Part shown: positions 1 to 64,000 of the stretch, piece by piece
Layout: the number at the start of each line of letters is the position of its first letter
Position numbering within the stretch: the stretch's first letter is position 1
Source of the DNA: a virus
IMG/VR virus record: IMGVR_UViG_3300029106_000003
Location: 1,317 to 65,316 of that record
Direction: 5' to 3' (one strand)
Length of the DNA: 64,000 nucleotides
Notes under the pieces: model-generated
Told to the model about the DNA's origin: nothing
What the model saw: only the letters and a program-made list of their open reading frames with translations
The model's database searches: none
Position numbers and translations under genes: made by a program

Positions 1-68
1 CCGTATCGGGAAAGGTACTCCGTCATGCCAGAGGGGAAAATATCATAAATGTCTAATCGTTGGTTCAT
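1..68 (-). CDS. First 22 codons of a CDS running off the left edge; product unknown
   Basis: ATG at 68-66 (minus), frame open to position 1 (MNQRLDIYDIFPSGMTEYLSRYG...); too short to classify. Confidence 0.3.
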   Translation of the reverse strand, partial: MNQRLDIYDIFPSGMTEYLSRY

Positions 69-119
69 AACACTGCTTTTTTATGTTTTTGAAGAGAGAG
101 GGGATTTCTCCCCTCCCGA

Positions 120-434
120 TTAATAGAACTCGCCGTTGGCCCGTCTGCGTCTGCGTTCCCCCATTTCGTCATAGTACGAAGGAGGATAACCGGGAGCATA
201 ACGGTTGTTCATTCCACTGGAAGAACCTCCGCCATAATTCCCGCCGCCGTAACTGCCGCCATTATTGCCACGGAAGCCCATATCGCCGCCCTGCATTTCC
301 CGCATGGCAGCTTCATAGCCTTTCTTGTAGCCGTGCTCGCAACCTTCCTTGTAGGCCATTTCGAGCTCTCTACCGCCGCGTTCATTGAATCCTTCATATC
401 CACGGCCTTCTTCTAATATTGACCACATTCCCAT
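120..434 (-). CDS. Small Gly/Tyr-rich protein, unknown function
   Basis: ORF 120-467; ATG at 434 lies 1 nt after the stop of the upstream ORF (436); low-complexity GGSYGGGNYGGGSSSG tract. Confidence 0.5.
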   Translation of the reverse strand: MGMWSILEEGRGYEGFNERGGRELEMAYKEGCEHGYKKGYEAAMREMQGGDMGFRGNNGGSYGGGNYGGGSSSGMNNRYAPGYPPSYYDEMGERRRRRANGEFY

Positions 435-435
435 A

Positions 436-978
436 TTACTTTTTGTTTTTAGAAGTTTCAGAAACACTGAGCTGTTCCATCAGTTTCTTGTTCATGGCCA
501 TTAGGTCGGCCATGCTTCTGCTCATTTCGGACATCTGCCCTTTGAGGGTGGCAATCTCCTGCTCCTGCCTTTGCTTCTCCGCAAATTCGGGATTCAAAAT
601 TGTCAATATCTTGTCGCACCCGGCAATCACGTTCTCGTGGTAATTACGCCGGTTCAGTTCGTCCAAGCTCTTTTGCCGGATAGCCGACACTTCCGAGTTC
701 ATGGCCTCTCTGGAACAAGATATGACGATGTTTCCGTTTTGCCCGAAGTCAGCGATGTCCGCCCCTGCCGGCAAGTTCTGGAACGTCGTGTTCTGCCCGT
801 TCACGCAGACCACCACGTCCACCACCATTTCCATCTGTGGTATCTGCCCGATAGGTGTCGGCATGGGGTACTTGGGCTTCGCAGCCGAAACGCTGACGAC
901 GGAACCTATATCCACTAAGGGATTTTCGTCCTTATGAAGGATAAATAACTGGTTGTTTGCTCGAAGATTCTGAAACAT
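436..978 (-). CDS. Hypothetical protein with C-terminal coiled-coil
   Basis: ORF track, ATG start verified; heptad-like Q/E/K/M-rich C-terminus; no catalytic motif recognised. Confidence 0.6.
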   Translation of the reverse strand: MFQNLRANNQLFILHKDENPLVDIGSVVSVSAAKPKYPMPTPIGQIPQMEMVVDVVVCVNGQNTTFQNLPAGADIADFGQNGNIVISCSREAMNSEVSAIRQKSLDELNRRNYHENVIAGCDKILTILNPEFAEKQRQEQEIATLKGQMSEMSRSMADLMAMNKKLMEQLSVSETSKNKK

Positions 979-1029
979 AGTTTTTTTTGATTTAATGGGA
1001 CTGCCCGATAAAAGGCAGCCCCGTGTTAA

Positions 1030-1440
1030 TTATTTGCTTTTGGCAGCGACGTTGGTTGCCGCCGTCGCCGTAGTAGGTCTGTACCCACCGTTGACAAGGT
1101 ACACTTCGTTGGTGTACTTGTTGTAATGGATTTCATAGATCCCAGTACCGGCTATATTCTCTACCGTCACCGGCTCGTTGTTGTAAGCCAGCAGAGGTCT
1201 CGTGTCCCCATTCGTCCCGATGAGAATGGGAAGCGTTGCGGTCGTTCCGGCGGGTATCGCCTGACGGAGATTGATATAGAATCCTCCCACATAGTCCCTG
1301 TTACGGAACGCATGGTCGGGAAGTTCCAAAGTCACGTTCTCCGTGCCGACCGTCACCGCCACCGTTGGCAGCGTGTTGAAATTCGCCCTGCCCAACGTCG
1401 GGAACGGAAAGGGAAACCCTGTAAAAAAGTTAGGCCACAT
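1030..1440 (-). CDS. Hypothetical protein
   Basis: ORF 1030-1491; ATG at 1440 lies after the upstream stop (1464) and is preceded by AAGGAGG. Confidence 0.6.
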   Translation of the reverse strand: MWPNFFTGFPFPFPTLGRANFNTLPTVAVTVGTENVTLELPDHAFRNRDYVGGFYINLRQAIPAGTTATLPILIGTNGDTRPLLAYNNEPVTVENIAGTGIYEIHYNKYTNEVYLVNGGYRPTTATAATNVAAKSK

Positions 1441-1463
1441 ATATACCTCCTTTCTTACTGGAA

Positions 1464-2408
1464 TTAACCCCAGTAGTTGTTGCAACCGCATCCGTAACCG
1501 CTGCGCCCGTATGCGACATCGCCCGCATAAGCTCCATAAGCGGCAGCCCGGTACAAGTCCGTGTTTACAGCCTGAATGTTCGGATATACCACGGGAACGG
1601 TATTGGGCAATTTACACTTGATGCCGTCCACATCGCTTTGGAGAGCCTGCAAACCGGCAGCGAGGGGAGCAATCTGTTGCCCTACCGCATTGAGAATGGT
1701 CGCATTCTGGTTACGTTGGGAGATTTCAGCCGCCAAAGTAGCCTTCTCTGCCGTCAAAGCGGTGATCTTGTCCTGTAAAGCCTGAGTTTGGATAGAATCT
1801 AGCTTCGCCAAAATGGCACGAGTGTTCTCATTGCCGCTGTCCACGAGGGAATGGGTTTGTTCCGAGGTGGCGATACGGGTTTCATATCCCTGTCTCTCGA
1901 TTGCGTTTTGCGTCTTGCAGCAGCAATCTGCGATTTGAGTCGCCAGCGTACAATTACTCGATTGAATGCTGTTGATGATCTGTTGTGCGGACATGCCCAC
2001 TTGGTTGCCGACACCCTGAATCAAGCCCTGAATGTTGCACAAGGCGGATTGTAACTGTTGGGTAGAGCAGTTCAAGGACGAAGCGAGTTGGTTGATGGCA
2101 TTACCGTTCCCTTGAATGGCCGACATCAGGTATTCACGTCCTACATCGCCGTTCAACTCGGCAGGAAGCCCGCCCCGGTTGCCAAAACCTCCGAATCCGT
2201 TACCGCCCCAGCAGAACCACAGCAGGATAATCCAAATCCACCACATGCCTCCGCCCCAAGCGTCCTGATTGTTCCTTCCCTGATTGAGAAGGGCCAAGAG
2301 TCCGGGATCGACCCCTTTACCGCCCATCAGGTTGGGCAATAAAGCCATGATGTCGAACTTGCTTCCGCCACCATTGGGCTCTTGATTGAAAACATACGTT
2401 CTTTCCAT
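1464..2408 (-). CDS. Membrane-anchored Gly/Trp/Cys-rich coiled-coil protein, unknown function
   Basis: ORF 1464-2447, start taken at MERTYVF (ATG 2408); single Trp-rich TM (MWWIWIILLWFCW) flanked by Gly runs; Q/A-rich heptad region; CCC and GCGC motifs. Confidence 0.6.
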   Translation of the reverse strand: MERTYVFNQEPNGGGSKFDIMALLPNLMGGKGVDPGLLALLNQGRNNQDAWGGGMWWIWIILLWFCWGGNGFGGFGNRGGLPAELNGDVGREYLMSAIQGNGNAINQLASSLNCSTQQLQSALCNIQGLIQGVGNQVGMSAQQIINSIQSSNCTLATQIADCCCKTQNAIERQGYETRIATSEQTHSLVDSGNENTRAILAKLDSIQTQALQDKITALTAEKATLAAEISQRNQNATILNAVGQQIAPLAAGLQALQSDVDGIKCKLPNTVPVVYPNIQAVNTDLYRAAAYGAYAGDVAYGRSGYGCGCNNYWG

Positions 2409-2471
2409 ATAGATATAATTGATGGTTACGGCCAATATCGGCCGCATACAAACGTATGGCTATTGCCGTTG

Positions 2472-2771
2472 CTATCCTCTGATTTCGGTGGCTATCCTGT
2501 TGCTGACCCGTTGATTTGTCGTTGTCAGAATAAAACTTCCCGAACACCGCTGTTTCAGGCTGTTTTTCAATTTGTTCACTCCCTGTCGGGTCATGGAAAG
2601 ATAAGCGGCGGTGTTCTCCTCGGAGAAGCCGAGCGATACCAACGCACAGATGAGCAGGCAACGTGCGTCGACCGCATTTTTGTTCGCCCCGTTGATCAAT
2701 TCGCCGTAACACAGCTCACATTCCTCGCAAACGATTTGCAAGACGTGTTCAAAGATTTCATTAGTTTTCAT
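2472..2771 (-). CDS. Small HTH-type DNA-binding protein (DnaA C-terminal-like helix-turn-helix)
   Basis: 99 aa; pattern ...NAVDARCLLICALVSLGFSEENTAAYLSMTRQGVNKL... resembles the DnaA-C/regulatory HTH; first gene after terminator 2818-2880. Confidence 0.5.
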   Translation of the reverse strand: MKTNEIFEHVLQIVCEECELCYGELINGANKNAVDARCLLICALVSLGFSEENTAAYLSMTRQGVNKLKNSLKQRCSGSFILTTTNQRVSNRIATEIRG

Positions 2772-2817
2772 ATCTCTTGCCTTTTTAAATATTTGTTAAA
2801 TTATAGATTGTTGACAC

Positions 2818-2880
2818 AATAAAAAACATCACGTTTCTGTTTAAAGGCTGTGAAAGCCTCGTAACATTCCCCGTGATGTT
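2818..2880 (-). terminator. Intrinsic terminator closing the lysis cassette
   Basis: Minus strand: AACATCACG ... CGTGATGTT 9-bp outer stem enclosing the inner hairpin AGGCT-TTCAC-AGCCT, followed by TTTTTTATT. Confidence 0.5.
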
Positions 2881-2965
2881 GTCTCTTGTTAGTTTTGGAA
2901 GAGCAGCAAGAGATTGAGGCTTTCCTCTTTATACTCCGAAGCCCCGGAAGGAGTCGTAAATCAAA

Positions 2966-3355
2966 TTATATCAAGAAACCCAGTCCTTTCAATTTTGTTA
3001 TCCATTTCACGATGTAAGGGAAGAGCAGCAAGACAATGCCACCGAGAGCCCACCAGCACCATCGGGGAGTCTTGTACTTTACTACCTCGACGGGGTATGG
3101 TACTTGTATGCTTTCCGTCTTGGATATATACAGCGTATCGGTTCTGTCCTTGAACCTATATATGTACTTGTATTGGAACTCCCGTATCGTGTCTCCCGAT
3201 TTCTCGATGAAAACACTGTCCCGCATGTATATGGAATCGAGCTGCACACGATTCAGATACACCGTGTCGCTCTTTGTCGTTTCCACAGGAACATACACAT
3301 GTCTGGTACAACTCGTCGCAGCCAAAAACAACAATAGGAATACGATATGTCTCAT
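2966..3355 (-). CDS. Unimolecular-spanin-like lipoprotein (N-terminal lipobox plus C-terminal TM)
   Basis: Start MRHIVFLLLFLAATSC (signal peptide and Cys lipobox); C-terminal TM WCWWALGGIVLLLFPYIV; its ATG overlaps the endolysin stop as ATGA (3352-3355). Confidence 0.6.
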   Translation of the reverse strand: MRHIVFLLLFLAATSCTRHVYVPVETTKSDTVYLNRVQLDSIYMRDSVFIEKSGDTIREFQYKYIYRFKDRTDTLYISKTESIQVPYPVEVVKYKTPRWCWWALGGIVLLLFPYIVKWITKLKGLGFLI

Positions 3356-3750
3356 AGGCTCAGTATTTGTTTCCGGTTCTTCGATGTCGACACATAAGAC
3401 ACGTGCACCCAACTGTAATTGCTCTCGTCAATCAACTGGTCGAAGGGAAGGTTATCCCGAATCAACTCGAACAGCTTCTTGTTCTCCGTCTTGCTCCCTG
3501 CCGTTATATCCGCCGCCTCGCCCCTCATGTGCTGGCTCGTTTTCGCACCACCCACAGCGGCATTGAGTTTGGAACAACGATAGCCCGAATTGACGGTTAT
3601 CGCCTTCCCGTACATCTCCCGCAGTGGGTCTAAAACATGGGTGACAAGGTTCGACAACTGGGCCGACACTTCGGTCGTCGGGGTATTGTCTATACCCAGT
3701 TTATCGGCCGTTGAACTCTTTGTGAGTTCTTTCATCGTGAAGTATTTCAT
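3352..3750 (-). CDS. Endolysin, peptidase M15 (D-Ala-D-Ala carboxypeptidase / L-Ala-D-Glu peptidase family)
   Basis: Zn-ligand pattern SQHMRGEAAD ... SWVHVS typical of Peptidase_M15_3 phage lysins. Confidence 0.85.
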   Translation of the reverse strand: MKYFTMKELTKSSTADKLGIDNTPTTEVSAQLSNLVTHVLDPLREMYGKAITVNSGYRCSKLNAAVGGAKTSQHMRGEAADITAGSKTENKKLFELIRDNLPFDQLIDESNYSWVHVSYVSTSKNRKQILSL

Positions 3751-4031
3751 ATCTCGAAGATTAAGTTTTCCATGTTGTTAATTCTGTCCGGCTCAGATAC
3801 GAGCAAATCCTCTTCCGGAAATTTTTCTTGAAATTCTTTCCATAACAGATACTCCATTTCCATGTATTCTTCACTGCCTCTTCTTATGCTTTCAGGAGAG
3901 ACCTCCACGATATGGAAGTTGGTCTGTATGTCGTAGGCATACCTGATACTTATTCCCGGTATTTTCGAGGCAATCGATTGAATCGTCTCGATGACAAAAT
4001 CCTGTACATTCTTATTCATGTCTTTCTTCAT
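3747..4031 (-). CDS. Hypothetical protein
   Basis: ORF 3747-4070; ATG MKKDMNKN at 4031 lies just downstream of terminator 4042-4073; 4-nt overlap with the endolysin start. Confidence 0.5.
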   Translation of the reverse strand: MKKDMNKNVQDFVIETIQSIASKIPGISIRYAYDIQTNFHIVEVSPESIRRGSEEYMEMEYLLWKEFQEKFPEEDLLVSEPDRINNMENLIFEI

Positions 4032-4041
4032 TTTTGGCGAC

Positions 4042-4073
4042 AAAAAAAGCGGTGACTTTTTTAGAATCACCGC
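4042..4073 (-). terminator. Rho-independent terminator
   Basis: Minus strand GCGGTGA-loop-TCACCGC followed by TTTTTTTG. Confidence 0.65.
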
Positions 4074-4156
4074 TTGTAACGAATGTATGAGAGAGTAGCC
4101 TTAGGGTTAGGCTTATCCGTTATTGAAAATGGGACAAACGTAGGCCGAAGGCATTA

Positions 4157-4345
4157 TCAATCCTCTCTCCTCAATTCATCGAGCCATTGTACTGGGTTGA
4201 CATCTTTTAGACGAGGATAAGCCTTTTCGATTAAAGAATTTAAATAACTTTCATCGAATTTTGGAGAATAATCAGCCGGTATCGGAGGTTTAGAATCCGT
4301 ATCGGACGAGTTCTGGACATAGGGGAATGAACCTTTTGTATCCAT
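4157..4345 (-). CDS. Small hypothetical protein (third gene of the PanA cassette)
   Basis: ORF 4157-4540 overlaps the TM-protein gene in another frame; only the part from MDTKGSF (4345) is non-overlapping. Confidence 0.35.
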   Translation of the reverse strand: MDTKGSFPYVQNSSDTDSKPPIPADYSPKFDESYLNSLIEKAYPRLKDVNPVQWLDELRRED

Positions 4346-4356
4346 GTGAACAATGT

Positions 4357-4704
4357 TTATTTTTTTCGGTTCGGGAAAATACCCTTTAATACGATATTGG
4401 CTAAACCTAATACATTGATAGTTGTCGTAGCCAGTAGAGATATCAATATTTCCGGTCCCAATGAAAATAATCCGATCCCGCAAAATACAAGAATGGCAAT
4501 TACTATGAATAACCATATGGGGATAATCCACATGACCCATCTGGCCAAATGTTTACGAAATTGTGTATCTTGTGAATATCGCTCCCGTATTTGTTCGGAT
4601 AAATTCTTGTCGTCTATATCGCCCAAATTTGAGTCGGGAGAAATATGGACACCATTCTCACTACGTAAATCCAAGCCGCTAAAAGAATCTTTCTGTTTAG
4701 TCAT
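4357..4704 (-). CDS. Two-TM small membrane protein; candidate PanT-type toxin
   Basis: 115 aa, hydrophobic helices WVMWIIPIWLFIVIAILVFCGIGLF and ILISLLATTTINVLGLANIVL; ATGA overlap (4701-4704) with the upstream Panacea gene. Confidence 0.6.
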   Translation of the reverse strand: MTKQKDSFSGLDLRSENGVHISPDSNLGDIDDKNLSEQIRERYSQDTQFRKHLARWVMWIIPIWLFIVIAILVFCGIGLFSLGPEILISLLATTTINVLGLANIVLKGIFPNRKK

Positions 4705-5180
4705 GCTTTGGGAGAAATTAGTGTCTTAAAATACTCTTGGATATAACTATCCGGGATTCTATCCCCCCAGCTGAATGAAGGCTGCTTAACGGTCCTATCC
4801 CACGGAGAACCGGGCTTGTGAGACCATTCCGTCAGATAGGCGGCAGTTTTAGAACCATAGCTGCCAAAGACCAGTTTCATCAGAGATTCCATTTCGGAAT
4901 CACGGGCTATTTTTTCAAGGTTTTCATCAGAAAGGGAAATTTCTGAAAAATCCTTTTTTATCAATTTATTTCGAGTGGTCGGGAAAACCGGACCATACGG
5001 CCAAGCCTGAGGGTGCTCGTTTGTCAAGCGTTCGTTCTTTACGTAAAGATATACTCCATAAGCTATATACAACAACTTTTGAAGCTTAGTCATGTTAATG
5101 AAAAACTTATTCTGGTTAGCAAACGCAATGATATAGTTTGCAACCGTAACGCTATCGTATTTATAGGTATCGCTTATCAT
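4701..5180 (-). CDS. panA: Panacea (DUF4065, SocA-like) domain antitoxin
   Basis: VANYIIAFA...MTKLQKLLYIAYG...AWPYGPVFP matches the Panacea signature; start taken at MISDTYKYD (5180), alternative ATG at 5213. Confidence 0.75.
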   Translation of the reverse strand: MISDTYKYDSVTVANYIIAFANQNKFFINMTKLQKLLYIAYGVYLYVKNERLTNEHPQAWPYGPVFPTTRNKLIKKDFSEISLSDENLEKIARDSEMESLMKLVFGSYGSKTAAYLTEWSHKPGSPWDRTVKQPSFSWGDRIPDSYIQEYFKTLISPKA

Positions 5181-5313
5181 CTTGTTGCAAAGTAACAAAA
5201 AATATCGTAACATGCAACCAATTCTTATACTTTTTTACGATAAATCAAACGGTGATTCCAAGAAGTCAAAGAACGCTTTCCCGTCGCCGGGTTATAAAAA
5301 TTCATTTTTTTCG

Positions 5314-5583
5314 TCAGGCAATCCAAACTTCGATTTGAATCACCAGCCCGCCCAGTATGGTCGCCAGCAAGTCGGCATACGACCAAGCCCCCGGCTTCTT
5401 CCACTCGTCGGCAGCCTCCTTGATACAGCCCGCTATGGCAGAGAACAGCACACAATATTCCGCCGTCGCACCTATCACGATGGCGAAGAAAGAGGCGATG
5501 ACACCTCCTGCGATAAAATGCAGCAGCTTGTCGTGGGGAATAGACAATAACAACCCTTTGATTCTCTCCAAAATTTTCTTCAT
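5314..5583 (-). CDS. Small multi-TM membrane protein; holin candidate
   Basis: 89 aa with 2-3 hydrophobic helices, located in the lysis region; holin role is positional inference only. Confidence 0.45.
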   Translation of the reverse strand: MKKILERIKGLLLSIPHDKLLHFIAGGVIASFFAIVIGATAEYCVLFSAIAGCIKEAADEWKKPGAWSYADLLATILGGLVIQIEVWIA

Positions 5584-5584
5584 A

Positions 5585-6190
5585 TTATTCGTTATTTAAT
5601 CGGTGATAAAAATCGAGCTTGATACGGTCATAGACAGAAAATACATTGGTTTTAGCCCTGTCATCGTTCACCGTATGGGCATATATCTCGTTCTCGACAA
5701 CCTCTGCCACCCAGTCTATCCATTCAGGATTGGTATAACATGAAAGACGTTTACCCCGATAGGTAAAGTAGTCGAAACGGCTGTTCCTGTCCTCGTACTG
5801 GTTCGTGAGATTTCCGATAATTTTTTCATGCGTCCTATTCCTGTCGGATATATGGTTTTCCTTCCTAACTTGTTCGATAATTTCCAAAACCCGTCTGGCG
5901 GAAAGGTTGAAAAATTCACTCGTCATGTTCTTTATTCGAAGCTGCGTTTCCGGTCTAAGACCTTCCGATATGTCGGACAACATGTTATTCTGGTCGTTCG
6001 TTTTTTCGATAAGCTCTTTCAGGGATTCGCCGTAATCCTCCATACTCTTGGTGATAATCGATTTGAACCACTTGAAGCAGGCCACCATCATCATGGCCGA
6101 CAACACCAAGAAGAATGCTGCGGTCATCACCAAGAACCCCTGTTCGCTTATCCCTCTGGCTACCTCCGTAGCCTCGTTTATCCCTCCCAT
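5585..6190 (-). CDS. N-terminally membrane-anchored hypothetical protein
   Basis: TM FLVMTAAFFLVLSAMMMVACF near the N-terminus; 1-nt spacing to neighbouring genes. Confidence 0.6.
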   Translation of the reverse strand: MGGINEATEVARGISEQGFLVMTAAFFLVLSAMMMVACFKWFKSIITKSMEDYGESLKELIEKTNDQNNMLSDISEGLRPETQLRIKNMTSEFFNLSARRVLEIIEQVRKENHISDRNRTHEKIIGNLTNQYEDRNSRFDYFTYRGKRLSCYTNPEWIDWVAEVVENEIYAHTVNDDRAKTNVFSVYDRIKLDFYHRLNNE

Positions 6191-6191
6191 A

Positions 6192-6578
6192 TCAATGTTT
6201 CTGTTTTTCGATTAACAATCTAGCTTCTCCTTTGCAGGATTCCGCATAGGCGTTATAAGCCTCGAACTCCTCTGCTTTCGTATCTCTTTGCCGAAGTATC
6301 GCCAACTCCTCCGACAATGTATATTTCCGACGAATCAATCCGTTTACCGTTTCTCCGTAGTCTATTTGGGCAGGTGGTGTTCCCGTGTCGTCCTCCGTCG
6401 CTTCCGGTGCTTCCTCGTACTCATAGACTATCGCCCCGTTCCGGTAATACATCACGGGTATTTTTCCGGGTATCTCCTCGGGAGATGGGATAGAATCTAT
6501 TCGTATGAATCCTTCTATCAGGGTTTCGCCATAATAAATATTAGTGACTCTTTCGTCGTATATTTTAATTTGTATCAT
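6192..6578 (-). CDS. Hypothetical protein downstream of the tail fibre (possible fibre accessory protein)
   Basis: ORF track; overlaps the fibre gene by 14 nt; function is positional guess. Confidence 0.55.
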   Translation of the reverse strand: MIQIKIYDERVTNIYYGETLIEGFIRIDSIPSPEEIPGKIPVMYYRNGAIVYEYEEAPEATEDDTGTPPAQIDYGETVNGLIRRKYTLSEELAILRQRDTKAEEFEAYNAYAESCKGEARLLIEKQKH

Positions 6579-8142
6579 ATCTGCTTACGTCTTCAATTAT
6601 TAAAACATTACCTTTTGTGGTGCTATAAACAAAGTTTTTATAATTTGTTTGACGCCATATATTGTTTTGCGAAACTATATCTGCATCTACCCCTCTAAAA
6701 GTTGAATTTAATATTCCATAAGGGTATCTGAAAACATACTTTCCATTATGTGTAAATGCTACTGTTAATCTGTCATCTACATTTATACAATACCCATATT
6801 CCTGCACATTGCCTATATCCCCAAAATTATAACTTGTTGTATTATTTTTATTTGATATATTACTCATATGGCAAATCATATTGCCATTTGAAAAAACATA
6901 TAGTAAGTTTATATTTCCTCCCAAATTTGGAAATGTAAGTTTTTCAAAAGTTAAATCTTCAAGATTTACTTTATACCCATCTTTTGTAAAGGCTATACCA
7001 TCTGTTATTTTTATGTACTTATAATCATAGGCTTTATTTGTAACTAAATTCCCATCAGCATCATACACATATATATGTGGTTTATCATATCTATGAAAGT
7101 AATATACTTTATTATCATAAGCATATACAGCCCCATAATATTTAAGTCCTTCGGGGTTGTCAAGATATTTACCTTCACTTGTTTCTTCATCATACATATA
7201 GACAATATTTACAAACCAACAAATTGCAAAAAATATTTTATTGCCTATTTTACAAAGCACATTTCTCATTACACCAGACTCCACCCTGTTAGATGTATTA
7301 GAAATGTTTACAGTGTATATCTTTTTGAAATATAAATCTGTCTTTGTGAAATTATTTGTAGTTATAATATAATACCCAGTATCATCAAATCTATAAACCC
7401 CTGTAACACTTGATCCAAATTCTGACAAATCAATACATCTTTGAATTGATATTGTACCATCTTCTTGACCGCTAAAAGGCACAAACTCCCCATTCTTATA
7501 CACATAAGAGTGCAAAGTCTCGCCGTCAATGTATATTTTATTCGGGTTGGTCTCGCCACTTGCTTCAATAGCATCGTAGTTTTCATAGACCTCTGATGCC
7601 TTTCCTTCGAGAGCTGTCACACGACCATCTACATTTTGAGCCGCTTGTGTCGCTTTATCGGCTGCCTCATTAGCGAGAGTTGCCGAGTTGTTAGCTTCCG
7701 TTGCGGCATTCTCCGCATTTCCTGCCGCTGTGTTGGCGTTCGATGTGGCTGTGTTTGTATCGGAAATAAGCCCTTCGAGCGTAGTTTGCATTTGGGAAAA
7801 ACTCGTCTCTCTTAGAACTTCCGCTTCGGCTCTATCACTCTCTGCCGAGGCACGGCCGCTTTCAGCCGATTCCCGTTTCGCTTCTTCTGCCGTCAATCTG
7901 TCGCCGAGAGCCTCTATATCCGTGGCCGCCTTGTTTGCCTTTTCAGCCGCTTGATTGGCAACTGCCGCCGCCTCTGTCGCAGGGCGTTGAAGCTCGGCGA
8001 TTTGCTCCGGCGTAAAATCGTCGTAGGTAAAAGGGTCTCCCTTGTCACCTTTTTCACCGGGCAAGGCAACCATTTCCTCCACCACGGCGGCATCGGGCAC
8101 TACCACCTGCTCATGAACAATTATGCAATCACTATCTGCCAT
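6565..8142 (-). CDS. Tail fibre / receptor-binding protein (chimeric)
   Basis: N-terminus has the collagen-like GEKGDKGDP, then an Ala/Glu coiled-coil; C-terminal 330 aa are Tyr/Asn-rich; abrupt GC drop from ~58% to ~27% near 7560. Confidence 0.7.
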   Translation of the reverse strand: MADSDCIIVHEQVVVPDAAVVEEMVALPGEKGDKGDPFTYDDFTPEQIAELQRPATEAAAVANQAAEKANKAATDIEALGDRLTAEEAKRESAESGRASAESDRAEAEVLRETSFSQMQTTLEGLISDTNTATSNANTAAGNAENAATEANNSATLANEAADKATQAAQNVDGRVTALEGKASEVYENYDAIEASGETNPNKIYIDGETLHSYVYKNGEFVPFSGQEDGTISIQRCIDLSEFGSSVTGVYRFDDTGYYIITTNNFTKTDLYFKKIYTVNISNTSNRVESGVMRNVLCKIGNKIFFAICWFVNIVYMYDEETSEGKYLDNPEGLKYYGAVYAYDNKVYYFHRYDKPHIYVYDADGNLVTNKAYDYKYIKITDGIAFTKDGYKVNLEDLTFEKLTFPNLGGNINLLYVFSNGNMICHMSNISNKNNTTSYNFGDIGNVQEYGYCINVDDRLTVAFTHNGKYVFRYPYGILNSTFRGVDADIVSQNNIWRQTNYKNFVYSTTKGNVLIIEDVSRYDTN

Positions 8143-8143
8143 A

Positions 8144-8491
8144 TCACTTGATGATTATATTGGTTTTGTAAACATCTCCATAGTCCCATTTGCCGTCATC
8201 GAAATCGGCATCCTCTATCCAGTAATGCCTCTCGACCGTGAGCAAGCCATAGCGGAAAGTTCCGGAATTGAATATGCCGTACAGCACGCCGTCACGGAAC
8301 ACACAGTTCTTACGTGTCTTCCCGTCGTAGCTCACTTCGCAACAACAACCGGCCTCGTCCTTGTAGATGAACTTAAACTTCTTCGTCTCGGCATCGATCG
8401 GGCTCCCGTTCTTGTCCTCAAATCCAATGGTAAACTTAATATCCTCCCACGAGTATTTCTCTTCGTACTTTTTGTCACTCATCGCTGCCAT
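8144..8491 (-). CDS. Hypothetical structural-module protein
   Basis: ORF track; tight packing; no motif recognised. Confidence 0.6.
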   Translation of the reverse strand: MAAMSDKKYEEKYSWEDIKFTIGFEDKNGSPIDAETKKFKFIYKDEAGCCCEVSYDGKTRKNCVFRDGVLYGIFNSGTFRYGLLTVERHYWIEDADFDDGKWDYGDVYKTNIIIK

Positions 8492-8714
8492 CGGATAATG
8501 CGTTGAACATTTTTTCCACCAGAGCTTTCGTTTCCTCGACCGTGGAGGTCATGGAATAGACATTCATGTTAAAACTGCCTTGCCCGACAGTGACATGGCC
8601 TTTTTCCACACCGTTTTCCACAATTCGGTAATTGACCGCTTGCAGGGTTTCCACAGTCTCTTTTCCGTTGAACGAACGGCTGATGTTTTCGCTGATTTTT
8701 ACTAACTCAATCAT
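8475..8714 (-). CDS. Hypothetical structural-module protein
   Basis: ORF track; ATG verified; no motif recognised. Confidence 0.55.
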   Translation of the reverse strand: MIELVKISENISRSFNGKETVETLQAVNYRIVENGVEKGHVTVGQGSFNMNVYSMTSTVEETKALVEKMFNALSDGSDE

Positions 8715-8732
8715 AATGTTTTGTATTTATGG

Positions 8733-10004
8733 TTAACTGATAATCCCGCTGTCGGGAATGTCGAATGTCACGTTTTTGGATAGTGAGTCGAGTTGGACGC
8801 CGGCCTCGCCCGACGAGGAGACCCCATACACGGAACAGGTCAGGTAATAGGTATGGGCTCCCGGTGGAAGGTCCGGATGTATCGTCCCCAAAGGGATATT
8901 CAAAATGAGAATCCCTGCTCCCTTGTATTCGTAATCATATATCGCGAGGAATCCGGACCCCGAAATGCGGAAGGTGTATTTCTCACCCACCGGAGGATTT
9001 CCGTTCGGAAAACTGATACGCACCTGAAAGTAACTCGAAAGAAAAGTGAAATCCACGATTTTAATCGGGGTATATGTGCTGTTTATCTCGGCTGTCATGG
9101 CTATCGATGTGGGTATGGGGAAATAATCCGCCACGGTGATCTGTTTGTCGACCCCTGTCCAGTATTCGAACGACTTCTTATCGATAAGGAACAATGTCAC
9201 CTTCAAATTCGTCCCTATCGAATCCTCCCCCGGAAATGTGTCGCTCTGTCCGACAGGAAGTATCGGCGGAGTAGTACCGTCACTGAAAAACTTGACCTTG
9301 AAAGCGGAGTACCACACATTGCCCACCCGCAAGGTGGTTACGGTATTTGTCGAGGTATTTGTCAGCAATCGGGCAAAACTGCTTCCATTTCCATCGGTTG
9401 CCAAAATAGCCGGGTAATAATCGCCGATACTCTTGTCGGAGGCCAGCGACAGCCACGACTCGACGGGTACGCCGGTAGGATTCACCGAAGTGTCGTAATA
9501 GTTAATATCGACAAAAAGATACGGCACGTCCGCACTGATTTCGTCAATTTTACTTCCGGTAAGATTAGGTTCCGCATTGTGGTCGTAGCCGTCGAAATCG
9601 CTCAGGCGGCAAAAATCCGTCCCCGAGTGAGGATAGGCGACATAATCGAAAGAGGTATCATGGATAGCGACGATATTCGTGCCGTGCGGTATCGTAGCTT
9701 TCAAGCCATAGCGTATGCCTTGATTCTTATCCGTTTCGCTTCCTTCCCATTGATTGATGTATGTCGTGACCCCGCCGGATTGCTGAGGATAGTTGTCGGA
9801 TAGCGGTGCAGCCTGCGGATAGCGCACGGGTTTATGACGACTCCATTTGTTGATACGTCCCGGACGGCCACCCTGCAACAGGGGACGTTCGAGGGCAACG
9901 ATGTCGGCCACGTCCCATACCCCGTTTGCCGGGTATATTCCCAGCAGATTATACGGGTCGGTTATCGCTACCGGGGCTACGATCTTGTTTTTATCGATGG
10001 CCAT
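8733..10004 (-). CDS. Hypothetical tail-tip/fibre-associated protein
   Basis: 423 aa directly downstream of the Tal-like gene; beta-rich; no motif recognised. Confidence 0.6.
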   Translation of the reverse strand: MAIDKNKIVAPVAITDPYNLLGIYPANGVWDVADIVALERPLLQGGRPGRINKWSRHKPVRYPQAAPLSDNYPQQSGGVTTYINQWEGSETDKNQGIRYGLKATIPHGTNIVAIHDTSFDYVAYPHSGTDFCRLSDFDGYDHNAEPNLTGSKIDEISADVPYLFVDINYYDTSVNPTGVPVESWLSLASDKSIGDYYPAILATDGNGSSFARLLTNTSTNTVTTLRVGNVWYSAFKVKFFSDGTTPPILPVGQSDTFPGEDSIGTNLKVTLFLIDKKSFEYWTGVDKQITVADYFPIPTSIAMTAEINSTYTPIKIVDFTFLSSYFQVRISFPNGNPPVGEKYTFRISGSGFLAIYDYEYKGAGILILNIPLGTIHPDLPPGAHTYYLTCSVYGVSSSGEAGVQLDSLSKNVTFDIPDSGIIS

Positions 10005-10008
10005 AGGC

Positions 10009-13000
10009 TCACTTTCCTCCTTTCCCTTTTAATTCGGACAATTCTTTTTTCAATCGTTCTATATCTTCCATAAGGGCTTTAACCAGACGGGCGGTCTCCT
10101 GCGTTGCCCCGGCTATGGTGTTGATATAGTCGGGCGACAGGTAGTTCAGAGCCCCGTAACCGTCCCCCGTTTCGTAGGCCATCGATGGCAATACCTCTTT
10201 CACCTTTTGGTACAACAGCCCCGTATGGGCTTCCCCGTCCACACCGCCCTTGTTACGCTTCCGTGCTTTTTCGGTGTATCGGAAATCGCATACCCTGCCC
10301 ATCGCCAAGAGGCGGTCGGTATAACTTCGGGTATAGTCGAAATCTCGCTTCAAACGCATGTCCGAAGTCGTTAGAGCGGTGACCGAGCCTTGTGCCGAGA
10401 TATTGCCTTGCGACGATATATCCCCTCCGGCCGTGATGTTACCGTCCGATGTGATATACCCGTTCGATCTGAGATAGTTTGTGGCCAATATTCCGCCATT
10501 ATAGATAGTAACCCTCTTGCTACCGGTTTCCGCCACGACTCCTGAACAGTAAATTCTTTCAACCCCATTTATATCTCCGCTCATGGAAATGCTGCCTACA
10601 TCTGTCAGATTACCCGAAACGTCACCCGTACCGTCAAACGGATTTCCCCAAATCGTCCGGATATTTTTAAGCCTGTCGGCGGCGATGGAATCGTTATCCG
10701 TCAAGGCGACAGACGGGGTCACCACGGTCAGCTTGCTCACGCCGACTGCCGGCATGGGAGACAACGATATACTATCCACACAGTTCTCGCAAGTCCCGTT
10801 CAAAGCCCCGTATGTGTTATAGACGAATATGGAGCAGGTCTGGTAATCCGTCTTGGCCGAAACCCAAAAACACACGCGTCCCCCGTACAAGAACACCTTC
10901 ACGTCACCCAAATCGTCACCGAAATGCGTACCGGCCGTAGCCGTAAACTCGACATCGTTCGGGGCATAATTATACGCCTGTACGATCGTATTGATAATTC
11001 GTCGGCTATAATATCCATTTCCGATCAGATGCAACGTCAACATAGCCGCCTCGGCCTCTTCGACTTTCGTGCGAATCAACCACCCGTTTCCGGTGGCTGT
11101 CTCATACATGCCGCCCCTCTTATACAGGAAAGCCCCGTTGTCAAGTCCGTTCAACTTTTTCGCATTGTCCGATTCGACCGCACGTCCGACTGTCAGCCCC
11201 GTATATGTACCGCTCACGTTGTTTATCTCGGCCAGCGAATAGGTAGGCTTGTTCGGCTGCTGCACCCAATCGTACAGGGTTATGCCTTTGGTGACAACGA
11301 TATTACCACCCGTTTTGCTGATCGCCGTCACCACATTGCCTGTACCTATCGTAGATGCGCCGGCGTTGGCGAGTTTCCAAATCTCGTTGATGGTGTAGGC
11401 GTTGAAGGTATCGGTAAGGGTGGCGTTGTCGAATGCGCCGCCCAGATCGTCGAACCCATACACGAGCTTGATGAGCCCTCCTTCACCACCGCCACCCCCT
11501 TCCCCACGCCATACACCAAGAGCGGATATTCCACCCTGTGAATACACATTAAATTTCGAGTATATCGTATTTTCCAACTCTGTGTCGAATTTCCACATAT
11601 CGTTAATACGGGCAAATCCTTCCTGCATTTGTTTTACAGTCCGTTGATACGATTGTTGCAGGGAAGCCGTCATATCATTGATGGCAGAAATCAAGTCGAT
11701 ATTCTTATTGGCAGATGCAACCTCTTCTTTCAGTTCTTGCGTATTCCCTTTTATTAGGTTGTTCCCGATGGTAATAGTCTGTTCGAAAGGATAGTCGAGT
11801 TTGGTTGTAAGGCTTATAACACGAGTAACATATGAATATCCTGCGTTTATGTATTCGACTTTTCTTCCTATGGATAAATCAGGATTGTTTTCATCGAACA
11901 CCACAGGATTAGATGAAAACTGGTAGTTGTTTTGGTCGGAAGAAAGCCGTTCTATTTCTTCGTTCATAGCTGTTTCCAGCCGTATGTACGCCGAATCTGT
12001 ATATTCTTCCGGCATTTTGACGTTGAATAGGATAATATCGTCATTTTCCGACGGTATAAGTCCCGTAATAGCAGGGATAATATAGTTACCTTCTTCCTCT
12101 TTATATTTAATCTCGAAATCTCCTTTTTTGACTTCGAAGCTTATGCCATCATCACTCGTTATTGTTTTACTCTCATCATGGTATATAAGCTCAAATTCCA
12201 TACCTTGCAAAGCCCCCGATTGGAAATGTACCGAAGGTTCCTTATTTGGTATACGCATACCATTCGGATTTTTTTCTTCGTCATAAGGGGAATTGTCGAA
12301 GTTAAATTCCGGTATTTGAAAATACCATATCGCATATTGGTCGTATATAGGGTCTCCATTTTCATCTGTGCCTATCTGTATTTTATCATTCGTTTCCGAG
12401 TCTATACGCCACATAAGGCGGAATCTGACATCTGATATGGAGAGTTCCGATGAAGGGTATATATCATCGAACAGGAGGATTTTGCTAAATATCTCTCCCT
12501 GTTGAAGGTTTGGCCTTATATCTTTATATCCGTTCGGATATTTTTTAGGGTCAAGAGTCAGCCGTTTGTTGACCAAATTGTTGACATTAGCACCTTTGTA
12601 TTCCTGTACGATGTTTCGAGTTGACCCGAATGCGTAAAATCGGGTATAATACCCATCTTTTCCCTCCGTGACCGAAGGTGTATTGATGTTTTCACCAACT
12701 TCGAGAGAAACAACAGCTCCATGTTCGGATTTCGACAGATGAATAATCATGGAATCTTTCTCAACCCACCATTCTGTATCAAACGCAGATGCTATACTGT
12801 TCAAGGCAGACAATATGTCGATTGATTGGAAAGACAAAGAAGTGGAAGCGTTAAGAGAAGAATCTACGGCGTAAGTCCATGTATCTCCGGTTTCGTTCTC
12901 GATAGCCTTGCAAATAACACTCATGAAATTGGCCGGGTTATCGGTAAGAGACCAATCCGGCTCCCGATTCGTTATCTCGTTATTCTCATCGTAAGAATAC

Positions 13001-13302
13001 ATGAAAAAAGGCACTTTACCCCATGATATAAATTTCGAATGAAATTGTGGTTTGTATTGAAATTCGACCTCGTTCTTTTGTTTTGGATTATATGGCTCCA
13101 AAAGAGAATATTTCTCACCATCGAGTATAATATAAGCCCCTACCGGAATCTCTTCATTTTGGTCCGAGTTCCACGACAATTCTACATAATCGGATTTCAT
13201 CAATTCCTCTACATGAACACACTCTTCTGTTATAGGAACTGATAAAATAGTCTCTCCTTGTATGTTTTTAATGTCTATCATGATGGTTTCGTATATCTTC
13301 AT
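10009..13302 (-). CDS. Tail-tip (Tal-like) protein fused to a fibre with a C-terminal peptidase-S74 intramolecular chaperone domain
   Basis: N-terminus resembles the phage minor-structural/prophage tail endopeptidase N-region. Gly run (GGGGGEGG) mid-protein. C-terminus ...TSDMRLKRDF...GLLYQKVKEVLP...ALNYLS... is the S74 auto-cleaving chaperone pattern, followed by a coiled-coil. Confidence 0.75.
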   Translation of the reverse strand: MKIYETIMIDIKNIQGETILSVPITEECVHVEELMKSDYVELSWNSDQNEEIPVGAYIILDGEKYSLLEPYNPKQKNEVEFQYKPQFHSKFISWGKVPFFMYSYDENNEITNREPDWSLTDNPANFMSVICKAIENETGDTWTYAVDSSLNASTSLSFQSIDILSALNSIASAFDTEWWVEKDSMIIHLSKSEHGAVVSLEVGENINTPSVTEGKDGYYTRFYAFGSTRNIVQEYKGANVNNLVNKRLTLDPKKYPNGYKDIRPNLQQGEIFSKILLFDDIYPSSELSISDVRFRLMWRIDSETNDKIQIGTDENGDPIYDQYAIWYFQIPEFNFDNSPYDEEKNPNGMRIPNKEPSVHFQSGALQGMEFELIYHDESKTITSDDGISFEVKKGDFEIKYKEEEGNYIIPAITGLIPSENDDIILFNVKMPEEYTDSAYIRLETAMNEEIERLSSDQNNYQFSSNPVVFDENNPDLSIGRKVEYINAGYSYVTRVISLTTKLDYPFEQTITIGNNLIKGNTQELKEEVASANKNIDLISAINDMTASLQQSYQRTVKQMQEGFARINDMWKFDTELENTIYSKFNVYSQGGISALGVWRGEGGGGGEGGLIKLVYGFDDLGGAFDNATLTDTFNAYTINEIWKLANAGASTIGTGNVVTAISKTGGNIVVTKGITLYDWVQQPNKPTYSLAEINNVSGTYTGLTVGRAVESDNAKKLNGLDNGAFLYKRGGMYETATGNGWLIRTKVEEAEAAMLTLHLIGNGYYSRRIINTIVQAYNYAPNDVEFTATAGTHFGDDLGDVKVFLYGGRVCFWVSAKTDYQTCSIFVYNTYGALNGTCENCVDSISLSPMPAVGVSKLTVVTPSVALTDNDSIAADRLKNIRTIWGNPFDGTGDVSGNLTDVGSISMSGDINGVERIYCSGVVAETGSKRVTIYNGGILATNYLRSNGYITSDGNITAGGDISSQGNISAQGSVTALTTSDMRLKRDFDYTRSYTDRLLAMGRVCDFRYTEKARKRNKGGVDGEAHTGLLYQKVKEVLPSMAYETGDGYGALNYLSPDYINTIAGATQETARLVKALMEDIERLKKELSELKGKGGK

Positions 13303-13313
13303 ACGATTTCAGT

Positions 13314-13349
13314 CAAAGATAATAAAAGTGTATGAAAAACATGCACTTT
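13314..13349 (-). promoter_or_regulatory. Late-type promoter P1: 27-bp palindrome plus -7 box
   Basis: Minus strand AAAAGTGCATGTTTTTCATACACTTTT, 1 nt, then TATCTTTG; ATG of the Tal gene is 11 nt further. Confidence 0.55.
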
Positions 13350-13351
13350 TT

Positions 13352-13771
13352 TTATGAATTTCTATCTGCTGGATTATATTCGACAAGTTTTAGAGAAAAT
13401 CGTGCTATTCCTCTCATGAATTGCGTAAATTGATTGCATGAAATATAGATTGTTTTGTAAGTAATATTTGGTTGATACTTTGTTTTTATATTTATTATGC
13501 CTGTTGCCAATTCTTCACAAAAGCTGTTGTATCTTGAAAAGAATTCTTCTTCCGTTTTTGCCGTCAGGTTAAAAGTTAAAGTGATATTTCGTTCATCGAT
13601 TTTAGGATTAGAGGACAGGACTCGTTTGCCATGTTCTAATCGAGACTTGTTTTCGATGAACTCTTTTAAAGGTGACGGTGTCATTAAGGAGGAAAGAGAT
13701 GATGTATCCATACTTATACCCCAAGTTGTATAGCAGTCTTTCCCATTTATGTAAAACTCTCCCGATGCCAT
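13352..13771 (-). CDS. Distal tail protein (Dit)-like
   Basis: 139 aa, FYINGKDCYTTWGI... N-terminal pattern and position just upstream of Tal. Confidence 0.5.
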   Translation of the reverse strand: MASGEFYINGKDCYTTWGISMDTSSLSSLMTPSPLKEFIENKSRLEHGKRVLSSNPKIDERNITLTFNLTAKTEEEFFSRYNSFCEELATGIINIKTKYQPNITYKTIYISCNQFTQFMRGIARFSLKLVEYNPADRNS

Positions 13772-13772
13772 T

Positions 13773-14198
13773 TTATTTAAGTATAACTGAAGTTTTGTCT
13801 TTATTGATTTCTACAGGACAATTTCGTATGTTTATAAGTCTAATAACTGCGTAATTACGGGCAACTATTATAGCTCTGGCTCCATGCATGAGTATAACTT
13901 TGTGAACTCTAGTATTATCGTCAAATACTAGTTCCGCATTGGTATTGCCTATTAAAGCAATATTGGTATCATTACTTCTTTTTACATTTTTAGTGTCAAC
14001 AAACACGCAATAATTAGCAATATCATTACTCATCTCACGGAACGTTTCAATAGGAGGGAAGTTGTTCTTCTCACAAAACTCTATGCCTTGTGGTGTAAAG
14101 AACAACCATACTAGAGTTTTCCAGTCACTAACACCATAAGACTTATCGCAAGCTCCTTTTTGTAAAGCAGCCATCATTATTTCTTTTACTGTATTCAT
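13773..14198 (-). CDS. Hypothetical tail-module protein
   Basis: ORF track; between tape measure and Dit-like gene. Confidence 0.6.
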   Translation of the reverse strand: MNTVKEIMMAALQKGACDKSYGVSDWKTLVWLFFTPQGIEFCEKNNFPPIETFREMSNDIANYCVFVDTKNVKRSNDTNIALIGNTNAELVFDDNTRVHKVILMHGARAIIVARNYAVIRLINIRNCPVEINKDKTSVILK

Positions 14199-14200
14199 AT

Positions 14201-17200
14201 CTATAAATCTTTAGTATTCCTATTGACTTGTGCTATATCGGATTTTATATCAATTAATAATTTCGTATATTTTGCAATGTCTTCTAAGTAGCTATTCGTA
14301 ATCACATGTTGATTAAGAATGTTATTTAGTATAGAATTGCTATTAGTTGATACAGATAAAAGAGAATTTAGAGAGATTACGGCTGAAATCATTTGATTTT
14401 TGATTTCTTCACCAGAAAGCTGCAACGCTGTAAACCGGCCGTTTAATTCCGTTGCTGTATCTTGTGACATGGTTTCAAAACCTCCGGCTTTCGACTTTTG
14501 TTCGGTGGTAGAACTTTCTCCCATGAGACTATCAGCCCAACCGAATTGAGCATCTATTTCTTGTTGAAGCTGTTCAGCCATGTTGTTGATGTAATCTTGT
14601 TCCCATTGAGAAAGCACGTTGTCGGCATAAAATTGTTGCAACTTAGTGCGTATTTCCTCCATTTTATTTGAGGATTTAATTGCTGCCTTAATGCTCTCTG
14701 TTACCATTTGTTGCATCATCTGCTTTACAACATCTTTTGCAGATTTAGCCCTATTCTCGCCAGAAGCCCATGCATCTGCATAAGCTTCTGCAAAGTTGTC
14801 AATAGCACTTTTTAGGTCTTCACCAAATATGACATTGATAGCTTTTTCTTTGTTATCAGAAATGAGATTGTTTATTTCGTCAATTTGATTTTCCCATTCT
14901 TTTATTCTGTCGCTATCTGTATTCTTTTTATCTTGTTCTTCTTTAATTTGATTTTGAATAAGTACTTTTTGTTGTTCTAGCAATTTATTTTGGTCTTCAA
15001 TCAAGCTGGAAGCACTCTTTCCGTAAGCAGTTTCAATGGACTTGCCTAACTTTTCATACGAACGGTCAAGTGTATCTACCTGATCTTGTAATTTCTGAAT
15101 CCGTTTTTCATTTTTTGCGTCGTGGATTTTTGCGATAGAGGAAGCAAGAGAGGAGACAAGACCGATGGCAGCACCAGCAGCAGAACCTATCGGTCCAAAT
15201 ATAGCACCTGCCTCTGCTCCTTGCATAGCTGAATTGAGGCCGTCCATAGCCACATTGATACCTTCGGCAATGCCTGACAGTGTATCAGATCCGAAAGCCT
15301 CTCCGAGATTTGAAAATGTGTCGGAAAGGAATTTGGCCACACTTAATACCTCACTCAATCCACTTCTTATTTCTTCAAGTCCATCTTGCAATTTTTTTGT
15401 ATTTGAACCGGCATCGAATACTTTTTTAAGACCATTAGCTAGTTTGTTAAACCCCGTTTCAGATTGATCTGCGGAATTACGGACATTATCTATACCTTTT
15501 CTAATTCGTTCTAATTCTTCGGGAGATTTACGCAATGTGTCGAAGGTCTCTTTTGTCATACCAAATTCAAGACCTTTGTTTTCGTCCCATTCGCCTGATT
15601 GCAAGAATTGGAATGCCCGTTCAGCTTCATTAGCAATGAGACGCATATCTGCAACTGTGTGTTGACGCATATCGTCAAACAATTTACTTATGGCAGACGT
15701 AGATTTATTCGCCTCTATATCCAAATCAGATAGTGCCCTTTTTGTTTCTTCGTCAATAGACTTCTGTTCCCATTCGTTTTTGCCTACCTTACGAGATTCG
15801 CCTTGCTCAATAATAGCATTACGCTTTTCATAATAGTTCCCGTAAGCGGCAAGATAATCGTTCATTGCGTTAATTTCATCATCGAGAATTTCTTTGGTCT
15901 GTTTATTCTTATTCTTTTCATTTAACCTATTTGCGGTATCAATATTTTCCTGTTGTTCAGTTGTTAGTCCATTCTCATTAAGCTTGGAGGGTTCAATCTT
16001 AGCTACTTTGTTTAACTCGGCCAGCTCTTTCTCTTTCTTTTTAATTTCTTTTTTCTGTTCTTCATAATAGTAGTTAATTTGCTTCAATTTCTTATCTTTA
16101 CCTTCTTCCCAGAGGGAGATTTCTTTCTCTTGATTTTTTTTACGAAGCTCAAGAAGTTCATCAACAAGTTTCTGCTCGGCCTCTTTTTGCTCTTTTGCTT
16201 GCTTATCTTCAGCCGCTTTATCAGATTTGGTTTTAGGCAGCTTTGCACGGAGTGCGTCAATTCGTGATTGTAACGCATTGTATTCCTTGCTTCCGCTTAC
16301 AGTTTCTCCCTGCTCTTTCTCTAATTTTGAGATTTGTGTTTTGACTTCATTGATTACTCTCAAATCTTTCTCACGTTCAAGTATAGTGTCTTGAAGCGAC
16401 TTGATATAAGCCTCTTGTTGATCCACTGCTTCTTTTGTTCCGCTGCCGTCTGCAAGGGCCTTTTTTAATGATGCAAGTGAGGTTTCAGCCTTCTTGATTT
16501 CTTCTTCAAGTTGGGAGATGGATTTACCTTCTGTTGTAAAAATATTTTCAGTAGGTGAATCAAATGAGGGTTCGGGAATGAAATATTTGTTTCTGTATTC
16601 TTCTAAATTTTTATTTCTTATTTCAGCTTGTCGCCTTATTTCAAATAGAAGTGTATTTGCACTTTCTCCCCATCCAGTAGATACATCATTAAAAATCCTT
16701 TGAATTTCTGTCGGTATATCTCGACCGCTATCCAGCCAGTTTAACCAATTTCGGTAGACTTTTAATCCAGACTCATCTCCATATTTTTTTGTAAATGCAT
16801 CATATACTTTTGTTAAGTTTTTTTCTCTGACGCTATTGTATATATCTTCTTCTTGTTTGGCAAAATTGGTATAATTTTGTGCGGCCATAGATTTACGTAT
16901 GGCTTTTTCTAATTTTTCATATTGTCCAGCAAGAGACCCTGTTTTATCAATTTCTTCATCAATGCCAGAAAGATACTTTGAATAGCCATTTACTATTTTT
17001 TCTTTTATAGCATACCATTCGTCAGACCATTTTTTAGCCTCCGTAAGTTGCCTATTAAGTTCCCTTAATGTGGACATTTCATTTAATGCAGCCACTTCGG
17101 TTTTACCAAATTCATCGTTCAGCCTTTCCTGTGCCTTTTCTGCTTCTGTTTGATAAGTGACTAATTTATAAATACCTAAACCTAGTGCTGTTACTGCCGC

Positions 17201-18232
17201 TGCTACTGCGACATATGGGTTGGCAAGTAAAGTCTTGTTGAGTAGGGATTGAGCTTTTTGTGTAAGCACCAGCCAACTATAATGTATTGCCTCTTTAGCT
17301 GTCAATGCAGTAATACCAGCAGCTTGAAGGTTATGTAATGCAGTAATAGCCATAAGCGCAGTTCTGTATGCTCCGTATGTACCGACCAATTCAATTAGTA
17401 TTTTTCCTACTTTTTCATAGTTTTCTATCAAATAAGAGACGCTGGATAATGCATCATTGATAATACCTTCATTCGCTTTGCCGATCTCGTTCAACATCAT
17501 CGAGAAACTATCTCCTATGTTAGAAATCTGTCCGGTAATGGTTTTGCTTTGTTCTTGCATTAAGTTAAAGAACATACCACCCTCGTTGGTAAGGTTCTGT
17601 ATGACTTTCTGAACCTCTGGAAACCCTATCATACCAGCTTCTACCATTCCTTTGATTTCACTTTCAGCTACTCCAAATTCTTTGGCAAGTTCTTTTATCA
17701 TTGGAATACCTCGTCCAGTGAATTGGTTTAGGTCCTGTGTATAAAGTCGACCTTGTGTCATAGTTGTACCATAGAGATATACTAAGTCTCCCAAAGGTTG
17801 TGAAAGTCCGGCTGCAATGTTCCCTAATCGTATAAGAGTCTCGTTAACATCTTCAGCAGAAGTACCGTAAGCCAGTAATTGACGAGCTCCATTGGCAACA
17901 CCTTGTAGATCGAATGGAGTTTTGGCGGCTGTTTCTGTGAGCTGAGCCATAAGGACGTTTGCCTTTTCACTACTTCCAAGCATAGTGGTAAAGGCGACCT
18001 CTAATTGTTGAAATTCACCTCTTACTTGTATAATATTTTGGATAAGTTCTTTTGCTGTAAAGCCAGCCCCAAAAGCTGCAGCTGCTTTCGTCATTTTGTT
18101 GAACATATCTTCTATGCCCAATCCATTTTTTTCTATTTCCTTAGAAGTATTGGTTACTCCGGTTTCTACTTCTCGTAGTTTACGAAGAAAATTAGAATTG
18201 TCGCCTGTTATATCAAAATGAAGTCCGGCCAT
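14201..18232 (-). CDS. Tail tape measure protein
   Basis: 1343 aa; N-terminal TP901-type core (TPFDLQGVANGARQLLAYG...TQDLNQFTGRGIPM); long coiled-coil/Lys-Glu-rich middle; hydrophobic Gly/Ala segments. Confidence 0.9.
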   Translation of the reverse strand: MAGLHFDITGDNSNFLRKLREVETGVTNTSKEIEKNGLGIEDMFNKMTKAAAAFGAGFTAKELIQNIIQVRGEFQQLEVAFTTMLGSSEKANVLMAQLTETAAKTPFDLQGVANGARQLLAYGTSAEDVNETLIRLGNIAAGLSQPLGDLVYLYGTTMTQGRLYTQDLNQFTGRGIPMIKELAKEFGVAESEIKGMVEAGMIGFPEVQKVIQNLTNEGGMFFNLMQEQSKTITGQISNIGDSFSMMLNEIGKANEGIINDALSSVSYLIENYEKVGKILIELVGTYGAYRTALMAITALHNLQAAGITALTAKEAIHYSWLVLTQKAQSLLNKTLLANPYVAVAAAVTALGLGIYKLVTYQTEAEKAQERLNDEFGKTEVAALNEMSTLRELNRQLTEAKKWSDEWYAIKEKIVNGYSKYLSGIDEEIDKTGSLAGQYEKLEKAIRKSMAAQNYTNFAKQEEDIYNSVREKNLTKVYDAFTKKYGDESGLKVYRNWLNWLDSGRDIPTEIQRIFNDVSTGWGESANTLLFEIRRQAEIRNKNLEEYRNKYFIPEPSFDSPTENIFTTEGKSISQLEEEIKKAETSLASLKKALADGSGTKEAVDQQEAYIKSLQDTILEREKDLRVINEVKTQISKLEKEQGETVSGSKEYNALQSRIDALRAKLPKTKSDKAAEDKQAKEQKEAEQKLVDELLELRKKNQEKEISLWEEGKDKKLKQINYYYEEQKKEIKKKEKELAELNKVAKIEPSKLNENGLTTEQQENIDTANRLNEKNKNKQTKEILDDEINAMNDYLAAYGNYYEKRNAIIEQGESRKVGKNEWEQKSIDEETKRALSDLDIEANKSTSAISKLFDDMRQHTVADMRLIANEAERAFQFLQSGEWDENKGLEFGMTKETFDTLRKSPEELERIRKGIDNVRNSADQSETGFNKLANGLKKVFDAGSNTKKLQDGLEEIRSGLSEVLSVAKFLSDTFSNLGEAFGSDTLSGIAEGINVAMDGLNSAMQGAEAGAIFGPIGSAAGAAIGLVSSLASSIAKIHDAKNEKRIQKLQDQVDTLDRSYEKLGKSIETAYGKSASSLIEDQNKLLEQQKVLIQNQIKEEQDKKNTDSDRIKEWENQIDEINNLISDNKEKAINVIFGEDLKSAIDNFAEAYADAWASGENRAKSAKDVVKQMMQQMVTESIKAAIKSSNKMEEIRTKLQQFYADNVLSQWEQDYINNMAEQLQQEIDAQFGWADSLMGESSTTEQKSKAGGFETMSQDTATELNGRFTALQLSGEEIKNQMISAVISLNSLLSVSTNSNSILNNILNQHVITNSYLEDIAKYTKLLIDIKSDIAQVNRNTKDL

Positions 18233-18277
18233 GAGTCTTTTCGATTAAAAGGGGTAGATGTAACATCACATCATTTG

Positions 18278-18313
18278 CAAATATACAAAAGTGTATGAAA
18301 TTCATATACTTTT
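18278..18313 (-). promoter_or_regulatory. Late-type promoter P2 (tape-measure block)
   Basis: Minus strand AAAAGTATATGAATTTCATACACTTTT, 1 nt, then TATATTTG; about 45-nt leader to ATG 18232. Confidence 0.6.
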
Positions 18314-18422
18314 GATAAAATAGAATAGAGTTAATAAAGTTTAACTAATGTGTGAGTATAAATATTTTAATAAATGATTATTGTATTATACTTTTGACGA
18401 AACAATCTAAACAGCATAAGAT

Positions 18423-26813: not shown

Positions 26814-28325
26814 TCATAAAAAGTCTTTTAGTAATTCTTCGTCACTAATAAAATCATAGTCAAGTGGATAAAATGTATTAGCAAGTGCATCCATATAGTC
26901 AGGCGAACGTTTGATACGTTTCTTGATTTCTTCTTTCGGTTCAATTATAATCCGTCCATCGCTTTGGAACTTCCAGTGTGTCTCGGTTGCTTCCTCCATG
27001 AGTTTATCACAAGGGGGAATAGCCGCCCCAAAACCGTTCTTCGGATTAAGCCAATCACGTAAAGACCAATAGCAGTAAGCTCGCATATTGGCAAATTCAT
27101 ATTGTCCGGTAAGGTCATGCAAGCCTCTTGCACTCTCGGAATACTTGCAAGAATAAACATTCCTATATCCAAGTTCTTCCAGTCGAGAATATACTCCAGC
27201 TCCTTCACCTATTGTATCGATGTACGCTTTGGATTTTTTGTCAGAAAGATATATGATGTGCATTCCTGCGACATGCATGTGATCCGCTTTTCCAGCAGAT
27301 TGGTGAACTTCAAATTTAGGGACATAGTTTCCGTATCGAGGGCAAAGTACACTTTCATCTCGACCCATACCAGCAACATCAGAACCAATCTTACATGATT
27401 TAGACGGTGTAAAACCTTCTTCTTGTAAACGATTCCAATTATCATTTGCAAGCTCTATCCATTCATACGGAATAAGTACATCTTCGGAGACTTTTGGAAA
27501 CATACCAAGTACCTTGACACGAAAAAGGTCATTAGGTCGGTATAGACCACCTTCCCACTTAAAATCACCTTCTCCTTCATTAAAATCTGCCTTCTGAATG
27601 GGAGAACACCAATTTATCACTTTATCTTTTACCCATTCATAATCTACTTGACCGGGAATGACTAATTTCCTTTTGACTACATTCTCTGCATTGAGTGAGT
27701 TTAACCGGAATTTCGCAAATCGATTGGATTTCATGGCTCGTGCGGCATAACCCGTAGTTATGTTAGGATTAAACACGATGAGTAAACGGGAATTTCCCTG
27801 TAAGTTACCTTCAATAGCATTATATGTTGCTTCTGAAATACCCGATGCTTCAGTAACGACGAACATTGTATTCACAGCGTGGAACCCAGACCATGCTTCA
27901 GTATTGTCATCACCAGCCTTAAACCCCGTTAAAAACCATTCTTCATAATCAGTCTTTATACCCGAAGACAACAATCTTCCCGGAAGAAAAACTGCATTTC
28001 TGTACAAGCGTGAGATTTCCGGGATCATAATATTCTGTACCTGCCTTGCTGTTGGTGCAGTCATGGCAATTTTTGTATTCTTGGATAATTTGCCATCTTT
28101 CCAACGTGGAGTGAGGTACATAAAACACATAGCAGCACATGCTGCAACGAAGTCCTTACCACGAGCTGTACCTGATGCAACAGCTGTCATAGGATTGTGC
28201 TGGACAGAGGATATGATAGATTGCTGCTCGCTGTCTAAACGAACCTTCAAAACATCACGGCAAAACCTATTCCAGTCTTCTATCCATGACTTTAAGTAGC
28301 GTATGTCCTTGCGTACATGGCTCAT
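26814..28325 (-). CDS. terL: Terminase large subunit
   Basis: Walker A ASGTARGKD, Walker B-like MFVVTEASG, nuclease acidic motifs GSDVAGMGRDES / IDTIGEGAG / SPDYMDAL. Confidence 0.9.
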   Translation of the reverse strand: MSHVRKDIRYLKSWIEDWNRFCRDVLKVRLDSEQQSIISSVQHNPMTAVASGTARGKDFVAACAAMCFMYLTPRWKDGKLSKNTKIAMTAPTARQVQNIMIPEISRLYRNAVFLPGRLLSSGIKTDYEEWFLTGFKAGDDNTEAWSGFHAVNTMFVVTEASGISEATYNAIEGNLQGNSRLLIVFNPNITTGYAARAMKSNRFAKFRLNSLNAENVVKRKLVIPGQVDYEWVKDKVINWCSPIQKADFNEGEGDFKWEGGLYRPNDLFRVKVLGMFPKVSEDVLIPYEWIELANDNWNRLQEEGFTPSKSCKIGSDVAGMGRDESVLCPRYGNYVPKFEVHQSAGKADHMHVAGMHIIYLSDKKSKAYIDTIGEGAGVYSRLEELGYRNVYSCKYSESARGLHDLTGQYEFANMRAYCYWSLRDWLNPKNGFGAAIPPCDKLMEEATETHWKFQSDGRIIIEPKEEIKKRIKRSPDYMDALANTFYPLDYDFISDEELLKDFL

Positions 28326-28687
28326 TCCTCATCATCAGGCAATTCTTGCATCAGTTTCTCAAATGGATTGACAGTAACCTCCTGTTCCAGCCTCTCAACA
28401 TATCCTCTCTCTCGCATTTTGGTCTTACTAAGCCAAATGAGCATTGTGTTGTCTTGTTCTGTCAAAGCCTTTGAGAACATAACAGTTTCTAATTTATCTT
28501 TGAACGCTTCTTCTACTTCCTCCCATTGCTTCCTAAACTCTTCATCTTTCTCTTTCCACTTGTATGCAATGGAACGAGATATTCCGGCTGCCTCACACGC
28601 TTTCGTAACGTTAAGCAGTCTTGCATCAAGTGCATTCAGAAAAATCTCTTTCTTTTTCTTTACAGGAATCCTAAACTTCTGTCCCAT
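28322..28687 (-). CDS. terS: Terminase small subunit (HTH type)
   Basis: 121 aa; HTH ...VTKACEAAGISRSIAYKWKE...; ATGA overlap with terL. Confidence 0.65.
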   Translation of the reverse strand: MGQKFRIPVKKKKEIFLNALDARLLNVTKACEAAGISRSIAYKWKEKDEEFRKQWEEVEEAFKDKLETVMFSKALTEQDNTMLIWLSKTKMRERGYVERLEQEVTVNPFEKLMQELPDDEE

Positions 28688-29375
28688 CTTTATTTACCTC
28701 CAATACGTTATTTACTATTTCCAACATCTTACAAATGCTTAATGCCTGAGCCTTGATTTTATATTTCGCTTGGACTTTTGCACTGATTTCATTTAAATGG
28801 TGCATGGTTTCCATATCTACAAGAGTAAGATTTCCCAACTCTTTTTCCGAATAACACTCTAGCGTTTCCATGAGTTTGTCGAATGATGCTTTCTGCGTGT
28901 CTATGAACATCAGCGTTACAGGAACAATTTCGTTATTCGGCATTTCTACTGTGTAATTAATATCCTTTACACTTTCCAATACTTCGTTACTGATGTGTGC
29001 GTATTCTTTTAAGGCAACATCAGTTATTTCATCAAGTAGCTGTTTTAATACCTCCGCATCGTCTTGACCAACAATACTGTTGTGACTGAGTTGTGTCGCT
29101 AATAGCCAATCGTTGGAAGTGTTATTCTCATCAATATACATTACGTGAATAGAAGTAAGACCTGCCATCTTTGCTGCCTGTGTTCTATGATTACCACTGA
29201 CAACTGTATATGTACCATCATTATGCTTTACACAAAATGGAACAGATGAAAGCTGCCCATCTCTACGGATATTATTAACAAGTGCATTAAATGTGTCATT
29301 GCTCATAAAATGAGCATTCTTCTTGACAAATTTAATGTCAGAGAGTTGAACTTCCTCAATTTTAAATTTTTTCAT
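28671..29375 (-). CDS. ParB N-terminal (ParB/Srx nuclease-like) domain protein
   Basis: ...YTVVSGNHRTQAAKMAGL... ParB-box; ATG 29375 one nt after the upstream stop. Confidence 0.75.
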   Translation of the reverse strand: MKKFKIEEVQLSDIKFVKKNAHFMSNDTFNALVNNIRRDGQLSSVPFCVKHNDGTYTVVSGNHRTQAAKMAGLTSIHVMYIDENNTSNDWLLATQLSHNSIVGQDDAEVLKQLLDEITDVALKEYAHISNEVLESVKDINYTVEMPNNEIVPVTLMFIDTQKASFDKLMETLECYSEKELGNLTLVDMETMHHLNEISAKVQAKYKIKAQALSICKMLEIVNNVLEVNKDGTEV

Positions 29376-29376
29376 A

Positions 29377-31464
29377 TTACTCCTTTCTAGGTTCGTTACC
29401 ATATTTCTGTACAAATGCTTTTAAAATCTCATCTAAATTTCCACGAATACCTGAATCTTGAATATAGTGAAGTTTACCAACGCATCTTTCATGTAACTTG
29501 AATACTCCCCGATACTTCATACTTACGGGCTTATCAGTAAACACAGAAGTGGCAATTATACCACATTCATGCTTGTATCTTATATTCAATTCCTCTTTAA
29601 ATTCAGTTGAAAGCACACCTGTAATAAGTAATCTGCTTAGCTTTGGTATAGTATGGTCTATCACAAAATCTGACTTCATCCAAACTGCATCCATGCCGTA
29701 TTTGCTGACTTTTAAGAAATCAAACATACAAGCTCCAAATACGTAATTATCTAAGAACCATAAATAGCAGAATGGAGCCGAGCCTAATACTATACCTTTC
29801 TTCAAATATATCATACGTAGATAATCTATCTCTGACATAGAAGCACGCATAAAACGAAATTTGCTATTTTCAGAAATGGAATAATCATCTGGTAAACGTT
29901 TGTACTTTAATGGAGTAATAGCACGTTTATTAAAACTGCTATCACCAGTACTACTTACATTGGAATAAATATAAGTTCTCTGGTCTTTGAATACCTCTCT
30001 GCGTCCCATGAAACCATGTTGCGACAATGCCATGTAATTCACCTGCTCTTCATCTATCTCAGAATATTTTGTACGGATTCTTTCTTGCCAACCGAAATCA
30101 TTCAACAAGAAGCGTTGTAAAGCATTGCTTGTAGCTTTCATACCGGAATGAAACTCATTCTGATAAATCAAAATATCATTTTCATTGCAATTAAGTATAG
30201 CATCCGAAATATCAGCACAATACAGAACTTCAATGTTCTTTGATTTCAGATTATCAACGAGTTTCTGATAACGTTCTGTGTATTTCTTCTTGTAGTAATC
30301 TAAACGGGACACGAAGTCATCATATAGTGACTTATGGTAAATATCCTGTGAGTTCTTATGCTTTTTTATGGCATTGAAAAGATGAATAACAGCTACCATT
30401 TCGGAAGGATTGTCCGACTGTAAATCCATGAAACTATACTCGTCGTTGAAACGTAGCTCTTTTATCTCTCCCTTAATAGCTTTATACATAAGATAGATAA
30501 AATACTCTTTCGTATATACCTTTATCTCACGGTTAGTAAGCACTTGTTCTATATCCATGTAGTATGAGTTTACCACATGGGCGACATCAAATCTTGAAGC
30601 CTCTTTTTTGATGAAAGAAAGCATCCGGTTTGACTTCTTGAACATAGAGCCTACTACCGTAACATTATCCGAGTGTTCTGCCGCCCAAAGTAGCGGTTTA
30701 TGTCTTTGGGGAACTTTGGAATAGTCAATATGAAACACCTCAAGACACTTATCAATTGTGGAGAGTTGCTTATACTCTTCTATATTTTCATGCAGGTAGG
30801 CATACTCTACAAATGAATACATGAATTTGATTGTCTCCAATACTTTATCAAAGTTCCATGAACTGTTGAAGATTCTGAACTCTGCCGTGCCAATCTTGGC
30901 AATGGAACATAAATTGAGCCAATACCTGATATGTCCCCTGTCTGAACCATTGTTGAATACTTTTAGTAGGTTGTCGATATTATCAGCTTCTAGCACACGT
31001 TTCACCACATCATATGGAGGGCTTGGCACGAGGTATTTTGTTTCCCACCACTCGGCTATATCGAATATCCGCTTGATTGGATATGCTGTATAGTAGGAAA
31101 GGACAAACATACGCTTGATAACATTCAAATCCATATCTTTGATATACAGATGTGCGTCAAAGCCTTCATTCCACATGAGGTAACTTCCTGCATCTTTCAT
31201 TGTTTTGATGAAGCCTTTCAACTCCTGTAAGTCTTCCACACAATAATGGTATGGACGAGTGTTTATCTCGCCACCAAATTGACCGTGGTGTGTGACAGCC
31301 GAACCGTCCGAGTTATTCATCATGGTTAGCTTGTTGTCCGTCCATTTATAACCGACTGGAAGGGAAATGCATTGTTTGTCTCCATCGGCAAACTCCAATT
31401 CCATGCCAAACGTGCGGTTGGCAATGTAATCAATCCACGGCTTATCTATATTCATGTTCTGCAT
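29377..31464 (-). CDS. Large protein with an N-terminal amidoligase (Amidoligase_2, glutamine-synthetase-like) domain and ~450 aa of unknown function
   Basis: FGMELEF, GGEINTRP and GTAEFRIF motifs in the first ~230 aa; remainder unrecognised. Confidence 0.55.
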   Translation of the reverse strand: MQNMNIDKPWIDYIANRTFGMELEFADGDKQCISLPVGYKWTDNKLTMMNNSDGSAVTHHGQFGGEINTRPYHYCVEDLQELKGFIKTMKDAGSYLMWNEGFDAHLYIKDMDLNVIKRMFVLSYYTAYPIKRIFDIAEWWETKYLVPSPPYDVVKRVLEADNIDNLLKVFNNGSDRGHIRYWLNLCSIAKIGTAEFRIFNSSWNFDKVLETIKFMYSFVEYAYLHENIEEYKQLSTIDKCLEVFHIDYSKVPQRHKPLLWAAEHSDNVTVVGSMFKKSNRMLSFIKKEASRFDVAHVVNSYYMDIEQVLTNREIKVYTKEYFIYLMYKAIKGEIKELRFNDEYSFMDLQSDNPSEMVAVIHLFNAIKKHKNSQDIYHKSLYDDFVSRLDYYKKKYTERYQKLVDNLKSKNIEVLYCADISDAILNCNENDILIYQNEFHSGMKATSNALQRFLLNDFGWQERIRTKYSEIDEEQVNYMALSQHGFMGRREVFKDQRTYIYSNVSSTGDSSFNKRAITPLKYKRLPDDYSISENSKFRFMRASMSEIDYLRMIYLKKGIVLGSAPFCYLWFLDNYVFGACMFDFLKVSKYGMDAVWMKSDFVIDHTIPKLSRLLITGVLSTEFKEELNIRYKHECGIIATSVFTDKPVSMKYRGVFKLHERCVGKLHYIQDSGIRGNLDEILKAFVQKYGNEPRKE

Positions 31465-32308
31465 ACCTCAACTTAACTAAGGATTTATAATTGGGAATGA
31501 ATGTAACAATGTCTCCGATACAATAATCAGAACTGTCACCGTATACTTTCATTATCGTGTATTCGCTTGAGCTGTTAGAAAAGTCCAAATGGTTATCAAG
31601 GCAACGACATTCCCCCATATCAGCCATTGAATAACCGCAATCAAGTAGTATTTGATTCCGCTCAGGGTAAATGCCGATAACTTCTGTATGCAACTCGATA
31701 CCATTTAACCCTAACTTTTCATCATCGCTGTTATATGGGATTGTGCCAAATAGCATATATTCTCCAATGCGCACGTCGCTTATGAATTTAGGTAGATCTT
31801 CATTCTGTCCTAACCAAAAACTACCACCTAAACTGATAGATTCAATGTAACTATTCAGCTTAGACCATATTTCACACAATCGTTGCATATTCGGCCTGTT
31901 TCCATTTAGGCAACCGGAAGTAATCATACCATAAGCGTGAGAATTATCATCGCATTTACGAACCGTATTAGCAATCTGTCTTGCTTCAAATAGGCTTACT
32001 CCCTCTCTGTTGTCGAAAGCATTGATGGGAATATATATTTTTTTAATACCCTTATTTACTACACAATCCATTGCTTCATACGCAGTAACAGTTACTGTCC
32101 CTTTCTGATTATGAATTGCTTTTCCAATAGAGTAGCACACGCTATCTTCAAAGTGAAGCGAGAAAATGTCATTATCAACCCTATAATGGATATGTCTCCA
32201 AATATCCTCATAGAAGTCTTTGAACATGAGAGAGACAGGGACATTCACAAGCGTTTCCGCTTTCTTGATGTTCTTTATAACATTATCAGTATATATGATT
32301 ACTTTCAT
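31442..32308 (-). CDS. YhfX-like predicted amino-acid racemase (fold-type III PLP barrel)
   Basis: SLMFKDF (candidate PLP Lys), ITSGCLNG, SLGGSFW, RIGEYMLFGTIPY; start taken at the ATGA overlap (32308), alternative 32317. Confidence 0.55.
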   Translation of the reverse strand: MKVIIYTDNVIKNIKKAETLVNVPVSLMFKDFYEDIWRHIHYRVDNDIFSLHFEDSVCYSIGKAIHNQKGTVTVTAYEAMDCVVNKGIKKIYIPINAFDNREGVSLFEARQIANTVRKCDDNSHAYGMITSGCLNGNRPNMQRLCEIWSKLNSYIESISLGGSFWLGQNEDLPKFISDVRIGEYMLFGTIPYNSDDEKLGLNGIELHTEVIGIYPERNQILLDCGYSMADMGECRCLDNHLDFSNSSSEYTIMKVYGDSSDYCIGDIVTFIPNYKSLVKLRYAEHEYR

Positions 32309-33204
32309 AGCTCCCATTTTAAAATGATACGTTCAGCTCCTTTGTATTTCGTATCTCGTTTGAATGAGAACCCGACATTGGTGAAACTTTTTATGCTTGC
32401 TTCATTTTTAGGAGAGGTCATTGCAAATATCTCTTGTGCACCATTAGAAACCAATTTTGCGATATTCGCATTGAGAAGGAGGTACTGGAATCCATTTCCT
32501 CTGTAACCAGAACAGACAAAACATTTGTCGACGTATGCCGTACCGTATTCCGTAAAATAAGCAAGCGAGTAGGCTACAAGAGAACCGTCTAGCAATAAGC
32601 CATAACTGCAACCGGATTGCAAACATTTAGTTATATCCTGTGGTTCTGATGCAAAGCAGGTTTCAGGATTCGAGAGCATGGTTTGTTCCATTGCTTCAAT
32701 TTCAGAAATGTCAGACATGGACAGCGTTTTGATTTCCATCTTACACTCAATGCTTCCTATATCAGTGGGAAACAAAGGATCATATCTGTCTATCCATGCT
32801 TTAGATAGGAATACATCAATATCTGTTTGAGGTAGTAATTTTCTTCTGTAATTTTCAAAAATACCTAATACAAACTCTTTATGCTTAGTTAGTTGTTCAT
32901 TCTTCAAAGGGCACTTACCACTACGAAAAACAAAGCCTTTATTCACTGATTTTATCCACAATGGATAGGTACGACACATGATAGGTTTATAGCCGTTATC
33001 ACATGATTTGCAGTTTTTAGCGATACATTTTACCTTTTTACCGCCAAAATAATCATTATCTATAATTTGTAAATGGGATATTTCCTGTTCGTGTCCAGCA
33101 AATTCATGGGGTAGAATAACAATATGTCCGTCCGATCCGAACGAACAACATTTCCAACCGCAACCGGAGTTTTCGCATGCTCTTATTAGTCCTTTATCGT
33201 ACAT
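32305..33204 (-). CDS. YkgJ-type Cys-cluster domain fused to a GNAT acyltransferase
   Basis: CENSGCGWKCC and CIAKNCKSC...C clusters at the N-terminus; C-terminal GNAT motif A (CSGYRGNGFQYLLL). Confidence 0.6.
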   Translation of the reverse strand: MYDKGLIRACENSGCGWKCCSFGSDGHIVILPHEFAGHEQEISHLQIIDNDYFGGKKVKCIAKNCKSCDNGYKPIMCRTYPLWIKSVNKGFVFRSGKCPLKNEQLTKHKEFVLGIFENYRRKLLPQTDIDVFLSKAWIDRYDPLFPTDIGSIECKMEIKTLSMSDISEIEAMEQTMLSNPETCFASEPQDITKCLQSGCSYGLLLDGSLVAYSLAYFTEYGTAYVDKCFVCSGYRGNGFQYLLLNANIAKLVSNGAQEIFAMTSPKNEASIKSFTNVGFSFKRDTKYKGAERIILKWEL

Positions 33205-33238
33205 ATTCTTGGGTTGTATATAACTTCATATACATTTT

Positions 33239-33279
33239 GTGTTAAATCTGCCGAGCGTATTCCCGGCAGACTTAAACAC
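33239..33279 (-). promoter_or_regulatory. Long imperfect hairpin in the leader between the tRNAs and the enzyme cassette
   Basis: 7+4+3 bp stem (GTGTTAAATCTGCCG / CGGCAGACTTAAACAC) with a 10-nt loop, 35 nt upstream of ATG 33204. Confidence 0.4.
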
Positions 33280-33426
33280 AAATTCAATCATTCTTCAAGC
33301 TACTTACAAGAACACTTATGCAATTCTTCGGCTTCTTTCAGTCGTGTCAGATAGCAATTTCTATCACCCCGTAAACTGCACAAGCTTTAATGTTCTTGCT
33401 TTTGCTTATCGCTACTATAAGGGTTG

Positions 33427-33496
33427 AGCGGAAACAGGGAATCGAACCCCACTCTTTGGTTGGAATGCCAACGCTCTGCCGATGAGCTATTTCCGC
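33427..33496 (-). tRNA. tRNA-like gene with glycine identity set and an apparent 8-nt anticodon loop (CAUUCCAA)
   Basis: Acceptor GCGGAAA/TTTCCGC, D arm GCTC-ATCGGCA-GAGC, T arm TGGGG-TTCGATT-CCCTG, discriminator T. The anticodon arm pairs only as TTGG/CCAA around CATTCCAA. Confidence 0.6.
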
Positions 33497-33574
33497 AATA
33501 TGGGCAGCCTGCAAACCGTTTATCAGAATTTCCACTGCCCTTCCTTGTACTTCGGTCGTTATTTCTTATCTCTG

Positions 33575-33647
33575 AGGTTGAAGTGGGATTCAAACCCACG
33601 AATAACGGTTTTGCAGACCGTTGCGTTAATCACTTCGCCATTCAACC
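33575..33647 (-). tRNA. tRNA-Cys(GCA)
   Basis: Acceptor GGTTGAA/TTCAACC, anticodon arm ACGGT-CTGCAAA-ACCGT, T arm GTGGG-TTTGAAT-CCCAC, discriminator U73. Confidence 0.85.
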
Positions 33648-33727
33648 AAACCAATGCTGTCAAACCACCGCTTGCTTGGCAAATCTGACAGCATCCCATC
33701 AAACGCTATTGATGGTTGGCATTATTT

Positions 33728-34132
33728 TCAAAACAAACTCGCTTGTTCATAATTGGGCTCTTTCTTCTCAACAACTCCAAATTCTGTGATTTCAATACCA
33801 GTATTTTCTGTGATCCATTTTGCCAAAATATGGCGATGGCAGAAATCACCCGGTTTTTCGTAGCAACAAAGAGCAACGTCTTTTCCTCCGCTTAACATTT
33901 CAATTTGTTTCACGACTTGGTTCGCATCTTGGCTTGCCAATATTCTGTCGTAAAGTTTTAGGTATTCATCGTGGGAACAAGGTCCACTTACCATATAACG
34001 AGTCGGGCAAACATTCAGCATTTGTGGAATACCAGCTATAAATCTGGGTTTTCCGATTGCTACGCAAATCATATTAACTTCCGCCTCTTTCAGTTTTCGG
34101 ATATTACCGAAATACGATGTAAAAATCTTCAT
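33728..34132 (-). CDS. DUF488 family protein
   Basis: MKIFTSYFGN... and ...VALCCYEKPGDFCHRHILAKWI signature; ATG 34132. Confidence 0.7.
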   Translation of the reverse strand: MKIFTSYFGNIRKLKEAEVNMICVAIGKPRFIAGIPQMLNVCPTRYMVSGPCSHDEYLKLYDRILASQDANQVVKQIEMLSGGKDVALCCYEKPGDFCHRHILAKWITENTGIEITEFGVVEKKEPNYEQASLF

Positions 34133-34153
34133 TTTTTTGTTCTTTTTACGGTG

Positions 34154-34190
34154 TAAATATATAAAAAGTATATGAAATTCATGCACTTTT
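34154..34190 (-). promoter_or_regulatory. Late-type promoter P4 (DUF488-tRNA-enzyme cassette-terminase block)
   Basis: Minus strand AAAAGTGCATGAATTTCATATACTTTT, 2 nt, then TATATTTA. Confidence 0.55.
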
Positions 34191-34209
34191 AGTGCTAAAA
34201 TTGTCTAAA

Positions 34210-34461
34210 CTACCACGTTTTTATTATTTCTATGACTTTTTCATATTCTCCAGCGTGTAACAATGACGCTTCGGTATGGAAATTTATATCAGTTAATCGA
34301 TATTCTATAAGTAAACAGGTATATTCATCACCAATTTTGCGATGGTTTTGATGTTTCTTGGCAAGTGATTCCAATTCTTTGCAAGATAGACAGTAGTGAT
34401 TCTTGCGATTAAGATTCCGCATCTTATTAACATCTTCTTCTTTCAAATCTTCGTATGTCAT
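34210..34461 (-). CDS. Hypothetical early protein
   Basis: ORF track; ATG verified. Confidence 0.55.
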   Translation of the reverse strand: MTYEDLKEEDVNKMRNLNRKNHYCLSCKELESLAKKHQNHRKIGDEYTCLLIEYRLTDINFHTEASLLHAGEYEKVIEIIKTW

Positions 34462-34464
34462 GGC

Positions 34465-34614
34465 TTAATCCTCCTCAAATTCGTCTTCATATACAAAAAT
34501 ATGTTTACCACTTCCACAAATCTCGACTTCCCATTTATGTATGTTCGGCCAATATTCGATTAGAATTATGTTTCTATAGCCTTTATATGGCTCTTTCAAT
34601 GTTGCTGTTCTCAT
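34465..34614 (-). CDS. Small hypothetical protein (49 aa)
   Basis: Below the ORF-track cutoff; ATG 34614, stop 34465, 3 nt before the next ATG; MRTATLKEPYKGYRNIILIEYW... Confidence 0.4.
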   Translation of the reverse strand: MRTATLKEPYKGYRNIILIEYWPNIHKWEVEICGSGKHIFVYEDEFEED

Positions 34615-34698
34615 TGCTCATGATTTATGTGATTTGATACTCGTTTCTTTTAGCTTAGCGAAATAATCAATCCGATCTTTGTCTTCATATCGCAATCG

Positions 34699-34947
34699 CT
34701 AGGAACATCTTTCTATGCTGTCTCTCTGTTTTTTACTAAGCATATCTGCATGTTTAGCCCATTCGATTGAACCGGCAGGAAGAAACTCAAACTTAGGGAA
34801 AAATTTTGTTTCATATGAAAACCTCACTATTCTAGCATATTCCCTCAAATCGTTTGTTTCTGGGTCTGTGGAATTAGGGGTCTCTATTGATTCACATACA
34901 ATTACCATACAGGGCTGGTATAGAAACACAATTTTATTTGCTTTCAT
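34699..34947 (-). CDS. Hypothetical early protein
   Basis: ORF 34699-35043 trimmed to ATG 34947, downstream of the previous stop. Confidence 0.5.
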   Translation of the reverse strand: MKANKIVFLYQPCMVIVCESIETPNSTDPETNDLREYARIVRFSYETKFFPKFEFLPAGSIEWAKHADMLSKKQRDSIERCS

Positions 34948-34958
34948 TGCTTTTAATG

Positions 34959-35387
34959 CTAAAAATGTGGATCTATATAGTGATTTTGATAATGCAACAT
35001 AAGCAGAACTCCATCTTTGTAATGCTGCCCTTCTGCTACCCAATATCCATTCCTTCTTTTGGTGAACACTTTTGGTGCTCCTTCCAATTTTGGTAGGACT
35101 TCATATTCGCTGGCATAATAGTCTATACATTTGGTTTGATTGAAAGTAACTTCAATCTTGCATGGAGAAATAATTTTAGTAACTGTTGCCGCTCGTTTAT
35201 CCGAGTAATAGCAGACCGTACAGCCAAGTCCAACTTCGGGTACGAGATTTTTGATTGCGTCCAACTTCGCTTTTTCCTTTTGCTCTTGCCAATCTGAGAA
35301 TTTTATACCGCCGGGATATTTGCGACTTTCTATTTCGTGTAGAATAGCAAAACTCCCCTTGCTTGTTAATTTCTTTGATATTTCCAT
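34959..35387 (-). CDS. Hypothetical early protein
   Basis: ORF track. Confidence 0.6.
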   Translation of the reverse strand: MEISKKLTSKGSFAILHEIESRKYPGGIKFSDWQEQKEKAKLDAIKNLVPEVGLGCTVCYYSDKRAATVTKIISPCKIEVTFNQTKCIDYYASEYEVLPKLEGAPKVFTKRRNGYWVAEGQHYKDGVLLMLHYQNHYIDPHF

Positions 35388-35398
35388 TGCTCTGTATT

Positions 35399-35683
35399 TT
35401 ATCCGTTATACGTTGATGTTATTTCTTCTGCACGGAGTTCTTTTCTTAACTCACCGTTCCTATATATTCTCACGGCTACTATTCTAACTGTATCGGATAG
35501 GAAACGCCCGCAGTCATTAGCTAGCTTAACTTGTAATTGAATAGCTTTTGCTAAATTTTTAGTACGCTTTCTTATGGTTTTCTTGAATCCGAAAACATAA
35601 TCTTCGGTATCGATTTCGAACTGGTAGGTGTCAGAGTGTAGTATCTGACTCAATTCAGCTGTCATTTGTTGTATTCTATTCAT
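35399..35683 (-). CDS. Hypothetical early protein
   Basis: ORF track. Confidence 0.55.
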   Translation of the reverse strand: MNRIQQMTAELSQILHSDTYQFEIDTEDYVFGFKKTIRKRTKNLAKAIQLQVKLANDCGRFLSDTVRIVAVRIYRNGELRKELRAEEITSTYNG

Positions 35684-35773
35684 TGCTCTTATTGTTTAAG
35701 TGGTTATTTTGGATATATAAAGATACAAATAATATATTGAATATCAGTAGTTTGTGTTTAAAATATTGCTTAC

Positions 35774-35998
35774 TTAAACTTTGTTTAACTTTTTGTCTCT
35801 CAGCGACTTTTGGTCAAGTATCTGTGCAAACAAACCAGTTGCAAACACTATTTCACGTCCATACTTATCCTTGCATCGAATGTATATATCTGCATCTTTA
35901 CCAGACATATAAAGCTCATACAGATTATTGTATGGACGAATGCAATCACGGAACATTTCCGATGCTGTCTTTGGCTTACGATAACCACCTCTGCCCAT
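35774..35998 (-). CDS. Hypothetical early protein
   Basis: The track ORF begins with TTG at 36007; first ATG is at 35998. Confidence 0.5.
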   Translation of the reverse strand: MGRGGYRKPKTASEMFRDCIRPYNNLYELYMSGKDADIYIRCKDKYGREIVFATGLFAQILDQKSLRDKKLNKV

Positions 35999-36221
35999 AC
36001 TTTTCAAATAATAATGATTTACTTTTCTCTATCTCCTTGTCTGTGTCGATTCCGAGTTGTTGATAGAAAACAGAATTACCGGATAGGCATTCATGTGCTA
36101 TCTTCAATGTTCTACGTTCTTCTTTGGAGAAACCAACTCGAAAAGTAGAGAATATAGCTAATGCTTCTTTCAAATAGCCGGAGTGGAGTAGGGATATAGC
36201 TTTACTTGTTTTGGTTTCCAT
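35976..36221 (-). CDS. Hypothetical early protein
   Basis: ORF 35976-36251, ATG METKTSK at 36221. Confidence 0.5.
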   Translation of the reverse strand: METKTSKAISLLHSGYLKEALAIFSTFRVGFSKEERRTLKIAHECLSGNSVFYQQLGIDTDKEIEKSKSLLFEKYGQRWLS

Positions 36222-36378
36222 AAGGGTAAATTTCGATGTCTTCAAAATCATCGTCAGTAAGGGCGATTTCTTCTGTGTTTATCATTTCTTCTACTTTCTC
36301 ATGAGCGGAATCCATGTTTTCTGCTTCTACCACCACTACCTTCGAGTAGGTTTCGATTATTCTGAATTTGTATTTCAT
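36202..36378 (-). CDS. Small acidic hypothetical protein (58 aa)
   Basis: Below the track cutoff; ATGA overlap with the upstream stop at 36375-36378; MKYKFRIIETYSKVVVVEAENMDSAHEKVEEM... Confidence 0.4.
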   Translation of the reverse strand: MKYKFRIIETYSKVVVVEAENMDSAHEKVEEMINTEEIALTDDDFEDIEIYPYGNQNK

Positions 36379-36635
36379 TCTATATCCCCTTTATTTAGTT
36401 TTGAATTTTGCAATCCTGCATGATACCCATCAATCCATATCAACAATTCTGTGGGTTTCAGATACCCGCTTATCCTGTGACATGGAATGCCCCCTTCTAT
36501 TACTCTATCCCCAGTAAATGATTTGTCGTGTATTACGAACGCATAATACCCATAAGAGAATGACGAAGCGGTTAGATGCATTTGATTAGCATGACAGTAC
36601 TTTTCTAATTGTTTTAATGCTTCTTTTTGTGTCAT
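36375..36635 (-). CDS. Hypothetical early protein
   Basis: ORF track. Confidence 0.55.
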   Translation of the reverse strand: MTQKEALKQLEKYCHANQMHLTASSFSYGYYAFVIHDKSFTGDRVIEGGIPCHRISGYLKPTELLIWIDGYHAGLQNSKLNKGDIE

Positions 36636-36823
36636 AACTGATGATTTATAGATTTTCGTTGATTTTCTTTTCTGTCCGTTTAATGAATCGTTTAATCATA
36701 TCTTCTAACTCATTCCTTAAATCGTCCTTGTCAAGATATGAGCGGAAAGTTTTCGATTGTAAAATATAAATGATAGCATACGATTTTTATCCGTTAGATT
36801 TAACAATGATTATTCGTCACTTA

Positions 36824-37465
36824 TTACCCCCATAATTTTACTGCAAGATCATAATTCTTTTGAGCTTCATTTACTGCTTTTTTGGCATAAGTAAGAGTGT
36901 AGGAGTGTTCACGTGGATATTTGCCTGACTTTACACCTTCATGATATTCTTTGGCTTCTTCCAGCTTGTGCGCATAAAAGTCAATACTTTCCGGCATAGA
37001 TAGGTTGATGGTTGTAGCACGCTTGTCCCAGTATTCGGCTTCTCTTTCATGTTCTGTTGCTTTGTCGCTAAATTCAACGCTTTTACCCATGTTTCTCCAA
37101 GCATCCGCTATTGCTTTTCTGTGTCGTCTTTCGCTATGATGTCCTATTTTAATAGGTTCTCCAAGTGAAAGAAAATCTCTGTCCTTATTTGACTTTTCGA
37201 AATATTCATGACTTTTTTTATTTGCTGATACAGACCATTCACGTCTACGTTCGGCTCTACGTTTTGCCCATTCTTGTACGTTGAATCCGTCAGCCCTTAC
37301 GATGGAGTAATAATAGAATCCGTCACGCTCAAATATCAGATTAAAAACGATACTTTCATTCTCTTTTCCATACTTGGTTGTAACTAGAATTTCCTCACCT
37401 CTTTCGTGCTTTTCTTCGCACTTTGCCAAAAATACGTTTGGCGCAAACTTGTAATATGTGTTCAT
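36824..37465 (-). CDS. DUF3560 family protein
   Basis: GEPIKIGHHSERRHRK hallmark motif. Confidence 0.65.
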   Translation of the reverse strand: MNTYYKFAPNVFLAKCEEKHERGEEILVTTKYGKENESIVFNLIFERDGFYYYSIVRADGFNVQEWAKRRAERRREWSVSANKKSHEYFEKSNKDRDFLSLGEPIKIGHHSERRHRKAIADAWRNMGKSVEFSDKATEHEREAEYWDKRATTINLSMPESIDFYAHKLEEAKEYHEGVKSGKYPREHSYTLTYAKKAVNEAQKNYDLAVKLWG

Positions 37466-37477
37466 TGCTCTTATGTA

Positions 37478-37708
37478 TTAAATTGCTAACTTTAATTTTT
37501 CTATATCTCGAATAAGCCTATTAGCTCTCTGCCTTTCATTGCTTGCAAAGTCCTCATTACAGATACTTTCATAGAATGCTGCATTTTCTTCTGCCTCTTT
37601 TAACGAAATCTCTTTGCGTTCTATCAAAGACTTTATTGCATCAATATCATTGCTATTAATGACTTCTTCTAAAGCTGTCCTTTTTGTTAATTCGATTGTC
37701 GCTTTCAT
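37478..37708 (-). CDS. Small helical hypothetical protein
   Basis: First gene after repeat-promoter R2. Confidence 0.55.
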   Translation of the reverse strand: MKATIELTKRTALEEVINSNDIDAIKSLIERKEISLKEAEENAAFYESICNEDFASNERQRANRLIRDIEKLKLAI

Positions 37709-37716
37709 TGCTCTTT

Positions 37717-37838
37717 GTCTTTTAATTGTTAGTAATGTTGTTGTTTTAGTATTGTAAAGATACTCATTATCAGCGAGTTAACCAAATATTTACAGCGTTA
37801 TTTTGCTCATAATCAAGAGTTTAACTTTTGGTAACTTG
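37717..37838 (-). repeat. R2: promoter-leader repeat (copy 2 of 3)
   Basis: See R1; identical architecture, and the repeat extends into the first codons (MKAT). Confidence 0.8.
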
Positions 37839-37982
37839 AAATGAAATATGAATGAAATGGAGTATCACGGACAATAGGTTTAATCTATTGGTTTTTATTA
37901 AAGTGACCCGGCTTTTGTTTCCACAGTGATATAGCCGGGCCACCGCTCTTGTTGTTTTGGAAGAGCACGTGTATTTGGTGTA

Positions 37983-38270
37983 TTAATCTCCACAATAACG
38001 CCCGCTTTGGTTTCTGTAATACTCTATTATACCTCTTTCCATTGCTGAGTCGAATACAATCGATTCGGGCTTTTGTGCGGGTCCCGACTTTTTCATTAAC
38101 CGGCGAGCCTCTTTTTCTGCCTTGCGGGCTTCCGCTTTCATCTTAAACCATGCGTTCCTCAAACAAGCACTGAACGACTGGCAGAACTCACGGCCGAGAA
38201 CCGAGATAGAGCGTTTATACATTGACCATGCCATTTTGAAGAGTTGCGATTTGTTGATTTTCGTTTTCAT
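37983..38270 (-). CDS. First leftward gene of the switch; basic hypothetical protein
   Basis: 95 aa Lys/Arg-rich; its -7 box TATCTTTA (38294-38301) overlaps operator O1. Confidence 0.55.
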   Translation of the reverse strand: MKTKINKSQLFKMAWSMYKRSISVLGREFCQSFSACLRNAWFKMKAEARKAEKEARRLMKKSGPAQKPESIVFDSAMERGIIEYYRNQSGRYCGD

Positions 38271-38293
38271 ATCTTTGTTTTAGTTTTATGATA

Positions 38294-38382
38294 TAAAGAT
38301 ACAAGTTATATCTTGTATTTACAATAGTTTGAGCAAGATTTATCTTGTATTTAACTTTATTTATACAAGATATAGCTTGTAT
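38294..38382. promoter_or_regulatory. Divergent switch region with three 20-bp operators
   Basis: ATACAAG-N6-CTTGTAT at 38299-38318 and 38363-38382, and the degenerate copy gAGCAAG-N6-CTTGTAT at 38331-38350; centres are exactly 32 bp apart. Confidence 0.7.
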
Positions 38383-38428
38383 ATACTAATAAAAAAACGA
38401 CTTTTGTAACAGAAATAACTTTTAGGAT

Positions 38429-38692
38429 ATGAGAATAAGAGATATTATTGAGCAAAAAGGTATAACGACAAAAGAGTTAGCCGAAAGAATGGGAATTAGC
38501 CAAAGTGCATTGAACCAACATATATCAGGGAATCCTTCGATTAAAGTTCTTACTTCAATTGCTTCTAATTTAGGAGTTGATATATGGGAATTGTTTATAT
38601 CACCAGAAGAAGTACGCCCCAATAGCGATACTACTATATTGACGTGTCCTAAATGTGGAGCGAAGTTAAAGGTAATTGAGTCAAAAGATTAA
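38429..38692 (+). CDS. XRE-family HTH protein with a C-terminal zinc ribbon; candidate prophage repressor
   Basis: ITTKELAERMGISQSALNQHISG HTH; CPKCGAKL at the C-terminus; divergent from the early operon. Confidence 0.65.
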   Translation: MRIRDIIEQKGITTKELAERMGISQSALNQHISGNPSIKVLTSIASNLGVDIWELFISPEEVRPNSDTTILTCPKCGAKLKVIESKD

Positions 38693-38695
38693 GCC

Positions 38696-39457
38696 ATGAA
38701 CGAGGAAATAACAAAGCTATTACTTCAATGCGACACGTTGAAAGCCCGTTTGTTGGGGCTGCGCCCATTACCACCGGATGCCCTGCAAAAGATAGAGAAT
38801 GCGTTTGCCATTGAATACACCTATGAAAGCAACCGGATCGAGGGAAATACGCTCACACTGCAAGAAACGGAGTTAGTAGTGAACGAGGGGGTTACTATCG
38901 CCGGAAAGTCAATGCGGGAACACCTTGAAGCGATTAACCACGTTGAAGCGATAGACTACATAAAGGACTTTGCAAAGGGAGGTATGGAAATATCGGAGCG
39001 CACAATCAAGGAAATACACGCTATTGTGCTACATGGCATAGACAGAGAGAATGCCGGACGTTATCGGGGCGTGCCTGTTATGATTTCGGGAAGTACACAT
39101 GTCCCTCCACAGCCGTATTTGATACAACCACAAATGGAGGCTTTTATGACAAGGTTTTCCGGAATGGAGGAGCAGGGCATTCACCCGGTGCTCATTGCGG
39201 CTTATCTTCATGATGAGTTGGTACGAATACACCCGTTTATAGACGGGAACGGGCGCACATCTCGGCTTCTGATGAATCTATACTTACTCCGCAACGGTTA
39301 TACGCTGGTAAATCTCAAAGGCAGCAACGAGGACAAAATAAGCTATTACAAGGCACTGGAAGCCTCTCATACGGAGAACAATCCGGCAGAGTTCCAAAAG
39401 GTCGTTATACGGGCTGAAATAGAATCTTTAAGCCGGTATCTCTCAATTGTAGGATAG
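38696..39457 (+). CDS. Fic-domain protein (class II, with N-terminal inhibitory motif)
   Basis: HPFIDGNGRTSR active-site motif; SNRIEG matches the (S/T)xxxE(G/N) auto-inhibition motif. Confidence 0.85.
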   Translation: MNEEITKLLLQCDTLKARLLGLRPLPPDALQKIENAFAIEYTYESNRIEGNTLTLQETELVVNEGVTIAGKSMREHLEAINHVEAIDYIKDFAKGGMEISERTIKEIHAIVLHGIDRENAGRYRGVPVMISGSTHVPPQPYLIQPQMEAFMTRFSGMEEQGIHPVLIAAYLHDELVRIHPFIDGNGRTSRLLMNLYLLRNGYTLVNLKGSNEDKISYYKALEASHTENNPAEFQKVVIRAEIESLSRYLSIVG

Positions 39458-39562
39458 TATTGTCTGGATTTTAAAGATTATGAATGAAGCAATGATTTCA
39501 TTTGTAACTCGTTTAAGTTTATTTATTACCTGACACGACCTAAATTTAAAGTATAAGGAGAC

Positions 39563-39592
39563 AAAAAAAAGGAGGGCGTTTTGCGTCCTCCT
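39563..39592 (-). terminator. Rho-independent terminator after higA
   Basis: Minus strand AGGAGGACG-CAAAA-CGCCCTCCT followed by T8. Confidence 0.7.
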
Positions 39593-39616
39593 CGTTATGG
39601 ATCCTGCTTTATATAC

Positions 39617-39949
39617 TTACCACAAAGCAACCTTTCCGCCTATTCCCAAATCAAGGGTGGCCGTTGTAATTCCCAAAGCCTTAAAAACTTTGCTCATAGT
39701 AGGAAGTGTTATTATACACTTACCGCTTTCAAGTTTGGATATTTGCGACTTCTTTACACCTACTTTAGCCCCTAACTCTTCCTGTGTGAGGTTCTGTTTG
39801 AGCCTTTCTGCCTTGATAGCCTCTCCAATGTAATAAGCCTGCAAATCATCTTTGAGTTGAGCTTCCATAGCGTCCCTTTCGGGAGTGCCTTTTTCTCCCC
39901 AAACCTCATCTACTACCACGCTAAGTGGAGTTAAGTTCATCTTTGCCAT
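39617..39949 (-). CDS. higA: HigA-type XRE antitoxin
   Basis: C-terminal HTH LTQEELGAKVGVKKSQISKLESG; 2-nt spacing from the toxin gene. Confidence 0.75.
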   Translation of the reverse strand: MAKMNLTPLSVVVDEVWGEKGTPERDAMEAQLKDDLQAYYIGEAIKAERLKQNLTQEELGAKVGVKKSQISKLESGKCIITLPTMSKVFKALGITTATLDLGIGGKVALW

Positions 39950-39951
39950 AG

Positions 39952-40296
39952 CTATTTGTTTTTATCGTTGAAGTATTCTATTCTCAATTTCTCCGCCTTT
40001 TCTATCTCCTTTTTAGGCGTTTTCTGTGTCTTTTTCACTATCCCGTGAGTGGCTACTACCAAAGCCTCTATTTCCGTGTCCCAAAAAGCAAACAGGCGAT
40101 AACATACCCCGTTAAAGAGCGTCCGAAACTCCCATATATCGGAGTTCTCCAACTTCTTGAAGAGTTCCTTATCTATTTCCCCTCCCTCCACTTTAAGGAG
40201 ATTATAGGTTATTTTCTTTTGCGCCTTTTCTGGTAAGGAAGAAACAAACTCCCTTGCTGCGTCCATAAATGCTATTTTTATTCTTCGTCCGCTCAT
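39952..40296 (-). CDS. higB: HigB/Gp49-like RelE-superfamily toxin
   Basis: IWEFRTLFNGVCYRLFAFW...VVATHGIVKKTQKTPKKEIEKAE pattern; ATG 40296 (the TTG at 40320 overlaps the -7 box). Confidence 0.7.
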   Translation of the reverse strand: MSGRRIKIAFMDAAREFVSSLPEKAQKKITYNLLKVEGGEIDKELFKKLENSDIWEFRTLFNGVCYRLFAFWDTEIEALVVATHGIVKKTQKTPKKEIEKAEKLRIEYFNDKNK

Positions 40297-40317
40297 AAGG
40301 TTCAAATTATTACTCTG

Positions 40318-40355
40318 CAAAGATATACAAAAGTTTCCATAAAAGCAAACTTTTG
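40318..40355 (-). promoter_or_regulatory. higBA promoter with inverted-repeat operator
   Basis: Minus strand CAAAAGTTT-N10-AAACTTTTG, 2 nt, then TATCTTTG. Confidence 0.5.
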
Positions 40356-40486
40356 CGAGGATTTATTAGCTTGATAATTGGCTGACCCCTCCTACTTGTA
40401 AGCTCGGAGGGGAGATGTTCAGGAAATTGGGATCCGATATATTATAAACATCGGTATCTTTATATTAATGCTTAAAATATTACGTT

Positions 40487-40786
40487 TCATATCGCCTTAA
40501 AATCCAATCGGCCTAAATTGTCATTTATAGACTTAATGATACTTTCCTGTATCAAGGTTCCGCATTGGGTTGTTAGTTGTATAAAGTGATCTGTATCATT
40601 ATCTGATACAATTCCGTACTTGTTCTTCCAGTTGCAAAAAGAGTTCTCTATATCTCGCAATCCTGCCAACATGATTAATAACTCCCTTGTCTGTCCACTG
40701 ATGACTGCGTTACGCATGGTATCGACGCTACGATGTTCGATTACTTCTACTGTCTGCTCATCTTGTTTTAATTCGGTTGTTTCCAT
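40487..40786 (-). CDS. Hypothetical protein
   Basis: ORF track. Confidence 0.55.
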   Translation of the reverse strand: METTELKQDEQTVEVIEHRSVDTMRNAVISGQTRELLIMLAGLRDIENSFCNWKNKYGIVSDNDTDHFIQLTTQCGTLIQESIIKSINDNLGRLDFKAI

Positions 40787-40992
40787 ATAAAAAAAGTTTA
40801 TTGTTTAACGATGTTAGGAATAGCGGGAATCCTCCCGGACACGTCCGCTACCGGTGGGATAGCTTACTTTCACAAGCGGCTGCCCCGTCTATAATTTAAC
40901 AAACATATAAAAGCACCCTATTAGGGTAGGGTAACCCGGAGCGGATAAACCGCCCCTTTGGATTTATAATAACTTTATGGTTATAGCTGATA

Positions 40993-41805
40993 TTATGCCG
41001 AGAGTTTGGTATTGAACAATTCAATGACAAACTTTCTACCTGATTCGGTCCAATACATGTGCTCTCTTGATTTCTGTACTCCGTTATCCATATAAGGGTA
41101 GGGGACATGTTTGGTAAATCCTTTACTGCGGTATTTGGCCGTGAGGAAGTAAACAGAAGATTGTCTGTATTGAACTCCCCATTCACATAGTAGTTTGTTC
41201 AGCTTTATAGCCGATACACCTAAGAATGCTGCTATCATGTTTGTCGTCACAAGTCCTTCACTCGACATGATTTCATCGTAACATTTACCTTTGGGGGCGA
41301 GGACCTTTATAGTATCGTCCTTTATGGATATTTCCTCGTCTTTTCTCTCGATGATAATTTGTTTCTGGGCATTTTCAGTTTCGAGCTGTTTTAATCGTTC
41401 TTCTCTTTTGGCAAGAGTGGCTTGTGCAATGGTTAGTGCACGTGCCATGATTTCTTCTGGTGTGTCTTCTTGCTTGGTGGAGATGTAGCCGCCTGTCTTT
41501 CGGATTGACGGAAGGACTTCACTTGTTATCCATTTGCGAAATGATTTTGCTTCTTGCTTCCTACTATCAAGAATAACATCATACATTCCGTCTTCATTAA
41601 CGAATAACATTTGTTGTATGCCTCCTGTTGTTTCAAGGGGGTAAGTTGAAATTACCTCCTTACTAAGTCTCTGATTTACGCCTTTTGATGATAATCCAAG
41701 ACATCTGCATAAATCACCTAAGCAAAATTTAGGATCATCGCTTGTACCGGCAGTACGGATTTCACCGAATTTAGGTGAATTAAAAATTTGAATGTTAGAT
41801 TGCAT
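40993..41805 (-). CDS. Bro-N / phage antirepressor (Ant, KilAC-type C-terminus)
   Basis: N-terminus IQIFNSPKFGEIRT...FCLGDLCRCLGL...FRKWITSEVLPSIRKTGGY is the Bro-N pattern; C-terminal Ant-like domain. Confidence 0.75.
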   Translation of the reverse strand: MQSNIQIFNSPKFGEIRTAGTSDDPKFCLGDLCRCLGLSSKGVNQRLSKEVISTYPLETTGGIQQMLFVNEDGMYDVILDSRKQEAKSFRKWITSEVLPSIRKTGGYISTKQEDTPEEIMARALTIAQATLAKREERLKQLETENAQKQIIIERKDEEISIKDDTIKVLAPKGKCYDEIMSSEGLVTTNMIAAFLGVSAIKLNKLLCEWGVQYRQSSVYFLTAKYRSKGFTKHVPYPYMDNGVQKSREHMYWTESGRKFVIELFNTKLSA

Positions 41806-42253
41806 ATCTGTAAGCATTTAAAGATATGTTATAGGCAAACATAAAAAGCGGCTGCCATATACGCTGCTTACAGATAATGGGTTCCACTCCACAGAGCGAA
41901 ATATCTACGTATAGGCAACCGCCAATATATAAAAGTATAGGCATAAAAAAAGCCCAACTTTCTATTGAGCAAATTAACCGCTTGCCCTGCGAAATGGTTT
42001 ACCATTATCATGTAAGCATTACAAAAGTATTGAATTTTACGAGGTAATGCTAATTATTGGGCACAAAATTAGAGCATGGAATCTTGAAAGTATATGAATT
42101 TCATACATAATTCAACATTATTAACCTTTGAGGGCTATTATACGATTTCCTAAATCAGTGAATCGTAAGGCAGTATTAAAAGATACGAAAAGTAAGCACA
42201 TATGTAAATATTGGTAAGTATCTTGGTATCTATTGAAATTCATTTTATCTGAA

Positions 42254-43168
42254 TCATAATAGAGCTAATGCTTGTGTTACAATCGGTGTTAGTTGATTTG
42301 CTGCTATTCCCGTAGCAATACCTTGTATAGCGTTCAATGCCAATTTTAAGGTTTTCTTACCCCAAGATGGTTTATTACACTCTTCTTTTATCGTATCAAT
42401 TGCCATTTTTAGGTCTGAATTATCTATATCACTTGCTTTTTCTACAAGCTGAGAGATTACACTTTGTAGTTTTTCTTTTTGATCTTGGTCTGATATATAT
42501 AATGTAAGATCACTGTCTGAAATATTTCCTGTATTGACATTACCATCTCCTGTATTAGCTACTACTGAATTAATATAATAATTATTCATAATATTACTTA
42601 TCACTTTTTGTTCTTCAATTTTCGAAAAATCAATACCTGCATCAATTTTTTCGTCTAAATCTAGAAAAAATGATAACAGCTTTGACTTAAATTTATCAAC
42701 AATACACACCAATGAAGACACTGAGAACTCCTGCCATACTTTTTCTACATTCCCAGAAACATATTTGTTTACTTCGGTATATGCCATTGATGGAGAATTA
42801 ATAGATACATTGCCAGTTTTTTGGCTACTGCCTATATTTTCTATTTCGTTTAGTGAATGAACAATGCACACATGACTCATGCAATCATTTATGATAGCAT
42901 TATCAAAAATACCTTGAGGAATTATGATGTTTTGATACATTCCCACAAATGGTTGTGAAACATTGGCCTTTACAATAGCATTGAGAATTCTATAATCTGG
43001 AAGGTTTTCTGCATCTGGATATCCATTTTGTTCGTTTCTTATCCACATTTCAAAGTCATTATTACCCAATTTGGATGCGACTATCTGAGCTTTCAATAAT
43101 ATACCTTTAATCGGCTTATCATCGCCTAAGTCTTGAATGATTTTGTTTATTATCTCTTTCATAAGCAT
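42254..43168 (-). CDS. AbiTii-like abortive-infection domain protein
   Basis: N-terminus ...IKGILLKAQIVASKLGNNDFEMWIRNEQNGYPD...LPDYR matches the AbiTii signature; 1-nt overlap with the upstream gene. Confidence 0.6.
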   Translation of the reverse strand: MLMKEIINKIIQDLGDDKPIKGILLKAQIVASKLGNNDFEMWIRNEQNGYPDAENLPDYRILNAIVKANVSQPFVGMYQNIIIPQGIFDNAIINDCMSHVCIVHSLNEIENIGSSQKTGNVSINSPSMAYTEVNKYVSGNVEKVWQEFSVSSLVCIVDKFKSKLLSFFLDLDEKIDAGIDFSKIEEQKVISNIMNNYYINSVVANTGDGNVNTGNISDSDLTLYISDQDQKEKLQSVISQLVEKASDIDNSDLKMAIDTIKEECNKPSWGKKTLKLALNAIQGIATGIAANQLTPIVTQALALL

Positions 43169-44232
43169 TATTTCATTCGAAAAATATTCATAGGAATAAC
43201 CTTCGGTTTACAGACAAACCAATTAATAAAATCAGCCTTATTAATGCGCATCACACTCATTAAATCCTCATCGGTATATCCTAATTCGTTTCGATACAAA
43301 TTTAGTGTTTCTTCCCACATCGTAGGATGTTCTACAGGAAGAGGTATTGGTTCAATTCTACTATATCCTTTTTTGGAAAAGTATATTTGCAAATTACGAT
43401 ACTGCTGATATGTAATAGCGTCCAAGTCCCTAGCCCTTCTAACTAAAGCATGCATAGATACTCGCCATTTTCTTTTGAGTATACCTAATATTTGTACATT
43501 CAAATTTTGCAACATTGGAAAAATTTCCTCCTCTGGCATTAAAAATTCTGAAGCAAATTCATCCGCTTGACGTTCTGCATCATCAGAAGAACAAGGCGGA
43601 TTTTCTAAATGCATCACCAAATGTCCTAACTCATGAGCCATTGAGAAGCGAATTCTGTCATTAGGCATTTGATTGTTAATAAACATTACTTTCTTATCGG
43701 AATCTGTTATTGTTGTTAATCCATCTATTTTATCGGTTCCAAAATCAAAACGAATAATAATAACACCGTTATTTTCAAGCAATGTTGATAAATTGGGAAC
43801 TGCACCATTGAAAACTTTTAGTTTATATCGTATATTACGAGCAATTTCTTTAGCTGACAAATTTTCATTTGGGATATAATTACCTAAAGTGTATTCTGGC
43901 AATTCAACAGCAGACATTAATTCATCAATGATCGCTTTAAAAATCTTTACTTTGGCAACAAAAGAATCTATTATTTTATTTGTAACAGTAAGTTTCTTTC
44001 TATAATAGAGATGCCCTAGTGGAGAAATCCCTTCACTACGCATAAAAAATGTTTCGGGAAAATCGTAGTATTTACACAATTTTTCCATTATATCTCTTGG
44101 TAGCTCTTGAAGTCCGTGCTCGGCTTTCGATAAAGACGATTGAGATATTCCTACAGCCTCAGCAACTTCTTTTTGCGTTTTTTGCCTTAACAATCGAACT
44201 GTTTCAAGTAATGAGAAATTTATATTATTCAT
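43168..44232 (-). CDS. XRE HTH fused to an ImmA/IrrE (M78) zinc metallopeptidase
   Basis: HTH KTQKEVAEAVGISQSSLSKAEHG; HEXXH as MAHELGHLVMH. Confidence 0.8.
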   Translation of the reverse strand: MNNINFSLLETVRLLRQKTQKEVAEAVGISQSSLSKAEHGLQELPRDIMEKLCKYYDFPETFFMRSEGISPLGHLYYRKKLTVTNKIIDSFVAKVKIFKAIIDELMSAVELPEYTLGNYIPNENLSAKEIARNIRYKLKVFNGAVPNLSTLLENNGVIIIRFDFGTDKIDGLTTITDSDKKVMFINNQMPNDRIRFSMAHELGHLVMHLENPPCSSDDAERQADEFASEFLMPEEEIFPMLQNLNVQILGILKRKWRVSMHALVRRARDLDAITYQQYRNLQIYFSKKGYSRIEPIPLPVEHPTMWEETLNLYRNELGYTDEDLMSVMRINKADFINWFVCKPKVIPMNIFRMK

Positions 44233-44834
44233 ACAGCCTCTTTATTGTGGTTCGTTTTCTTAAATCTGGGTTTCTGTGCAACAATTTCTTTGTTTTCACT
44301 TTCTATTTCTACAACATCTACTATTTGTTGTGTCGGAATAGAATATTTCCATAAAGTGGTTTGTCCTTTAATATATTGCAGACTTAGCGTATTTATATTT
44401 TCCCTAAATGTATCTAATGTATATACTATGGAAATGACATGGCATCCTAATTCTTGATTTCGAATTTTATCCTCCTGCTTAGTCCTATTTCGAGTGCTAT
44501 CTGCCAATTTTATGATAAAAACATAACCTTGATATTCAAAAAATAATCGTTCATTTCCAGATATATTTGAAGTAAAAACAAAATGTTCTGAGGTCATCTG
44601 AGCAGAAAGTTCATTTTTTATTGCATTATATATATCTTCATGAAGACAATGAGATATTACGCTCATCGAGTTGAGCCCTTCGCGAAATTTTTCCTGTGTT
44701 TTACTTAAACCTGTTGTAACTCCAATTCTTAAACATTCTTCAAATTTATCGGTCAATACGGATGCTTTAAATTTATCCGAATTGAATTCATGTTCAGCAG
44801 GAAACACTGAGCATTGTATAATTTCTTTTGTCAT
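44229..44834 (-). CDS. Hypothetical protein, first gene of the three-gene operon
   Basis: 201 aa; ATGA overlap with the HTH-M78 gene; TATATTTG -7 box at 44862-44869. Confidence 0.6.
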   Translation of the reverse strand: MTKEIIQCSVFPAEHEFNSDKFKASVLTDKFEECLRIGVTTGLSKTQEKFREGLNSMSVISHCLHEDIYNAIKNELSAQMTSEHFVFTSNISGNERLFFEYQGYVFIIKLADSTRNRTKQEDKIRNQELGCHVISIVYTLDTFRENINTLSLQYIKGQTTLWKYSIPTQQIVDVVEIESENKEIVAQKPRFKKTNHNKEAV

Positions 44835-45232
44835 AAATTCATTTTTTACTATTCATGACAACAAATATATAAAAAATATTCCATTTTCCGACAACATTCT
44901 ATATTAAAATATTCTATCGATGAAAAAACATCTTGTTTTATAGACATATATGACACATCTATAGTAAAAAGGCTATGTAGATTGTGAGTGTACACCGATG
45001 TTTATGAAAACGCATGGTTGGAAATAGTCTAATTACTAAGAGAAATTCAGTTTTAAAAGAAATCCCCATATCTTCACAAATAATGAAGTGCCCCCAAAAA
45101 GTTGTAACAGAAAAGGTGAAAAGAAAGCGATGAAAAATTAATCTCACCGCTTTTTATATGCCTCAAAATAGACGTGTGTAAACAAATGCCAAATTAGAGT
45201 TGTACAAACATCAATTCTTTAAATCAAAGGAA

Positions 45233-45562
45233 TTATCCGTATTTTATCGAGCAAGCCACAAACAAGGCCATAGCGCCGAATATGGCACTTGCTACTGCGA
45301 TGATGGTAGTTATAATCCATTTCCAGTCTATGGGATTGCGCAAGTTAGGATTGGTGGCAAGATAAATTTTTCCATATTTCGTTATGCGGACATCTTCAAG
45401 TTCATGCCCCTCGTTCCATAGACCTTTGACAAGACCTAATCTTTCCAGCGAGTCTACGCACGAAATGAATATATGGTGCGGATAAGTGTTTGGGCAGACA
45501 ATCCCGCTGCTGATTAAACGCAACACTTGCTTCTCCTGTTTTGATAGCTTGATTTGCTTCAT
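45233..45562 (-). CDS. C-terminally membrane-anchored small protein
   Basis: C-terminal TM WIITTIIAVASAIFGAMALFVAC; wHTH-like N-terminus is a guess. Confidence 0.55.
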   Translation of the reverse strand: MKQIKLSKQEKQVLRLISSGIVCPNTYPHHIFISCVDSLERLGLVKGLWNEGHELEDVRITKYGKIYLATNPNLRNPIDWKWIITTIIAVASAIFGAMALFVACSIKYG

Positions 45563-45572
45563 GACCGTTTCT

Positions 45573-46010
45573 CTACAATGACAGCAAAAACTTATACGCT
45601 TTAAGATACTTGTTCAATCTCGGTAAGTCTTCCTCTATTATTTGAGGTAAACGGGTTACGTCCAAATTGTCCTCCAAGTCGTGCAGCTTTACTTGTCTTC
45701 CAATAGGATTCAATCTACACCGTTTTATGAAATCGTCATAGATCTCATCATCGTTACGAGTGACAGAAAGTATAGCATCCACAATATTATGAGGAAAGCC
45801 TTCCATTAGTAAATATTCAGCAGTAACTTCGGTATCTTCTATCGTGTCATGCAATAAAGCTACTATGCGCTCCTCATCTGTTTTGCATCGGTTTGCCACA
45901 CGGATAGGGTGGAAGATGTAGGCTGCTCCAGCTTTATCGGTTTGTCCGCTATGGGCTTTGACGGCGATTTGAAGGGCTTTTTCTAATAGTGAATTTTTAG
46001 TACATGTCAT
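45573..46010 (-). CDS. HD-domain small alarmone hydrolase (SpoT/Mesh1-type)
   Basis: HSGQTDKAGAAYIFHPIRVA and LLHDTIEDT motifs. Confidence 0.8.
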   Translation of the reverse strand: MTCTKNSLLEKALQIAVKAHSGQTDKAGAAYIFHPIRVANRCKTDEERIVALLHDTIEDTEVTAEYLLMEGFPHNIVDAILSVTRNDDEIYDDFIKRCRLNPIGRQVKLHDLEDNLDVTRLPQIIEEDLPRLNKYLKAYKFLLSL

Positions 46011-46227
46011 ATTCTGATTTGGGTATTTCTATACCTCCTAATATTATCTCGCAAACGGTTTCATTTGACTGTGATATTTCCTTTTCATTGCGTCTTCCTT
46101 TGTGCTTAATGAAAGCATTTGTCTTTCCATTTTCAAGAACAAGACGTATTGCAGATTCTTCAAAATCGTCTAAAATATAGACTTCTTCACCCGCTTGTAA
46201 TTTTTTTTGTAGGATATTTGGGTTCAT
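45997..46227 (-). CDS. Small hypothetical protein between the RSH fusion and the hydrolase (candidate cognate antitoxin)
   Basis: 76 aa; overlaps the HD gene by 14 nt. Confidence 0.55.
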   Translation of the reverse strand: MNPNILQKKLQAGEEVYILDDFEESAIRLVLENGKTNAFIKHKGRRNEKEISQSNETVCEIILGGIEIPKSEYDMY

Positions 46228-46251
46228 ATTTATATGTAAAGATAATTATTT

Positions 46252-47871
46252 TTATCGGAAATGACTATAATATTCAATAGATTTTTCTACTATTTTTAGT
46301 GCTTCATTACTTGATTTATCGAGTATGCGCCATTGCTCATAATATTTATGTCCGAGACCACCTTCCATTCCTGTCTCATTATGTATTTCTTCCCAACGTT
46401 TTTTCCCAAGAATACGTTTCGCATCTTCCGGCCTTTCTTTTGCAAAAATCATACGTTCCGTATTAACTTGTATTTCCGCAGTAAGACCATTTGTGGTTCT
46501 TATGTTTACGATGTTTCCACTATATACCATGAATGATTCTGGTTTTTGCCTTTTAAGGCGTAAGAAGCCTTCCGTTTTGTACAGTTCTTCTAACACATCT
46601 TCTATTCGGGACTTCGGAACGATTATGGTTGTTCTTACAGCACCTTTAATATCGTATGGAGTTATACCTTCTGTGATGACTTTTCTTGTGATAGAAGTTG
46701 TACTCTTGAAATTAATAGGCGTAACATAACCACCATTTTTTATTGCGATCCGTTCTGCTATGGACTGTACTTCATCTCCCACTGATGATGCTCGTTTTAC
46801 AATTTCCGAAATGGAACTTTCAACTGTTATTTTCTGATAAACGGATTTATTATCACGCAAAAAGTATGGTAAAGTATTACGTTTTTTTGCTGTGCTGATG
46901 CGCTCTTGATTATCTAATACCCACTTTTTGAAAGCGTCCGGTACGTCTTTAACTTCGTTCACGCTTGCTGTCGTGGCTTCATTCCGACCGTCCCATTCCC
47001 AAAATTCTTCTTCGGTTTTTAGAATGGGTATCTTGTAACACCGGCAAAGGGGATGCCAACCGGTCCATTGGAAGTCTTTCGGGTACTTCCCAGCTAGTAT
47101 ATCGCAAATGTCTTGGAAAGGCTTTCCGTTACAAGTATGATTGTTGCTCAACTTGATTTCATATCCCACCACGAAGTCCATCTGCTGCCAGCGTAGATTT
47201 TCCGCTTGGCGGTATGCCATATTGATTTCGGAAGCAGCCAAACGGATAGAACGATACTCGCAATCCATTGCCCGTGATGCTTTTCCGAACCTTTCCTTGT
47301 AATCTTTTTGTAGTTGCGGGAAATCGAGCAGATATTTGGAGATTTGCTTACTTAATGTAATTGCACTCGTACCTTTTTGAATGGCACATGATATAGCTTC
47401 TTCAAGTTCTTGCTTATACAGAGTCGATTGATTCCACAACTTATCTGATATGGTAAATCCTTTATCCTTACGTTGCTGAAACGCTTTCAATGCATCATTA
47501 TTGGGCTGGTATAGGATTTCGTATTTCTCCTTTCCTATGGTTGCGCCATAAGTTTGCAATACTTTGTTGGCAAGAAGATCTTGAACTTCGTTGCTGTTTT
47601 TCCATTCTTCAGAAGTTCCACTATATATTACAGATCCGATGTCCTCAACGAACCGTTCTTGTAAGTCTCTTATCCGTTTCCTTGTTTGGGGATAATCCGA
47701 CCACATAAACGTCCTATCACTATCAATGGTAAAATCGGTAATTCCGACTATTTTAGCCGCCTCTAAATTCAAATCCTCGTATATGGATTCCACAAGCATG
47801 ACGTACTTGGCGAGCCGTTTATTCAGCTCGCCGTACTTGCGTTTCTGATTTGGAGTTTTTGGCTTTGCCAT
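46252..47871 (-). CDS. Head morphogenesis protein (MuF / SPP1 gp7 family) with a C-terminal RelA/SpoT-like nucleotidyltransferase domain
   Basis: MuF core NHTCNGKPF...GWHPLCRCY (aa ~245-280); C-terminal FKSTTSITRKV, DIKGAVRTTIIV, VYSGNIVNI, TAEIQVNTERM (aa ~385-475). Confidence 0.75.
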   Translation of the reverse strand: MAKPKTPNQKRKYGELNKRLAKYVMLVESIYEDLNLEAAKIVGITDFTIDSDRTFMWSDYPQTRKRIRDLQERFVEDIGSVIYSGTSEEWKNSNEVQDLLANKVLQTYGATIGKEKYEILYQPNNDALKAFQQRKDKGFTISDKLWNQSTLYKQELEEAISCAIQKGTSAITLSKQISKYLLDFPQLQKDYKERFGKASRAMDCEYRSIRLAASEINMAYRQAENLRWQQMDFVVGYEIKLSNNHTCNGKPFQDICDILAGKYPKDFQWTGWHPLCRCYKIPILKTEEEFWEWDGRNEATTASVNEVKDVPDAFKKWVLDNQERISTAKKRNTLPYFLRDNKSVYQKITVESSISEIVKRASSVGDEVQSIAERIAIKNGGYVTPINFKSTTSITRKVITEGITPYDIKGAVRTTIIVPKSRIEDVLEELYKTEGFLRLKRQKPESFMVYSGNIVNIRTTNGLTAEIQVNTERMIFAKERPEDAKRILGKKRWEEIHNETGMEGGLGHKYYEQWRILDKSSNEALKIVEKSIEYYSHFR

Positions 47872-47877
47872 TGCGTA

Positions 47878-48240
47878 TTATTTATTTTCAACCCTGTCAG
47901 GTGCTGGCATTTCCAATAAACGAATAGCTTTAATTGTTTCTTTACCCTCTAGTATTGCTTTACATAAGCGGTGGTATCCATCGGCGATTTGTCCTACATC
48001 ATCAAGAATAATAGGATATTCAAGAGAACATTGATTCACTCGTTTGCACTGAAATATAAAACTATGAAGTTGATTACACTCAAACGGCTCTGCTGTCAAG
48101 TCAATATTCCATAAGGGCATATCAAGTATAGGGTATTCTTTTACTTTTGCAAAGTCATAGAGTGTTTGAGCTTTCCAGATCTTGTCTCCACGATGATATT
48201 CACTTTCGCTAAAAGTTATGTTATCTATAGGAACCTGCAT
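47878..48240 (-). CDS. Small ParB/Srx-like domain protein
   Basis: ...ILDDVGQIADGYHRLCKAIL... DGxHR motif. Confidence 0.55.
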   Translation of the reverse strand: MQVPIDNITFSESEYHRGDKIWKAQTLYDFAKVKEYPILDMPLWNIDLTAEPFECNQLHSFIFQCKRVNQCSLEYPIILDDVGQIADGYHRLCKAILEGKETIKAIRLLEMPAPDRVENK

Positions 48241-48241
48241 A

Positions 48242-48589
48242 TTATTCTTTTTTTATATATACTTTGATTTCACCGGTAACATGGAGTTCATCACCAACTT
48301 TTTCAACGGAGTATTCTATTAGCCCCCTCTGGTTGATTGAGCTTACAATTGATTGGAGAACTTCATCCTTTACTTCTTTGATGAACATTTCATCTGATTT
48401 TCGATTAGACCAACCTTCATCAAGTTTCTTCTTTTTTCGGTAATCCTTGATTTCTTTTTTAGTTCGGGCAAGGCAGATACCAAGCTTCTTTGCTTCGTAG
48501 TTATCAACTCGTTCAATACTACTCAATCTTTCTTGTGGATTGATTTTTTCTGCTAATCTAATAAGCCAGTTTGATATTTTTGTCTTCAT
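48242..48589 (-). CDS. Hypothetical protein
   Basis: ORF track. Confidence 0.55.
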   Translation of the reverse strand: MKTKISNWLIRLAEKINPQERLSSIERVDNYEAKKLGICLARTKKEIKDYRKKKKLDEGWSNRKSDEMFIKEVKDEVLQSIVSSINQRGLIEYSVEKVGDELHVTGEIKVYIKKE

Positions 48590-48607
48590 GATTTTAAGTT
48601 TTAAGCC

Positions 48608-48635
48608 AGCAGCGTAAACATCTGCTTACGCTGCT
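48608..48635. terminator. Perfect 10-bp hairpin (terminator or RNA-stability element)
   Basis: AGCAGCGTAA-8 nt-TTACGCTGCT; a T tract follows only on the plus strand. Confidence 0.35.
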
Positions 48636-48664
48636 TTAACCTTTTTTACAGCTTGGCAGATAGG

Positions 48665-49165
48665 CTATTGTACAATTTCCCAGTCTTCTGCAAACACATC
48701 ACTGATGGATGGTACCCACGAATCAGCACGTCCCGTATTTTCGTTATAGATAAGGCATTGGCTTGTATAGTCAATAAAACCTTTTCCTTTCAGAATAAGG
48801 TCTTTTGCTGATTGAGGAAGCGATTGCATCTTGGGAATGGTATCGCTTTCAATATGTGCAGGCACTTGCTTGAATACCGTCAGGCCTTTGCCGTTCCAGC
48901 CGTTTCTACGGATAGCCCCACCTTGCTTCAAAACTTCGATAGCATCACCGAAACACATAGGAGTTTCTTTCTTGACTTCTCGATATGATTCTTCAAACAA
49001 TTCTTTGGGGGACCAACTTTCATAGCCATATTCAGCACGAGTGTGATATCCAAGCTTGCAAGATTCATGCTCTCCTATTTCACTTTTTACCAAACCTTTA
49101 CGGCAAGCTTCGCCTAATGTCATAGGTTCTGCTTCAATCTGTTTTGTGCTAATGTACTTTTTCAT
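48665..49165 (-). CDS. DUF2829 (Tad2-like) domain protein with a ~65-aa N-terminal extension
   Basis: FGDAIEVLKQGGAIRRNGWNGKGLTVF ... SWVPSISDVFAEDWEIV is the DUF2829 signature. Confidence 0.7.
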   Translation of the reverse strand: MKKYISTKQIEAEPMTLGEACRKGLVKSEIGEHESCKLGYHTRAEYGYESWSPKELFEESYREVKKETPMCFGDAIEVLKQGGAIRRNGWNGKGLTVFKQVPAHIESDTIPKMQSLPQSAKDLILKGKGFIDYTSQCLIYNENTGRADSWVPSISDVFAEDWEIVQ

Positions 49166-49186
49166 GATAGTATATTTATTTACAAA

Positions 49187-49477
49187 TTAAACATCTTCCT
49201 CTTCATAAGCCATCTTTGCACTCATGACACCAACCGAACTTAGCATCCTGATAGAAAGCCCCTTTTGTACGTCAAGCTCAAAAATCATATTGTCATTGAA
49301 TTGAGCGGCAGGGTATTGATACAATAGCGCATAATCCATTCCTTCCAGCTTTGCGTATATACTAAGTGTGCCACTCTTCTCTCTGTCTATCTGCATTACA
49401 CATTTTCCAACAGAAGTAAACTCACAGGAATAGCCCTGTTTTTCTTTACTAAATTCTAGTACATCAGTTTTTGCCAT
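49187..49477 (-). CDS. Hypothetical protein
   Basis: ORF track. Confidence 0.55.
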   Translation of the reverse strand: MAKTDVLEFSKEKQGYSCEFTSVGKCVMQIDREKSGTLSIYAKLEGMDYALLYQYPAAQFNDNMIFELDVQKGLSIRMLSSVGVMSAKMAYEEEDV

Positions 49478-49497
49478 AATATTTATATTTTAGATTA

Positions 49498-50898
49498 TTA
49501 TTCCGGTTCTTCGAATATATTGCTTATCCTGCTTCTGGAAGCATCTGCATCTTCTTTTTGGATTTGGGCAAGAGTTTCTTGTGGATCAGTAGAGATACCT
49601 AAGTTCTTGATGGCCTCTAATTGGCTGACAACTGCTTTTCCACCACTTGCTGTAACCCATTTTTCTATTTCTGACTTTTCATCATTTTGGATAAACGGAG
49701 TTATGATGTGCTCAACCTCAACATTATCTACTTCATTTTTCCAAGAAACATTCATCATTTTTAGAAAGGCTTTGATTACGCTACATTCACGTTCAAATGC
49801 TTCTATCCATGCACCACTTTCATCTCCAACCTTTAAATGAGCGTCAGTAAGTAAAGTCTGCCTTGCATCAAATCCGATATTGCCAAGAGACTTCATGTTT
49901 TCGAAGGAAATATCCGGCATTTGTGATTGTGACCAGAACAACTCAACAAGGGTATCGACATGATATTTTAATGCCTCGATAGATTGTGCCCATGAAACAT
50001 AGGACACGTCCCCGTTTTGTTCTACTCGGTAAACTCTACGGCTTTCTCCTTTATCTTCTCCTCCTTTTATGCCACCTGCTATTTTTAGGATAGGAGCGGA
50101 GTTATATGCTATGACATCGCTATTGCGTGAGAGGGTATATTCGATTTCTTTTCTGATATAGGAAAGACCGTGATAAATGGGAACAGGACGATAAACGTAT
50201 ACTCCAGGTATTTTCAGAATAACGACCGGTTCTGATTTTACTAATTCCCAGCCGTTTCCCTGTTGTTTCCATTTATAATGAATGTTTGCCGTGTATGTCT
50301 CGAAATAGGTAACTTCTTCATTTTTGGCCTTTTTTGTGTATTCAAAAGACATTGCGATCATATCGCCAAGCTCATCAAGTAGAGGGTATAAGCTAACACC
50401 GTCCATTGGTGAGTAGGTTTTGCATTTTAGCTTATATTTACTTTTAAAGCCGTATAGAGTGTTGGGATTCTCAACTGTGTACCAAATGGTGAACACTTCG
50501 CATGAAGCAAAGTAAGCATTGCCTCGCTTAATATTCTCACTGTCAATACGGGCATACTTATATATCGCTTCAATCGCTTTCGCAATACTTTGGCGGGTTT
50601 CATTGTCTTCTATATTGTGATATACACGTTTAACCGGGATAGCGAACATGAATTCAGTCATTCGCTTGGTGAGGAGTTTTTCAAGTCCGATGTAGATACG
50701 GGAAGCTTTTTCTGTATCTCCATTAGAGCGGATCTTATCTTTACGGGTAACTGTGTCAGATACTATATCATGTTCTGTTGGTTCGTAGTCTTTGAGAAGT
50801 TTATCCCATGAGGGGACTGTTACAGACTTTTCTTTCAAATCGTTGATTATGTTATCAACGGGCCGCGTACTGTCTAAGATAGAGGTGATTTCGTCCAT
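49498..50898 (-). CDS. Portal protein (SPP1 gp6-like)
   Basis: 466 aa; size, acidic C-terminus and sequence pattern typical of Gp6-type portals; MuF gene nearby. Confidence 0.75.
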   Translation of the reverse strand: MDEITSILDSTRPVDNIINDLKEKSVTVPSWDKLLKDYEPTEHDIVSDTVTRKDKIRSNGDTEKASRIYIGLEKLLTKRMTEFMFAIPVKRVYHNIEDNETRQSIAKAIEAIYKYARIDSENIKRGNAYFASCEVFTIWYTVENPNTLYGFKSKYKLKCKTYSPMDGVSLYPLLDELGDMIAMSFEYTKKAKNEEVTYFETYTANIHYKWKQQGNGWELVKSEPVVILKIPGVYVYRPVPIYHGLSYIRKEIEYTLSRNSDVIAYNSAPILKIAGGIKGGEDKGESRRVYRVEQNGDVSYVSWAQSIEALKYHVDTLVELFWSQSQMPDISFENMKSLGNIGFDARQTLLTDAHLKVGDESGAWIEAFERECSVIKAFLKMMNVSWKNEVDNVEVEHIITPFIQNDEKSEIEKWVTASGGKAVVSQLEAIKNLGISTDPQETLAQIQKEDADASRSRISNIFEEPE

Positions 50899-50937
50899 TT
50901 GAGTAGAATATTACTTAATATTCGTTTTTACTTGGTG

Positions 50938-50974
50938 CAAATATAATAAAAGTCGCGTAATTTATATCACTTTT
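50938..50974 (-). promoter_or_regulatory. Late-type promoter P5 (portal block)
   Basis: Minus strand AAAAGTGATATAAATTACGCGACTTTT (outer arms conserved, core diverged), 2 nt, then TATATTTG. Confidence 0.5.
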
Positions 50975-50976
50975 AT

Positions 50977-51249
50977 TTATAAATATCCAACTAATTTGAT
51001 AGCTTCATGCATGTAATAAGGGAAATTAATGACAGCAATCTCACCAGAATATCCACAACGCCATAATTCAGCCTGCCAATCTTGTATATCATCACGTTCA
51101 TCAATATTGTACTTCTTCATTAAATCTCTCATGATAGCGCAATCCTCATATCTTTCCGTAACTTTAGCAGAAGAATAAAGATTGAGTAAGACGTATTCTC
51201 CATAAAGGAGGAGTACTTTTTCAAATATATCAAGTCGATCTTGTGTCAT
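50977..51249 (-). CDS. Hypothetical protein
   Basis: ORF track. Confidence 0.55.
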   Translation of the reverse strand: MTQDRLDIFEKVLLLYGEYVLLNLYSSAKVTERYEDCAIMRDLMKKYNIDERDDIQDWQAELWRCGYSGEIAVINFPYYMHEAIKLVGYL

Positions 51250-51257
51250 ATCTATTT

Positions 51258-51575
51258 TTAAAAGTCACACATTATAGTATATTTAGTTTGCAAAATCTTT
51301 AGAACCTTCTCTGTTACATGAATTATATTTTCATTATACCTTCTTACGTTTCTACCATATCCCTGTATGTCTTTGTTTATCTCCTGGCGAAGTGTAGTAC
51401 TTTTAGGCAAACTGATTTCATAGAAATTGCCATCAATTGAAGTTATCAACATATCAGCTTGCTTCTTTTGACAATCAAGTTCTGTTTCTTTGTATTCACC
51501 TTTGGGAATGAAATTAGGATTGGGTACTAAGTAGCCTTCTGCTACTACATTTCCATTTATATCATATACTTTCAT
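51258..51575 (-). CDS. Hypothetical protein
   Basis: ORF track. Confidence 0.55.
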   Translation of the reverse strand: MKVYDINGNVVAEGYLVPNPNFIPKGEYKETELDCQKKQADMLITSIDGNFYEISLPKSTTLRQEINKDIQGYGRNVRRYNENIIHVTEKVLKILQTKYTIMCDF

Positions 51576-51862
51576 AATCGTGTTTTCATGACATTATCAG
51601 TAATTTTGTTCCCTGTACTATCAAATACTTCTATGGTTGGTCTACCTCCGTTATCAATAGGAGAAATAGCCTCTGATGTTTCATATAAAGTTTCTCCGTC
51701 TGTAACCATTATCTGCTTGTCATCTTCAAAACAAAGTACATCTTCACCTTCCCATGATTTTATTATTTCTAACGCTTCTTTATAACTTTCTGCTTCGATA
51801 GAAAACTGAGTACGCTCCCAACATGTTACTTTGCGGTCCTGATAAAAATCAAATGTTTTCAT
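51572..51862 (-). CDS. Hypothetical protein
   Basis: First gene after repeat-promoter R3. Confidence 0.55.
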   Translation of the reverse strand: MKTFDFYQDRKVTCWERTQFSIEAESYKEALEIIKSWEGEDVLCFEDDKQIMVTDGETLYETSEAISPIDNGGRPTIEVFDSTGNKITDNVMKTRL

Positions 51863-51884
51863 TGCTATACTATTTTAGTAAATA

Positions 51885-51990
51885 ATATTGGTTTCTTTTA
51901 GTATTGTAAAGATACTCATTATCAGTGAGTTAACCAAATATTTACAACCTTATTTTGTTCATAATCAGGAGTTTAACTTTTGGGAACTTT
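51885..51990 (-). repeat. R3: promoter-leader repeat (copy 3 of 3, most diverged)
   Basis: Shares ttttagtattgtaaagatactcattatcag.gagttaaccaaatatttaca...agtttaacttttgg with R1 and R2. Confidence 0.75.
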
Positions 51991-52182
51991 ACAATTTCCG
52001 TTTATATCCTGCTTTGTCCCATTATAAAATCTCATCATGTTTATTCTTGTATTAATTTTTTGCTTAATATTTTTCTTTTTGAGTTGTTCACCCCACTGAT
52101 AGGCTTCCTCAATGACACTCTTGCAATGTTTCTTCTCCCAATTCTCGCAGAAAGGATATGACTTGTATATACTCTCAATCAT
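51973..52182 (-). CDS. Small hypothetical protein
   Basis: ORF track. Confidence 0.45.
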   Translation of the reverse strand: MIESIYKSYPFCENWEKKHCKSVIEEAYQWGEQLKKKNIKQKINTRINMMRFYNGTKQDINGNCKVPKS

Positions 52183-52217
52183 GTTTCAAATAATTTTTTA
52201 TAACTCATATTTTACTC

Positions 52218-52652
52218 CTAATTTTCATCAAATATGCTTTCGATTTTTTTGTTCACCCTGTCACATGTATCTCCAAAGGAAATGGCAAAAGATTCGTCGC
52301 CTACACGGTCTATGATGGATCGCAGGTCACGGGCGATGTGGTTGAACGCCCGCAGTTCTTCCAGCATAGGGAGGGTAACAGTGCCGTCATATTTTTTCAG
52401 TAGCGAAAGTAAATCGACAGCGGAGGATTCTGCAATGTCCGCCAACACTGGGATTTTTCTCAGGAGGCGATTACATTTATCTTTGTCCTCTTTGCTCATG
52501 GTGTCGGTGATTGTTTTTGCCGTGACTTGCTCACGGGTTTGTAGTAGCCGGTCGTATTGCCTTCGTAAGTTGTCAAACAGAGCGAAGTCACCCCTTCTCA
52601 GAGCCTTCTCCATCTTCCGGCTGTACTCCTCTTTCAATATTTCAATGTCCAT
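52218..52652 (-). CDS. Hypothetical helical protein
   Basis: ORF track. Confidence 0.6.
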   Translation of the reverse strand: MDIEILKEEYSRKMEKALRRGDFALFDNLRRQYDRLLQTREQVTAKTITDTMSKEDKDKCNRLLRKIPVLADIAESSAVDLLSLLKKYDGTVTLPMLEELRAFNHIARDLRSIIDRVGDESFAISFGDTCDRVNKKIESIFDEN

Positions 52653-52881
52653 GATTATTCCAAAGTTTAACTAATTGTTTTTCTGTATATGGTTCTTTTA
52701 CACCCATATTTGCATTCACATACCATATTCCTATGGAATCAACAAGTATGAACTCATTTATCTTTATCTGGTATATCTCACTATCGGGGTGTGCTTCTTT
52801 TACAGCAATTAATGTATCTCCATTTGTATAGCAGCTTGTTAGTATAAGCGATACTAATAAAAGCAATAAAAATTTCTTCAT
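52642..52881 (-). CDS. Small lipoprotein
   Basis: MKKFLLLLLVSLILTSC lipobox; ATG 52881 follows the upstream stop at 52884. Confidence 0.6.
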   Translation of the reverse strand: MKKFLLLLLVSLILTSCYTNGDTLIAVKEAHPDSEIYQIKINEFILVDSIGIWYVNANMGVKEPYTEKQLVKLWNNHGH

Positions 52882-52883
52882 AG

Positions 52884-53621
52884 TTACTCCTCCCACTCGA
52901 TTTTAATGGTTGTAATATAGCCATATTCTATACTTCTATTTTTCAAGGCATCTTCCTTAGTTAAATAAGCACAACAAACTGTATCCTCGAAATCTTTATA
53001 GATATTAATCCACCCCTCTTTCTTTTCGGGGAGCATCATGAGGTCTCTTTCAGTTCCAACATTACATTTTCCATCTTTGTTGTAATAGAATATAGCTTCA
53101 CATCCTTTATCTTCCAATAATGCTATAATTGGATAATTACCTTTGTTAATAGTATCAAAGCAAATAATCCTTGCCTTTCTACCATCACGAGTACATACAG
53201 GTTTACCGGCTTTGGCTGCTTCGAAGTCAAAGGGTTTTAGATTCAATTTCTTTTCTTCCATATTTTCTAATTTTAATTCGGTTTCTACTAAAAATGAGTC
53301 TTTATCACAGGAGTCAAAATTACATGCTTGCTCTTTAAACAAACAGTGCACACATGAGTATCCATCAATAGACCTCAATCTTTGAAGTACTTTACCCTCA
53401 TAAACAAAAGGCTCTCCGACCTTTTCAAGTTTCTTGAAGATTACAGATTTACCATCTTTTCTATTGCTTGATAAACATTCTCCTCTTATCTTAAATGCAT
53501 CAATACAATGAATATTATTCTGGACAGTTAAATTACAATTCTCACATCCAAAAGATTTTGTATGAATACACTGATACCATTCTCCGTTGTACTCAAATAT
53601 TTCTCCTACTTTTCTTTCCAT
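52884..53621 (-). CDS. Cys-rich hypothetical protein
   Basis: 245 aa with several CxxC-like pairs (CENCN, CVHC). Confidence 0.6.
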   Translation of the reverse strand: MERKVGEIFEYNGEWYQCIHTKSFGCENCNLTVQNNIHCIDAFKIRGECLSSNRKDGKSVIFKKLEKVGEPFVYEGKVLQRLRSIDGYSCVHCLFKEQACNFDSCDKDSFLVETELKLENMEEKKLNLKPFDFEAAKAGKPVCTRDGRKARIICFDTINKGNYPIIALLEDKGCEAIFYYNKDGKCNVGTERDLMMLPEKKEGWINIYKDFEDTVCCAYLTKEDALKNRSIEYGYITTIKIEWEE

Positions 53622-53944
53622 ATCTTACTGTATTTTAATCGTTCAAATTCTATTATCTCCTTATCCCATAGTTGGGCCACGAAATGTTCTAACTGGCAGC
53701 CCTTGGATTTTTCCCAACCGGGGCAAAGGCATATCGCATCGCATTCCATTAGTGCCTTTATATCGTTTCCCAGAAGTTCATGATAGGGTTTGTCCAAATC
53801 GGGGTTTACATCGAAGTCTATCGGTGTGACGACACGGTAACCTTCCCCTTCGAGGACTCCCGAAACGTATAGTATTTCACTTTCCACTTCATCGAAGTCC
53901 CTGCCGGTGATGGGTAGGGAGATGTAGATTTTCTTTTTATTCAT
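53606..53944 (-). CDS. DUF4406 (nucleoside 2-deoxyribosyltransferase-like) protein
   Basis: KIYISLPITG ... DAICLCPGWEKSKGCQLEHFVA pattern; ATG 53944. Confidence 0.65.
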   Translation of the reverse strand: MNKKKIYISLPITGRDFDEVESEILYVSGVLEGEGYRVVTPIDFDVNPDLDKPYHELLGNDIKALMECDAICLCPGWEKSKGCQLEHFVAQLWDKEIIEFERLKYSKIWKEK

Positions 53945-53966
53945 TTTCAATGATTGCTTTATAATA

Positions 53967-54293
53967 TTATCTGTTATCTCCATTTCCGCCAATCACACCC
54001 CTTTGTTTCCGGGAAGCTAATTTGGTATAGTTCATTTCTCCGATTTTTTCAAGCGTATATCCTAAGTCATGTGAGAGGGTAGCGATATACCAAAGCACAT
54101 CGCCGAGTTCCTTTGCCAATTCGCATTTTATGCTTTCTGAGAAATCTCCGTTGTGGTCTCGTAGTACCTTTTTTACTTTATCCGATACTTCGCCGGCTTC
54201 TCCAGTCAGTCCGAGTGTCGGGTAAATTATGTTATATTCTCTCCGGTATTGAGCTGTTTCAAGTGCCTTTTTCTGATATTCATTCAGTGTCAT
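53967..54293 (-). CDS. MazG-like nucleotide pyrophosphohydrolase
   Basis: LTGEAGEVSDKVKK and ELGDVLWYIATL motifs. Confidence 0.8.
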   Translation of the reverse strand: MTLNEYQKKALETAQYRREYNIIYPTLGLTGEAGEVSDKVKKVLRDHNGDFSESIKCELAKELGDVLWYIATLSHDLGYTLEKIGEMNYTKLASRKQRGVIGGNGDNR

Positions 54294-54425
54294 TTTTATT
54301 CTCCTTTTTAGTTATAATATTGATTATCTCATTATGTTTGGTATTAAATCTTTGATGTATGCCCTGCGAACTATATTTACATCACGTAAAAAGAGGAAAA
54401 GACCTTGTTCGTCCGTAATCATATT

Positions 54426-54962
54426 TCATTTTAAATCGAATATCTTGCTTGAATCCCTAATAGAATCAATAGACATCTTGGCACTCATTTGCCCCATAAA
54501 TTCAGCGAAATCCATCGCCCGATCCCAACTAGACCATCTATGAGTAATCTCTACTAGTTCAAAAGCATTTAGTAATACCAATTTTTCGTTTTTCTCTCTC
54601 AGGTCATTTACAGCATTTCTTACTCTGTGATAAAGCTTGCAATTATATCTTTTTGCGTTATACGGTTCCGCACCTTCTCTTGGTTCAATACTACGATATT
54701 TAACCGAAAACGAAGGAAGTTTATCTTCGCACATTGCATTATATACATCACTCTCTACCGGGCCATATGGCATAGCATAGAAATTATCGAATATATCCAA
54801 AAGGTCATCGCCTCCATCTTTCTTAGGAGCAGCAGCCAAAAACAGCAGCTTCATGGCTGTAAGTTTAGGAAACGGTTTGCCCTTAATCGTTTCATGATTA
54901 TCCCGCCACTCCTCAAAAAGATGGAGCATATAATCAAATGCCTCTATTTTATCTACTTCCAT
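54426..54962 (-). CDS. Second Panacea (DUF4065)-like domain protein
   Basis: KLTAMKLLFLAAAP...FYAMPYGPVESDVY. Confidence 0.6.
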   Translation of the reverse strand: MEVDKIEAFDYMLHLFEEWRDNHETIKGKPFPKLTAMKLLFLAAAPKKDGGDDLLDIFDNFYAMPYGPVESDVYNAMCEDKLPSFSVKYRSIEPREGAEPYNAKRYNCKLYHRVRNAVNDLREKNEKLVLLNAFELVEITHRWSSWDRAMDFAEFMGQMSAKMSIDSIRDSSKIFDLK

Positions 54963-54966
54963 AATT

Positions 54967-55608
54967 TCACTTTACCAGTTCGAAATCATACACAAATACA
55001 TAGGGGTTGTTCTCCCATGTGCCTTTACCGCTTATCTTGTCGATTAAGTATGAATAAGCCCCTTGTGGCGTGCAAAAAGGATCTTTTTTTAATGTCGGAA
55101 TATAATATGCGTCCATAAAATGGGTATCTTCACTGCCGACTTTGCCTTTTATTATTCCCTCTTTCAAACAATCTTCATCTGAAATATCTTGTAACCGTTC
55201 AGCACGTACATTAGTTATGCGGATTTGGTGTGGCATTAGCTCTGGCTTCACATACATTTTATTTGTCCAGCCTGCACCGTTTGGGAATAAATTAGGATTG
55301 CACTCATCATTGTAAAAGGAATTGTAGCTTTGAGCTATGGCTATGATTTCACCTACTTTATACGGGAGTCGGAATATGCTACCACCTTCCAGCTTTGCTC
55401 CATAACCACAGAACTCACAATAAACACTACCATCTTCGTTGACAACCAAACTCATGGGTTTGTCCTTCCAATATGCTGATTTATACCAACAATGTACCGT
55501 AGAACAGTCCTCCGGTTGTGGATTCATTATCCGCCTTGTCTGAGTTTTTATACCTTCAAGTACGGCTTGTGTGAGTCCGTTTTTATCATTGAACATTATT
55601 TTCTTCAT
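54967..55608 (-). CDS. ASCH-like domain protein
   Basis: N-terminus AVLEGIKTQTRRI is typical of ASCH/PUA-like proteins. Confidence 0.55.
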   Translation of the reverse strand: MKKIMFNDKNGLTQAVLEGIKTQTRRIMNPQPEDCSTVHCWYKSAYWKDKPMSLVVNEDGSVYCEFCGYGAKLEGGSIFRLPYKVGEIIAIAQSYNSFYNDECNPNLFPNGAGWTNKMYVKPELMPHQIRITNVRAERLQDISDEDCLKEGIIKGKVGSEDTHFMDAYYIPTLKKDPFCTPQGAYSYLIDKISGKGTWENNPYVFVYDFELVK

Positions 55609-55625
55609 ATTTCAATCGCCATTAA

Positions 55626-55763
55626 TTAAATCCAAATTATAAATACATAATCGCTATTAACTGTACGATTTATATCATTAGTCTCATAAAGCGAAGCTAC
55701 TTTAATAAGTTTTGACTTATCTTCCACTTTTTCAAGTTCGTCAATCAATTCTTGTACTGTCAT
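55626..55763 (-). CDS. Small hypothetical protein (45 aa)
   Basis: Below the track cutoff; MTVQELIDELEKVEDKSKLIKVASL... Confidence 0.35.
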   Translation of the reverse strand: MTVQELIDELEKVEDKSKLIKVASLYETNDINRTVNSDYVFIIWI

Positions 55764-55791
55764 ATTCTTTTCTTTTTAAGTCTTTCAACCT

Positions 55792-56325
55792 CTATTCCTC
55801 CTTTATAATTTCTTTCATGAAACAAATCCAGTGTGTATTAGATCGTTTGCCGGATATATGCCCGAATATTGGTTTTTCAGGTGTGAGTTTGAGAACTTCC
55901 GACACTTTGATGTCGGTCTCGTTCCATTTGAAAATCAAAAATCCTCCGGGTTTCAGGACTCTAAAACATTCTTTAAATCCCTTTGCCAGCATATCACGCC
56001 AATCTGAATACAGAGCTCCATATTTAATTTGTTGGTAGCCTGTTGGCGATGCTTTTTCGTTCAAACTTCCGTACATATCTGCCATCTTTGACTTTCCAGC
56101 ATTCCTTAATAAGTGAGGCGGATCGAAAACTACCATCGAAAAAGATTTATCCTCATAGGGCATATTTGTAAAGTCGGCTTGTATGTCGGGATTTACTTCA
56201 AATAATCTACCATCGCATAAATGAGTAGATACCTTTCGAATGTCTTGAAAAAGAACTCTTTCGTCATGTTTGTCGAAGTAGAACATCTTTCCCCCACAAC
56301 AGGCATCTAATATCGTTTTTCTCAT
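55792..56325 (-). CDS. Small amino-methyltransferase (N6-adenine or N4-cytosine DNA MTase class)
   Basis: Motif I ILDACCGG and motif IV VVFDPPHL. Confidence 0.75.
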   Translation of the reverse strand: MRKTILDACCGGKMFYFDKHDERVLFQDIRKVSTHLCDGRLFEVNPDIQADFTNMPYEDKSFSMVVFDPPHLLRNAGKSKMADMYGSLNEKASPTGYQQIKYGALYSDWRDMLAKGFKECFRVLKPGGFLIFKWNETDIKVSEVLKLTPEKPIFGHISGKRSNTHWICFMKEIIKEE

Positions 56326-56654
56326 TGCTCTCCTCCTTTCTTCAATTCAGCAATGAGGGCATCGGCACATTCTATTGCATATTGCGCTTGTGCCATTGTA
56401 TTTTTGAATCCTGTTGTGTCATTGTTATGTTGTTCAGCAGAAGTCATCATATCTTTGGCTATCTCATACCTGCGTTGCTCCCAATCAATGTTCTTGTGTT
56501 TTTCTTCTTTAATAAATTCAAGCTCTGATTGCACGTATGTACACCAACTACGCTTGTTATCAACATATTGACGCTCCACTCCTCTTTTGGTGATAATATT
56601 TTCTATCCGTGATACCTCTATGACTTCGCCAGTCGATTTAATTTTTGCTTTCAT
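56322..56654 (-). CDS. Hypothetical protein
   Basis: ORF track; ATGA overlap with the next gene. Confidence 0.55.
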   Translation of the reverse strand: MKAKIKSTGEVIEVSRIENIITKRGVERQYVDNKRSWCTYVQSELEFIKEEKHKNIDWEQRRYEIAKDMMTSAEQHNNDTTGFKNTMAQAQYAIECADALIAELKKGGEQ

Positions 56655-56685
56655 TGTTCTCCTCCTTTCATAAGTCCGGTTTCTC

Positions 56686-56907
56686 TCATATCCGTATACT
56701 TTTTACTCTTATTTCCATTAACTCTAATAATGCCTTTCTCAAATCTCTATCCATGCCTACGCCGGAAACATTTTCGAAATAACATTGCCATACTTTCTTA
56801 TGGCTGTCGAAAATGATTAACAGGTCGTGTAACCCGATTGTCGGCTTATGAGACAGTATCTCCGATACGATGTCTTCTAGGGGTTCTGTTGGTGATTCTT
56901 TTTTCAT
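56686..56907 (-). CDS. Hypothetical protein
   Basis: ORF track. Confidence 0.5.
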   Translation of the reverse strand: MKKESPTEPLEDIVSEILSHKPTIGLHDLLIIFDSHKKVWQCYFENVSGVGMDRDLRKALLELMEIRVKSIRI

Positions 56908-56975
56908 AACTTATTGTTGAAATAGTCTTACCCGTAGCCTAATTACTGTATGATCTACATCTAACAACCCTATCC

Positions 56976-57278
56976 TCATAAGTCACTGAGATTAAAAGTT
57001 TTTATTTCCTCCTCGGTGAACCAATATTTGACTTTGAGAGGCCTTATGCTGTAAAGCATTTCGTCGTAGCTATTCCTATTGTATATCTCGTCTAATCGGC
57101 TATATAGTTGCTTAGCTCTGTCTATGTCTTCATAGATAACTCGCTGAACTTCTTCATGAGAACAGTTGATAATATGCATCGAGAAAACATATACTTGGTT
57201 ATTCCTTATGTCAAGATAAATAAATATTACAAGCGTCATAAAAAGAATGGCTAATCCCGCTATCAATGTTATTTCCAT
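56976..57278 (-). CDS. N-terminally membrane-anchored small protein
   Basis: TM ITLIAGLAILFMTLVIFIYL. Confidence 0.55.
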   Translation of the reverse strand: MEITLIAGLAILFMTLVIFIYLDIRNNQVYVFSMHIINCSHEEVQRVIYEDIDRAKQLYSRLDEIYNRNSYDEMLYSIRPLKVKYWFTEEEIKTFNLSDL

Positions 57279-57299
57279 GTCATTTCTCCTTTCTTAATT

Positions 57300-57944
57300 T
57301 TACTTCAAATCATTCATTTCATATCCCATGTTAAACAGCCATTTGAGCTCTTCCCATTCCTCGAACGTGAGGCTGGTGGTTCTGATTCGTTCCCATTCCC
57401 GTTCCTTTCCCTCATGCCTTTTCTTGTCCTCATAGAACCGCAATAGTTTCTCTCTGTCGGCTCTGAATTCTCGAAGAGACCTTGTTATCACCATAGGGTC
57501 GAAAACTCCGTAGAACGTCCCGTAAAGCCCTTGCTTGAACCGCTGGAAGAATACCATGAACTCGGTGAGCTTGAAATCGCCATAGCCGGAGATGATGATA
57601 CGGGCTATCTCCTCGTATTCCTTTTCCGTCATTCCGTCCTTGCGGACTCCCGAAAATTCGGCGAGGTCGAGAAGCTGTATTTCCAGCCACGACTCGGCGA
57701 TGTGACTGCCGAACGTCCTCGACACACGGGCTATGCTCGGAGCCTTGCCGATAAAGCAGCGTTCGAGGCTCTGGCAATAGCGGCCTTGATTGTCGGGGCT
57801 AAAAAGGCAGAGCATATTCTCCCCCGTCTTGTAGGTTGCCAGTATCTCCCGTTGCCAGCTTGGTGGCGATGGCTTCTGCAAACTCTGCATATCGCTCCTG
57901 TTTGGTCTTGGAATTAGGTTTTTGATGGATTCCGGATTGCTCAT
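57300..57944 (-). CDS. Hypothetical replication-module protein (start uncertain)
   Basis: Overlaps the upstream ORF by 146 nt in a GC-rich stretch; alternative ATGs at 57890 and 57815. Confidence 0.5.
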   Translation of the reverse strand: MSNPESIKNLIPRPNRSDMQSLQKPSPPSWQREILATYKTGENMLCLFSPDNQGRYCQSLERCFIGKAPSIARVSRTFGSHIAESWLEIQLLDLAEFSGVRKDGMTEKEYEEIARIIISGYGDFKLTEFMVFFQRFKQGLYGTFYGVFDPMVITRSLREFRADREKLLRFYEDKKRHEGKEREWERIRTTSLTFEEWEELKWLFNMGYEMNDLK

Positions 57945-58596
57945 CTCGTGCTCGTTTTAGTTCGATTATTAACCAGCGGGCAAAGTGTTGTTGTGCATCG
58001 CTGACGCTTTTTCTTGCAATACCCTCGTTTTGAAGTTTACGGATATATGCCTCGATATATAACATCGATTCGTTCTCGTCGATGTGGTTGTTCATCGATA
58101 GCGTTTCTATCCACGTTTGATTTGAGAGTAGTTCTTCACGCAGTTCTGTCAGTGGCTTGTCAACGTCTTTGCCAAAATCATCTTCTTTTTCTTTGCTTCT
58201 CGATAGAGAAGTTTCTTTTAAATCATTATCATTTTCATTATCATTATCATTATCATTTAAGCCCCCACTGGCTCGTTTGGCTCCCACTGGGTTATTTGGG
58301 GTCGAGTGGCTCGTTTGGCTCCCACTGGACTTTGATTTAACCGTTTCAGAGTTTTTGTCATTACCTCCTTTACGCCCGTTGTTCCGGTTTCTCTCGACAA
58401 TGCCCTGATATTTGAGTTCATCTATCTCGAATTGATTCTTGAAAAACTCAAATGCCATTTCAATGTCCTCCTCTACCGTAACCTCCTCGCCAAGTTGATA
58501 TTTGAATATTGCTCGAAACAGCCTGCCCAGTTGTTTGTCCGATAATTTCGATATGGGTTTATAAAATGATTTATAAATCAAAAAGCTGTCTTTCAT
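57799..58596 (-). CDS. DUF6291-like N-terminal domain protein; candidate replication organiser
   Basis: FLIYKSFYKPISKLSDKQLGRLFRAIFKYQLGEE; central low-complexity region containing the DNA repeats. Confidence 0.55.
   Translation of the reverse strand: MKDSFLIYKSFYKPISKLSDKQLGRLFRAIFKYQLGEEVTVEEDIEMAFEFFKNQFEIDELKYQGIVERNRNNGRKGGNDKNSETVKSKSSGSQTSHSTPNNPVGAKRASGGLNDNDNDNENDNDLKETSLSRSKEKEDDFGKDVDKPLTELREELLSNQTWIETLSMNNHIDENESMLYIEAYIRKLQNEGIARKSVSDAQQHFARWLIIELKRARDEQSGIHQKPNSKTKQERYAEFAEAIATKLATGDTGNLQDGGEYALPF
58222..58257. repeat. Hexanucleotide tandem repeat (ATCATT x6, one TTCATT variant)
   Basis: Encodes NDNDNDNENDND within the gene above. Confidence 0.85.
58269..58328. repeat. Two identical 22-bp direct repeats, 38-bp period (iteron-like)
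   Basis: TGGCTCGTTTGGCTCCCACTGG at 58269-58290 and 58307-58328; CCCACTGG occurs 3 times; the repeats are translated in two different frames. Confidence 0.8.
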
Positions 58597-58802
58597 TTAT
58601 TCTCAATATTGATAGTGAATGCCCCCCCGTTCAGGGTCTTGTGCTTGTCAATCTCACCGGTTTTGCATAGCTCGTTTATCTCGGATTTGAGTGACCGGAT
58701 AACCACCGACTGTATTTCGGTAAAGCTCGCTATGGAGGGCTCCTTGTTATTCTTTTTCTTTTCCTCGATAATGGAGGATATAACTTGCTTGGCTATAATC
58801 AT
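58593..58802 (-). CDS. Small hypothetical protein
   Basis: ORF track. Confidence 0.5.
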   Translation of the reverse strand: MIIAKQVISSIIEEKKKNNKEPSIASFTEIQSVVIRSLKSEINELCKTGEIDKHKTLNGGAFTINIENK

Positions 58803-58829
58803 GGCTATTCTTGTTTTAACAATTCTGGG

Positions 58830-59519
58830 TTATGAGAATACAGCCGGCAGGTACTTGTGCCGGTAAACGTTTTTCAGATAGGTTATCATTTGGTCGTAGC
58901 TCTTGATAAAGCCCTCGTTGATAAGGTCGGCGACTTTTCTTTCCAGCTCGTACAATTCCCGCTGTTTCTTTTCTTCGCCGTATTGGTTGCGGATATTCCT
59001 TTCATGCTCGTTGAACACAATCCAGTTCAACGCTTCGCCTACTTTCTGCATGGCTTGGGGCATGAAGTCTTTCCGAACGATCTTTGAAACAGCCGAGCCT
59101 AGTTTGTTGTAGGCATCGCCGGCTTCGTTGCGGTACTTTATCATTTCGTCATAGACGAATTTCAACACCTTAACTTTAAACGACGGGTTAATCCACATTG
59201 CAAAATCGATGAACAGTAAGGGCGACATCCAAACAGCTCCTGCCTCTTTGCTCCCGTCTTTGTTGGTTCTCGATTTATTTATTATAAGTATTTGATTTAT
59301 AGGTTTTTCGGAATTCCGAATTTGATCGTCGTCATTTATAAGAGCTTTTATAAACTCTTTTGTCTTACTGTTTTCGAGATAGTGGTTAACATTTTTCTTG
59401 TGGTTGTTGCCTTCGTTCCACTGTTTCAACAATTCGGATGCACAGAAAAATCCGTCTTTGGTACGTTGGGTCACATCTATGTTACCCATTCGCCTTTTCA
59501 TCAGTTGGTTCGTTTTCAT
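58830..59519 (-). CDS. KilA-N domain DNA-binding protein
   Basis: ...GAVWMSPLLFIDFAMWINPSFKVKVLKFV... KilA-N pattern. Confidence 0.7.
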   Translation of the reverse strand: MKTNQLMKRRMGNIDVTQRTKDGFFCASELLKQWNEGNNHKKNVNHYLENSKTKEFIKALINDDDQIRNSEKPINQILIINKSRTNKDGSKEAGAVWMSPLLFIDFAMWINPSFKVKVLKFVYDEMIKYRNEAGDAYNKLGSAVSKIVRKDFMPQAMQKVGEALNWIVFNEHERNIRNQYGEEKKQRELYELERKVADLINEGFIKSYDQMITYLKNVYRHKYLPAVFS

Positions 59520-59962
59520 AGCGTATTTTTATTTATTGATTTTTGATTGGATAAATTGCAAATACGAAATCCGTGTAGATTTTCGTTTTCTATGCACCAG
59601 CATAACATCTCGTAGGCGGCATCGATAATATCTTCATGTTCGGCAGTGACATAAATGTCTTTATAACAAACCTGTACAAGTAAATCGAATGTGCATTTTA
59701 TCATTAAAGGGCTTGCATACTCATCAATCATTTGTCTGGGCAACAAATCCAAAATATCCTGCAAAGTGAATGTGGGTGCGGTTTCTGCCTCCATATTGTC
59801 AAATTTGTTTGGGACAATACCAAAAGCTAAACTCCAACAATTTTCCACCTCTTTCCCGTCAATTTTGGTAACTTTAACCCAACATGCACTTGCATAGTTT
59901 GTATTTAATCCAAGTTCTTGCAAGTGCTTCATCTGCTCTATTGATAATACTTGTTCGCTCAT
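59516..59962 (-). CDS. Hypothetical protein
   Basis: ORF 59516-60028 trimmed to ATG 59962, after the upstream stop. Confidence 0.55.
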   Translation of the reverse strand: MSEQVLSIEQMKHLQELGLNTNYASACWVKVTKIDGKEVENCWSLAFGIVPNKFDNMEAETAPTFTLQDILDLLPRQMIDEYASPLMIKCTFDLLVQVCYKDIYVTAEHEDIIDAAYEMLCWCIENENLHGFRICNLSNQKSINKNTL

Positions 59963-59973
59963 AATACTAAAAT

Positions 59974-60222
59974 TTACATACCACAAGAAGGTGAATTTAT
60001 GATGTTTTCGTTGTGGCAATATGTGCACATAGATGTCATTGGCGAATAAACTCTACCGCATTTAGGGCATATCCAGCCCTGCATACCGACAAATGTCTGA
60101 GCTTTTTCGAGTCTTGTCATCTCAATAGCTTTTAAGGCATCATCTTCTGAAACTCTACGGTATATATGCCCGCCTGCGCAATCTTCTACGCTTACCGATT
60201 TTATAAATTCTTCTGCTGTCAT
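59974..60222 (-). CDS. Small zinc-ribbon protein
   Basis: CPKCG...CTYCH. Confidence 0.55.
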   Translation of the reverse strand: MTAEEFIKSVSVEDCAGGHIYRRVSEDDALKAIEMTRLEKAQTFVGMQGWICPKCGRVYSPMTSMCTYCHNENIINSPSCGM

Positions 60223-60223
60223 A

Positions 60224-60787
60224 TCATTTGTTTATTTTAGATTCAACGACTTTGTATTTAATGGGCAATCCGGAGCAGGTGATGGCGAGCAGGGCAGAGT
60301 CCCTTTCTTCTTGGTTGCTGCGGGGGCTGTTAAACTCTATCCCGCTCATCTGGCACAACCGCTTCAATTCTTCATGGGTGATCTTGCCGTCTTTCCCTTG
60401 CCAGCACTTGCGCAATGGGGATTGCTCCATGACTTGTATTCCGTAATGCCTCAGCATTTCGACTATCTTGCGACCGGTCTCTTGGTTACGACCTACATGC
60501 TCGCCTTTCTTGGCTGCGCTCGCCCGTGTGTCTTTCGGTGACAAATGCCAGTTGGATTTGTTTTTCCAACCTGCCTCGACATATACCGCCACTCGTTCAT
60601 CGTTTTTATTGCAGTGCTCATGAAGTTTTTTTATGCCCTCTACCAACAAGGGGAATGGGCAAACACTCATCTCCATTTTCATTTTCCTTGTGTCCAATAC
60701 GGAGTAGCCGCTACGCTCCACGTCGGGGTCTATCCCTATCAATACATCGTATTTGAGTTTTCTGTTGTATGTGGCCTGTTCTTCCAT
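60224..60787 (-). CDS. RuvC-like Holliday-junction resolvase
   Basis: LIGIDPDVERSGYSVLD and ...NQEERDSALLA acidic catalytic motifs; ATG 60787. Confidence 0.65.
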   Translation of the reverse strand: MEEQATYNRKLKYDVLIGIDPDVERSGYSVLDTRKMKMEMSVCPFPLLVEGIKKLHEHCNKNDERVAVYVEAGWKNKSNWHLSPKDTRASAAKKGEHVGRNQETGRKIVEMLRHYGIQVMEQSPLRKCWQGKDGKITHEELKRLCQMSGIEFNSPRSNQEERDSALLAITCSGLPIKYKVVESKINK

Positions 60788-60804
60788 TATATTTTGTCTT
60801 TTTA

Positions 60805-61893
60805 TCAGAAAAGTTTCTTTTGTATAGATTCGCATGATTTGTCCGTGAACAGTTTTCGGAATATGTGGAAAAGGACATCTACGACGATACTGTTACCTGC
60901 CATCACATATTGCCTGCTGTCGCTTATTCCCGCATTTTGAATCTTGTTTATATCCGATTCGCTGACACCCATTAACCGGAAACATTCTCTCGGTGTCAGC
61001 CTTCTTATCTTTTCCAGACACAGAAAGTTATTTTCCTGCCACGAGTTGCTTGTTATCGCAGGGCATATCGTGTATGTCCCTCCTTTGTTGAATCCTCTGC
61101 TGCGTTGTATTATCTCGGGTTCCGAATATTCCCCCACGATTATCGAATTGTCGGTCGGACTTAATGCTCCGTTAGCTCTCAGACAATTGGCTGTGCCATC
61201 ACTTGTTTTAGGCAACCATAAAAAGCCTGTTCCTTTTTTTACGTGAGCGATGTTGTGTCTTATGAAACCTTTTATCATTTTCTCGCTCAAAAAATACTTT
61301 TCGTCCACGTCGCATTCGAGAATGTCCCTCAATCTCTTTTCAATGGGTAAGGGTTCCGGGAAATAATACGATTCCGAGTCTCGTATCGAAATCATGAATA
61401 CTCTTTCCCTGTTATGGGGAATGCCGTAGTCTTTCGCATTCAGAACCTTCGTATGGTTCGTGTACCCTAATTGGGAAAGGTATTGTTCCCATGCCGATAA
61501 AAAACACTTGTATTTCCTTCCGGTAAGGGACTTTACATTTTCCATGAGCAGGTATTTCGGCATCTTGGTCTCTATCGCTTTCTCGCATTCCCATAACAGG
61601 CTGCTGCGTGTCCCGCTGCCTTTCTCCAATCCCGCCTGCTTTCCGGCCGTTGAAATGTCCGTGCAGGGGAAAGAATATGTGAACAGGTCGAAGTCGGGAA
61701 CTTTTGCCCAGTCTATATGGCATATATCCCCGAAGTTCCTGTCTCGGTATTGAGGATATACGGCATTATGGGCTTGTATGGCGTACTTGTCGATTTCCGA
61801 CCAGCCGACCAGATCGTAACCGATTCCGAGCCGGTCGAGTGCCATGCACTGGCTGTCATATCCGCTGAATGCTGTAAAGACTTTTAATTGCAT
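60805..61893 (-). CDS. DNA (cytosine-5) methyltransferase
   Basis: Motif I FSGYDSQ, motif IV FPCTDIS, motif VI LMENVKSL, HNRERVF, C-terminal GNSI; ATG 61893. Confidence 0.9.
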   Translation of the reverse strand: MQLKVFTAFSGYDSQCMALDRLGIGYDLVGWSEIDKYAIQAHNAVYPQYRDRNFGDICHIDWAKVPDFDLFTYSFPCTDISTAGKQAGLEKGSGTRSSLLWECEKAIETKMPKYLLMENVKSLTGRKYKCFLSAWEQYLSQLGYTNHTKVLNAKDYGIPHNRERVFMISIRDSESYYFPEPLPIEKRLRDILECDVDEKYFLSEKMIKGFIRHNIAHVKKGTGFLWLPKTSDGTANCLRANGALSPTDNSIIVGEYSEPEIIQRSRGFNKGGTYTICPAITSNSWQENNFLCLEKIRRLTPRECFRLMGVSESDINKIQNAGISDSRQYVMAGNSIVVDVLFHIFRKLFTDKSCESIQKKLF

Positions 61894-61908
61894 ATCTTTC
61901 TCTTTTTG

Positions 61909-62138
61909 TTCGGCAGGCGGGACTCGAACCCGCATGATAGGAGTTTTCCTAAGACTTTCACTTAGTAGTTTTAATTTGTGAGGTTGCGCTCACCGTGCGA
62001 TACTTTCGTATGCCTAAACTCGGAGGAGAATTGTCAAGCGGTAATTTTTATTTTACGGCTACGCCTCTACAAGCTGTGCCATTGCCAACCTATCTATAAG
62101 AGCTACACTTTATCGTATACCAATTCCGACACTGCCGA
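61909..62138 (-). ncRNA. Structured RNA with a tRNA-like domain (acceptor, class-II-like D arm, T arm) split by ~135 nt
   Basis: 5' TCGGCAG-TG-TCGG-AATTGGTAT-ACGA ... GATAGG [135 nt with hairpins] CCTATC-AT-GCGGG-TTCGAGT-CCCGC-CTGCCGA-A 3'. Confidence 0.45.
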
Positions 62139-62243
62139 TACCACCTAAAACACTTATGGCTTATTTCTCCCCGCAGTTCCTTCCTCCGTATGGTGCTCGA
62201 CCACGTACCCGGTTCTGCTTGCGGGAATGTCTCACATTATGTC

Positions 62244-63074
62244 TTATTTTATGAATTTATTCATGTCGAATATCATTGAACCACCACCGGTAACTGTCGG
62301 TAGATTCCCGTTCCACTTCTCTATCATATTCTGCTGTATTATCAGAGTGGATAAGGAGGCTGATATTTTTCGGTTATATTCAGCCTCGGCATCTCCTTTT
62401 ATTTTCAATGCGTCTGCCTGTCCTTTCGCTTCGGCAACCTTTTTCTTTGCCGCTGCTTCTACTGCTTTTACTTCATTTTCTATTTTCAAAGCATCTTGTA
62501 CAGCCTTGTTTTTGGCATCTATGGCGGCAACCAAACTCGGTGGATATTGTAAGCCGGATGTCATTTGTTCGAGCTGGAAATTCTCTGCGAGCAACTCTTT
62601 GGACAGTCTGTCTTCTATGGCCTTCTCAAACTCTTCCCGTTTGCTGACCAGCTCGTCGGTAGTATAGGCATTTAACTGTATTCGAAATGCATTCTTTACA
62701 TAGTTATATAGGGTCGTATTGATTATGTCGTCTAAATTGTCTTTTCTATATTTCACGAATACTTGTGCGGCTTTTCCGTCTACTATCTTCAAGGAAATGG
62801 TCGGATCGACAGAAAATGATGAACCGTCTTTGGCATTGATAGTGAACGGTTCATAATCTACCGTCTGGACAAATGTAGGATATTCATAAACAGCTGTGGT
62901 TATCGGATTATACCAAACTGCACCGGTAACCAATGCTACATTGTCAACGCCTTTGGAATCTCCATAAAGATTGACTTTAATGCCTTCGTATCCGGCATCT
63001 ACTCGCTCGTAACAAGAGGTCATCGCCATTGATGTGAAAACGGCTATCAAGCCGATAATGAACTTACTTTTCAT
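62244..63074 (-). CDS. SPFH/band-7 (prohibitin-like) lipoprotein
   Basis: Signal and lipobox FTSMAMTSC; SPFH core followed by an Ala/Lys/Glu coiled-coil. Confidence 0.75.
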   Translation of the reverse strand: MKSKFIIGLIAVFTSMAMTSCYERVDAGYEGIKVNLYGDSKGVDNVALVTGAVWYNPITTAVYEYPTFVQTVDYEPFTINAKDGSSFSVDPTISLKIVDGKAAQVFVKYRKDNLDDIINTTLYNYVKNAFRIQLNAYTTDELVSKREEFEKAIEDRLSKELLAENFQLEQMTSGLQYPPSLVAAIDAKNKAVQDALKIENEVKAVEAAAKKKVAEAKGQADALKIKGDAEAEYNRKISASLSTLIIQQNMIEKWNGNLPTVTGGGSMIFDMNKFIK

Positions 63075-63258
63075 GTTTCTTTTTTAATTTGATTGATGTT
63101 AAACAATTGGTCTTTATTGAAATGGATAGTATGAAGCAAAAGAGGATACAACCTAATATGTTTTCTACTGTGCTAGGAGTAGAAATCATTGTCAATGACG
63201 CTGTGATACCGGCCATGAATAGTATGAACCAAATAAATATAGTTATGATCGTTCTCAT
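63064..63258 (-). CDS. Two-TM small membrane protein (NfeD-like partner position)
   Basis: IITIFIWFILFMAGITASL and ILGCILFCFILSISI helices; overlaps the SPFH gene start. Confidence 0.55.
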   Translation of the reverse strand: MRTIITIFIWFILFMAGITASLTMISTPSTVENILGCILFCFILSISIKTNCLTSIKLKKKHEK

Positions 63259-63656
63259 TATATCAGGTCCATGATTTTTGTTTTCACAATTCCGTCCAAC
63301 CGCATATCGTTAAGGCCTTGTCTCATGTGTTCTTGCATAAGGCGGTTGGCTTCGGTGATGTCTTTGGCGCAAACGAGGTTGTAGTACTTCGTTTCCTTTT
63401 CATTGCCGTTGTCATCGATGAATATGTCTATCAACGTGGCTTTGTAGAAGGGCTTGCCTTCTTCCTTCTCGTTTACTATCTCGACGACATTAGAGCGGGT
63501 GATAGAGATTACATCGCAATTTCCGTTGTATTGTTCCAGTCCTTTGGCTTCGGCCTCGGCAAATAATCCTACATCGGTGATGAAGTGTTCGACGACTTCT
63601 TTCATCTCTCCTTTGCTGTTCTCTTTTTCTACTTTCAGTTTGATTTCGTAAAACAT
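63258..63656 (-). CDS. DUF4494 family protein
   Basis: MFYEIKLKVEKENSKGEMKEVVEHFITDVGLFAEAEAKG... matches my recollection of the DUF4494 pattern. Confidence 0.6.
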   Translation of the reverse strand: MFYEIKLKVEKENSKGEMKEVVEHFITDVGLFAEAEAKGLEQYNGNCDVISITRSNVVEIVNEKEEGKPFYKATLIDIFIDDNGNEKETKYYNLVCAKDITEANRLMQEHMRQGLNDMRLDGIVKTKIMDLI

Positions 63657-63668
63657 CGCTTTTATTTT

Positions 63669-64000
63669 TTATCGGTTAAAAACTTCTTTGAACTTCTCGT
63701 CGAGGGCATTCAATATTCTCATTCGCTCAGCCGCTCTACCTTGATTATCAGTAGTGTAAATTCTCATTAACAATTGCTCTCGTGAGCCACAAAAACAGCC
63801 ACATGTATAAAATGGAGCAACATTGGGATAGTTGTGTTTATACCAGATATGAGTAGTACCTTGTACTGACACATAGGTATCTTTTACCGTAAATTGAAGT
63901 TCTTCCGCTTCGTAATCGGGCTTGTTGGGATTTCTTGCCGCATTACTGCGGACAACACAGTCGCTATCCTTTGCCAGTTCTGTGAGCACATCGGCGGGGG
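63669..64000 (-). CDS. 3' part of a CDS entering from the right edge; HEAT/LRV-like repeat at the visible N-terminus
   Basis: The track start at 63989 is GTG and the frame stays open to 64000 (...PADVLTELAKDSDCVVRSNAARNPN...). Confidence 0.55.
   Translation of the reverse strand, partial: PADVLTELAKDSDCVVRSNAARNPNKPDYEAEELQFTVKDTYVSVQGTTHIWYKHNYPNVAPFYTCGCFCGSREQLLMRIYTTDNQGRAAERMRILNALDEKFKEVFNR

Follow-up and report, generated by a model that had tools for sequence, protein, structure and literature searches.

A Tad2 domain joined to a widespread N-terminal module: a predicted two-domain counter-defence protein of a gut Bacteroides phage

Gene organization between the portal and MuF-like genes

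The gene considered here lies in a window of 64,000 nt of viral DNA, the whole stretch that was analysed. In both the ORF list and the sequence it is an ATG-started ORF on the minus strand, at 48665..49165, which specifies a protein of 166 aa followed by a stop codon. The gene, its parts and its neighbours are as follows:

49498..50898, minus strand: portal protein, SPP1-type (PF05133 SPP1_portal, E 3.3e-33; phrog_64, E 3.3e-49)
49187..49477, minus strand: 96-aa ORF upstream of the Tad2 gene, no family assigned
48665..49165, minus strand: the whole gene, N-module plus linker plus Tad2 domain (phrog_872 full length, E 1.5e-36)
48971..49165, minus strand: N-module, aa 1-65 (AF2 model, hmmsearch, hhalign, conservation table)
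48668..48958, minus strand: Tad2-like (DUF2829) domain, aa 70-166 (PF11195, 66.5 bits)
48761..48865, minus strand: long beta2-beta5 insertion, aa 101-135 (35 aa)
48608..48635, minus strand: perfect 12-bp stem-loop without a U-tract (RNA fold)
48242..48589, minus strand: 115-aa ORF downstream of the Tad2 gene, no family assigned
47878..48240, minus strand: 120-aa ORF downstream of the Tad2 gene (phrog_17560, unknown function, E 8.7e-17)
46252..47871, minus strand: MuF-like head-morphogenesis protein (phrog_7625, E 7.9e-93)

As the original prediction held, four small co-oriented ORFs (96, 166, 115 and 120 aa) separate the portal gene from the MuF-like gene, an arrangement on which the ORF list, PF05133 and phrog_7625 agree. 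The 96-aa ORF is spaced 20 nt from the portal stop and 21 nt from the Tad2 start. It has no match in Pfam, PHROG, NCBIfam or PDB; the 115-aa ORF has no significant match in Pfam, PHROGs, NCBIfam or PDB; and the 120-aa ORF has no Pfam or PDB match and is assigned only to phrog_17560, which is uninformative. With three neighbours lacking an informative match in these collections, the idea that the block of small ORFs is an "anti-defence island" is unsupported. The C-terminal domain of the MuF-like protein varies among relatives, ADPrib_exo_Tox being one version.

The order portal-96aa-Tad2-115aa-120aa-MuF is kept in L003-L007, which are related metagenomic phages. L002 has a shorter ORF (72 aa) as the fourth of the block, and the 96-aa and 115-aa ORFs flank the Tad2 gene in L002-L007 as well. 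Conservation of the block in these related phages means that it was not inserted recently into this genome. Public assemblies contain the identical protein in 502 indexed blocks.

The stem-loop sits in the 75-nt gap 3' of the Tad2 stop codon. The fold of the 86-nt gap region has an energy of -24.4 kcal/mol (z -2.74 versus shuffles), and the stem-loop received no intrinsic terminator call. Scans for promoters and terminators (sigma-70; Bacteroides TTTG/TAnnTTTG consensus) found none above chance near the gene. Read solely from the strand, the 20-21 bp gaps on the portal side and the lack of a recognisable promoter, expression would be that of a late gene, and the Tad2 gene probably shares a transcript here with the portal/MuF head genes.

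The C-terminal Tad2 domain

The original prediction placed a DUF2829 signature in the C-terminal part of the protein, and this has been borne out: both of the peptides it quoted are found exactly in the ORF, and residues 70-165 match PF11195 (Tad2-like) over profile positions 1-73 of 73 (E 3e-18, 66.5 bits), well above the curated cut-off of 25 bits. By this profile comparison, the match is far outside chance. When the whole protein is searched against Pfam, PF11195 is the sole match; Sequestin (PF21825) and Acb4 (PF13876) are absent. Furthermore, phmmer matches the protein to SptTad2 (8WJD, E 1.4e-15, with a gapless alignment), SPO1 Tad2, HgmTad2/AcrIIA7 (8KBI, E 8.5e-11; 9KZR, E 3.2e-10) and ModTad2. 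A comparison of the predicted structure with Tad2 had also been proposed. Modelled by AF2 as a monomer, with moderate confidence (pLDDT 57-84, pTM 0.45), the Tad2 part matches Tad2 structures alone: all 24 of the 24 Foldseek matches in the PDB at E<=1e-3 are Tad2, with a probability of 1.00 and a target TM of 0.59-0.80. The significant matches by sequence to proteins of solved structure are likewise all Tad2. On homology, the protein is a member of the already known Tad2 signal-sponge family, its binding activity being predicted, and the C-terminal domain would most likely assemble as the family's homotetramer.

SptTad2 (8WJD) and HgmTad2/AcrIIA7 (8KBI-8KBM, 8WJC) belong, like this protein, to the long-insertion Tad2, and they stem from Bacteroidota elements. 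They have ~32% identity with it, that of SptTad2 extending without gaps across 94-96 aa; however, both crystallised proteins lack the 65-aa N-terminal domain that is present here. The founding member, SPO1 Tad2 (gp34.65; 8SME-8SMG), has in common with the protein the fold and the gcADPR motifs at either end of the domain, but its insertion is short (24 aa), its second pocket is occluded and it has no N-terminal domain.

Two predicted ligand pockets

In HgmTad2, the substitutions W21A/N22A and S90A/T92A/D93A abolish the binding of gcADPR (PMC10680739). Residue mapping places W21/N22 at W90/N91 of the present protein and S90/T92/D93 at S153/S155/D156, while the additional HgmTad2 contacts G23, W87 and L88 correspond to G92, W150 and V151. 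The predicted gcADPR pocket is consequently made up of W90, N91, G92, W150, V151, S153, S155 and D156, each of which is 94-100% conserved among 120 homologues, and the T to S and L to V changes within it are conservative. HgmTad2, SptTad2 and this protein share the W..S.(T/S)D residues as well as the WNG motif. On the adenine side, the pocket is unlike that of HgmTad2 (M76 to I139, A78 to N141, T82 to G145 and V84 to A147).

Tad2 homologues vary in the ligand that they bind, which may be His-ADPR, N7-cADPR, cUMP/cCMP or cyclic dinucleotides (PMC12393519). Given this variation, gcADPR is, from the mapped residues, the most likely ligand here, without certainty. Two inter-protomer pockets would then sequester, without cleaving it, a TIR-made signal derived from ADP-ribose, most probably the 1''-3'/1''-2' gcADPR of type I Thoeris, and with the signal sequestered, the Thoeris effector would stay inactive. 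Thus, the core of the original interpretation, a Tad2 sponge, agrees with Pfam, the solved Tad2 proteins, Foldseek and the gcADPR residues; the CBASS ligands that it also named are not inferable. A literature search on Thoeris in Bacteroidales found nothing decisive.

In HgmTad2 and SptTad2, the long insertion scaffolds a second pocket, which binds cyclic dinucleotides (PMC10680739); SaTad2 also counts among the Tad2 that bind cyclic dinucleotides. The beta2-beta5 insertion has 35 aa in the present protein, versus 41 in HgmTad2 and 24 in SPO1 Tad2, and is gapless to that of SptTad2; AF2 pLDDT is lower across it (57-64). The second-pocket set R31, L36, S47, F70 and N85 becomes Q100, I105, S115, Y133 and D148. 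The phosphate-binding S47 is therefore identical (S115) and the base-stacking F70 is still aromatic (Y133), features that, with the long insertion, are common to HgmTad2, SptTad2 and this protein. However, two of the four validated dinucleotide-pocket residues are replaced, R31 by Q100 and N85 by D148, whereas SptTad2 retains the R and the N. R31 and N85 are the residues that read guanine, and the HgmTad2 R31A/N85A mutant loses both cGG and cGAMP binding (PMC10680739). All 120 of 120 close homologues have Q100, S115, Y133 and D148; this Bacteroidales clade has fixed Q100 and D148 where HgmTad2 and SptTad2 have R31 and N85.

That the protein might bind other cyclic nucleotides, including those of CBASS, is thus a claim for which the long insertion, S115 and Y133 speak and against which the two replacements stand. 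Since two validated residues have been replaced, cGG/cGAMP binding is not to be assumed, and the Q100/D148 pocket at the dimer interface probably takes a ligand other than cGG/cGAMP, or none. The further point of the original prediction, that the host lineage would use TIR- or CBASS-type defence, draws on the published statement that Bacteroides encode cGG-producing CBASS (PMC10680739). With base-reading residues altered in a conserved second pocket, this clade of gut Bacteroidales, where cGG-based CBASS has been reported, is a natural one in which to look for a new ligand specificity.

These differences bear on another explanation, unlikely though worth weighing, in which the protein is a sponge for some other signal. 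The conserved pocket would take the type II Thoeris signal His-ADPR or its type IV counterpart N7-cADPR, or else the main site would be the variant second pocket, whose ligand would be a non-cGG dinucleotide or a cyclic mononucleotide with a pyrimidine base. Members of the Tad2 family inhibit Pycsar, CBASS and three types of Thoeris, shifts in their specificity have been repeated, and MoTad2 takes cUMP in the same interface pocket (PMC12393519). In addition, the four adenine-side residues differ from those of HgmTad2, and the clade-fixed Q100 and D148 suggest selection on an altered pocket rather than decay. However, most of the Tad2 homologues tested inhibit type I Thoeris, and Li et al. estimate that only ~1% of Tad2 proteins are without gcADPR residues (PMC10680739). 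The protein here keeps the W/N and S/T/D residues that were validated, and its nearest relatives of solved structure are two proteins of Bacteroidota elements, SptTad2 and HgmTad2, HgmTad2 being a protein that binds gcADPR. The paper on His-ADPR gives no residues that separate His-ADPR binders from gcADPR binders. Sequestration of gcADPR is the preferred reading for the Tad2 domain.

The N-terminal module

The original prediction described an extension of ~65 aa ahead of the Tad2 domain. Its length was correct, as 65-69 aa lie outside the Tad2 domain, but it is not a mere extension; rather, it is an independent, widespread domain, referred to here as the N-module. Modelled alone by AF2, it has a pLDDT of 92.6, a pTM of 0.76 and the topology beta-alpha-beta-beta-alpha; as modelled, it is an autonomous small beta/alpha domain. 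Its hallmarks are Y4-I5-(G/S)6-x-K8, A12-x-P14-M15, G39-Y40, Y48-x-S50-W51-S52-P53, F57 and Y61. Y4, I5, G6 and K8 are at least 95% conserved but unstructured in the monomer model, in which the conserved residues 1-10 form a coil beside a three-stranded sheet, an arrangement compatible with a strand swap. The N-module has no Pfam match even at E 10, no NCBIfam match, and no PDB match with either a single sequence or a profile.

A relative is found in RyR Tad. In hhalign, the N-module profile (A4) aligns with gp73 of Pectobacterium phage Nepra, a RyR Tad orthologue, over residues 4-75 (probability 97.5%, E 6.3e-12), and H129, W132, K147, H154, K170 and D171 of Nepra gp73 are at the exact positions published for gp68. 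By profile comparison, then, the N-module and the RyR Tad N-terminal domain are homologues. The latter is domain-swapped via beta1 in the dimer, and alone it is inactive against type I Thoeris (bioRxiv 10.64898/2026.06.04.730250, a June 2026 preprint). By analogy, the N-module is most likely a strand-swapped dimer, in which the exchange of beta1 would complete a sheet of five strands and which would supply an extra oligomerisation interface, and it most likely has no neutralising effect of its own on type I Thoeris; it should be noted that the strand swap is extrapolated from one distant homologue in a preprint. RyR Tad (Pectobacterium phage CB1 gp68) has the same overall logic as the protein here, the homologous N-domain being followed by a gcADPR-sponge domain. 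However, its C-terminal sponge has no relation to Tad2, being a RyR Repeat12-like, all-helical dimer where a Tad2 tetramer is predicted here, and its gene lies beside the DNA primase gene in N4-like phages, whereas the gene here is in the head module.

Other N-terminal domains have been considered. A Bacteroidales Tad2, pdAcrIIA7 (9KZR), also has an N-terminal head, which permits tetramerisation and cyclic-nucleotide binding. That head is acidic and consists of 48 aa with two long helices, versus the 65 aa and beta-alpha-beta-beta-alpha topology of the N-module, and an identity between the two is rejected on length, topology and absent sequence similarity. There is likewise no support for the N-module being Lockin or Acb5, as the primer-deduced Lockin N-termini and the key Acb5A residues R10, W38 and H61 do not fit, although this comparison is not a rigorous one.

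An exhaustive hmmsearch finds the N-module family in 4,471 cluster representatives at 50% identity, across phages of several phyla. Among the matches listed, 99 representatives have at least 119 aa, and their partner domains are Tad2 (40), Sequestin (40), Acb4 (11), WDGH (1; PF25311, in P0073) and OmpA (1); a known sponge domain is present in ~85%. As judged from domain matches, the N-module is partnered by validated sponges of four families, namely Tad2, Sequestin, Acb4 and RyR Tad. Prophage proteins of Bacteroides finegoldii and Phocaeicola vulgatus (e.g. P0042, P0062; 235-237 aa) have the same N-module, followed by Sequestin and then a Tad2 domain that is 93-97% identical to the present one. 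Compared with these, which have an extra middle Sequestin (PF21825) domain, the protein here is a minimal form. The largest functional screen left out fused Tad2 forms with some extra domains (PMC12393519).

The N-module also exists as a stand-alone gene, in tandem copies (P0273, P0359) and in reversed order, C-terminal to Acb4 (P0316), and these arrangements suggest that the N-module may function in its own right. Many of the N-modules that seemed to stand alone in the single-sequence search were discounted, being frameshifted pieces of this gene. In the three lineages examined, stand-alone N-module genes were not beside separate known sponge genes, and the ORFs that overlap them downstream had no sponge-family match; a Sequestin gene lies 2.4 kb from one stand-alone copy.

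These observations bear on an explanation that is improbable at present, namely, that the N-module is itself an anti-defence effector, a further sponge or inhibitor, so that the protein would combine two such activities, as the Acb4-Tad2 and Acb4-Sequestin fusions do. It would account for partners that are almost exclusively validated sponges, for the frequent stand-alone genes, for the tandem and reversed copies and for the nearby Sequestin gene, and the argument, guilt by fusion, is the one behind the discovery of Sequestin. The only experimental look at the N-module family, in which the RyR Tad N-domain was inactive, covered one defence system.

Taken together, these results make it likely that the product of the gene is a phage counter-defence protein of two domains, in which a Tad2 sponge is joined to an N-module that would add an oligomerisation interface. 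As such, it is one more example of Tad2, in an abundant lineage of human-gut Bacteroides phages, and its interest lies in the variant second pocket and in the sponge-associated domain, which has no name. An unlikely reading is that the N-module represents a further counter-defence unit (~4,500 clusters) and that, in addition, the Q100/D148 pocket binds a signal new to Tad2. The N-module is without an entry in Pfam, NCBIfam or the PDB and yet forms a very large family whose multi-domain members are almost all sponge fusions. It could also serve as a cheap sequence marker for new sponge families among the unassigned partners, for which P0288, P0295, P0317, P0354 and P0373 are examples of proteins with a C-terminal part of no known domain.

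Anti-CRISPR or virion roles and the mobility of the gene

Some homologues in sequenced phages carry the annotation "anti-CRISPR protein", and an activity of the AcrIIA7 type, in which tracrRNA is bound in the basic groove of the tetramer and Cas9 loading is blocked, has been weighed. The protein is in the family of AcrIIA7/HgmTad2 (8KBI, E 8.5e-11; 9KZR, E 3.2e-10), and tracrRNA sequestration by AcrIIA7 was reported in 2026 (PMC13133391). However, only two of five basic residues tested in that work are kept (K58 to K80 and K71 to K93, in pdAcrIIA7 numbering); K66, the site of one of three mutations that abolish binding, is N88 here, and K93 (Q114) and R101 (D122) are also lost. The Tad2 domain has a net charge of -2. 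Furthermore, the N-terminal head of pdAcrIIA7 blocks sgRNA binding (PMC13133391), and the protein here has an N-terminal domain too, while the Acr activity was not reproduced by another laboratory (PMC10680739). An anti-CRISPR role is thus very unlikely, and a signal sponge is still the favoured function.

Within 44500-52000, only the Tad2 gene shows DNA similarity to any sequenced phage. It is 88.5% identical at the DNA level to Bacteroides phage BS-TP2, where it is placed elsewhere, flanked by a DUF3168 gene and a gene similar to HK97 gp10. An accessory role in virion structure or assembly, for which its positions between portal and MuF here and between head-tail connector genes in BS-TP2 might argue, together with a few N-module matches annotated "decoration protein", is more improbable still, given a Tad2 domain with intact pocket residues and a gene that occurs in non-equivalent slots among phages, the behaviour of a moron rather than of a structural component. 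In this genome the slot is portal/MuF; BS-TP2 has the gene among its connector genes, IME10 at lysis/terminase, and N4-like phages beside the DNA primase gene. From this distribution the Tad2 gene looks mobile, and it would move as a cassette among gut Bacteroidales phages.

Tad2 domain with an unnamed N-terminal partner

The original prediction of a DUF2829/Tad2-like gene among small inserts between portal and MuF is borne out. The reading frame encodes exactly the peptides that had been quoted, its residues 70-165 match the whole PF11195 profile (Tad2-like, formerly DUF2829) at 66.5 bits (E 3e-18; curated cut-off 25 bits), and three further small ORFs (96, 115 and 120 aa) share the interval:

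49498-50898 (-), portal, SPP1-type
48665-49165 (-), Tad2-family gene, ATG start, 166 aa
47878-48240 (-), 120-aa ORF, phrog_17560, 'DGYHR' motif
46252-47871 (-), MuF-like head-morphogenesis gene

Profile, PHROG and PDB searches returned no informative match for the three neighbours. By eye, the 'DGYHR' of the 120-aa ORF resembles a ParB/sulfiredoxin-type motif, a likeness unsupported by profile or PDB searches.

When the Tad2-family protein was searched against all PDB sequences with phmmer, only Tad2 proteins were returned: SptTad2 (8WJD; E 1.4e-15, a gapless alignment across 96 residues), HgmTad2/AcrIIA7 (8KBI; E 8.5e-11), SPO1 Tad2, pdAcrIIA7 (9KZR) and ModTad2. Identity to SptTad2 and to HgmTad2 is ~32%. 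The AlphaFold2 model of the 166-aa protein has a mean pLDDT of 76.7; the Tad2 part ranges from 57 to 84, as expected because a monomer was modelled of an obligate tetramer. A Foldseek search with this model gave 24 significant PDB matches, all 24 to Tad2 structures. Judged by its sequence, 48665-49165 is a real Tad2-family sponge gene. The features deserving attention would be a widespread, unnamed, sponge-associated N-terminal domain (N-module) and a conserved, apparently re-specified second pocket.

The N-module and its partners

The ~65 residues described as an extension do precede the Tad2 part, but they are rather a separate, widespread domain. They match PHROG families apart from those of the Tad2 part, and even a 92-sequence profile found no match in Pfam, NCBIfam or the PDB. 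When 1.84 billion cluster representatives were searched exhaustively with HMMER, the domain turned up in 4,471 of them at E<=1e-3 and in 1,743 at E<=1e-10, nearly always at residues 1-65. Furthermore, tblastn located the module in the genomes of 180 sequenced phages, among them coliphages, phages of Vibrio, Klebsiella, Pseudomonas, Pectobacterium and Clostridium, and crAss-like phages; 41 of these genomes carry the complete N-module+Tad2 architecture. Homologues in other records bear the names 'anti-CRISPR protein', 'Thoeris anti-defense 2-like', 'gp49' or 'Dec protein', or are called hypothetical.

Close relatives form a modular series: N-module+Tad2, as here, N-module+PF21825+Tad2, and N-module+WDGH+Tad2. 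The PF21825 version comes from prophages of Bacteroides finegoldii and Phocaeicola vulgatus, and its Tad2 domains share 93-97% identity with the one here. At least one of PF11195, PF21825 and PF13876 is present in ~85% of the listed representatives.

Table. Partner domains of the N-module in the 99 listed representatives of at least 119 aa from the HMMER search
PF11195 (Tad2): 40 members
PF21825: 40 members
PF13876: 11 members
WDGH: 1 member
OmpA: 1 member

PF21825 and PF13876 stand for validated sponges: Sequestin, which takes up 3'cADPR and was discovered via fusions to Tad2 and Acb4 (PMC12265669), and Acb4, which takes up cGAMP (PMC11722364), respectively. RyR Tad is Pectobacterium phage CB1 gp68 (June 2026 preprint, 10.64898/2026.06.04.730250). 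Because the N-module profile aligns with its orthologue Nepra gp73 (hhalign probability 97.5%, E 6.3e-12), and gp73 has 6/6 published RyR Tad ligand residues at the published positions, the N-module is assigned to the family of the RyR Tad N-domain, and the validated sponges to which it is fused belong to four families. Unusual architectures occur in cluster representatives P0273, P0359, P0316, P0288, P0295, P0317, P0354 and P0373: two or three tandem N-modules, Acb4 followed by a C-terminal N-module and, in several of these proteins, an N-module with a C-terminal domain that matches no known family. The unmatched domains are candidates for a new sponge or anti-defence role.

In the RyR Tad crystal, the N-domain is domain-swapped: beta1 of one protomer enters the other, where it completes a sheet of five strands (10.64898/2026.06.04.730250). 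Y4, I5, G6 and K8, among the most conserved N-module positions (>=95%), are coil in the monomer model and, conserved yet coil, look as a swapped strand would. The N-module is also slightly acidic on average (mean net charge -1.4), unlike the basic sponge pockets. It is unlikely that the module has an activity of its own, even though genuine stand-alone genes exist, tandem copies and the reversed order occur, and the N-domain has been assayed against one defence system only. The preferred reading is that it would serve as an accessory strand-swap dimerisation module. Identity with the head domain of pdAcrIIA7 is ruled out, that head being a two-helix domain of 48 aa. The acidic pdAcrIIA7 head (9KZR, PMC13133391) precedes the Tad2 domain, where Bacteroidales relatives have the helical Sequestin domain; speculatively, the head might be what remains of a truncated Sequestin-like domain.

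Ligand pockets

In HgmTad2, gcADPR binding is lost in W21A/N22A and S90A/T92A/D93A, and G23, W87 and L88 are further contacts (Li et al., PMC10680739). In the phmmer alignment, W21/N22 correspond to W90/N91 here, S90/T92/D93 to S153/S155/D156, and the contacts to G92, W150 and V151. Since these residues are kept, with 94-100% conservation across the 120 closest homologues, the gcADPR pocket is intact at the sequence level. On the adenine side, I139, N141, G145 and A147 deviate from HgmTad2.

HgmTad2 and SptTad2 bind cGG/cGAMP in a separate pocket, formed by a long beta2-beta5 insertion, and binding is abolished by S47A, by F70A and by R31A/N85A (PMC10680739). MoTad2 binds cUMP in the same interface pocket (PMC12393519). 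Here the insertion is long (35 aa, versus 41 in HgmTad2 and 24 in SPO1 Tad2), and S115 and the aromatic Y133 are kept; however, Q100 and D148 replace the R and N of both HgmTad2 and SptTad2, and consequently the protein is not assigned to the cGG/cGAMP-binding subclass. Q100, S115, Y133 and D148 are each found in 120/120 homologues, a strict conservation that argues for a second pocket that would be functional but re-specified.

An AcrIIA7-type anti-CRISPR function would be very surprising despite the shared family, since the residues required (K58, K66, K71) or contributing (K93, R101) in tracrRNA sequestration (2026 paper, PMC13133391) become K80/N88/K93/Q114/D122 here (2/5 kept), the Tad2 domain has a net charge of -2, and the N-terminal domain is present.

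Mobility and expression

The window is a large Bacteroidales phage genome, coded mostly on the minus strand (~32-51% GC in 2-kb windows, mostly 35-41%), with genes for tape measure, major capsid, large terminase, portal, MuF and methyltransferases. A similarity search of sequenced phages found no close isolate relative; an index of public assemblies has the exact 166-aa protein in 502 blocks. Phage and prophage relatives point to a Bacteroides/Phocaeicola host. Bacteroides has cGG-producing CBASS, CdnE with TIR- or TM-STING effectors (Li et al., PMC10680739); no direct evidence of Thoeris in the host was found in the literature.

Relatives keep the order portal-96aa-Tad2-115aa-120aa-MuF, with a shorter fourth ORF (72 aa) in the metagenomic locus L002. 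Within 44500-52000, nucleotide similarity to sequenced phages is restricted to the Tad2 gene, which has 88.5% nucleotide and 92.8% protein identity to Bacteroides salyersiae phage BS-TP2, where the homologue sits amid head-tail connector genes. The P22-like coliphage IME10 (JN600960) has a full-length, unannotated N-module+Tad2 gene at 3001-3498, flanked by the Rz lysis gene and the large terminase, and in N4-like phages N-module proteins adjoin the DNA primase. Such varied placement is moron-like. In addition, DUF2829 genes of Bacteroides phage BF1-TP2 and Parabacteroides phages PF672P1/P2 match this gene at their 5' ends only, sharing 86-88% identity with its opening ~60 nt (49105-49165, -; encoding MKKYI.TKQIEAEPMT...). 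Recombination may use this common stretch as a handle for shuffling domains.

Upstream intergenic gaps measure 20-21 nt, and scans for sigma-70 or Bacteroides consensus sites revealed nothing promoter-like standing out near the gene, making co-transcription with the portal plausible, though inferred. One element follows the stop codon:

48608-48635 (-), perfect 12-bp stem-loop in the 75-nt gap right after the Tad2 gene, without a U-tract

Lacking the U-tract, it is not a canonical intrinsic terminator; the folding energy of the 86-nt gap region is -24.4 kcal/mol (z -2.74), and the stem-loop may act on RNA stability or mark a cassette boundary.

Other observations

Across 45573-47871 (-), the 539-aa MuF-like protein is followed by a 76-aa ORF with a weak Tis1-immunity match and a 145-aa HD protein matching the RelA/SpoT hydrolase region (TIGR00691, E 4.5e-15). 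Relatives that are otherwise syntenic differ in the C-terminal ~200 aa of MuF (protein length 554 aa, with ADPrib_exo_Tox, in loci L005/L006; 550, 380 and 538 aa elsewhere), and here this region matched no toxin domain in any profile searched. Such an arrangement resembles a polymorphic MuF toxin accompanied by immunity genes; the toxin might be of the alarmone-synthetase type, paired with a small alarmone hydrolase. The portal/MuF block (46252-50898) lies ~18 kb from the large terminase/major capsid genes (26814-28325), separated by regulators and accessory genes; the modules are adjacent in L005 and L007. ARAGORN called the following tRNA features:

33426-33496 (-), tRNA-like gene with a two-base 'anticodon' call, adjoining tRNA-Cys
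20805-20876, tRNA-Gly

Finally, ~1.5 kb within 54739-56656 (four hypothetical genes) is 95.7% identical to crAss-like phage cr128_1, which indicates that unrelated gut Bacteroidales phages have recently exchanged accessory genes.

Follow-up and report, generated by a model that had tools for sequence, protein, structure and literature searches.

A toxin-less Panacea gene in a gut Bacteroidales prophage looks more like a phage counter-measure than half of a new toxin-antitoxin pair

Introduction

Standalone Panacea antitoxins (PanA) neutralise membrane toxins directly (Ernits et al., 2023, PMC10440598), and a GPV motif has been reported to be critical for neutralisation (Kurata et al., 2022, PMC8832971). 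In the latter study a Panacea gene was counted as part of a PanAT pair when a second gene lay within 100 nt with its adjacency conserved across species, and when the neighbourhood did not suggest an operon of more than three genes. Phages, for their part, can carry antitoxins without toxins: the DarTG1 system is countered by phage orphan antitoxins (PMC11825919).

The 64-kb stretch of viral DNA analysed here (the window) belongs to a gut Bacteroidales prophage. An earlier reading of its letters, made without database searches (the sequence-only reading), had described a Panacea-like gene followed by a 32-codon ORF, a MazG gene and a DUF4406 gene. It proposed that either the mini-ORF or the nucleotide-metabolising pair was the partner of the Panacea protein in a new PanA-toxin combination, with a role outside toxin-antitoxin (TA) systems as the fallback. 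We compared the locus with about 120 related loci and find that it resembles a phage counter-measure more closely than a new TA pair.

Results

All four features were recovered on the minus strand at the positions first reported for them (Table 1). The 178-aa protein is a Panacea-domain protein: it matches Pfam PF13274 (SocA_Panacea) over profile positions 2–112 of 113 with 29.1 bits (gathering cut-off 25.7), and a PF13274 match is precomputed for most of its homologues. The motif-based call had been staked on such profile support, and it holds. The GPV signature corresponds to G67, P68 and V69, inside AMPYGPVE. Across the 25 family members compared, the first two residues never vary and the third is kept in at least 90%, and the phage orphan clade retains all of the family's invariant residues. 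Against the NCBIfam equivalog for the type VI antitoxin SocA (NF047745) the protein scores 17.9 bits, below the cut-off of 190, and no SocB-like partner accompanies it.

Table 1. Positions of the features discussed, in order along the window
Feature	Coordinates	Strand	Remarks
115-aa neighbour of first Panacea gene	4357-4704	minus	4-nt overlap with Panacea gene
First Panacea gene	4701-5213	minus	PF13274 at 52.7 bits (Pfam)
YO09-like protein, 245 aa	52884-53621	minus	PF26890 Phage_HP1_YO09 precomputed on identical protein
DUF4406 protein (nucleoside 2-deoxyribosyltransferase-like), 112 aa	53606-53944	minus	PF14359; start = ATG at 53944
MazG-type NTP pyrophosphohydrolase, 108 aa	53967-54293	minus	PF03819; AGGAG 8 nt upstream
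32-codon ORF	54324-54422	minus	5'-truncated remnant of a ~100-aa phage gene
Module junction TGAAATATGATTA	54416-54428	minus	Panacea stop codon, 3 nt, ATG of next gene
Solo (orphan) Panacea-domain protein, 178 aa	54426-54962	minus	No extra N-terminal domain
213-aa protein, phrog_874	54967-55608	minus	phrog_874 at 3.3e-35; 4 nt from Panacea start

This gene had been counted as the second Panacea gene of the window. The first was located by a family HMM and then by Pfam, and BLASTP detects no similarity between the two proteins. The N-terminus of its 115-aa neighbour is charged and the C-terminal part contains two hydrophobic segments; the pair displays the classic, canonical PanAT-like layout of a PanA and a membrane PanT. 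The two genes share a domain and a window, but only the first overlaps a membrane-PanT-like gene.

The related loci fall into two sets. Where homologues share 30–70% identity with the 178-aa protein, the next gene starts within about 25 nt and encodes a ~560–720-aa all-alpha protein whose C-terminus has three transmembrane helices. Of 26 genome loci for which downstream sequence was available, 25 have this large partner −11 to +24 nt from a homologue at 30–66% identity, an insertion interrupting it in two; it also accompanies the homologues at 16 loci on viral contigs and that of Barnesiella sp. An55 (70% identity). Homologues at 73% identity or above are all phage-borne and all without the large partner, a homologue of which is likewise absent from the window. 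The orphans include a 76%-identical copy on a 101-kb crAss-like contig (DNA polymerase A, Thy1, VWA), and contig cr128_1 has 95% DNA identity with the window over the block. In a neighbour-joining tree the orphan clade is nested inside the partnered family. Because two partnered sequences (L107 and L109) nonetheless group beside the orphans, the boundary between the sets is blurred by recombination. The orphans are phage homologues without a cognate toxin, nested among toxin-linked bacterial homologues, which is the pattern by which orphan antitoxins are recognised. Judged from this distribution, the phage clade has evidently lost the large partner.

The large partner has no Pfam domain, and its 92 homologues are all named "hypothetical". 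It has three hydrophobic C-terminal segments, and AF2 models it as an all-alpha protein with long helices at the C-terminus. A Foldseek search of the model against the PDB gave only non-specific helical-repeat matches and no fold match, and PDB sequence searches with profiles of the Panacea and large-partner families returned nothing. PADLOC found only weak PycTM-like matches for the large partners (E 0.002–0.009) and none for the Panacea, 213-aa, MazG and DUF4406 proteins. Because the Marinifilum fragile pair WP_054719394.1 / WP_054719396.1 (locus L031; overlap −11 nt) is listed as PanA|T15, "notest", in Dataset S1 of Kurata et al. (2022, PMC8832971), we assign the large partner to toxin cluster T15 of that study, a predicted toxin. 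The chromosomal PanA:T15 modules adjoin genes for a type III restriction subunit, Eco47II endonuclease, HicAB, putAbiC and DUF4238.

These comparisons point, with a probability of roughly 0.5, to the 178-aa gene being a phage-captured orphan Panacea antitoxin, unpaired in the window, that would neutralise host PanA:T15 modules. The 178-aa protein aligns co-linearly with T15-partnered PanAs, shares up to 70% identity with these and has lost none of the invariant residues, so that retention of the ancestral specificity is the simplest assumption. The same features, together with the lack of any positive evidence for a non-T15 target, make it unlikely that the solo protein helps the phage independently of T15, whether as a sensor or regulator, by neutralising some unrelated host toxin or by protecting the lysogen against superinfection. 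Such a role nevertheless has its grounds: about half of Panacea proteins are encoded away from TA-like loci (PMC8832971), and Panacea has been proposed to be a sensor domain rather than a neutraliser (PMC10440598). Two substitutions can retarget a PanA to non-homologous toxins, and the purifying selection on the gene described below would fit a non-T15 role too.

The neighbourhood of the orphan gene is fluid. It lies in an accessory region running from the replication genes to the portal gene, alongside DNA methyltransferases and inside a series of over 15 phage genes that all point the same way. Within 52500–56786 no terminator-like site was called for the minus strand, and a promoter/terminator scan found no feature separating the genes. 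Cassettes are swapped in this region at a conserved junction (TGAAATATGATTATGG): among 77 close relatives, 19 have the mini-ORF with MazG, 17 have no insert between Panacea and YO09, and 37 have an unrelated, ORF-less element of 479 nt. All neighbours vary or are dispensable, none showing the conserved adjacency within 100 nt that defines a PanAT pair, and the co-directional run is far longer than three genes. By this pattern of presence and absence the neighbour genes behave as cassettes independent of Panacea.

Two further neighbours of the orphan are the YO09-like gene and the 213-aa gene. The former directly follows Panacea in the simplest relatives, starting 3–14 nt past its stop codon in 17 loci and on the crAss-like contig, and it is found downstream wherever an orphan copy has sufficient sequence to judge. 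The latter is immediately upstream in 62 of the 77 relatives, 4 nt away or overlapping; its product has no Pfam, NCBIfam or PDB sequence match. Since Panacea is known for partner swapping (PMC8832971), the protein could now neutralise either of these products. This is improbable on several counts. The gap between Panacea and YO09 is filled by inserts of 550–1565 nt in most loci, the 213-aa, DUF4406 and YO09 genes are all present without Panacea in three sibling phages (L151, L154 and L173), and the C-terminal domain of YO09 also occurs in phages of Proteobacteria (Achromobacter and Alcaligenes) that lack this Panacea. Where the Panacea proteins are 92–100% identical, the 213-aa proteins are 52–100% and the YO09-like proteins 43–100% identical; with identities ranging so much lower, neither shows co-evolution with Panacea. 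The length of the operon also argues against such a pair under the limit of three genes or fewer set by Kurata et al.

Damaged copies of the Panacea gene, truncated or internally deleted, occur in cr128_1 (97 aa), L146 and L157, and the gene is missing from some sibling phages, as might be seen if it were a decaying, functionless hitch-hiker. We consider that very improbable, given a dN/dS of ~0.29 in the orphan clade (405 pairs), which denotes purifying selection, a full-length ORF maintained in more than 70 loci, the indexing of the exact 178-aa protein in 1234 blocks of a public assembly collection, and conservation between the crAss-like phage and temperate phages.

The MazG and DUF4406 genes had been correctly identified. 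MazG scores 35.2 bits against PF03819 (gathering cut-off 22) and matches phrog_229 at 2.4e-34; DUF4406 scores 46.4 bits against PF14359 (gathering cut-off 22) and matches phrog_355, "nucleoside 2-deoxyribosyltransferase", at 9.9e-22. The ATG start of DUF4406 is most likely correct, having been chosen by gene callers on eight identical contigs; a 128-aa version of the ORF from a TTG at 53992, overlapping MazG, is probably not real. That one or both of these proteins form a toxic or accessory partner of Panacea, in a three-gene TA system like mazEF-mazG, is highly improbable. The genes are co-directional with Panacea and close to it, mazG is known as a third gene of mazEF, and third-gene architectures are allowed by Kurata et al. 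(PMC8832971). Yet 100%-identical MazG and DUF4406 occur in L179 and L181 without a Panacea gene, no Panacea lies within 2.5 kb of any of 33 more divergent MazG homologues, and DUF4406 stands without Panacea in five sibling loci (L147, L151, L154, L169 and L173). Conversely, ~75% of the close relatives have Panacea but no MazG, DUF4406 is missing beside Panacea in 17 loci and on the crAss-like contig, and the cassette borders coincide exactly with gene junctions. MazG and DUF4406 thus appear to be independent, swappable cassettes of nucleotide metabolism.

The 32-codon ORF does begin where the sequence-only reading placed it, 3 nt past the Panacea stop codon (TGA AAT ATG). Because the start at this junction is used in sibling phages by real genes of differing kinds, a YO09-like gene (MIMERKVGE...) or a 143-aa gene (MIMKGKQ...), the mini-ORF may well be translated. 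The junction is also exactly the breakpoint of homology between the locus variants. Its origin was traced through MazG-centred loci: in L179 and L181 an intact 100-aa gene (ending in ...RWAYIKDLIPNIMR and a stop codon) occupies the place of the mini-ORF before MazG, with no Panacea gene nearby, and from 54364 downstream their DNA matches the window at 100% identity. An exact 27-mer search for a closer full-length ancestor returned window-type contigs only. The peptide resembles the C-termini of 100–104-aa proteins at 7 other loci. To judge from these alignments, the mini-ORF is what remains of a 100-aa gene after loss of its 5' part, a recombination scar. Neither a hydrophobic segment nor a protein-family match was found in the 32-aa peptide. 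Its copies differ by one synonymous change, so that coding selection is not measurable, and with dozens of ORFs of 25–45 aa within these 8 kb a 32-codon ORF is unremarkable by itself. An Rfam scan of window positions 52000–57000 and of loci L002 and L009 produced a single sub-threshold hit, to snoR64, across the mini-ORF region (24.3 bits; the cut-off is 45), which we take as chance. The suggestion that the peptide is a small toxin neutralised by Panacea in a new PanAT pair, for which its position and the often small size of predicted PanT toxins (PMC8832971) might speak, is largely refuted and scarcely credible, since the ORF is the 3' end of a gene that exists intact without Panacea, occurs in just 19 of the 77 orphan-clade loci and lacks the membrane-spanning segment of the small PanT peptides.

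Neither the mini-ORF nor MazG/DUF4406 serves as its partner, and the Panacea protein is probably unpaired within the window. The proposed new pair therefore falls away, and the evidence favours the fallback of a role outside TA systems, the family's conserved ~600-aa membrane partner being absent from the window.

Discussion

The orphan-antitoxin reading can be set out as follows. In the ancestral module, found on Bacteroidota chromosomes and in some proviruses, PanA is translationally coupled to a ~560–720-aa T15-type protein, and the module sits among restriction, Abi and TA genes. Phages would have captured its antitoxin, and the phage clade would have kept that antitoxin alone. The solo PanA may bind and neutralise the T15-type effector of a host PanA:T15 module, either in the course of infection or in the lysogen; a TA or abortive-infection defence would thereby be disarmed, much as DarTG1 is by phage orphan antitoxins. 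The mini-ORF, as a leftover 3' fragment of the 100-aa gene, would have come in with the MazG cassette. We infer the toxicity of T15, its binding by the phage PanA and the counter-defence role. The broader statement, that a binding-type (type II) Panacea decoy carried by temperate siphophage-like prophages and by a crAss-like phage disarms a widespread Bacteroidota defence formed by PanA and T15, is tentative and on balance doubtful. If true, it would be the first phage-borne Panacea counter-defence, and PanA:T15 would be an anti-phage abortive-infection system.

Since the new PanA-toxin pair is not upheld, bench work on the mini-ORF, MazG and DUF4406 can be saved. There remains a toxin-stripped type II antitoxin domain that is kept under selection in very abundant human-gut phages and has full-module relatives among Bacteroidota defence genes. 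Should the orphan neutralise T15, a defence role would be assigned to a predicted toxin family, a binding-type member would be added to the short list of phage orphan antitoxins, and the finding would be relevant to the host ranges seen in Bacteroides and crAss-like phage systems.

The locus can be compared with several described systems. It shares with the PanA:T15 pairs (Kurata et al., 2022, PMC8832971) a Panacea-only PanA without an N-terminal domain, the GPV motif and 30–70% sequence identity, but differs from them in having neither a T15 gene nor a conserved two-gene partnership, and in being part of a long phage operon with swappable cassettes. The B. choladocola PanA:PanT D11 pair (Ernits et al., 2023, PMC10440598) likewise has a single-domain Panacea, and the T15 family partner has C-terminal transmembrane helices as in several validated membrane-depolarising PanTs; T15, however, is a ~600-aa protein with a large all-alpha cytoplasmic part rather than a small peptide, and it is missing here. 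Compared with the C-terminal domain of M. tuberculosis DarG (DarTG complex, PDB 7yk3), the 178-aa protein has 13% sequence identity and lacks a macrodomain; the toxin is unrelated.

Phage orphan antitoxins offer a further comparison. The NADAR proteins of T4-like phages, which act against DarTG1 (PMC11825919), and the DarG2-like antitoxin of chimalliviruses (PMC13309987) are toxin-less phage homologues nested among bacterial TA antitoxins, as the Panacea orphan is, and T4 Dmd, directed against RnlA/LsoA, provides a further case of a phage orphan antitoxin serving counter-defence. NADAR and DarG2-like proteins are enzymes that reverse a modification, whereas the Panacea orphan would, by analogy with type II antitoxins, act by binding.

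Gene order and nature of the window

Every gene between 50 and 58 kb lies on the minus strand in the ORF map of the window. The sequence-only reading had called Panacea, MazG and DUF4406 genes here, and profile searches bore out all three, including the Panacea domain of the 178-aa protein. Its four-gene arrangement was likewise confirmed, with two amendments: DUF4406, at 112 aa, most likely begins with the ATG at 53944, and the 32-codon ORF (the mini-ORF) is nothing unusual for DNA this rich in AT. The KilA-N, DUF6291, portal, antirepressor and HTH-M78 genes, together with short DNA matches to Bacteroides phages, identify the window as a Bacteroidales-type temperate phage. The index of a public assembly collection places the exact Panacea protein in 1234 blocks. 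The eight occurrences examined fall on ENA metagenome contigs 214-398 kb long, consistent with a prophage.

Features of the window, the first eight in transcription order
Feature	Position	Strand	Remarks
SAM-dependent methyltransferase	55792-56325	-	first gene listed
213-aa protein	54967-55608	-	phrog_874, function unknown
Panacea protein, 178 aa	54426-54962	-	Pfam 29.1 bits, cut-off 25.7
Mini-ORF	54324-54422	-	follows Panacea
MazG	53967-54293	-	Pfam 35.2 bits, cut-off 22
DUF4406	53606-53944	-	Pfam 46.4 bits, cut-off 22
YO09-like protein, 245 aa	52884-53621	-	PF26890-type
SPP1-type portal	49498-50898	-	a few small genes beyond YO09-like
Junction TGAAATATGATTATGG	54416-54428		stop codon, 3 nt, ATG-ATT-ATG
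Shine-Dalgarno-like AAAAAGGAGAATAAAAATG	54294-54312		precedes MazG
Other Panacea protein, 170 aa	4701-5213	-	PF13274, 52.7 bits
115-aa protein	4357-4704	-	4-nt overlap with other Panacea gene
tRNA call (ARAGORN)	33426-33496		identity undetermined, two-base "anticodon" (tc), beside tRNA-Cys

Additional defence- or toxin-like cargo comprises a 354-aa HTH + M78 (IrrE-like) peptidase protein, an AbiTii-domain protein (304 aa, PF18864, 114.6 bits) encoded immediately downstream of it and, near this pair on the plus strand, a Fic/DOC protein (253 aa); the spans for these genes are 42254-44232 and 38696-39457. The tRNA called by ARAGORN may be aberrant, or may be a false positive.

A T15 partner in the wider Panacea family

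The mapping of neighbours covered 28 loci of species-representative genomes and 80 IMG/VR loci. Homologues of the Panacea antitoxin (PanA) that are 30-67% identical are followed by a 560-720-aa protein, the two genes overlapping by up to 11 nt or lying up to 24 nt apart. This applies to 25 of the 26 genome loci with downstream sequence (two of the 25 disrupted by insertion) and to 16 viral-contig loci; in Barnesiella sp. An55 a 70% identical PanA has a 632-aa partner. The Marinifilum fragile pair (locus L031 of our set) also figures in Kurata et al. 2022 (Dataset S1), where it is entered as PanA with no N-terminal domain plus toxin cluster T15, overlap -11 nt, "notest"; that cluster holds 13 Bacteroidetes pairs (PMC8832971). 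The 560-720-aa partner is therefore a predicted toxin (PanT). Its family has 92 homologues, all "hypothetical", in which no Pfam domain was found, with three strongly hydrophobic segments at the C-terminus. AF2 models the partner as all-alpha (pLDDT 81), with long helices towards the C-terminus, and a PDB fold search with this model returned no meaningful match.

Several chromosomal PanA:T15 modules adjoin defence or toxin-antitoxin (TA) genes (type III restriction res subunit, Eco47II endonuclease, HicAB, nucleotidyltransferase, putAbiC and DUF4238). Some T15 genes among the chromosomal loci L018-L045 are interrupted: the interrupting gene encodes 387 aa and runs on the opposite strand in L020, whereas in L034 and L044 it encodes 407 aa and follows codon 92. 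Interruption beside an intact PanA suggests that the putative toxin is occasionally inactivated while the PanA gene persists.

An orphan clade in phages

No T15 gene lies beside any homologue at least 73% identical to the window's Panacea, and tblastn (E 1e-3) found no T15 homologue anywhere in the window. In a neighbour-joining tree this orphan clade is nested among T15-partnered sequences; two partnered sequences, L107 and L109, fall near its boundary, probably through recombination. Orphan-clade dN/dS is ∼0.29 (405 pairs with dS > 0.05), and the Panacea gene has therefore been maintained without its ancestral partner.

A 101-kb crAss-like contig (DNA polymerase A, Thy1, VWA, thioredoxin) carries a 76% identical Panacea copy, flanked by a YO09-like gene and by a 204-aa relative of the 213-aa protein. 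Window 54738-56655 has 94-96% DNA identity to cr128_1 (L017), a published crAss-like phage, a sign that crAss-like and temperate phages have exchanged genes recently; the Panacea gene of cr128_1 is cut down to its first 79 codons. This ∼1.9-kb block, common to the window and the Crassvirales phage, spans the methyltransferase, a 110-aa gene, the 213-aa gene and the Panacea start, and was recorded for L126 as well.

Exchangeable cassettes downstream of Panacea

The stretch from the Panacea stop codon to the YO09-like start was compared in 77 orphan-clade loci with enough sequence. It holds an ORF-less 479-nt element plus DUF4406 in 29 loci (8 more have internal deletions), the window's mini-ORF, MazG and DUF4406 in 19, 9-14 nt without insert in 17, DUF4406 alone in three, and a 143-aa gene, the element, MazG and DUF4406 in one. 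Homology between variants stops exactly at the Panacea stop and the DUF4406 start. The junction TGAAATATGATTATGG supplies the start codon for any next gene, recurs in siblings before the YO09-like gene, the 143-aa gene and the mini-ORF, and coincides with the exchange breakpoints; it has the appearance of a boundary at which modules recombine and translation is coupled.

The sequence-only reading had offered MazG/DUF4406 as the toxin partner of Panacea. That proposal fails: in L179 and L181 a 100% identical MazG and DUF4406 pair has no Panacea within 2.5 kb, and none lies within 2.5 kb of 33 more distant MazG homologues. Siblings L151, L154 and L173 (also L147, L166 and L169) keep the 213-aa gene, element, DUF4406 and YO09 without Panacea; in L146 and L157 the Panacea gene is truncated. 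Achromobacter and Alcaligenes phages that have the YO09 C-terminal domain lack this Panacea, and the 213-aa and YO09 proteins range from 43 to 100% identity where Panacea is 92-100% identical. Because the cassettes vary, occur without Panacea and diverge independently, none of the 213-aa, MazG, DUF4406 and YO09 proteins behaves, on sequence comparison, as a toxin that would depend on the window's Panacea.

The element (L002, 4538-5016) fills the mini-ORF and MazG slot in 37 sibling loci. Its longest ORF is at most 44 aa, it is 97-99.6% conserved across contigs, and on either strand its folding is much stronger than that of shuffled controls (z -8.7 and -10.4). It includes a long-range stem of 27 bp and, on the strand that does not carry the operon, a terminator-like hairpin. 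Rfam gave no match. Some copies have internal deletions and some lie in loci that lack the Panacea gene; the element may represent either a structured RNA or mobile DNA.

Shine-Dalgarno-type sites are generally little used in Bacteroidales, which makes the strong AAAAAGGAGAATAAAAATG before MazG unusual; its spacer accompanies MazG in every cassette context.

Origin of the mini-ORF

The mini-ORF, the other partner proposed earlier, is instead what is left of a larger gene. Across residues 11-29 it is similar to the C-terminal ends of 100-104-aa proteins that sibling phages encode at other sites, and L181 and L179 carry an intact 100-aa gene (MKIEDIED...QRWAYIKDLIPNIMR, then stop) exactly in its slot ahead of MazG. 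The window and these two loci have 100% DNA identity from 54364 across the stop codon, the AGGAG-containing spacer and MazG. Upstream of that position the window sequence departs from theirs, and it meets the Panacea junction at a shared TATGATT. The simplest explanation is that recombination deleted ∼70 codons of the 100-aa gene. The peptide has no hydrophobic segment and no family match in profile searches. It may be translated, since its start context serves real genes in siblings; nothing suggests a function.

Possible function of the solo PanA

Taken together, the data show that phages keep, under purifying selection, an antitoxin homologue made of Panacea alone; it descends from a PanA:T15 module and has neither T15 nor a dependent neighbour. 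We regard the descriptive conclusions, namely the solo PanA, the independent cassettes and the remnant ORF, as firm (about 0.9). A non-TA role, the earlier fallback, is the reading nearest to the evidence. The other Panacea gene of the window provides a useful contrast: with its overlapping 115-aa protein (charged N-terminus, two hydrophobic C-terminal segments), it has what is, by sequence, the canonical PanA/membrane-PanT layout.

Counter-defence is a reasonable hypothesis for the orphan copy, to which we give somewhat below even odds. The phage PanA would bind host T15-type effectors and so block a host TA or abortive-infection response. The gene's position in an accessory region, among DNA methyltransferases and nucleotide-metabolism cassettes, is circumstantial and fits an anti-defence island; the literature searched yielded no paper linking Panacea to counter-defence. 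Among known systems, PanA complexes with its toxins and is retargeted by few substitutions (PMC8832971), standalone Panacea antitoxins neutralise membrane toxins by direct contact (PMC10440598), and DarTG1 is countered by phage orphan antitoxins (PMC11825919).

Follow-up and report, generated by a model that had tools for sequence, protein, structure and literature searches.

A candidate replication origin inside the DUF6291 gene of a temperate Bacteroidales phage

The candidate origin and its host gene

The segment 58222-58339 of the 64-kb window—the whole stretch of viral DNA analysed here—is, judging from its sequence features, probably where a temperate gut phage of the Bacteroidales (Barnesiella type) starts its replication, an origin situated inside the linker-coding part of the phage's own initiator gene and bound by the N-terminal DUF6291 domain of the encoded protein. 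It would most likely be an origin of the lambda/SPP1 style, embedded in the initiator gene. The reading as an origin is supported by the conservation of the element at the DNA level, its layout, the instability of the duplex and the length variation; that the N-domain is the binder, and that its binding leads to the initiation of replication, is what we infer. The features concerned are as follows:

57300-57944, minus strand: DUF6633 gene downstream of the initiator gene (Pfam DUF6633, E 5.7e-12), a conserved neighbour
57799-58596, minus strand: DUF6291 + DUF7833 gene (ORF, 265 aa) enclosing the whole element; candidate replication initiator (replisome organiser)
57970-58137, minus strand: part coding for the C-terminal DUF7833 domain (aa 154-209), an exchangeable module that presumably interacts with replication proteins of the host or the phage
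58222-58257, minus strand: hexanucleotide array (AATGAT/AATGAA)x6, encoding NDNDNDNENDND, 17% (16.7%) G+C; candidate DNA-unwinding element
58264-58339, minus strand: repeat block with seven phased CCA hexamers and three CCAGTGGG palindrome-like cores, 55% G+C; candidate initiator-binding sites (iterons)
58269-58290, minus strand: 22-mer copy nearer to the AT-rich array, reading PVGAKRA(S), in the other frame
58307-58328, minus strand: 22-mer copy proximal to the N-domain, reading SGSQTS(H)
58354-58587, minus strand: part coding for the N-terminal DUF6291 domain (aa 4-81, Pfam); proposed DNA-binding, origin-specificity domain

The gene around the repeats had been described as DUF6291-like from the sequence alone, and Pfam agrees: the 265-aa protein matches DUF6291 over residues 4-81 (E 2.8e-22, 79.1 bits; gathering cut-off 27.2) and DUF7833 over residues 154-209 (E 2.1e-11, 44.0 bits; gathering cut-off 24.3). 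These were the only two Pfam families found in it, with no match to either the lambda O family (Phage_rep_O) or DnaB_2, the family of the DnaD-like replisome organisers. In PHROG the matches are weak (E ~5e-4), namely to "primosomal protein" and to "replication initiation O-like", the latter (E 4e-4) covering residues 58-168, i.e. mostly the linker. Sequence and profile searches against PDB and NCBIfam returned nothing useful, and the N-domain has no detectable sequence relative and no confident structural relative among the known origin binders.

In the AlphaFold model, the DUF6291 N-domain consists of three predicted helices (pLDDT ~74-86), and residues 78-142 have a pLDDT below 50, which marks them as a disordered linker. 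The whole repeat element lies inside this linker, between DUF6291 and DUF7833, ~250 nt into the coding region and away from any promoter position. Concerning the neighbours, the listed DUF6633 ORF overlaps the initiator gene, so its true start is probably internal; in two relatives, L078 and L080, this neighbour is called as a protein of 87-105 aa. No phage helicase or primase gene was found among the window ORFs scanned. The DUF6291 family itself comprises 5,287 representative clusters at E ≤ 0.001 and no mention of it was found in the literature searched. A plasmid collection yielded two matches only, so the Rep proteins of the plasmids in it seldom belong to DUF6291.

Repeat block and AT-rich array in the window

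The repeat block was initially seen as two identical 22-mers placed 38 bp apart, and these do exist, TGGCTCGTTTGGCTCCCACTGG being found at both 58269-58290 and 58307-58328. The true repeat unit is, however, smaller: a hexamer of the form xxxCCA, phased at ~9.5 bp. Read in order, the seven hexamers are AGTCCA, GAGCCA, GAGCCA, ACCCCA, AACCCA, GAGCCA and GAGCCA, spaced by 10, 9, 10, 9, 10 and 9 bp. Six of them, conforming to RNSCCA, were listed by pattern with their gene-strand 5' ends at 58321, 58312, 58302, 58293, 58283 and 58274; the seventh, AGTCCA, was read directly from the sequence and starts at 58331, 10 bp upstream of the first, and the block thus reaches ~58339, beyond the right-hand coordinate given earlier. 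The three cores, CCCACTGG, are present as described, at 58264-58271, 58283-58290 and 58321-58328, and Tandem Repeats Finder (TRF) reports a period of 19 bp with 3.4 copies over 58264-58328.

The pair of 22-mers is the sole exact non-overlapping repeat of at least 14 nt within 120 bp in the whole 64-kb window, the expected number of close exact 14-mers being 0.1 on average in first-order Markov simulations. The full palindrome CCCANTGGG occurs once, at 58283-58291, and a search of the window for further CCCANTGGG sites or repeat arrays gave none. As the first-pass annotation had pointed out, the two 22-mers are translated in different reading frames, the gene-strand translations being SGSQTS(H) and PVGAKRA(S).

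The AT-rich array, reported before as six tandem ATCATT units at 58222-58257, does have six units, but only five of them are perfect, the one at 58234-58239 being TTCATT; the order is thus two ATCATT, one TTCATT and three ATCATT. TRF gives a period of 6, 6.0 copies, 93% matches and a score of 65 for the same stretch. The nearest-neighbour free energy of the segment 58212-58261 is -50.5 kcal/mol, compared with a window mean of -63.3 ± 5.1. Of the 9,900 stretches of 50 bp between 54 and 64 kb, this one has the least stable duplex, and it is in the top 0.24% of the 64-kb window.

Two other observations concern the search for an origin in the window. The GC skew declines steadily across it, a trend that is uninformative on the origin since nearly all the genes lie on one strand. 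Three copies of a ~20-bp palindrome at 38299-38391, located in the gap that separates a minus-strand gene from a plus-strand sequence translating as a helix-turn-helix protein, were considered as an origin and judged to be lysogeny-switch operators.

Conservation of the element among close and distant relatives

The repeats were seen in ~50 independent metagenomic contigs. In L080, a 75%-identical relative, the same three substitutions are found in both 22-mers (CCAGTGGGAGCCAAACGAGCCA to CCAGTGGGGGCCAAACAGGCCA), and a variant represented by two contigs (P0096) lacks 29 codons, the upstream half of the repeat block being gone, a point against the reading as an origin. It should be noted that, among the ~50 close relatives, the nucleotide diversity of the repeat block is not lower than that of the N-domain coding region, a comparison without power because the latter region is itself very conserved, and therefore counted neither way.

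The array had also been proposed to be a slippage-prone length variant, and it ranges from four to eight units in 42 distinct close relatives, 4, 5, 6, 7 and 8 dipeptide units being found in 15, 11, 12, 1 and 2 of these genes, respectively. With a unit of 6 nt, a change in copy number never breaks the reading frame. The array also coincides with the border of module swapping: relatives with unrelated N-domains possess different repeats, yet the same array and C-domain, and the DNA identity to these module-swapped relatives begins at 58246-58257. The array at 58222-58257 is thus polymorphic in length, being prone to slippage, and is also the exact joint at which mosaic recombination has swapped the N- and C-terminal modules.

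The equivalent linker was compared with the flanking DNA in 35 distinct DUF6291 lineages. The linkers, 5.67 kb in total, contain the hexamer AACCCA 112 times and the 118 kb of flanks 35 times (both strands), a 133-fold enrichment, with the three reading frames used 46, 38 and 28 times in the linkers of these lineages. Its spacings are mainly 9 bp (22 cases), 10 bp (30), 19 bp (8) and 20 bp (18), and Asn-Pro in the linkers is encoded by AACCCA in 46 of the 49 cases. The perfect 13-bp palindrome AACCCANTGGGTT is present in 19 of the 35 lineages; 8.4 kb of linker contain CCCANTGGG 20 times and 115.5 kb of flanks not once, and the looser CCANTGG gives 25 linker matches divided almost equally between two frames (12 and 13). 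The peptides P[VML]G, P[SNTI]G and [TPSA][QH]W, which CCCANTGGG yields in its three frames, are over-represented 3- to 6.6-fold among 149 representatives of the family; control tripeptides are not. The consensus is AACCCAGTGGGTT.

The arrays of the family, of a GATAAT-type hexanucleotide, follow the repeats and were found in 36 of 37 lineages. They always encode Asp/Glu-X dipeptides with the frame kept, almost exclusively by AT-rich codons (GAT:GAC 128:1, compared with 472:166 in the whole genes). The use of one motif in three frames, the absence of the palindrome from the flanks and the array together indicate that the conservation acts on the DNA. The earlier claim to this effect, made from the two 22-mers only, thus holds on a broader basis—the three frames of AACCCA, its use for 46 of 49 Asn-Pro pairs and the paired substitutions in L080—and the condition named beforehand as a refutation, repeats not conserved as DNA in homologous genes, is contradicted by the 35 lineages compared.

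The N-domain is always in cis with the repeat block in these relatives, and its basic tail, RNxxNGxKGG(R/A)P, accompanies the AACCCA-type repeats; both observations indirectly favour this domain as the putative binder. The common layout extends to the Vibrio phage BT-1011, the Pseudoalteromonas phage PS_L5 and a 17-kb circular Spirosoma element. In a DNA-pattern scan of bacterial genomes, the signature was matched in records labelled Bacteroidota, Clostridia, other Bacillota, Gammaproteobacteria and other groups. The context also fits an initiator: the C-domain is DnaB_2 in two of 132 family representatives and Phg_2220_C is another alternative, a gene for a DnaC/IstB-type loader adjoins the DUF6291 gene in the Vibrio phage, and DUF7833 is found together with Lin1244_N in a protein annotated as replication initiation protein.

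Comparison with known origins

Lambdoid origins had been invoked as the model, and the order seen here—N-domain coding region, repeats, AT-rich tract, C-domain coding region—does match that of lambda O and SPP1 gene 38. [quoted passage not shown] The lambda repeats are placed between the parts coding for the N-terminal DNA-binding and the C-terminal domains, and the present ones between DUF6291 and DUF7833. The number of repeats varies there too, lambda having four iterons and the Stx phages six, with extra residues in the protein, and for phage P27 the iterons were the subject of a synonymous recoding experiment (PMC7466680). The differences are that the protein has no sequence relationship with lambda O, apart from the weak PHROG match mostly in the linker; that a 6-bp site every 9-10 bp with palindrome cores takes the place of four 19-bp inverted-repeat iterons; that the AT-rich element is a hexanucleotide microsatellite; and that the host is a Bacteroidota bacterium. 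In lambdoid phages, type specificity goes with a module made up of the N-terminal half and the iterons, the C-terminal half can be exchanged, and this swapping pattern is seen in the DUF6291 relatives as well.

[quoted passage not shown] The protein family differs from that of G38P, the window contains one copy of the element only, and the SPP1 loader gp39 and helicase gp40, encoded beside gene 38, have no counterparts among the scanned window ORFs. Also comparable is gp16 of the Bacteroides phage BF1-TP2, a replication initiation protein of the Lin1244_N/DUF4373 type sharing the C-terminal DUF7833 domain, the linker DNA of which contains two 21-bp tandem units, each with an inverted repeat (L082, 2819-2860); its N-domain is unrelated (hhalign probability 0.7%) and its repeat sequence different.

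Iteron plasmid origins, such as those of R6K, RK2 and pPS10, consist of helix-phased direct repeats of initiator sites beside an AT-rich unwinding region. Phased repeats next to an AT-rich region are found here too, but the plasmid iterons are usually 17-22 bp long and outside the rep gene, whereas the present hexamers are inside a coding sequence. The published DnaA-trio motif is 3'-[G/A]AT-5'; a DnaA-trio-like reading of (GATAAT)n, the trinucleotide register of which half fits that motif, was set aside as speculation.

Alternative explanations

Conservation at the DNA level proves a function of the DNA and leaves undecided which one, so the element may also be a genuine protein-binding site other than an origin—an autoregulatory operator or roadblock for the DUF6291 protein, a recombination or integration arm site, a packaging signal or a partition site. 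This is possible, with an appreciable chance well below that of an origin, and it draws on the copies of the AACCCA/palindrome element found away from DUF6291 genes, which make another or an additional role conceivable. The region after an integrase gene is where attP arms are often found, and the phages of the L057 group have a second copy, 36 nt of it identical, in the 64-nt gap after the integrase stop codon. About half of the matches in bacterial genomes have no DUF6291 domain upstream by profile, many of them being symmetric intergenic AACCCA...TGGGTT arrays with no DUF6291 gene detected. Against this stand the position of the element, deep in a coding region rather than at a promoter, and the AT-rich array that follows it, with the locally least stable duplex. 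The DnaD-like (DnaB_2) and Phg_2220_C alternatives of the C-domain and the loader gene next to it in one phage also speak for replication; the Vibrio phage carries the element although the surrounding 6 kb inspected contain no integrase gene, and two copies per genome are likewise known from SPP1, the oriR of which is comparable to the second copy in the L057 group.

It is very unlikely that the repeats are a by-product of a low-complexity, slippage-prone linker, with selection, if any, acting on peptides such as (Asn-Asp)n, NPVG or KPSGL. The region does encode a disordered linker, and the array stays in frame, varies freely in length and always specifies Asp/Glu-X, for which reason a protein role as an acidic spacer is possible beside the DNA role. 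For the repeat block, however, this explanation is largely refuted: AACCCA and CCCANTGGG are used in three frames for unrelated peptides (NP, KP/EP and TQ; PVG, PSG and TQW), the synonymous sites are frozen at Asn-Pro, the 9-10 bp spacing is no multiple of three, the motif is a perfect DNA palindrome, one copy is in non-coding DNA, and an in-frame duplication cannot give the 38-bp offset of the 22-mers. Chance similarity or an assembly artefact, for which nothing but the short length of the repeats speaks, is refuted by the uniqueness of the pair in 64 kb against ~0.1 simulated, by its presence in the independent contigs mentioned above and by an architecture conserved across phyla.

Proposed mechanism and significance

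If the element is an origin, the DUF6291 N-domain, probably as a dimer or oligomer, would bind the phased xxxCCA hexamers and the CCAGTGGG cores at 58264-58339. With ~9.5 bp between them, the CCA sites face the same side of the helix, and a nucleoprotein complex with wrapped DNA, resembling the lambda O-some, could form on them. The stress induced by the complex would then open the adjacent (AATGAT)n array at 58222-58257, with its 17% G+C, and the exchangeable C-domain—DUF7833 here, DnaD-like DnaB_2 or Phg_2220_C in relatives—would recruit the helicase-loading machinery, a step that is a conjecture given that the scanned ORFs include neither helicase nor primase.

A more far-reaching version of this scheme is rather doubtful as a whole. 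The array would be a length-tunable part of the origin, for example by offering the initiator or the helicase loader a periodic landing pad of single-stranded DNA, its unit number, reset by slippage, tuning the initiation, and at the same time a universal joint for swapping origin-specificity modules. The N-domain, with its basic GGRP tail, would be a helical domain of a kind not described before that reads hexamers phased at 9.5 bp and one palindrome, and through the extra copy next to the integrase gene, replication may be linked with excision in some phages.

The element is instructive beyond the phage concerned, a single DNA motif used in three frames separating selection on DNA from selection on protein and thus offering a teaching case. 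It may be of use for constructing replicons for gut Bacteroidales and for reading prophage coverage peaks in metagenomes. If the assignment is confirmed, the DUF6291 family gains a function, that of an origin-binding replication initiator, and the combination of phased AACCCA, AACCCANTGGGTT and a GATAAT-type array would locate the origins in many phages and prophages.

The repeat-bearing gene and its linker

The candidate replication origin lies within a gene whose product carries the Pfam domains DUF6291 (the N-domain, residues 4-81; E 2.8e-22) and DUF7833 (the C-domain, residues 154-209; E 2.1e-11), the AlphaFold model placing a disordered linker, encoded by the repeats and the array (residues 78-142), between two helical domains. 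The features are as follows:

57799-58596, minus strand: enclosing ORF, 265 aa
58222-58257: hexamer array, read directly from the sequence as ATCATT, ATCATT, TTCATT, ATCATT, ATCATT, ATCATT
58269-58290 and 58307-58328: 22-mer TGGCTCGTTTGGCTCCCACTGG, both copies identical
Starts at 58264, 58283 and 58321: core CCCACTGG, three copies
58264-58339, gene (minus) strand: repeat block with the CCA-ending hexamers AGTCCA, GAGCCA, GAGCCA, ACCCCA, AACCCA, GAGCCA and GAGCCA, in this order

The first-pass annotation described six tandem ATCATT hexamers; the six-unit array stands, but not the identity of all its units, five being perfect and one the variant TTCATT (Tandem Repeats Finder: period 6, 6.0 copies, 93% matches; gene-strand peptide NDNDNDNENDND). 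The two exact 22-mers and the three cores were found as claimed there, and so was the difference in reading frame, since the 22-mers are translated on the gene strand as SGSQTS and PVGAKRA. This pair is the sole case of exact repeats of at least 14 nt within 120 bp in the 64-kb window, about 0.1 such close repeats being expected in simulated sequences.

The repeat region has a second period of 19 bp, each unit consisting of two sub-units. The seven CCA hexamers (six from a pattern listing, the first, AGTCCA, from direct reading) follow one another at 10, 9, 10, 9, 10 and 9 bp, the 38-bp period noticed earlier corresponding to four such units; with a mean spacing of 9.5 bp, the sites would thus point to much the same side of the helix. 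The G+C content is 55% in the repeat block and 17% in the adjoining array.

It should be pointed out that the downstream DUF6633 ORF as listed (57300-57944) overlaps the end of the DUF6291 gene by 146 nt (57799-57944). The DUF6633 genes called in related loci are just 87-105 aa long and begin only past a gap, which makes an internal ATG the probable true start in the window.

Conservation of the repeats in the DUF6291 family

A search of all 1.84 billion representatives at E <= 0.001 yielded 5,287 DUF6291 relatives of constant layout: a DUF6291 domain with ...KYxxIVERNxxNGxKGGRP at its end, a linker bearing short repeats, a dipeptide array (DN, DK, DS, NE, DT, NV and others) and a variable C-domain. 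The family linkers are 3- to 6.6-fold enriched in the peptides P[VML]G, P[SNTI]G and [TPSA][QH]W, the three translations of the DNA palindrome CCCA-N-TGGG, with no enrichment of control tripeptides.

The DNA itself was compared in 35 distinct lineages, taken from phage records and viral contigs. Their linkers (8.4 kb) contain CCCANTGGG 20 times and their flanks (115.5 kb) not once; 19 of the 35 lineages have a perfect palindrome of 13 bp, AACCCANTGGGTT, and 25 looser CCANTGG linker matches are divided almost equally between two frames (12 vs 13). The half-site AACCCA has 112 copies in 5.67 kb of linker, a 133-fold enrichment over background, and is read in each of the three frames (46/38/28). 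Neighbouring copies are spaced by 9 or 10 bp in 52 cases and by 19-20 bp in 26; among eight synonymous spellings, 46 of the 49 Asn-Pro codon pairs in linkers use AACCCA. The earlier proposal that conservation acts on the DNA and not on the protein is thus borne out by the frame use, the Asn-Pro spelling and the enrichment in homologous genes, all of which argue that the repeat block is an element under selection as DNA. The window lineage has GAGCCA instead of AACCCA at four of the seven sites and a single full CCCANTGGG (58283-58291); its block is a diverged version of the AACCCA/palindrome design.

Three elements at a greater distance also have the design: Pseudoalteromonas phage PS_L5, whose AACCCAGTGGGTTAAAT is common to a Bacteroidales phage; Vibrio phage BT-1011, where a 16-nt repeat of different sequence precedes a (GATAGT)n array; and a 17-kb circular element of Spirosoma sp. 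KUDC1026 (locus L285, NZ_CP056033.1), typed as a plasmid and phage-like in content (terminase, ERF, SSB, ParB). The last carries an unannotated DUF6291 gene (5900-6560, minus strand) with the full AACCCA/palindrome/GATAAT architecture, its annotation holding no other initiator. When the DNA pattern served as the query, 102 of 130 matches in viral contigs lay downstream of a DUF6291 domain at a distance of no more than 300 nt, several of the remainder being the same element on the opposite strand. The corresponding figure for bacterial genomes was 63 of 120 loci, with record labels such as Bacteroides, Chryseobacterium, Clostridia, Faecalibacterium, Furfurilactobacillus, Acinetobacter, Serratia, Patescibacteria and Spirochaetaceae.

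Close relatives and module exchange

The same gene is found in approximately 50 metagenomic viral contigs (protein identity 92-100%) with the repeat block nearly unchanged; the block was not found to be less diverse than the sequence coding for the N-domain, so these close relatives are unable to show extra constraint. The slippage-type length variation predicted earlier for the array is real: it has 4, 5, 6, 7 and 8 units in 15, 11, 12, 1 and 2 of the 42 distinct sequences, respectively. In the 75% identical locus L080, both 22-mers bear the same three substitutions (CCAGTGGGAGCCAAACGAGCCA to CCAGTGGGGGCCAAACAGGCCA) despite their different frames; the copies are kept alike as DNA.

Three database proteins (P0107, P0113 and P0115) are strongly unlike the window protein in their N-terminal parts, differ also in the linker repeats, and are nearly identical to it over the Asn-Asp array and all that follows. 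The DNA identity of their loci to the window begins at 58246, 58250 and 58257, i.e. always inside the array, spans the C-domain and in two loci reaches the next gene. In the L057 group of related loci it is the N-domain that is common to the window (DNA identity of 84.8% between 58593 and 58363) and the C-terminal part that differs. Both patterns show the array to be the joint of module exchange, the N-domain travelling with its repeats, as does the N-terminal half of the O gene with its iterons in lambdoid phages.

A few database variants break at the repeat block: in P0096 (2 contigs) 29 codons are missing and, with them, the upstream half of the block; P0125 closely matches, past the first palindrome core, the opposite-strand translation (fold-back or chimeric contig); P0128 shifts to another same-strand frame, matching a 54-aa minus-strand ORF (58257-58421); and similarity to P0143 ends after the NPVGF motif. 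Such breaks may be genuine rearrangements or may have arisen at the palindrome during assembly.

The AT-rich arrays

A hexanucleotide array directly follows the repeats in 36 of 37 lineages, with a mean A+T content of 75% versus 62% in the genes themselves. The array codons are strongly biased, GAT:GAC being 128:1 versus 472:166 in these genes and AAT:AAC 81:0 versus 437:294. As slippage homogenises arrays, which may moreover share ancestry, this bias is suggestive rather than decisive evidence of a DNA-level role. The window's least stable duplex within 54-64 kb is the 50-bp segment that starts at 58212; over all 64 kb, it is among the 0.24% most unstable.

The protein as a putative initiator

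The case for the DUF6291-linker protein as an initiator is contextual. Among 132 representatives, the Pfam C-domains were DUF7833 (13), Phg_2220_C (4) and DnaB_2 (2), the last being a DnaD-type replication initiation domain. The DUF6291 gene of Vibrio phage BT-1011 adjoins a gene for a DnaC/IstB-type helicase loader, and in Bacteroides phage BF1-TP2 the annotated replication initiation protein gp16 consists of Lin1244_N followed by DUF7833. The PHROG families 'replication initiation O-like' and 'primosomal protein' matched the window protein weakly, structure searches gave no confident relative, and no helicase or primase gene was detected among the window ORFs scanned. The N-domain tail RNxxNGxKGG(R/A)P goes with AACCCA repeats, other-tail lineages being mostly without them (23+4 vs 3, and 8 without both, for lineages that are not phylogenetically independent).

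The gp16 linker itself (L082 2819-2860) has a tandem pair of 21-bp units (TTATTTCTTCCGAAGAAAAGA), both with an inverted repeat inside; it is a comparable candidate for an origin within a gene, here from another family of initiators.

Other loci of the window

The window is a temperate phage, with genes for portal, head, anti-repressor and regulator and with putative palindromic operators at 38.3 kb. These (38299-38391) are three copies of a ~20-bp palindrome, ATACAAGWTATATCTTGTAT-like (period 32, 2.9 copies in Tandem Repeats Finder), in the gap between the minus-strand gene 37983-38270 and plus-strand sequence from ~38431 translating as MRIRDIIEQKGITTKELAERMGIS, a helix-turn-helix-like start. 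They were rejected as an origin, since they resemble lysogeny-switch operators between divergent sequences. A 334-bp stretch (56322-56655, with a 110-aa ORF at 56322-56654) is 93% identical to DNA of the uncultured phage cr128_1 from human faeces. It is the sole near match that the phage collection gives for a 5-kb query, suggesting that genes were recently exchanged between phages not otherwise related.

Origin or another binding site

Origins inside initiator genes are textbook knowledge. Along the window gene, the N-domain coding region is followed by phased candidate binding sites, an AT-rich tract and an exchangeable C-domain, the same order of elements as in the lambda ori within O (PMC7466680) and the SPP1 oriL within gene 38 (PMC6316719). 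Lambda O has, however, no sequence relationship to the window protein, and the site design differs in detail from the in-gene origins of textbooks, in its 9.5-bp phased hexamers, one palindrome and hexanucleotide microsatellite. As the DUF6291 N-domain is the sole thing always linked to the repeat block, it is the candidate binder, and most simply the block would be bound by it. Given the selection as DNA and the lambda/SPP1-like order, a replication origin is considered the best explanation of 58222-58339, and a rather likely one. For the repeat block, this selection and the three-frame use exclude an explanation by the protein alone; such an explanation may apply to the array, whose alternating acidic residues may have a role in the protein.

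The leading alternative, a binding site whose role is not that of an origin, is kept in play by a second copy of the element beside the integrase gene in the L057-group phages and has further support in symmetric arrays between genes of some bacterial genomes. The second copy, which shares 36 identical nt with the linker copy of the DUF6291 gene followed by a second palindrome, ACCCACTGGGTT, is situated in a 64-nt gap right after the stop codon of the tyrosine integrase:

L180, 1601-1665 (same contig as L061): second copy
L178, L207, L218, L219, L235, L246, L247 and L257: second copy

It may serve as another origin, as an arm of attP or in regulation; since SPP1 also has two origin-like sites, it is no argument against an origin. 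Arrays of the form AACCCA...AACCCANTGGGTT...TGGGTT, in some cases fully symmetric, were seen in Chryseobacterium and others (L334, L341, L370, L389, L392), Flavobacteriaceae (L292, L320, L343, L347) and L241, and include a long (AACAACCCAA)n run; no DUF6291 domain was detected upstream of them by profile. They may be sites for related binding proteins encoded elsewhere, or the profile may have missed divergent domains.

No description of the DUF6291 protein family was found in the literature searched. The origin reading would assign a function to this very large family and provide a DNA signature locating origins in many phages, and the repeat block offers a clear three-frame case of selection on DNA inside a gene.

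What the first reader, a model, noticed from the sequence alone, without database searches (positions are those of the whole stretch)
61909..62138. 230-nt structured RNA with a split tRNA-like domain next to the C5 methyltransferase gene
Seen in sequence, on the minus strand:
- A canonical T arm and 3' acceptor strand: GCGGG-TTCGAGT-CCCGC-CTGCCGA-A.
- The exact 7-nt complement TCGGCAG lies 230 nt upstream. It is followed by a class-II-type D arm (TG-TCGG-AATTGGTAT-ACGA, close to the tRNA-Leu GGAATTGGTAGAC pattern).
- A GATAGG/CCTATC helix closes ~135 nt of internal sequence containing further hairpins: GTGAG-CGCAAC-CTCAC, CTAAG-TGAAAGT-CTTAG and GCCGTAA...TTACCGC.
- Another GC-rich structured stretch extends to 62232.
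- No ORF explains the region, and its GC content is higher than the flanks.

Inference: the topology (tRNA-like domain, closing helix, large insert) recalls tmRNA or tRNA-mimicking Y-like RNAs, but it lacks the GGGG/G3-U70 alanine features. Alternatives are an intron-containing or degenerate tRNA, or an attP-type tRNA fragment. No integrase is adjacent, and the matching 5' acceptor and D arm argue against a simple 3' fragment.
Basis: seen in the sequence. Interest (0 to 1): 0.65.

Follow-up and report, generated by a model that had tools for sequence, protein, structure and literature searches.

The report
Phage tRNA-shaped RNA carrying swappable cargo
This gut-phage sequence encodes a real 230-nt RNA in which the top half of a leucine-tRNA look-alike holds a conserved, knotted RNA module found in no RNA catalogue, and related phages swap that module for others, which suggests phages use a tRNA chassis to express interchangeable functional RNAs.

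Summary
There is a perfect 7-bp acceptor stem, U8, a tRNA-Leu-type D arm and a canonical T arm. Together they enclose about 155 nt.

The insert is not tRNA junk. It is a double-pseudoknot RNA module, with 92-93% of cells paired and 18-19 pairs showing compensatory changes. It occurs in about 170 viral contigs, two Brochothrix phages and several metagenome lineages, and matches no Rfam 15 family.

The module is closed by a tRNA-like frame, a degenerate four-way junction or a plain helix. Outside the gut Bacteroides-phage lineages it usually lies inside phage tRNA gene arrays.

The frame is also reused. In the window's own phage family, the same leader, acceptor stem and T arm carry four different middles. 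The same happens in Brochothrix phages.

It is not a tmRNA, an intron-containing tRNA, a group I intron, a Y RNA or an attP remnant.

Best reading: a trans-acting stable RNA cut out and stabilised by host tRNA-processing enzymes through its tRNA-Leu-derived frame. What the cargo binds or does is unknown.

The parts
62132..62138 (-). 5' strand of the acceptor stem (TCGGCAG)
   Evidence: Exact complement of 61910-61916. Homologues have at least 11 other acceptor sequences, all 7/7 paired.
62113..62131 (-). U8 G9 followed by a tRNA-Leu-type D arm (TCGG-AATTGGTAT-ACGA, with a G13.A22 mismatch)
   Evidence: Sequence. The D-arm region scores best against tRNA-Leu among 134 tRNAs. The D stem covaries: GCGG/ACGC, GTGG/ACAC and TCGG/ACGA.
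62095..62112 (-). 18-nt linker between the D arm and the closing helix. It contains the 5' strand of pseudoknot helix A (AGCTC, 62100-62104).
   Evidence: Helix A pairs with 62017-62021. Four of its six pairs show double-sided changes.
62089..62094 (-). 5' strand of closing helix X (GATAGG), in the position of the anticodon stem
   Evidence: Pairs with 61936-61941. 99.5% of cells are paired and 5 of 6 pairs show compensatory changes.
62056..62087 (-). Helix Hc (TGGC 62084-62087 with GCCG 62056-62059). It encloses a lineage-specific hairpin region (62067-62083) and the 5' strand of helix Ha (AGGCG, 62062-62066).
   Evidence: Hc is 100% paired. Compensatory variants: UACC/GGUG (L236), UAGC/GCUG (L301), UGUC/GACG (L287), and a 1-bp insertion on both strands in L233.
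62024..62055 (-). Highly conserved segment (G)UAAAA-N4-AAUUAC-CGC-UUG-ACAAUUC, ending in the 3' strand of helix Ha (CTCCT, 62024-62028). Ha crosses Hc, giving an H-type pseudoknot.
   Evidence: Ha has 3-4 pairs with double-sided changes and is 93-97% paired. The segment is near-invariant across lineages but is deleted in subfamily A2.
62017..62021 (-). 3' strand of pseudoknot helix A (GAGTT)
   Evidence: Covaries with 62100-62104: AGCUC/GAGUU, GUGCUC/GAGCAC, AACCC/GGGUU and AGCCC/GGGUU.
61978..62014 (-). Two lineage-specific hairpins (GCATAC-GAAA-GTATCGC and GGTGAG-CGCAAC-CTCAC)
   Evidence: The region varies in length and sequence between lineages.
61942..61972 (-). AAAACTA, then the terminal hairpin CTAAG-TGAAAGT-CTTAG (61949-61965), then GAAAACT
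   Evidence: Four of the five hairpin pairs show double-sided changes. In other lineages the loop is GAAA or GUGAAAG. ACUCC is conserved.
61936..61941 (-). 3' strand of closing helix X (CCTATC)
   Evidence: See the 5' strand of helix X.
61917..61935 (-). AU linker followed by the T arm GCGGG-TTCGAGT-CCCGC, which has a canonical T loop
   Evidence: Matches the T arm of the Rfam tmRNA/tRNA clan model (14.5 bits). T stems covary in homologues.
61909..61916 (-). 3' strand of the acceptor stem (CTGCCGA) plus discriminator A. No CCA is encoded.
62139..62243 (-). Family-specific conserved non-coding leader. It starts right after the stop codon of whichever gene lies upstream.
   Evidence: The same leader follows two different upstream genes and precedes all four cargo alleles. 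There is no significant fold. Its role is unknown; it could be a precursor leader or a promoter.
61894..61908 (-). Conserved A-rich spacer (CAAAAAGAGAAAGAT) between the RNA's 3' end and the start codon of the downstream gene
   Evidence: Homology to sister contigs ends here, and at least 4 different downstream genes follow.

Best explanation
The element is a phage gene for a stable, trans-acting non-coding RNA built from two modules.

**Module 1: the chassis.** This is the top half of a tRNA-Leu-derived cloverleaf: a 7-bp acceptor stem, U8, a class-II-type D arm, a canonical T arm and discriminator A73.

**Module 2: the cargo.** This occupies the anticodon-arm position and is about 155 nt long. 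It is a compact fold with two crossing helix pairs (A with X, and Hc with Ha), a terminal GNRA-type hairpin, and about 40 conserved unpaired nucleotides.

**Shown here**
- The fold, its covariation and its wide distribution.
- Its independence from the chassis.
- The reuse of the chassis for other cargos.

**Inferred**
- The RNA is transcribed with its neighbours.
- RNase P cuts at its 5' end, and RNase Z or exonucleases plus the CCA-adding enzyme finish its 3' end. This would also free the downstream methylase mRNA with a short A-rich leader.
- The tRNA-like frame protects the RNA from decay.
- The cargo is the active part. It binds a partner conserved across bacterial phyla, most plausibly a component of tRNA metabolism, translation or antiviral defence.
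For: **The element and its cargo**
- Exact architecture in the window.
- A covariance model of the cargo finds one copy in the window (151.8 bits, E = 3e-35) and one per related locus.
- About 170 viral contigs carry it, as do Brochothrix phages BtpYZU01 and ADU4 and 13 metagenome loci.
- Covariation: 93.2% and 92.4% of cells are paired, against 27-42% when partners are slid. 18 of 30 and 19 of 27 pairs have double-sided changes, and 0 of 500 shuffles reach this.
- No Rfam family matches.

**The frame is tRNA-Leu-like and under selection**
- At least 11 acceptor variants are all fully paired.
- The D arm is closest to tRNA-Leu.
- When the cargo is replaced by a 7-nt loop, ARAGORN calls a tRNA: at default settings for the window and L015, and at relaxed settings for three further lineages.

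**Modularity**
- The same cargo is closed by plain helices or by degenerate junctions.
- The same leader, acceptor stem, T arm and downstream genes carry four different middles. Within the loci fetched: 25 with this cargo, 47 with an 83-85-nt form, 2 with a 166-nt form and 4 with a 233-nt form.
- Brochothrix phages show three cargos on one frame.
- A second cargo family sits on other frames with compensating acceptor stems, and lies in tandem with this one in L316.

**Link to tRNA expression**
- 8 of 10 lineages outside the gut Bacteroides-phage families have a tRNA gene 9-335 nt away on the same strand, within arrays of up to 25 tRNAs.
Against: - There are no expression or end-mapping data, so processing by RNase P and RNase Z is inference.
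- The helix-closed forms show that the tRNA frame is dispensable for the cargo. The frame could therefore have a role of its own.
- Several lineages have non-canonical T loops (TGCAAAT, TGTGAAC) or D loops without GG, so a true tRNA elbow is not universal.
- CCA is not encoded, except in L301.
- The cargo's partner is completely unknown.
- Many sequences are near-identical, so the number of independent compensatory events is smaller than the cell counts suggest. The alignments were also fitted to the model.
- In the window the RNA is 28 kb from the nearest tRNA gene.
Confidence: 0.6

Rival explanations
1. It is a decoy or inhibitor in the conflict over tRNAs. The tRNA-like frame itself is the bait for host tRNA-targeting defence nucleases or tRNA-modifying toxins. 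The variable middle tunes specificity or blocks cleavage.
For: - The anticodon domain is hypervariable on a constant frame among near-identical phages.
- The gene sits in accessory islands next to DNA methylases and Tad2-like anti-defence genes.
- It is co-located with phage tRNA arrays.
Against: - The cargo family also occurs with plain helix closures that offer no tRNA bait.
- The cargo is strongly conserved across phages of different phyla, which fits a conserved partner better than a strain-specific nuclease.
Confidence: 0.15
2. It is an aminoacylatable tRNA-Leu mimic. LeuRS, which does not read the anticodon (my own knowledge), charges it. It then acts on the ribosome in a tmRNA-like way or as an aminoacyl donor.
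For: - The D arm is tRNA-Leu-type, and the window has A73, U8, A14, G18G19 and a canonical T loop.
- L301 encodes A73 followed by CCA.
- In many lineages one frame reads SRKxxIT(A/V) followed by UGA, UAA or UAG.
Against: - The discriminator varies between lineages: A, G, U and C.
- T and D loops are non-canonical in several lineages.
- Helix-closed members have no acceptor end at all.
- The frame is broken in L001/L223 and L287, and that region is absent in subfamily A2.
- There is no G3:U70, and ARAGORN's tmRNA mode and the Rfam tmRNA model are negative.
Confidence: 0.08
3. It is a cis-acting element for the downstream gene. Either it is tRNA-type punctuation that defines mRNA ends, or it is a riboswitch-like leader controlling the methylase.
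For: - In the window family and in type B the RNA ends 15-25 nt before a start codon, followed by a conserved A-rich spacer.
- In L017 and L356 the duplicated 3' part of the element is retained in front of a cassette gene.
Against: - The downstream genes are unrelated to one another.
- In other lineages the RNA is followed by tRNAs or by terminator-like hairpins.
- No alternative, switching structure is conserved.
- A 155-nt double pseudoknot is far more than punctuation would need.
Confidence: 0.1
4. It is a degenerate or intron-containing tRNA, or an attP-type tRNA remnant. These are the first reader's alternatives.
For: - ARAGORN in intron mode returns tRNA-Phe(GAA) with a 146-nt intron.
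- The commonest allele at this locus (85 nt) passes the Rfam tRNA threshold at 40.4 bits.
Against: - The intron-mode solution uses the 3' strand of the terminal hairpin, which covaries with its own partner. Reading the L001 sequence, I found no matching strand there.
- Removing the insert leaves no anticodon arm.
- The 85-nt allele has a 20-nt anticodon loop.
- Group I intron models do not match, and the insert is smaller than any group I intron I know of (my own knowledge).
- The 5' half is present and covaries. The flanking genes are SPFH and a methylase, not an integrase.
Confidence: 0.03
5. It is chiefly a recombination module or a selfish element. On this reading the conserved block is kept because it mediates cassette exchange in mosaic phage genomes, not because the RNA acts.
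For: - Near-identical copies are flanked by many different genes on both sides.
- There are recombination footprints and duplicated junctions.
Against: - Compensatory base changes in five helices, and conservation from Bacteroides phages to Brochothrix phages, require selection on the RNA structure.
- There is one copy per locus.
Confidence: 0.05

Closest known systems
tmRNA (SsrA)
   Same: The 5' and 3' ends form a tRNA-like acceptor/T-arm domain. That domain encloses a large pseudoknotted internal domain in place of the anticodon arm.
   Different: - No G3:U70, and no conserved tag reading frame.
- It has a real D arm, which tmRNA lacks.
- ARAGORN and Rfam tmRNA models are negative.
- The internal domain also exists without any tRNA-like domain.
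Phage T4 small stable RNAs (rnaC/rnaD, the 'species 1 and 2' RNAs) in the T4 tRNA cluster
   Same: They are phage-encoded stable RNAs of unknown function lying inside a tRNA gene cluster. rnaC ends in a canonical T arm (CCGGG-TTCGAAT-CCCGG) followed by an acceptor-like strand.
   Different: There is no sequence or model similarity to the cargo: the best hit of model R1 in the T4 region scores 11.8 bits and lies elsewhere. T4 rnaC has no recognisable D arm or double pseudoknot.
ROOL and GOLLD RNAs
   Same: They are ornate phage or prophage RNAs of unknown function, often found near tRNA islands. GOLLD sometimes carries tRNAs in a linker region (PMC12286853).
   Different: They are 4-5 times larger, with unrelated sequence and structure. 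There are no Rfam hits to them here. The element here is embedded in a tRNA frame rather than lying next to tRNAs.
Bacterial Y RNA (YrlA)
   Same: A non-coding RNA that contains a tRNA-like module (T arm, D arm and an acceptor-like stem).
   Different: As I recall the family (my own knowledge), the 5' and 3' ends of YrlA form the Ro-binding stem and the tRNA-like part is internal. Here the ends form the acceptor stem, which is the inverse topology. There is no Rfam match, and the neighbouring genes are SPFH and a methylase rather than rsr.
Engineered 'tRNA scaffold' for expressing recombinant RNA, and natural tRNA-like processing signals (plant mitochondrial t-elements; MALAT1 mascRNA)
   Same: These work the way I infer this element works: cargo in the anticodon position of a tRNA body is processed by tRNA enzymes and protected from decay. 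For the engineered scaffold and mascRNA this rests on my own knowledge. For t-elements, the paper's title says they contribute to mRNA 5' and 3' end formation (PMC1920247, listed; I did not read the paper).
   Different: Those are either artificial or carry no conserved cargo. Here the cargo is a conserved natural RNA family, and the chassis is exchanged between cargos in nature.

Membership tests
tmRNA | tRNA-like domain formed by the 5' and 3' ends (acceptor stem plus T arm) | tested here: met
   The only match to the tmRNA model is the T arm (14.5 bits).
tmRNA | G3:U70 alanine identity pair | tested here: not met
   Pair 3:70 is G:C in the window. No G:U occurs at that position in any lineage.
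tmRNA | Conserved internal tag reading frame ending in a stop codon | tested here: not met
   The frame is broken in L001/L223 and L287, and the region is absent in subfamily A2.
tmRNA | Recognition by the ARAGORN tmRNA search or the Rfam tmRNA model | tested here: not met
   ARAGORN finds none. Rfam gives 14.5 bits against a gathering score of 47.
Canonical or intron-containing tRNA | Acceptor, D and T arms with U8, A14, G18G19 and a T-loop | tested here: met
   The cargo-deleted construct is called a tRNA by ARAGORN.
Canonical or intron-containing tRNA | A 5-bp anticodon stem with a 7-nt loop (U33, R37) once any intron is removed | tested here: not met
   No such arm can be assembled. The ARAGORN -i solution conflicts with the covarying terminal hairpin.
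Group I intron in a tRNA gene | A P1-P9 core including P7, with exons that rejoin to form a tRNA | tested here: not met
   No Intron_gpI hit even at E <= 10. The exons do not form a tRNA. The helix order A-X-Hc-Ha-Hc'-Ha'-A'-X' does not map onto the P3-P8 order.
YrlA / bacterial Y RNA | The 5' and 3' ends form a Ro-binding stem and the tRNA-like module is internal | tested here: not met
   The ends form the acceptor stem. No Rfam hit.
YrlA / bacterial Y RNA | Adjacent rsr (Ro/TROVE) gene | tested here: not met
   The flanking ORFs are SPFH, DUF4494, C5 methylase and KilA-N. The rest of the window was not screened.
attP tRNA-derived core | Only the 3' part of a tRNA is present, next to an integrase | tested here: not met
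   The full frame is present and its 5' strand covaries. No integrase is among the neighbours.
attP tRNA-derived core | Identity of the 3' segment to a host tRNA gene | not testable with these tools
ROOL / GOLLD | Match to the family's covariance model; size of 500-800 nt | tested here: not met
   No hits at the gathering threshold or at E <= 10. The element is 230 nt.
Riboswitch | A conserved aptamer coupled to an expression platform, upstream of functionally related genes | tested here: not met
   The downstream genes are unrelated to one another, or are tRNAs or terminators. No riboswitch model matches. Ligand binding itself cannot be tested here.

The most novel reading that the evidence does not exclude
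Phages maintain a library of functional RNAs (aptamers, inhibitors or ribozymes) mounted on a tRNA-Leu-derived chassis. They are expressed from tRNA arrays or accessory islands and exchanged between phages in the way anti-defence protein genes are.

On this reading the cargo in this window is a previously undescribed class of globular RNA. It would bind a pan-bacterial target, for example a translation or tRNA-metabolism factor, a tRNA-targeting immune nuclease, or an immune signalling nucleotide. It would act as an RNA-only counter-defence or host-takeover factor.
Probability: 0.3. Interest if true: 0.9.

Novelty: new variant of a known kind. Interest (0 to 1): 0.78.

Why it matters
**Three new observations**
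- An uncatalogued, widespread and strongly conserved double-pseudoknot RNA in phages of at least two bacterial phyla, often inside tRNA arrays.
- A natural counterpart of the laboratory "tRNA scaffold", in which a tRNA-Leu-derived frame carries structured cargo.
- Cargo swapping on a constant frame among near-identical phages, with a second cargo family using the same design.

**What this makes testable**
- It gives a concrete, small system for asking what the enigmatic stable RNAs of phage tRNA clusters do. The T4 species 1 and 2 RNAs, ROOL and GOLLD are the earlier examples.
- It allows a direct test of whether phages use RNA, not only proteins, as exchangeable accessory or counter-defence factors.
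- It may yield compact, naturally optimised chassis and cargo designs for RNA expression.

Tried and rejected
**Dead ends**
- The genome-contig scan with TTGGCAN{4,34}TAGCCGTAAAA. By my own estimate about 2000 chance matches were expected. nhmmer showed that none of the 120 loci is a homologue, so the scan was wasted and host genomes could not be screened.
- The Rfam gathering and E-value searches of the window, of types B and C, of the BL3 cargo and of alleles 2-4 gave nothing beyond tRNA and T-arm matches.
- Literature searches for a prior description found none.

**Hypotheses rejected**
- tmRNA.
- Intron-containing tRNA, including ARAGORN's forced tRNA-Phe with a 146-nt intron.
- Group I intron. 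The helix order and size do not fit, and no model matches.
- HDV-like topology. About 34 nt lie between the hairpin and the 3' strand of helix A, which does not fit.
- Homology to T4 rnaC or rnaD. Only the T arm matches, plus a borderline 15-mer shared between the BL3 cargo and rnaD.
GCCG pairs with UGGC instead.
- The upstream stretch as a structured RNA (z = -0.48).
- Higher GC than the flanks.
- A sigma-70 promoter or intrinsic terminator that would define the RNA's ends (nothing convincing).
- A second copy of the cargo in the window.
- A visible scaffolded RNA next to the window's own tRNAs (by eye only).
Full report
**1. The observation**

On the minus strand the element runs from 62138 to 61909 exactly as described.
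- Acceptor stem: TCGGCAG (62138-62132) pairs with CTGCCGA (61916-61910).
- U8 G9, then D arm TCGG-AATTGGTAT-ACGA.
- An 18-nt linker, then the closing helix GATAGG/CCTATC.
- An AU linker, then the T arm GCGGG-TTCGAGT-CCCGC with a canonical T loop, then discriminator A.

It lies between an SPFH/Band 7 gene (62244-63074) and a C5 DNA methylase whose ATG is at 61893.

Default detectors do not call it. ARAGORN finds only three ordinary tRNAs elsewhere in the window. Rfam at gathering thresholds finds nothing here. At E <= 10 only the T arm matches the tmRNA model, at 14.5 bits.

- GC (0.445) is not above the flanks.
- The upstream stretch does not fold better than shuffles.
- GCCG pairs with UGGC, not with the TTACCGC segment (see section 2).

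**2. The insert is a conserved RNA family of its own**

*How homologues were found.*
- A sensitive blastn against phage records hit Brochothrix phage BtpYZU01. It has the same architecture but different, compensating stems.
- Pattern scans of viral contigs then retrieved 28, 99 and 74 loci.
- A metagenome scan returned 21 loci, of which 13 are true members by the covariance model.
- Model R1, built from 11 diverse members, finds one copy per locus and one in the window (61935-62116, 151.8 bits, E = 3e-35).

*The consensus fold.*
- Closing helix X.
- Helix A, which joins the strand 5' of X to an internal strand and therefore crosses X.
- Helix Hc (UGGC/GCCG).
- Helix Ha, which crosses Hc and so forms an H-type pseudoknot.
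- Lineage-specific hairpins.
- A terminal hairpin with a GAAA or GUGAAAG loop.
- About 40 nearly invariant unpaired nucleotides: UUAUAG, GUAAAA, AAUUAC, ACAAUUC and AAAACUCC.

*Covariation support.*
- On 37 sequences, 93.2% of cells pair, against 27-42% when partners are slid. 18 of 30 pairs show double-sided changes, and 0 of 500 shuffles reach this.
- On 31 sequences that include newer lineages, 92.4% of cells pair and 19 of 27 pairs show double-sided changes.
- Hc is supported by UACC/GGUG (L236), UAGC/GCUG (L301), UGUC/GACG (L287) and a matched insertion in L233.
- Caveat: many sequences are close relatives, and the alignments were fitted to the model.

No Rfam 15 family matches any form of the module.

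**3. The frame is a tRNA-Leu look-alike under selection**

- At least 11 different acceptor stems occur, all 7/7 paired, and every position from 1 to 6 shows three or more Watson-Crick pair types.
- D stems covary. U8-G9, the G13.A22 mismatch and the AU linker are constant.
- Among 134 distinct tRNAs from all fetched loci, the best matches to the D-arm region are all tRNA-Leu. L301 is 19/19 identical to a tRNA-Leu(CAG).
- When the cargo is replaced by a 7-nt loop, ARAGORN calls a tRNA. It does so at default settings for the window and L015, and at relaxed settings for L001, L004 and L233.
- The window's frame is the most canonical one: A14, G18G19, a TTCGAGT T loop, and A15 with U48.
- Other lineages have TGCAAAT or TGTGAAC T loops, or D loops without GG.

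**4. Both modules are interchangeable**

*The cargo takes different closures.* It is closed by:
- canonical tRNA-like frames (the window family, subfamily A2 with about 70 contigs, L004, L015, L287, L233 and the Brochothrix phages);
- a degenerate four-way junction (L230);
- a hairpin plus a long helix (L244);
- plain helices of 9 to more than 20 bp (types B and C in crAss-size contigs, the L050 family, L228 and L236).

*The frame takes different cargos.* A scan with the window's own T-arm and 3'-acceptor 24-mer found 77 contigs. In these the same leader, acceptor stem, T arm and downstream genes carry one of four middles:
- this cargo (25 loci);
- an 83-85-nt form (47 loci), which passes the Rfam tRNA threshold at 40.4 bits but has a 20-nt anticodon loop;
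- an unrelated 166-nt form (2 loci);
- an unrelated 233-nt form (4 loci).

Model R1 does not match alleles 2-4. Each allele combines freely with the same set of downstream genes.

In Brochothrix phages one frame at one locus carries this cargo (BtpYZU01 and ADU4), an unrelated ~107-nt insert (BL3), or a 30-nt insert (BtpYZU02).

The 233-nt cargo is itself a family. It sits on other tRNA-Leu-like frames with compensating acceptor stems (GACCGAG/CTCGGTC, GACCAAG/CTTGGTC, GGTGGTA/TACCACC), and its internal helices covary. In L316 it lies in tandem with an A2 element directly after two tRNA genes.

The exchanged block runs from the D arm to the AU linker. The constant block is the acceptor/T-arm minihelix.

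**5. Genomic context**

Outside the human-gut Bacteroides-phage families, 8 of 10 lineages have a same-strand tRNA gene 9-335 nt away, within arrays of up to 25 tRNAs.
- L236: between tRNA-Gly and tRNA-His.
- The L050 family: 21 nt from tRNA-His.
- BtpYZU01: 84 nt before tRNA-Asn.
- ADU4: 68 nt before tRNA-Met.

In the gut families the element sits in accessory islands. Neighbours include C5, N6/N4 and Dam-like DNA methylases, SPFH, DUF4494, Tad2-like, radical SAM, HNH and PNK-phosphatase genes.

Near-identical copies have many different neighbours on both sides. Homology ends just after the 3' end plus an A-rich spacer. Recombination footprints exist:
- a duplicated 3' part in L017 and L356, joined at a microhomology;
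- a triplicated junction in L019.

**6. What it is not**

- **tmRNA:** no G3:U70, no conserved tag frame and no model match. It also has a true D arm.
- **Intron-containing tRNA:** ARAGORN -i forces a tRNA-Phe(GAA) with a 146-nt intron. That solution borrows the 3' strand of the covarying terminal hairpin, and I found no matching strand in L001. No anticodon arm remains after removing the insert.
- **Group I intron:** no model match, a size below any known example (my own knowledge), and an incompatible helix order.
- **Y RNA:** the topology is the inverse, there is no model match, and no rsr gene is adjacent.
- **attP remnant:** the full frame is present, its 5' strand covaries, and no integrase is adjacent. 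Identity to a host tRNA could not be tested, because the genome scan was wasted on a pattern expected to match by chance.
- **Riboswitch:** the downstream genes are unrelated, and there is no expression platform.

**7. How it most likely works**

*Shown.* It is a two-module RNA gene under structural selection. The cargo is independent of the frame, and the frame is reused for other cargos.

*Inferred.*
- The acceptor/T-arm minihelix is the part of a tRNA recognised by RNase P, 3'-end processing, the CCA-adding enzyme and EF-Tu (established knowledge of tRNA maturation). That is the constant part here. I therefore infer that the frame recruits host tRNA maturation to excise the RNA from a polycistronic transcript and to stabilise it.
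- Excision would also liberate the downstream methylase mRNA with a short A-rich leader.
- Helix-closed versions inside tRNA arrays would be released by the cuts that free the flanking tRNAs.
- The cargo, with its many invariant unpaired bases and GNRA-type loop, looks like a globular binding or catalytic RNA. It probably acts in trans on something conserved from Bacteroidota to Bacillota.

I cannot say what that target is. A factor of tRNA metabolism, translation or antiviral defence is the best guess, given the array and accessory-island contexts. I put this overall reading at about 0.6. The rivals are a tRNA-bait decoy, a chargeable Leu mimic, a cis leader or punctuation signal, and a recombination module.

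**8. Comparison with known systems, and novelty**

- In topology it resembles tmRNA.
- In biology it resembles the T4 small stable RNAs of the tRNA cluster (rnaC ends in a canonical T arm). It also resembles ROOL and GOLLD, which are phage RNAs of unknown function often found near tRNA islands (PMC12286853).
- In logic it resembles the engineered tRNA scaffold.
- It fails the membership tests for each family named in section 6.

I class it as a new variant of a known kind: tRNA-mimicking chimeric stable RNAs of phages. It contains a cargo family that appears undescribed, because it is absent from Rfam 15 and seven literature searches found no description.

The more radical reading is that phages exchange RNA accessory factors on a tRNA chassis. 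The evidence does not exclude this.

Noticed in passing
window 33426-33496 (-); also L316 1685-1755 (-): An odd tRNA with a 6-nt anticodon loop. ARAGORN reports 'tRNA-??? (tc)' and the Rfam tRNA model gives 47.4 bits. In L316 the same gene lies 5 nt upstream of an A2-type scaffolded RNA.
   Followed up: partly
L320, L323, L362, L365, L371, L374-L376 (same locus as the window element); L372, L373; L316 1010-1262 (-): A second conserved structured cargo of about 190 nt, with no Rfam match. It is mounted on tRNA-Leu-like frames with different, compensating acceptor stems. In L316 it lies in tandem with the first cargo family.
   Followed up: partly
L336 612-696 and about 46 other loci (L317-L370): The commonest allele at the window's locus is an 83-85-nt tRNA-like RNA. 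It has a normal D arm and anticodon stem but a 20-nt anticodon loop containing UAAGGAG.
   Followed up: partly
L222 (Brochothrix phage BL3) 1508-1672 and L245 (T4 rnaD) 3054-3172: BL3's unrelated cargo shares CCGGGTCGCTAC(T/C)GG with T4 species 2 RNA. Only 2 of 300 shuffles score as well. This could be distant homology or chance.
   Followed up: partly
L017 10591-10707; L356 10134-10250: A second, partial copy of the element (its 3' ~100 nt) follows a truncated copy of the 187-aa gene. The two are joined at the microhomology TGAGCGC. This is a footprint of cassette recombination.
   Followed up: partly
L019, just downstream of the element (from about position 2330): The junction sequence AACAAAAAGAGAAAATATATG is repeated three times in tandem between the RNA's 3' end and the next gene.
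   Followed up: no
L295 513-640 (-), compared with L287 3895-4037: L295 has the same 5' half of the element as L287, but a large insertion interrupts the optional hairpin. The contig is 320 kb.
   Followed up: no
L301, 3' end of the element (near position 4080, minus strand): The acceptor 3' strand TACCACC is followed by A and then CCA. This is the only lineage seen with an encoded discriminator plus CCA.
   Followed up: no
L228 1002-1120 (-); L244 4538-4638 (+): Further over-long tRNA-like genes lie near other family members. The L228 gene is 119 nt and contains an internal second T-arm-like hairpin. The L244 gene is 101 nt and has a non-tRNA middle.
   Followed up: partly
L015 6448-6531; L227 6053-6136, 4003-4073 and 3296-3363; L225 411-484: The tRNA arrays that hold the element also hold RAGATH-27 and int-alpA RNAs. 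One array has a suppressor tRNA with anticodon tta.
   Followed up: no
window 62024-62060 and the aligned positions in homologues: In most canonical-core lineages one frame reads SRKxxIT(A/V) and ends in UGA, UAA or UAG at the same place. The frame is broken in L001/L223 and L287, and the region is missing in A2. I read it as a U-R-R-ACAA RNA motif, but it remains unexplained.
   Followed up: partly
window 62139-62243 (-): A 105-nt non-coding leader is conserved behind two different upstream genes and in front of all four cargo alleles. It has no significant fold and no sigma-70-type promoter match.
   Followed up: partly
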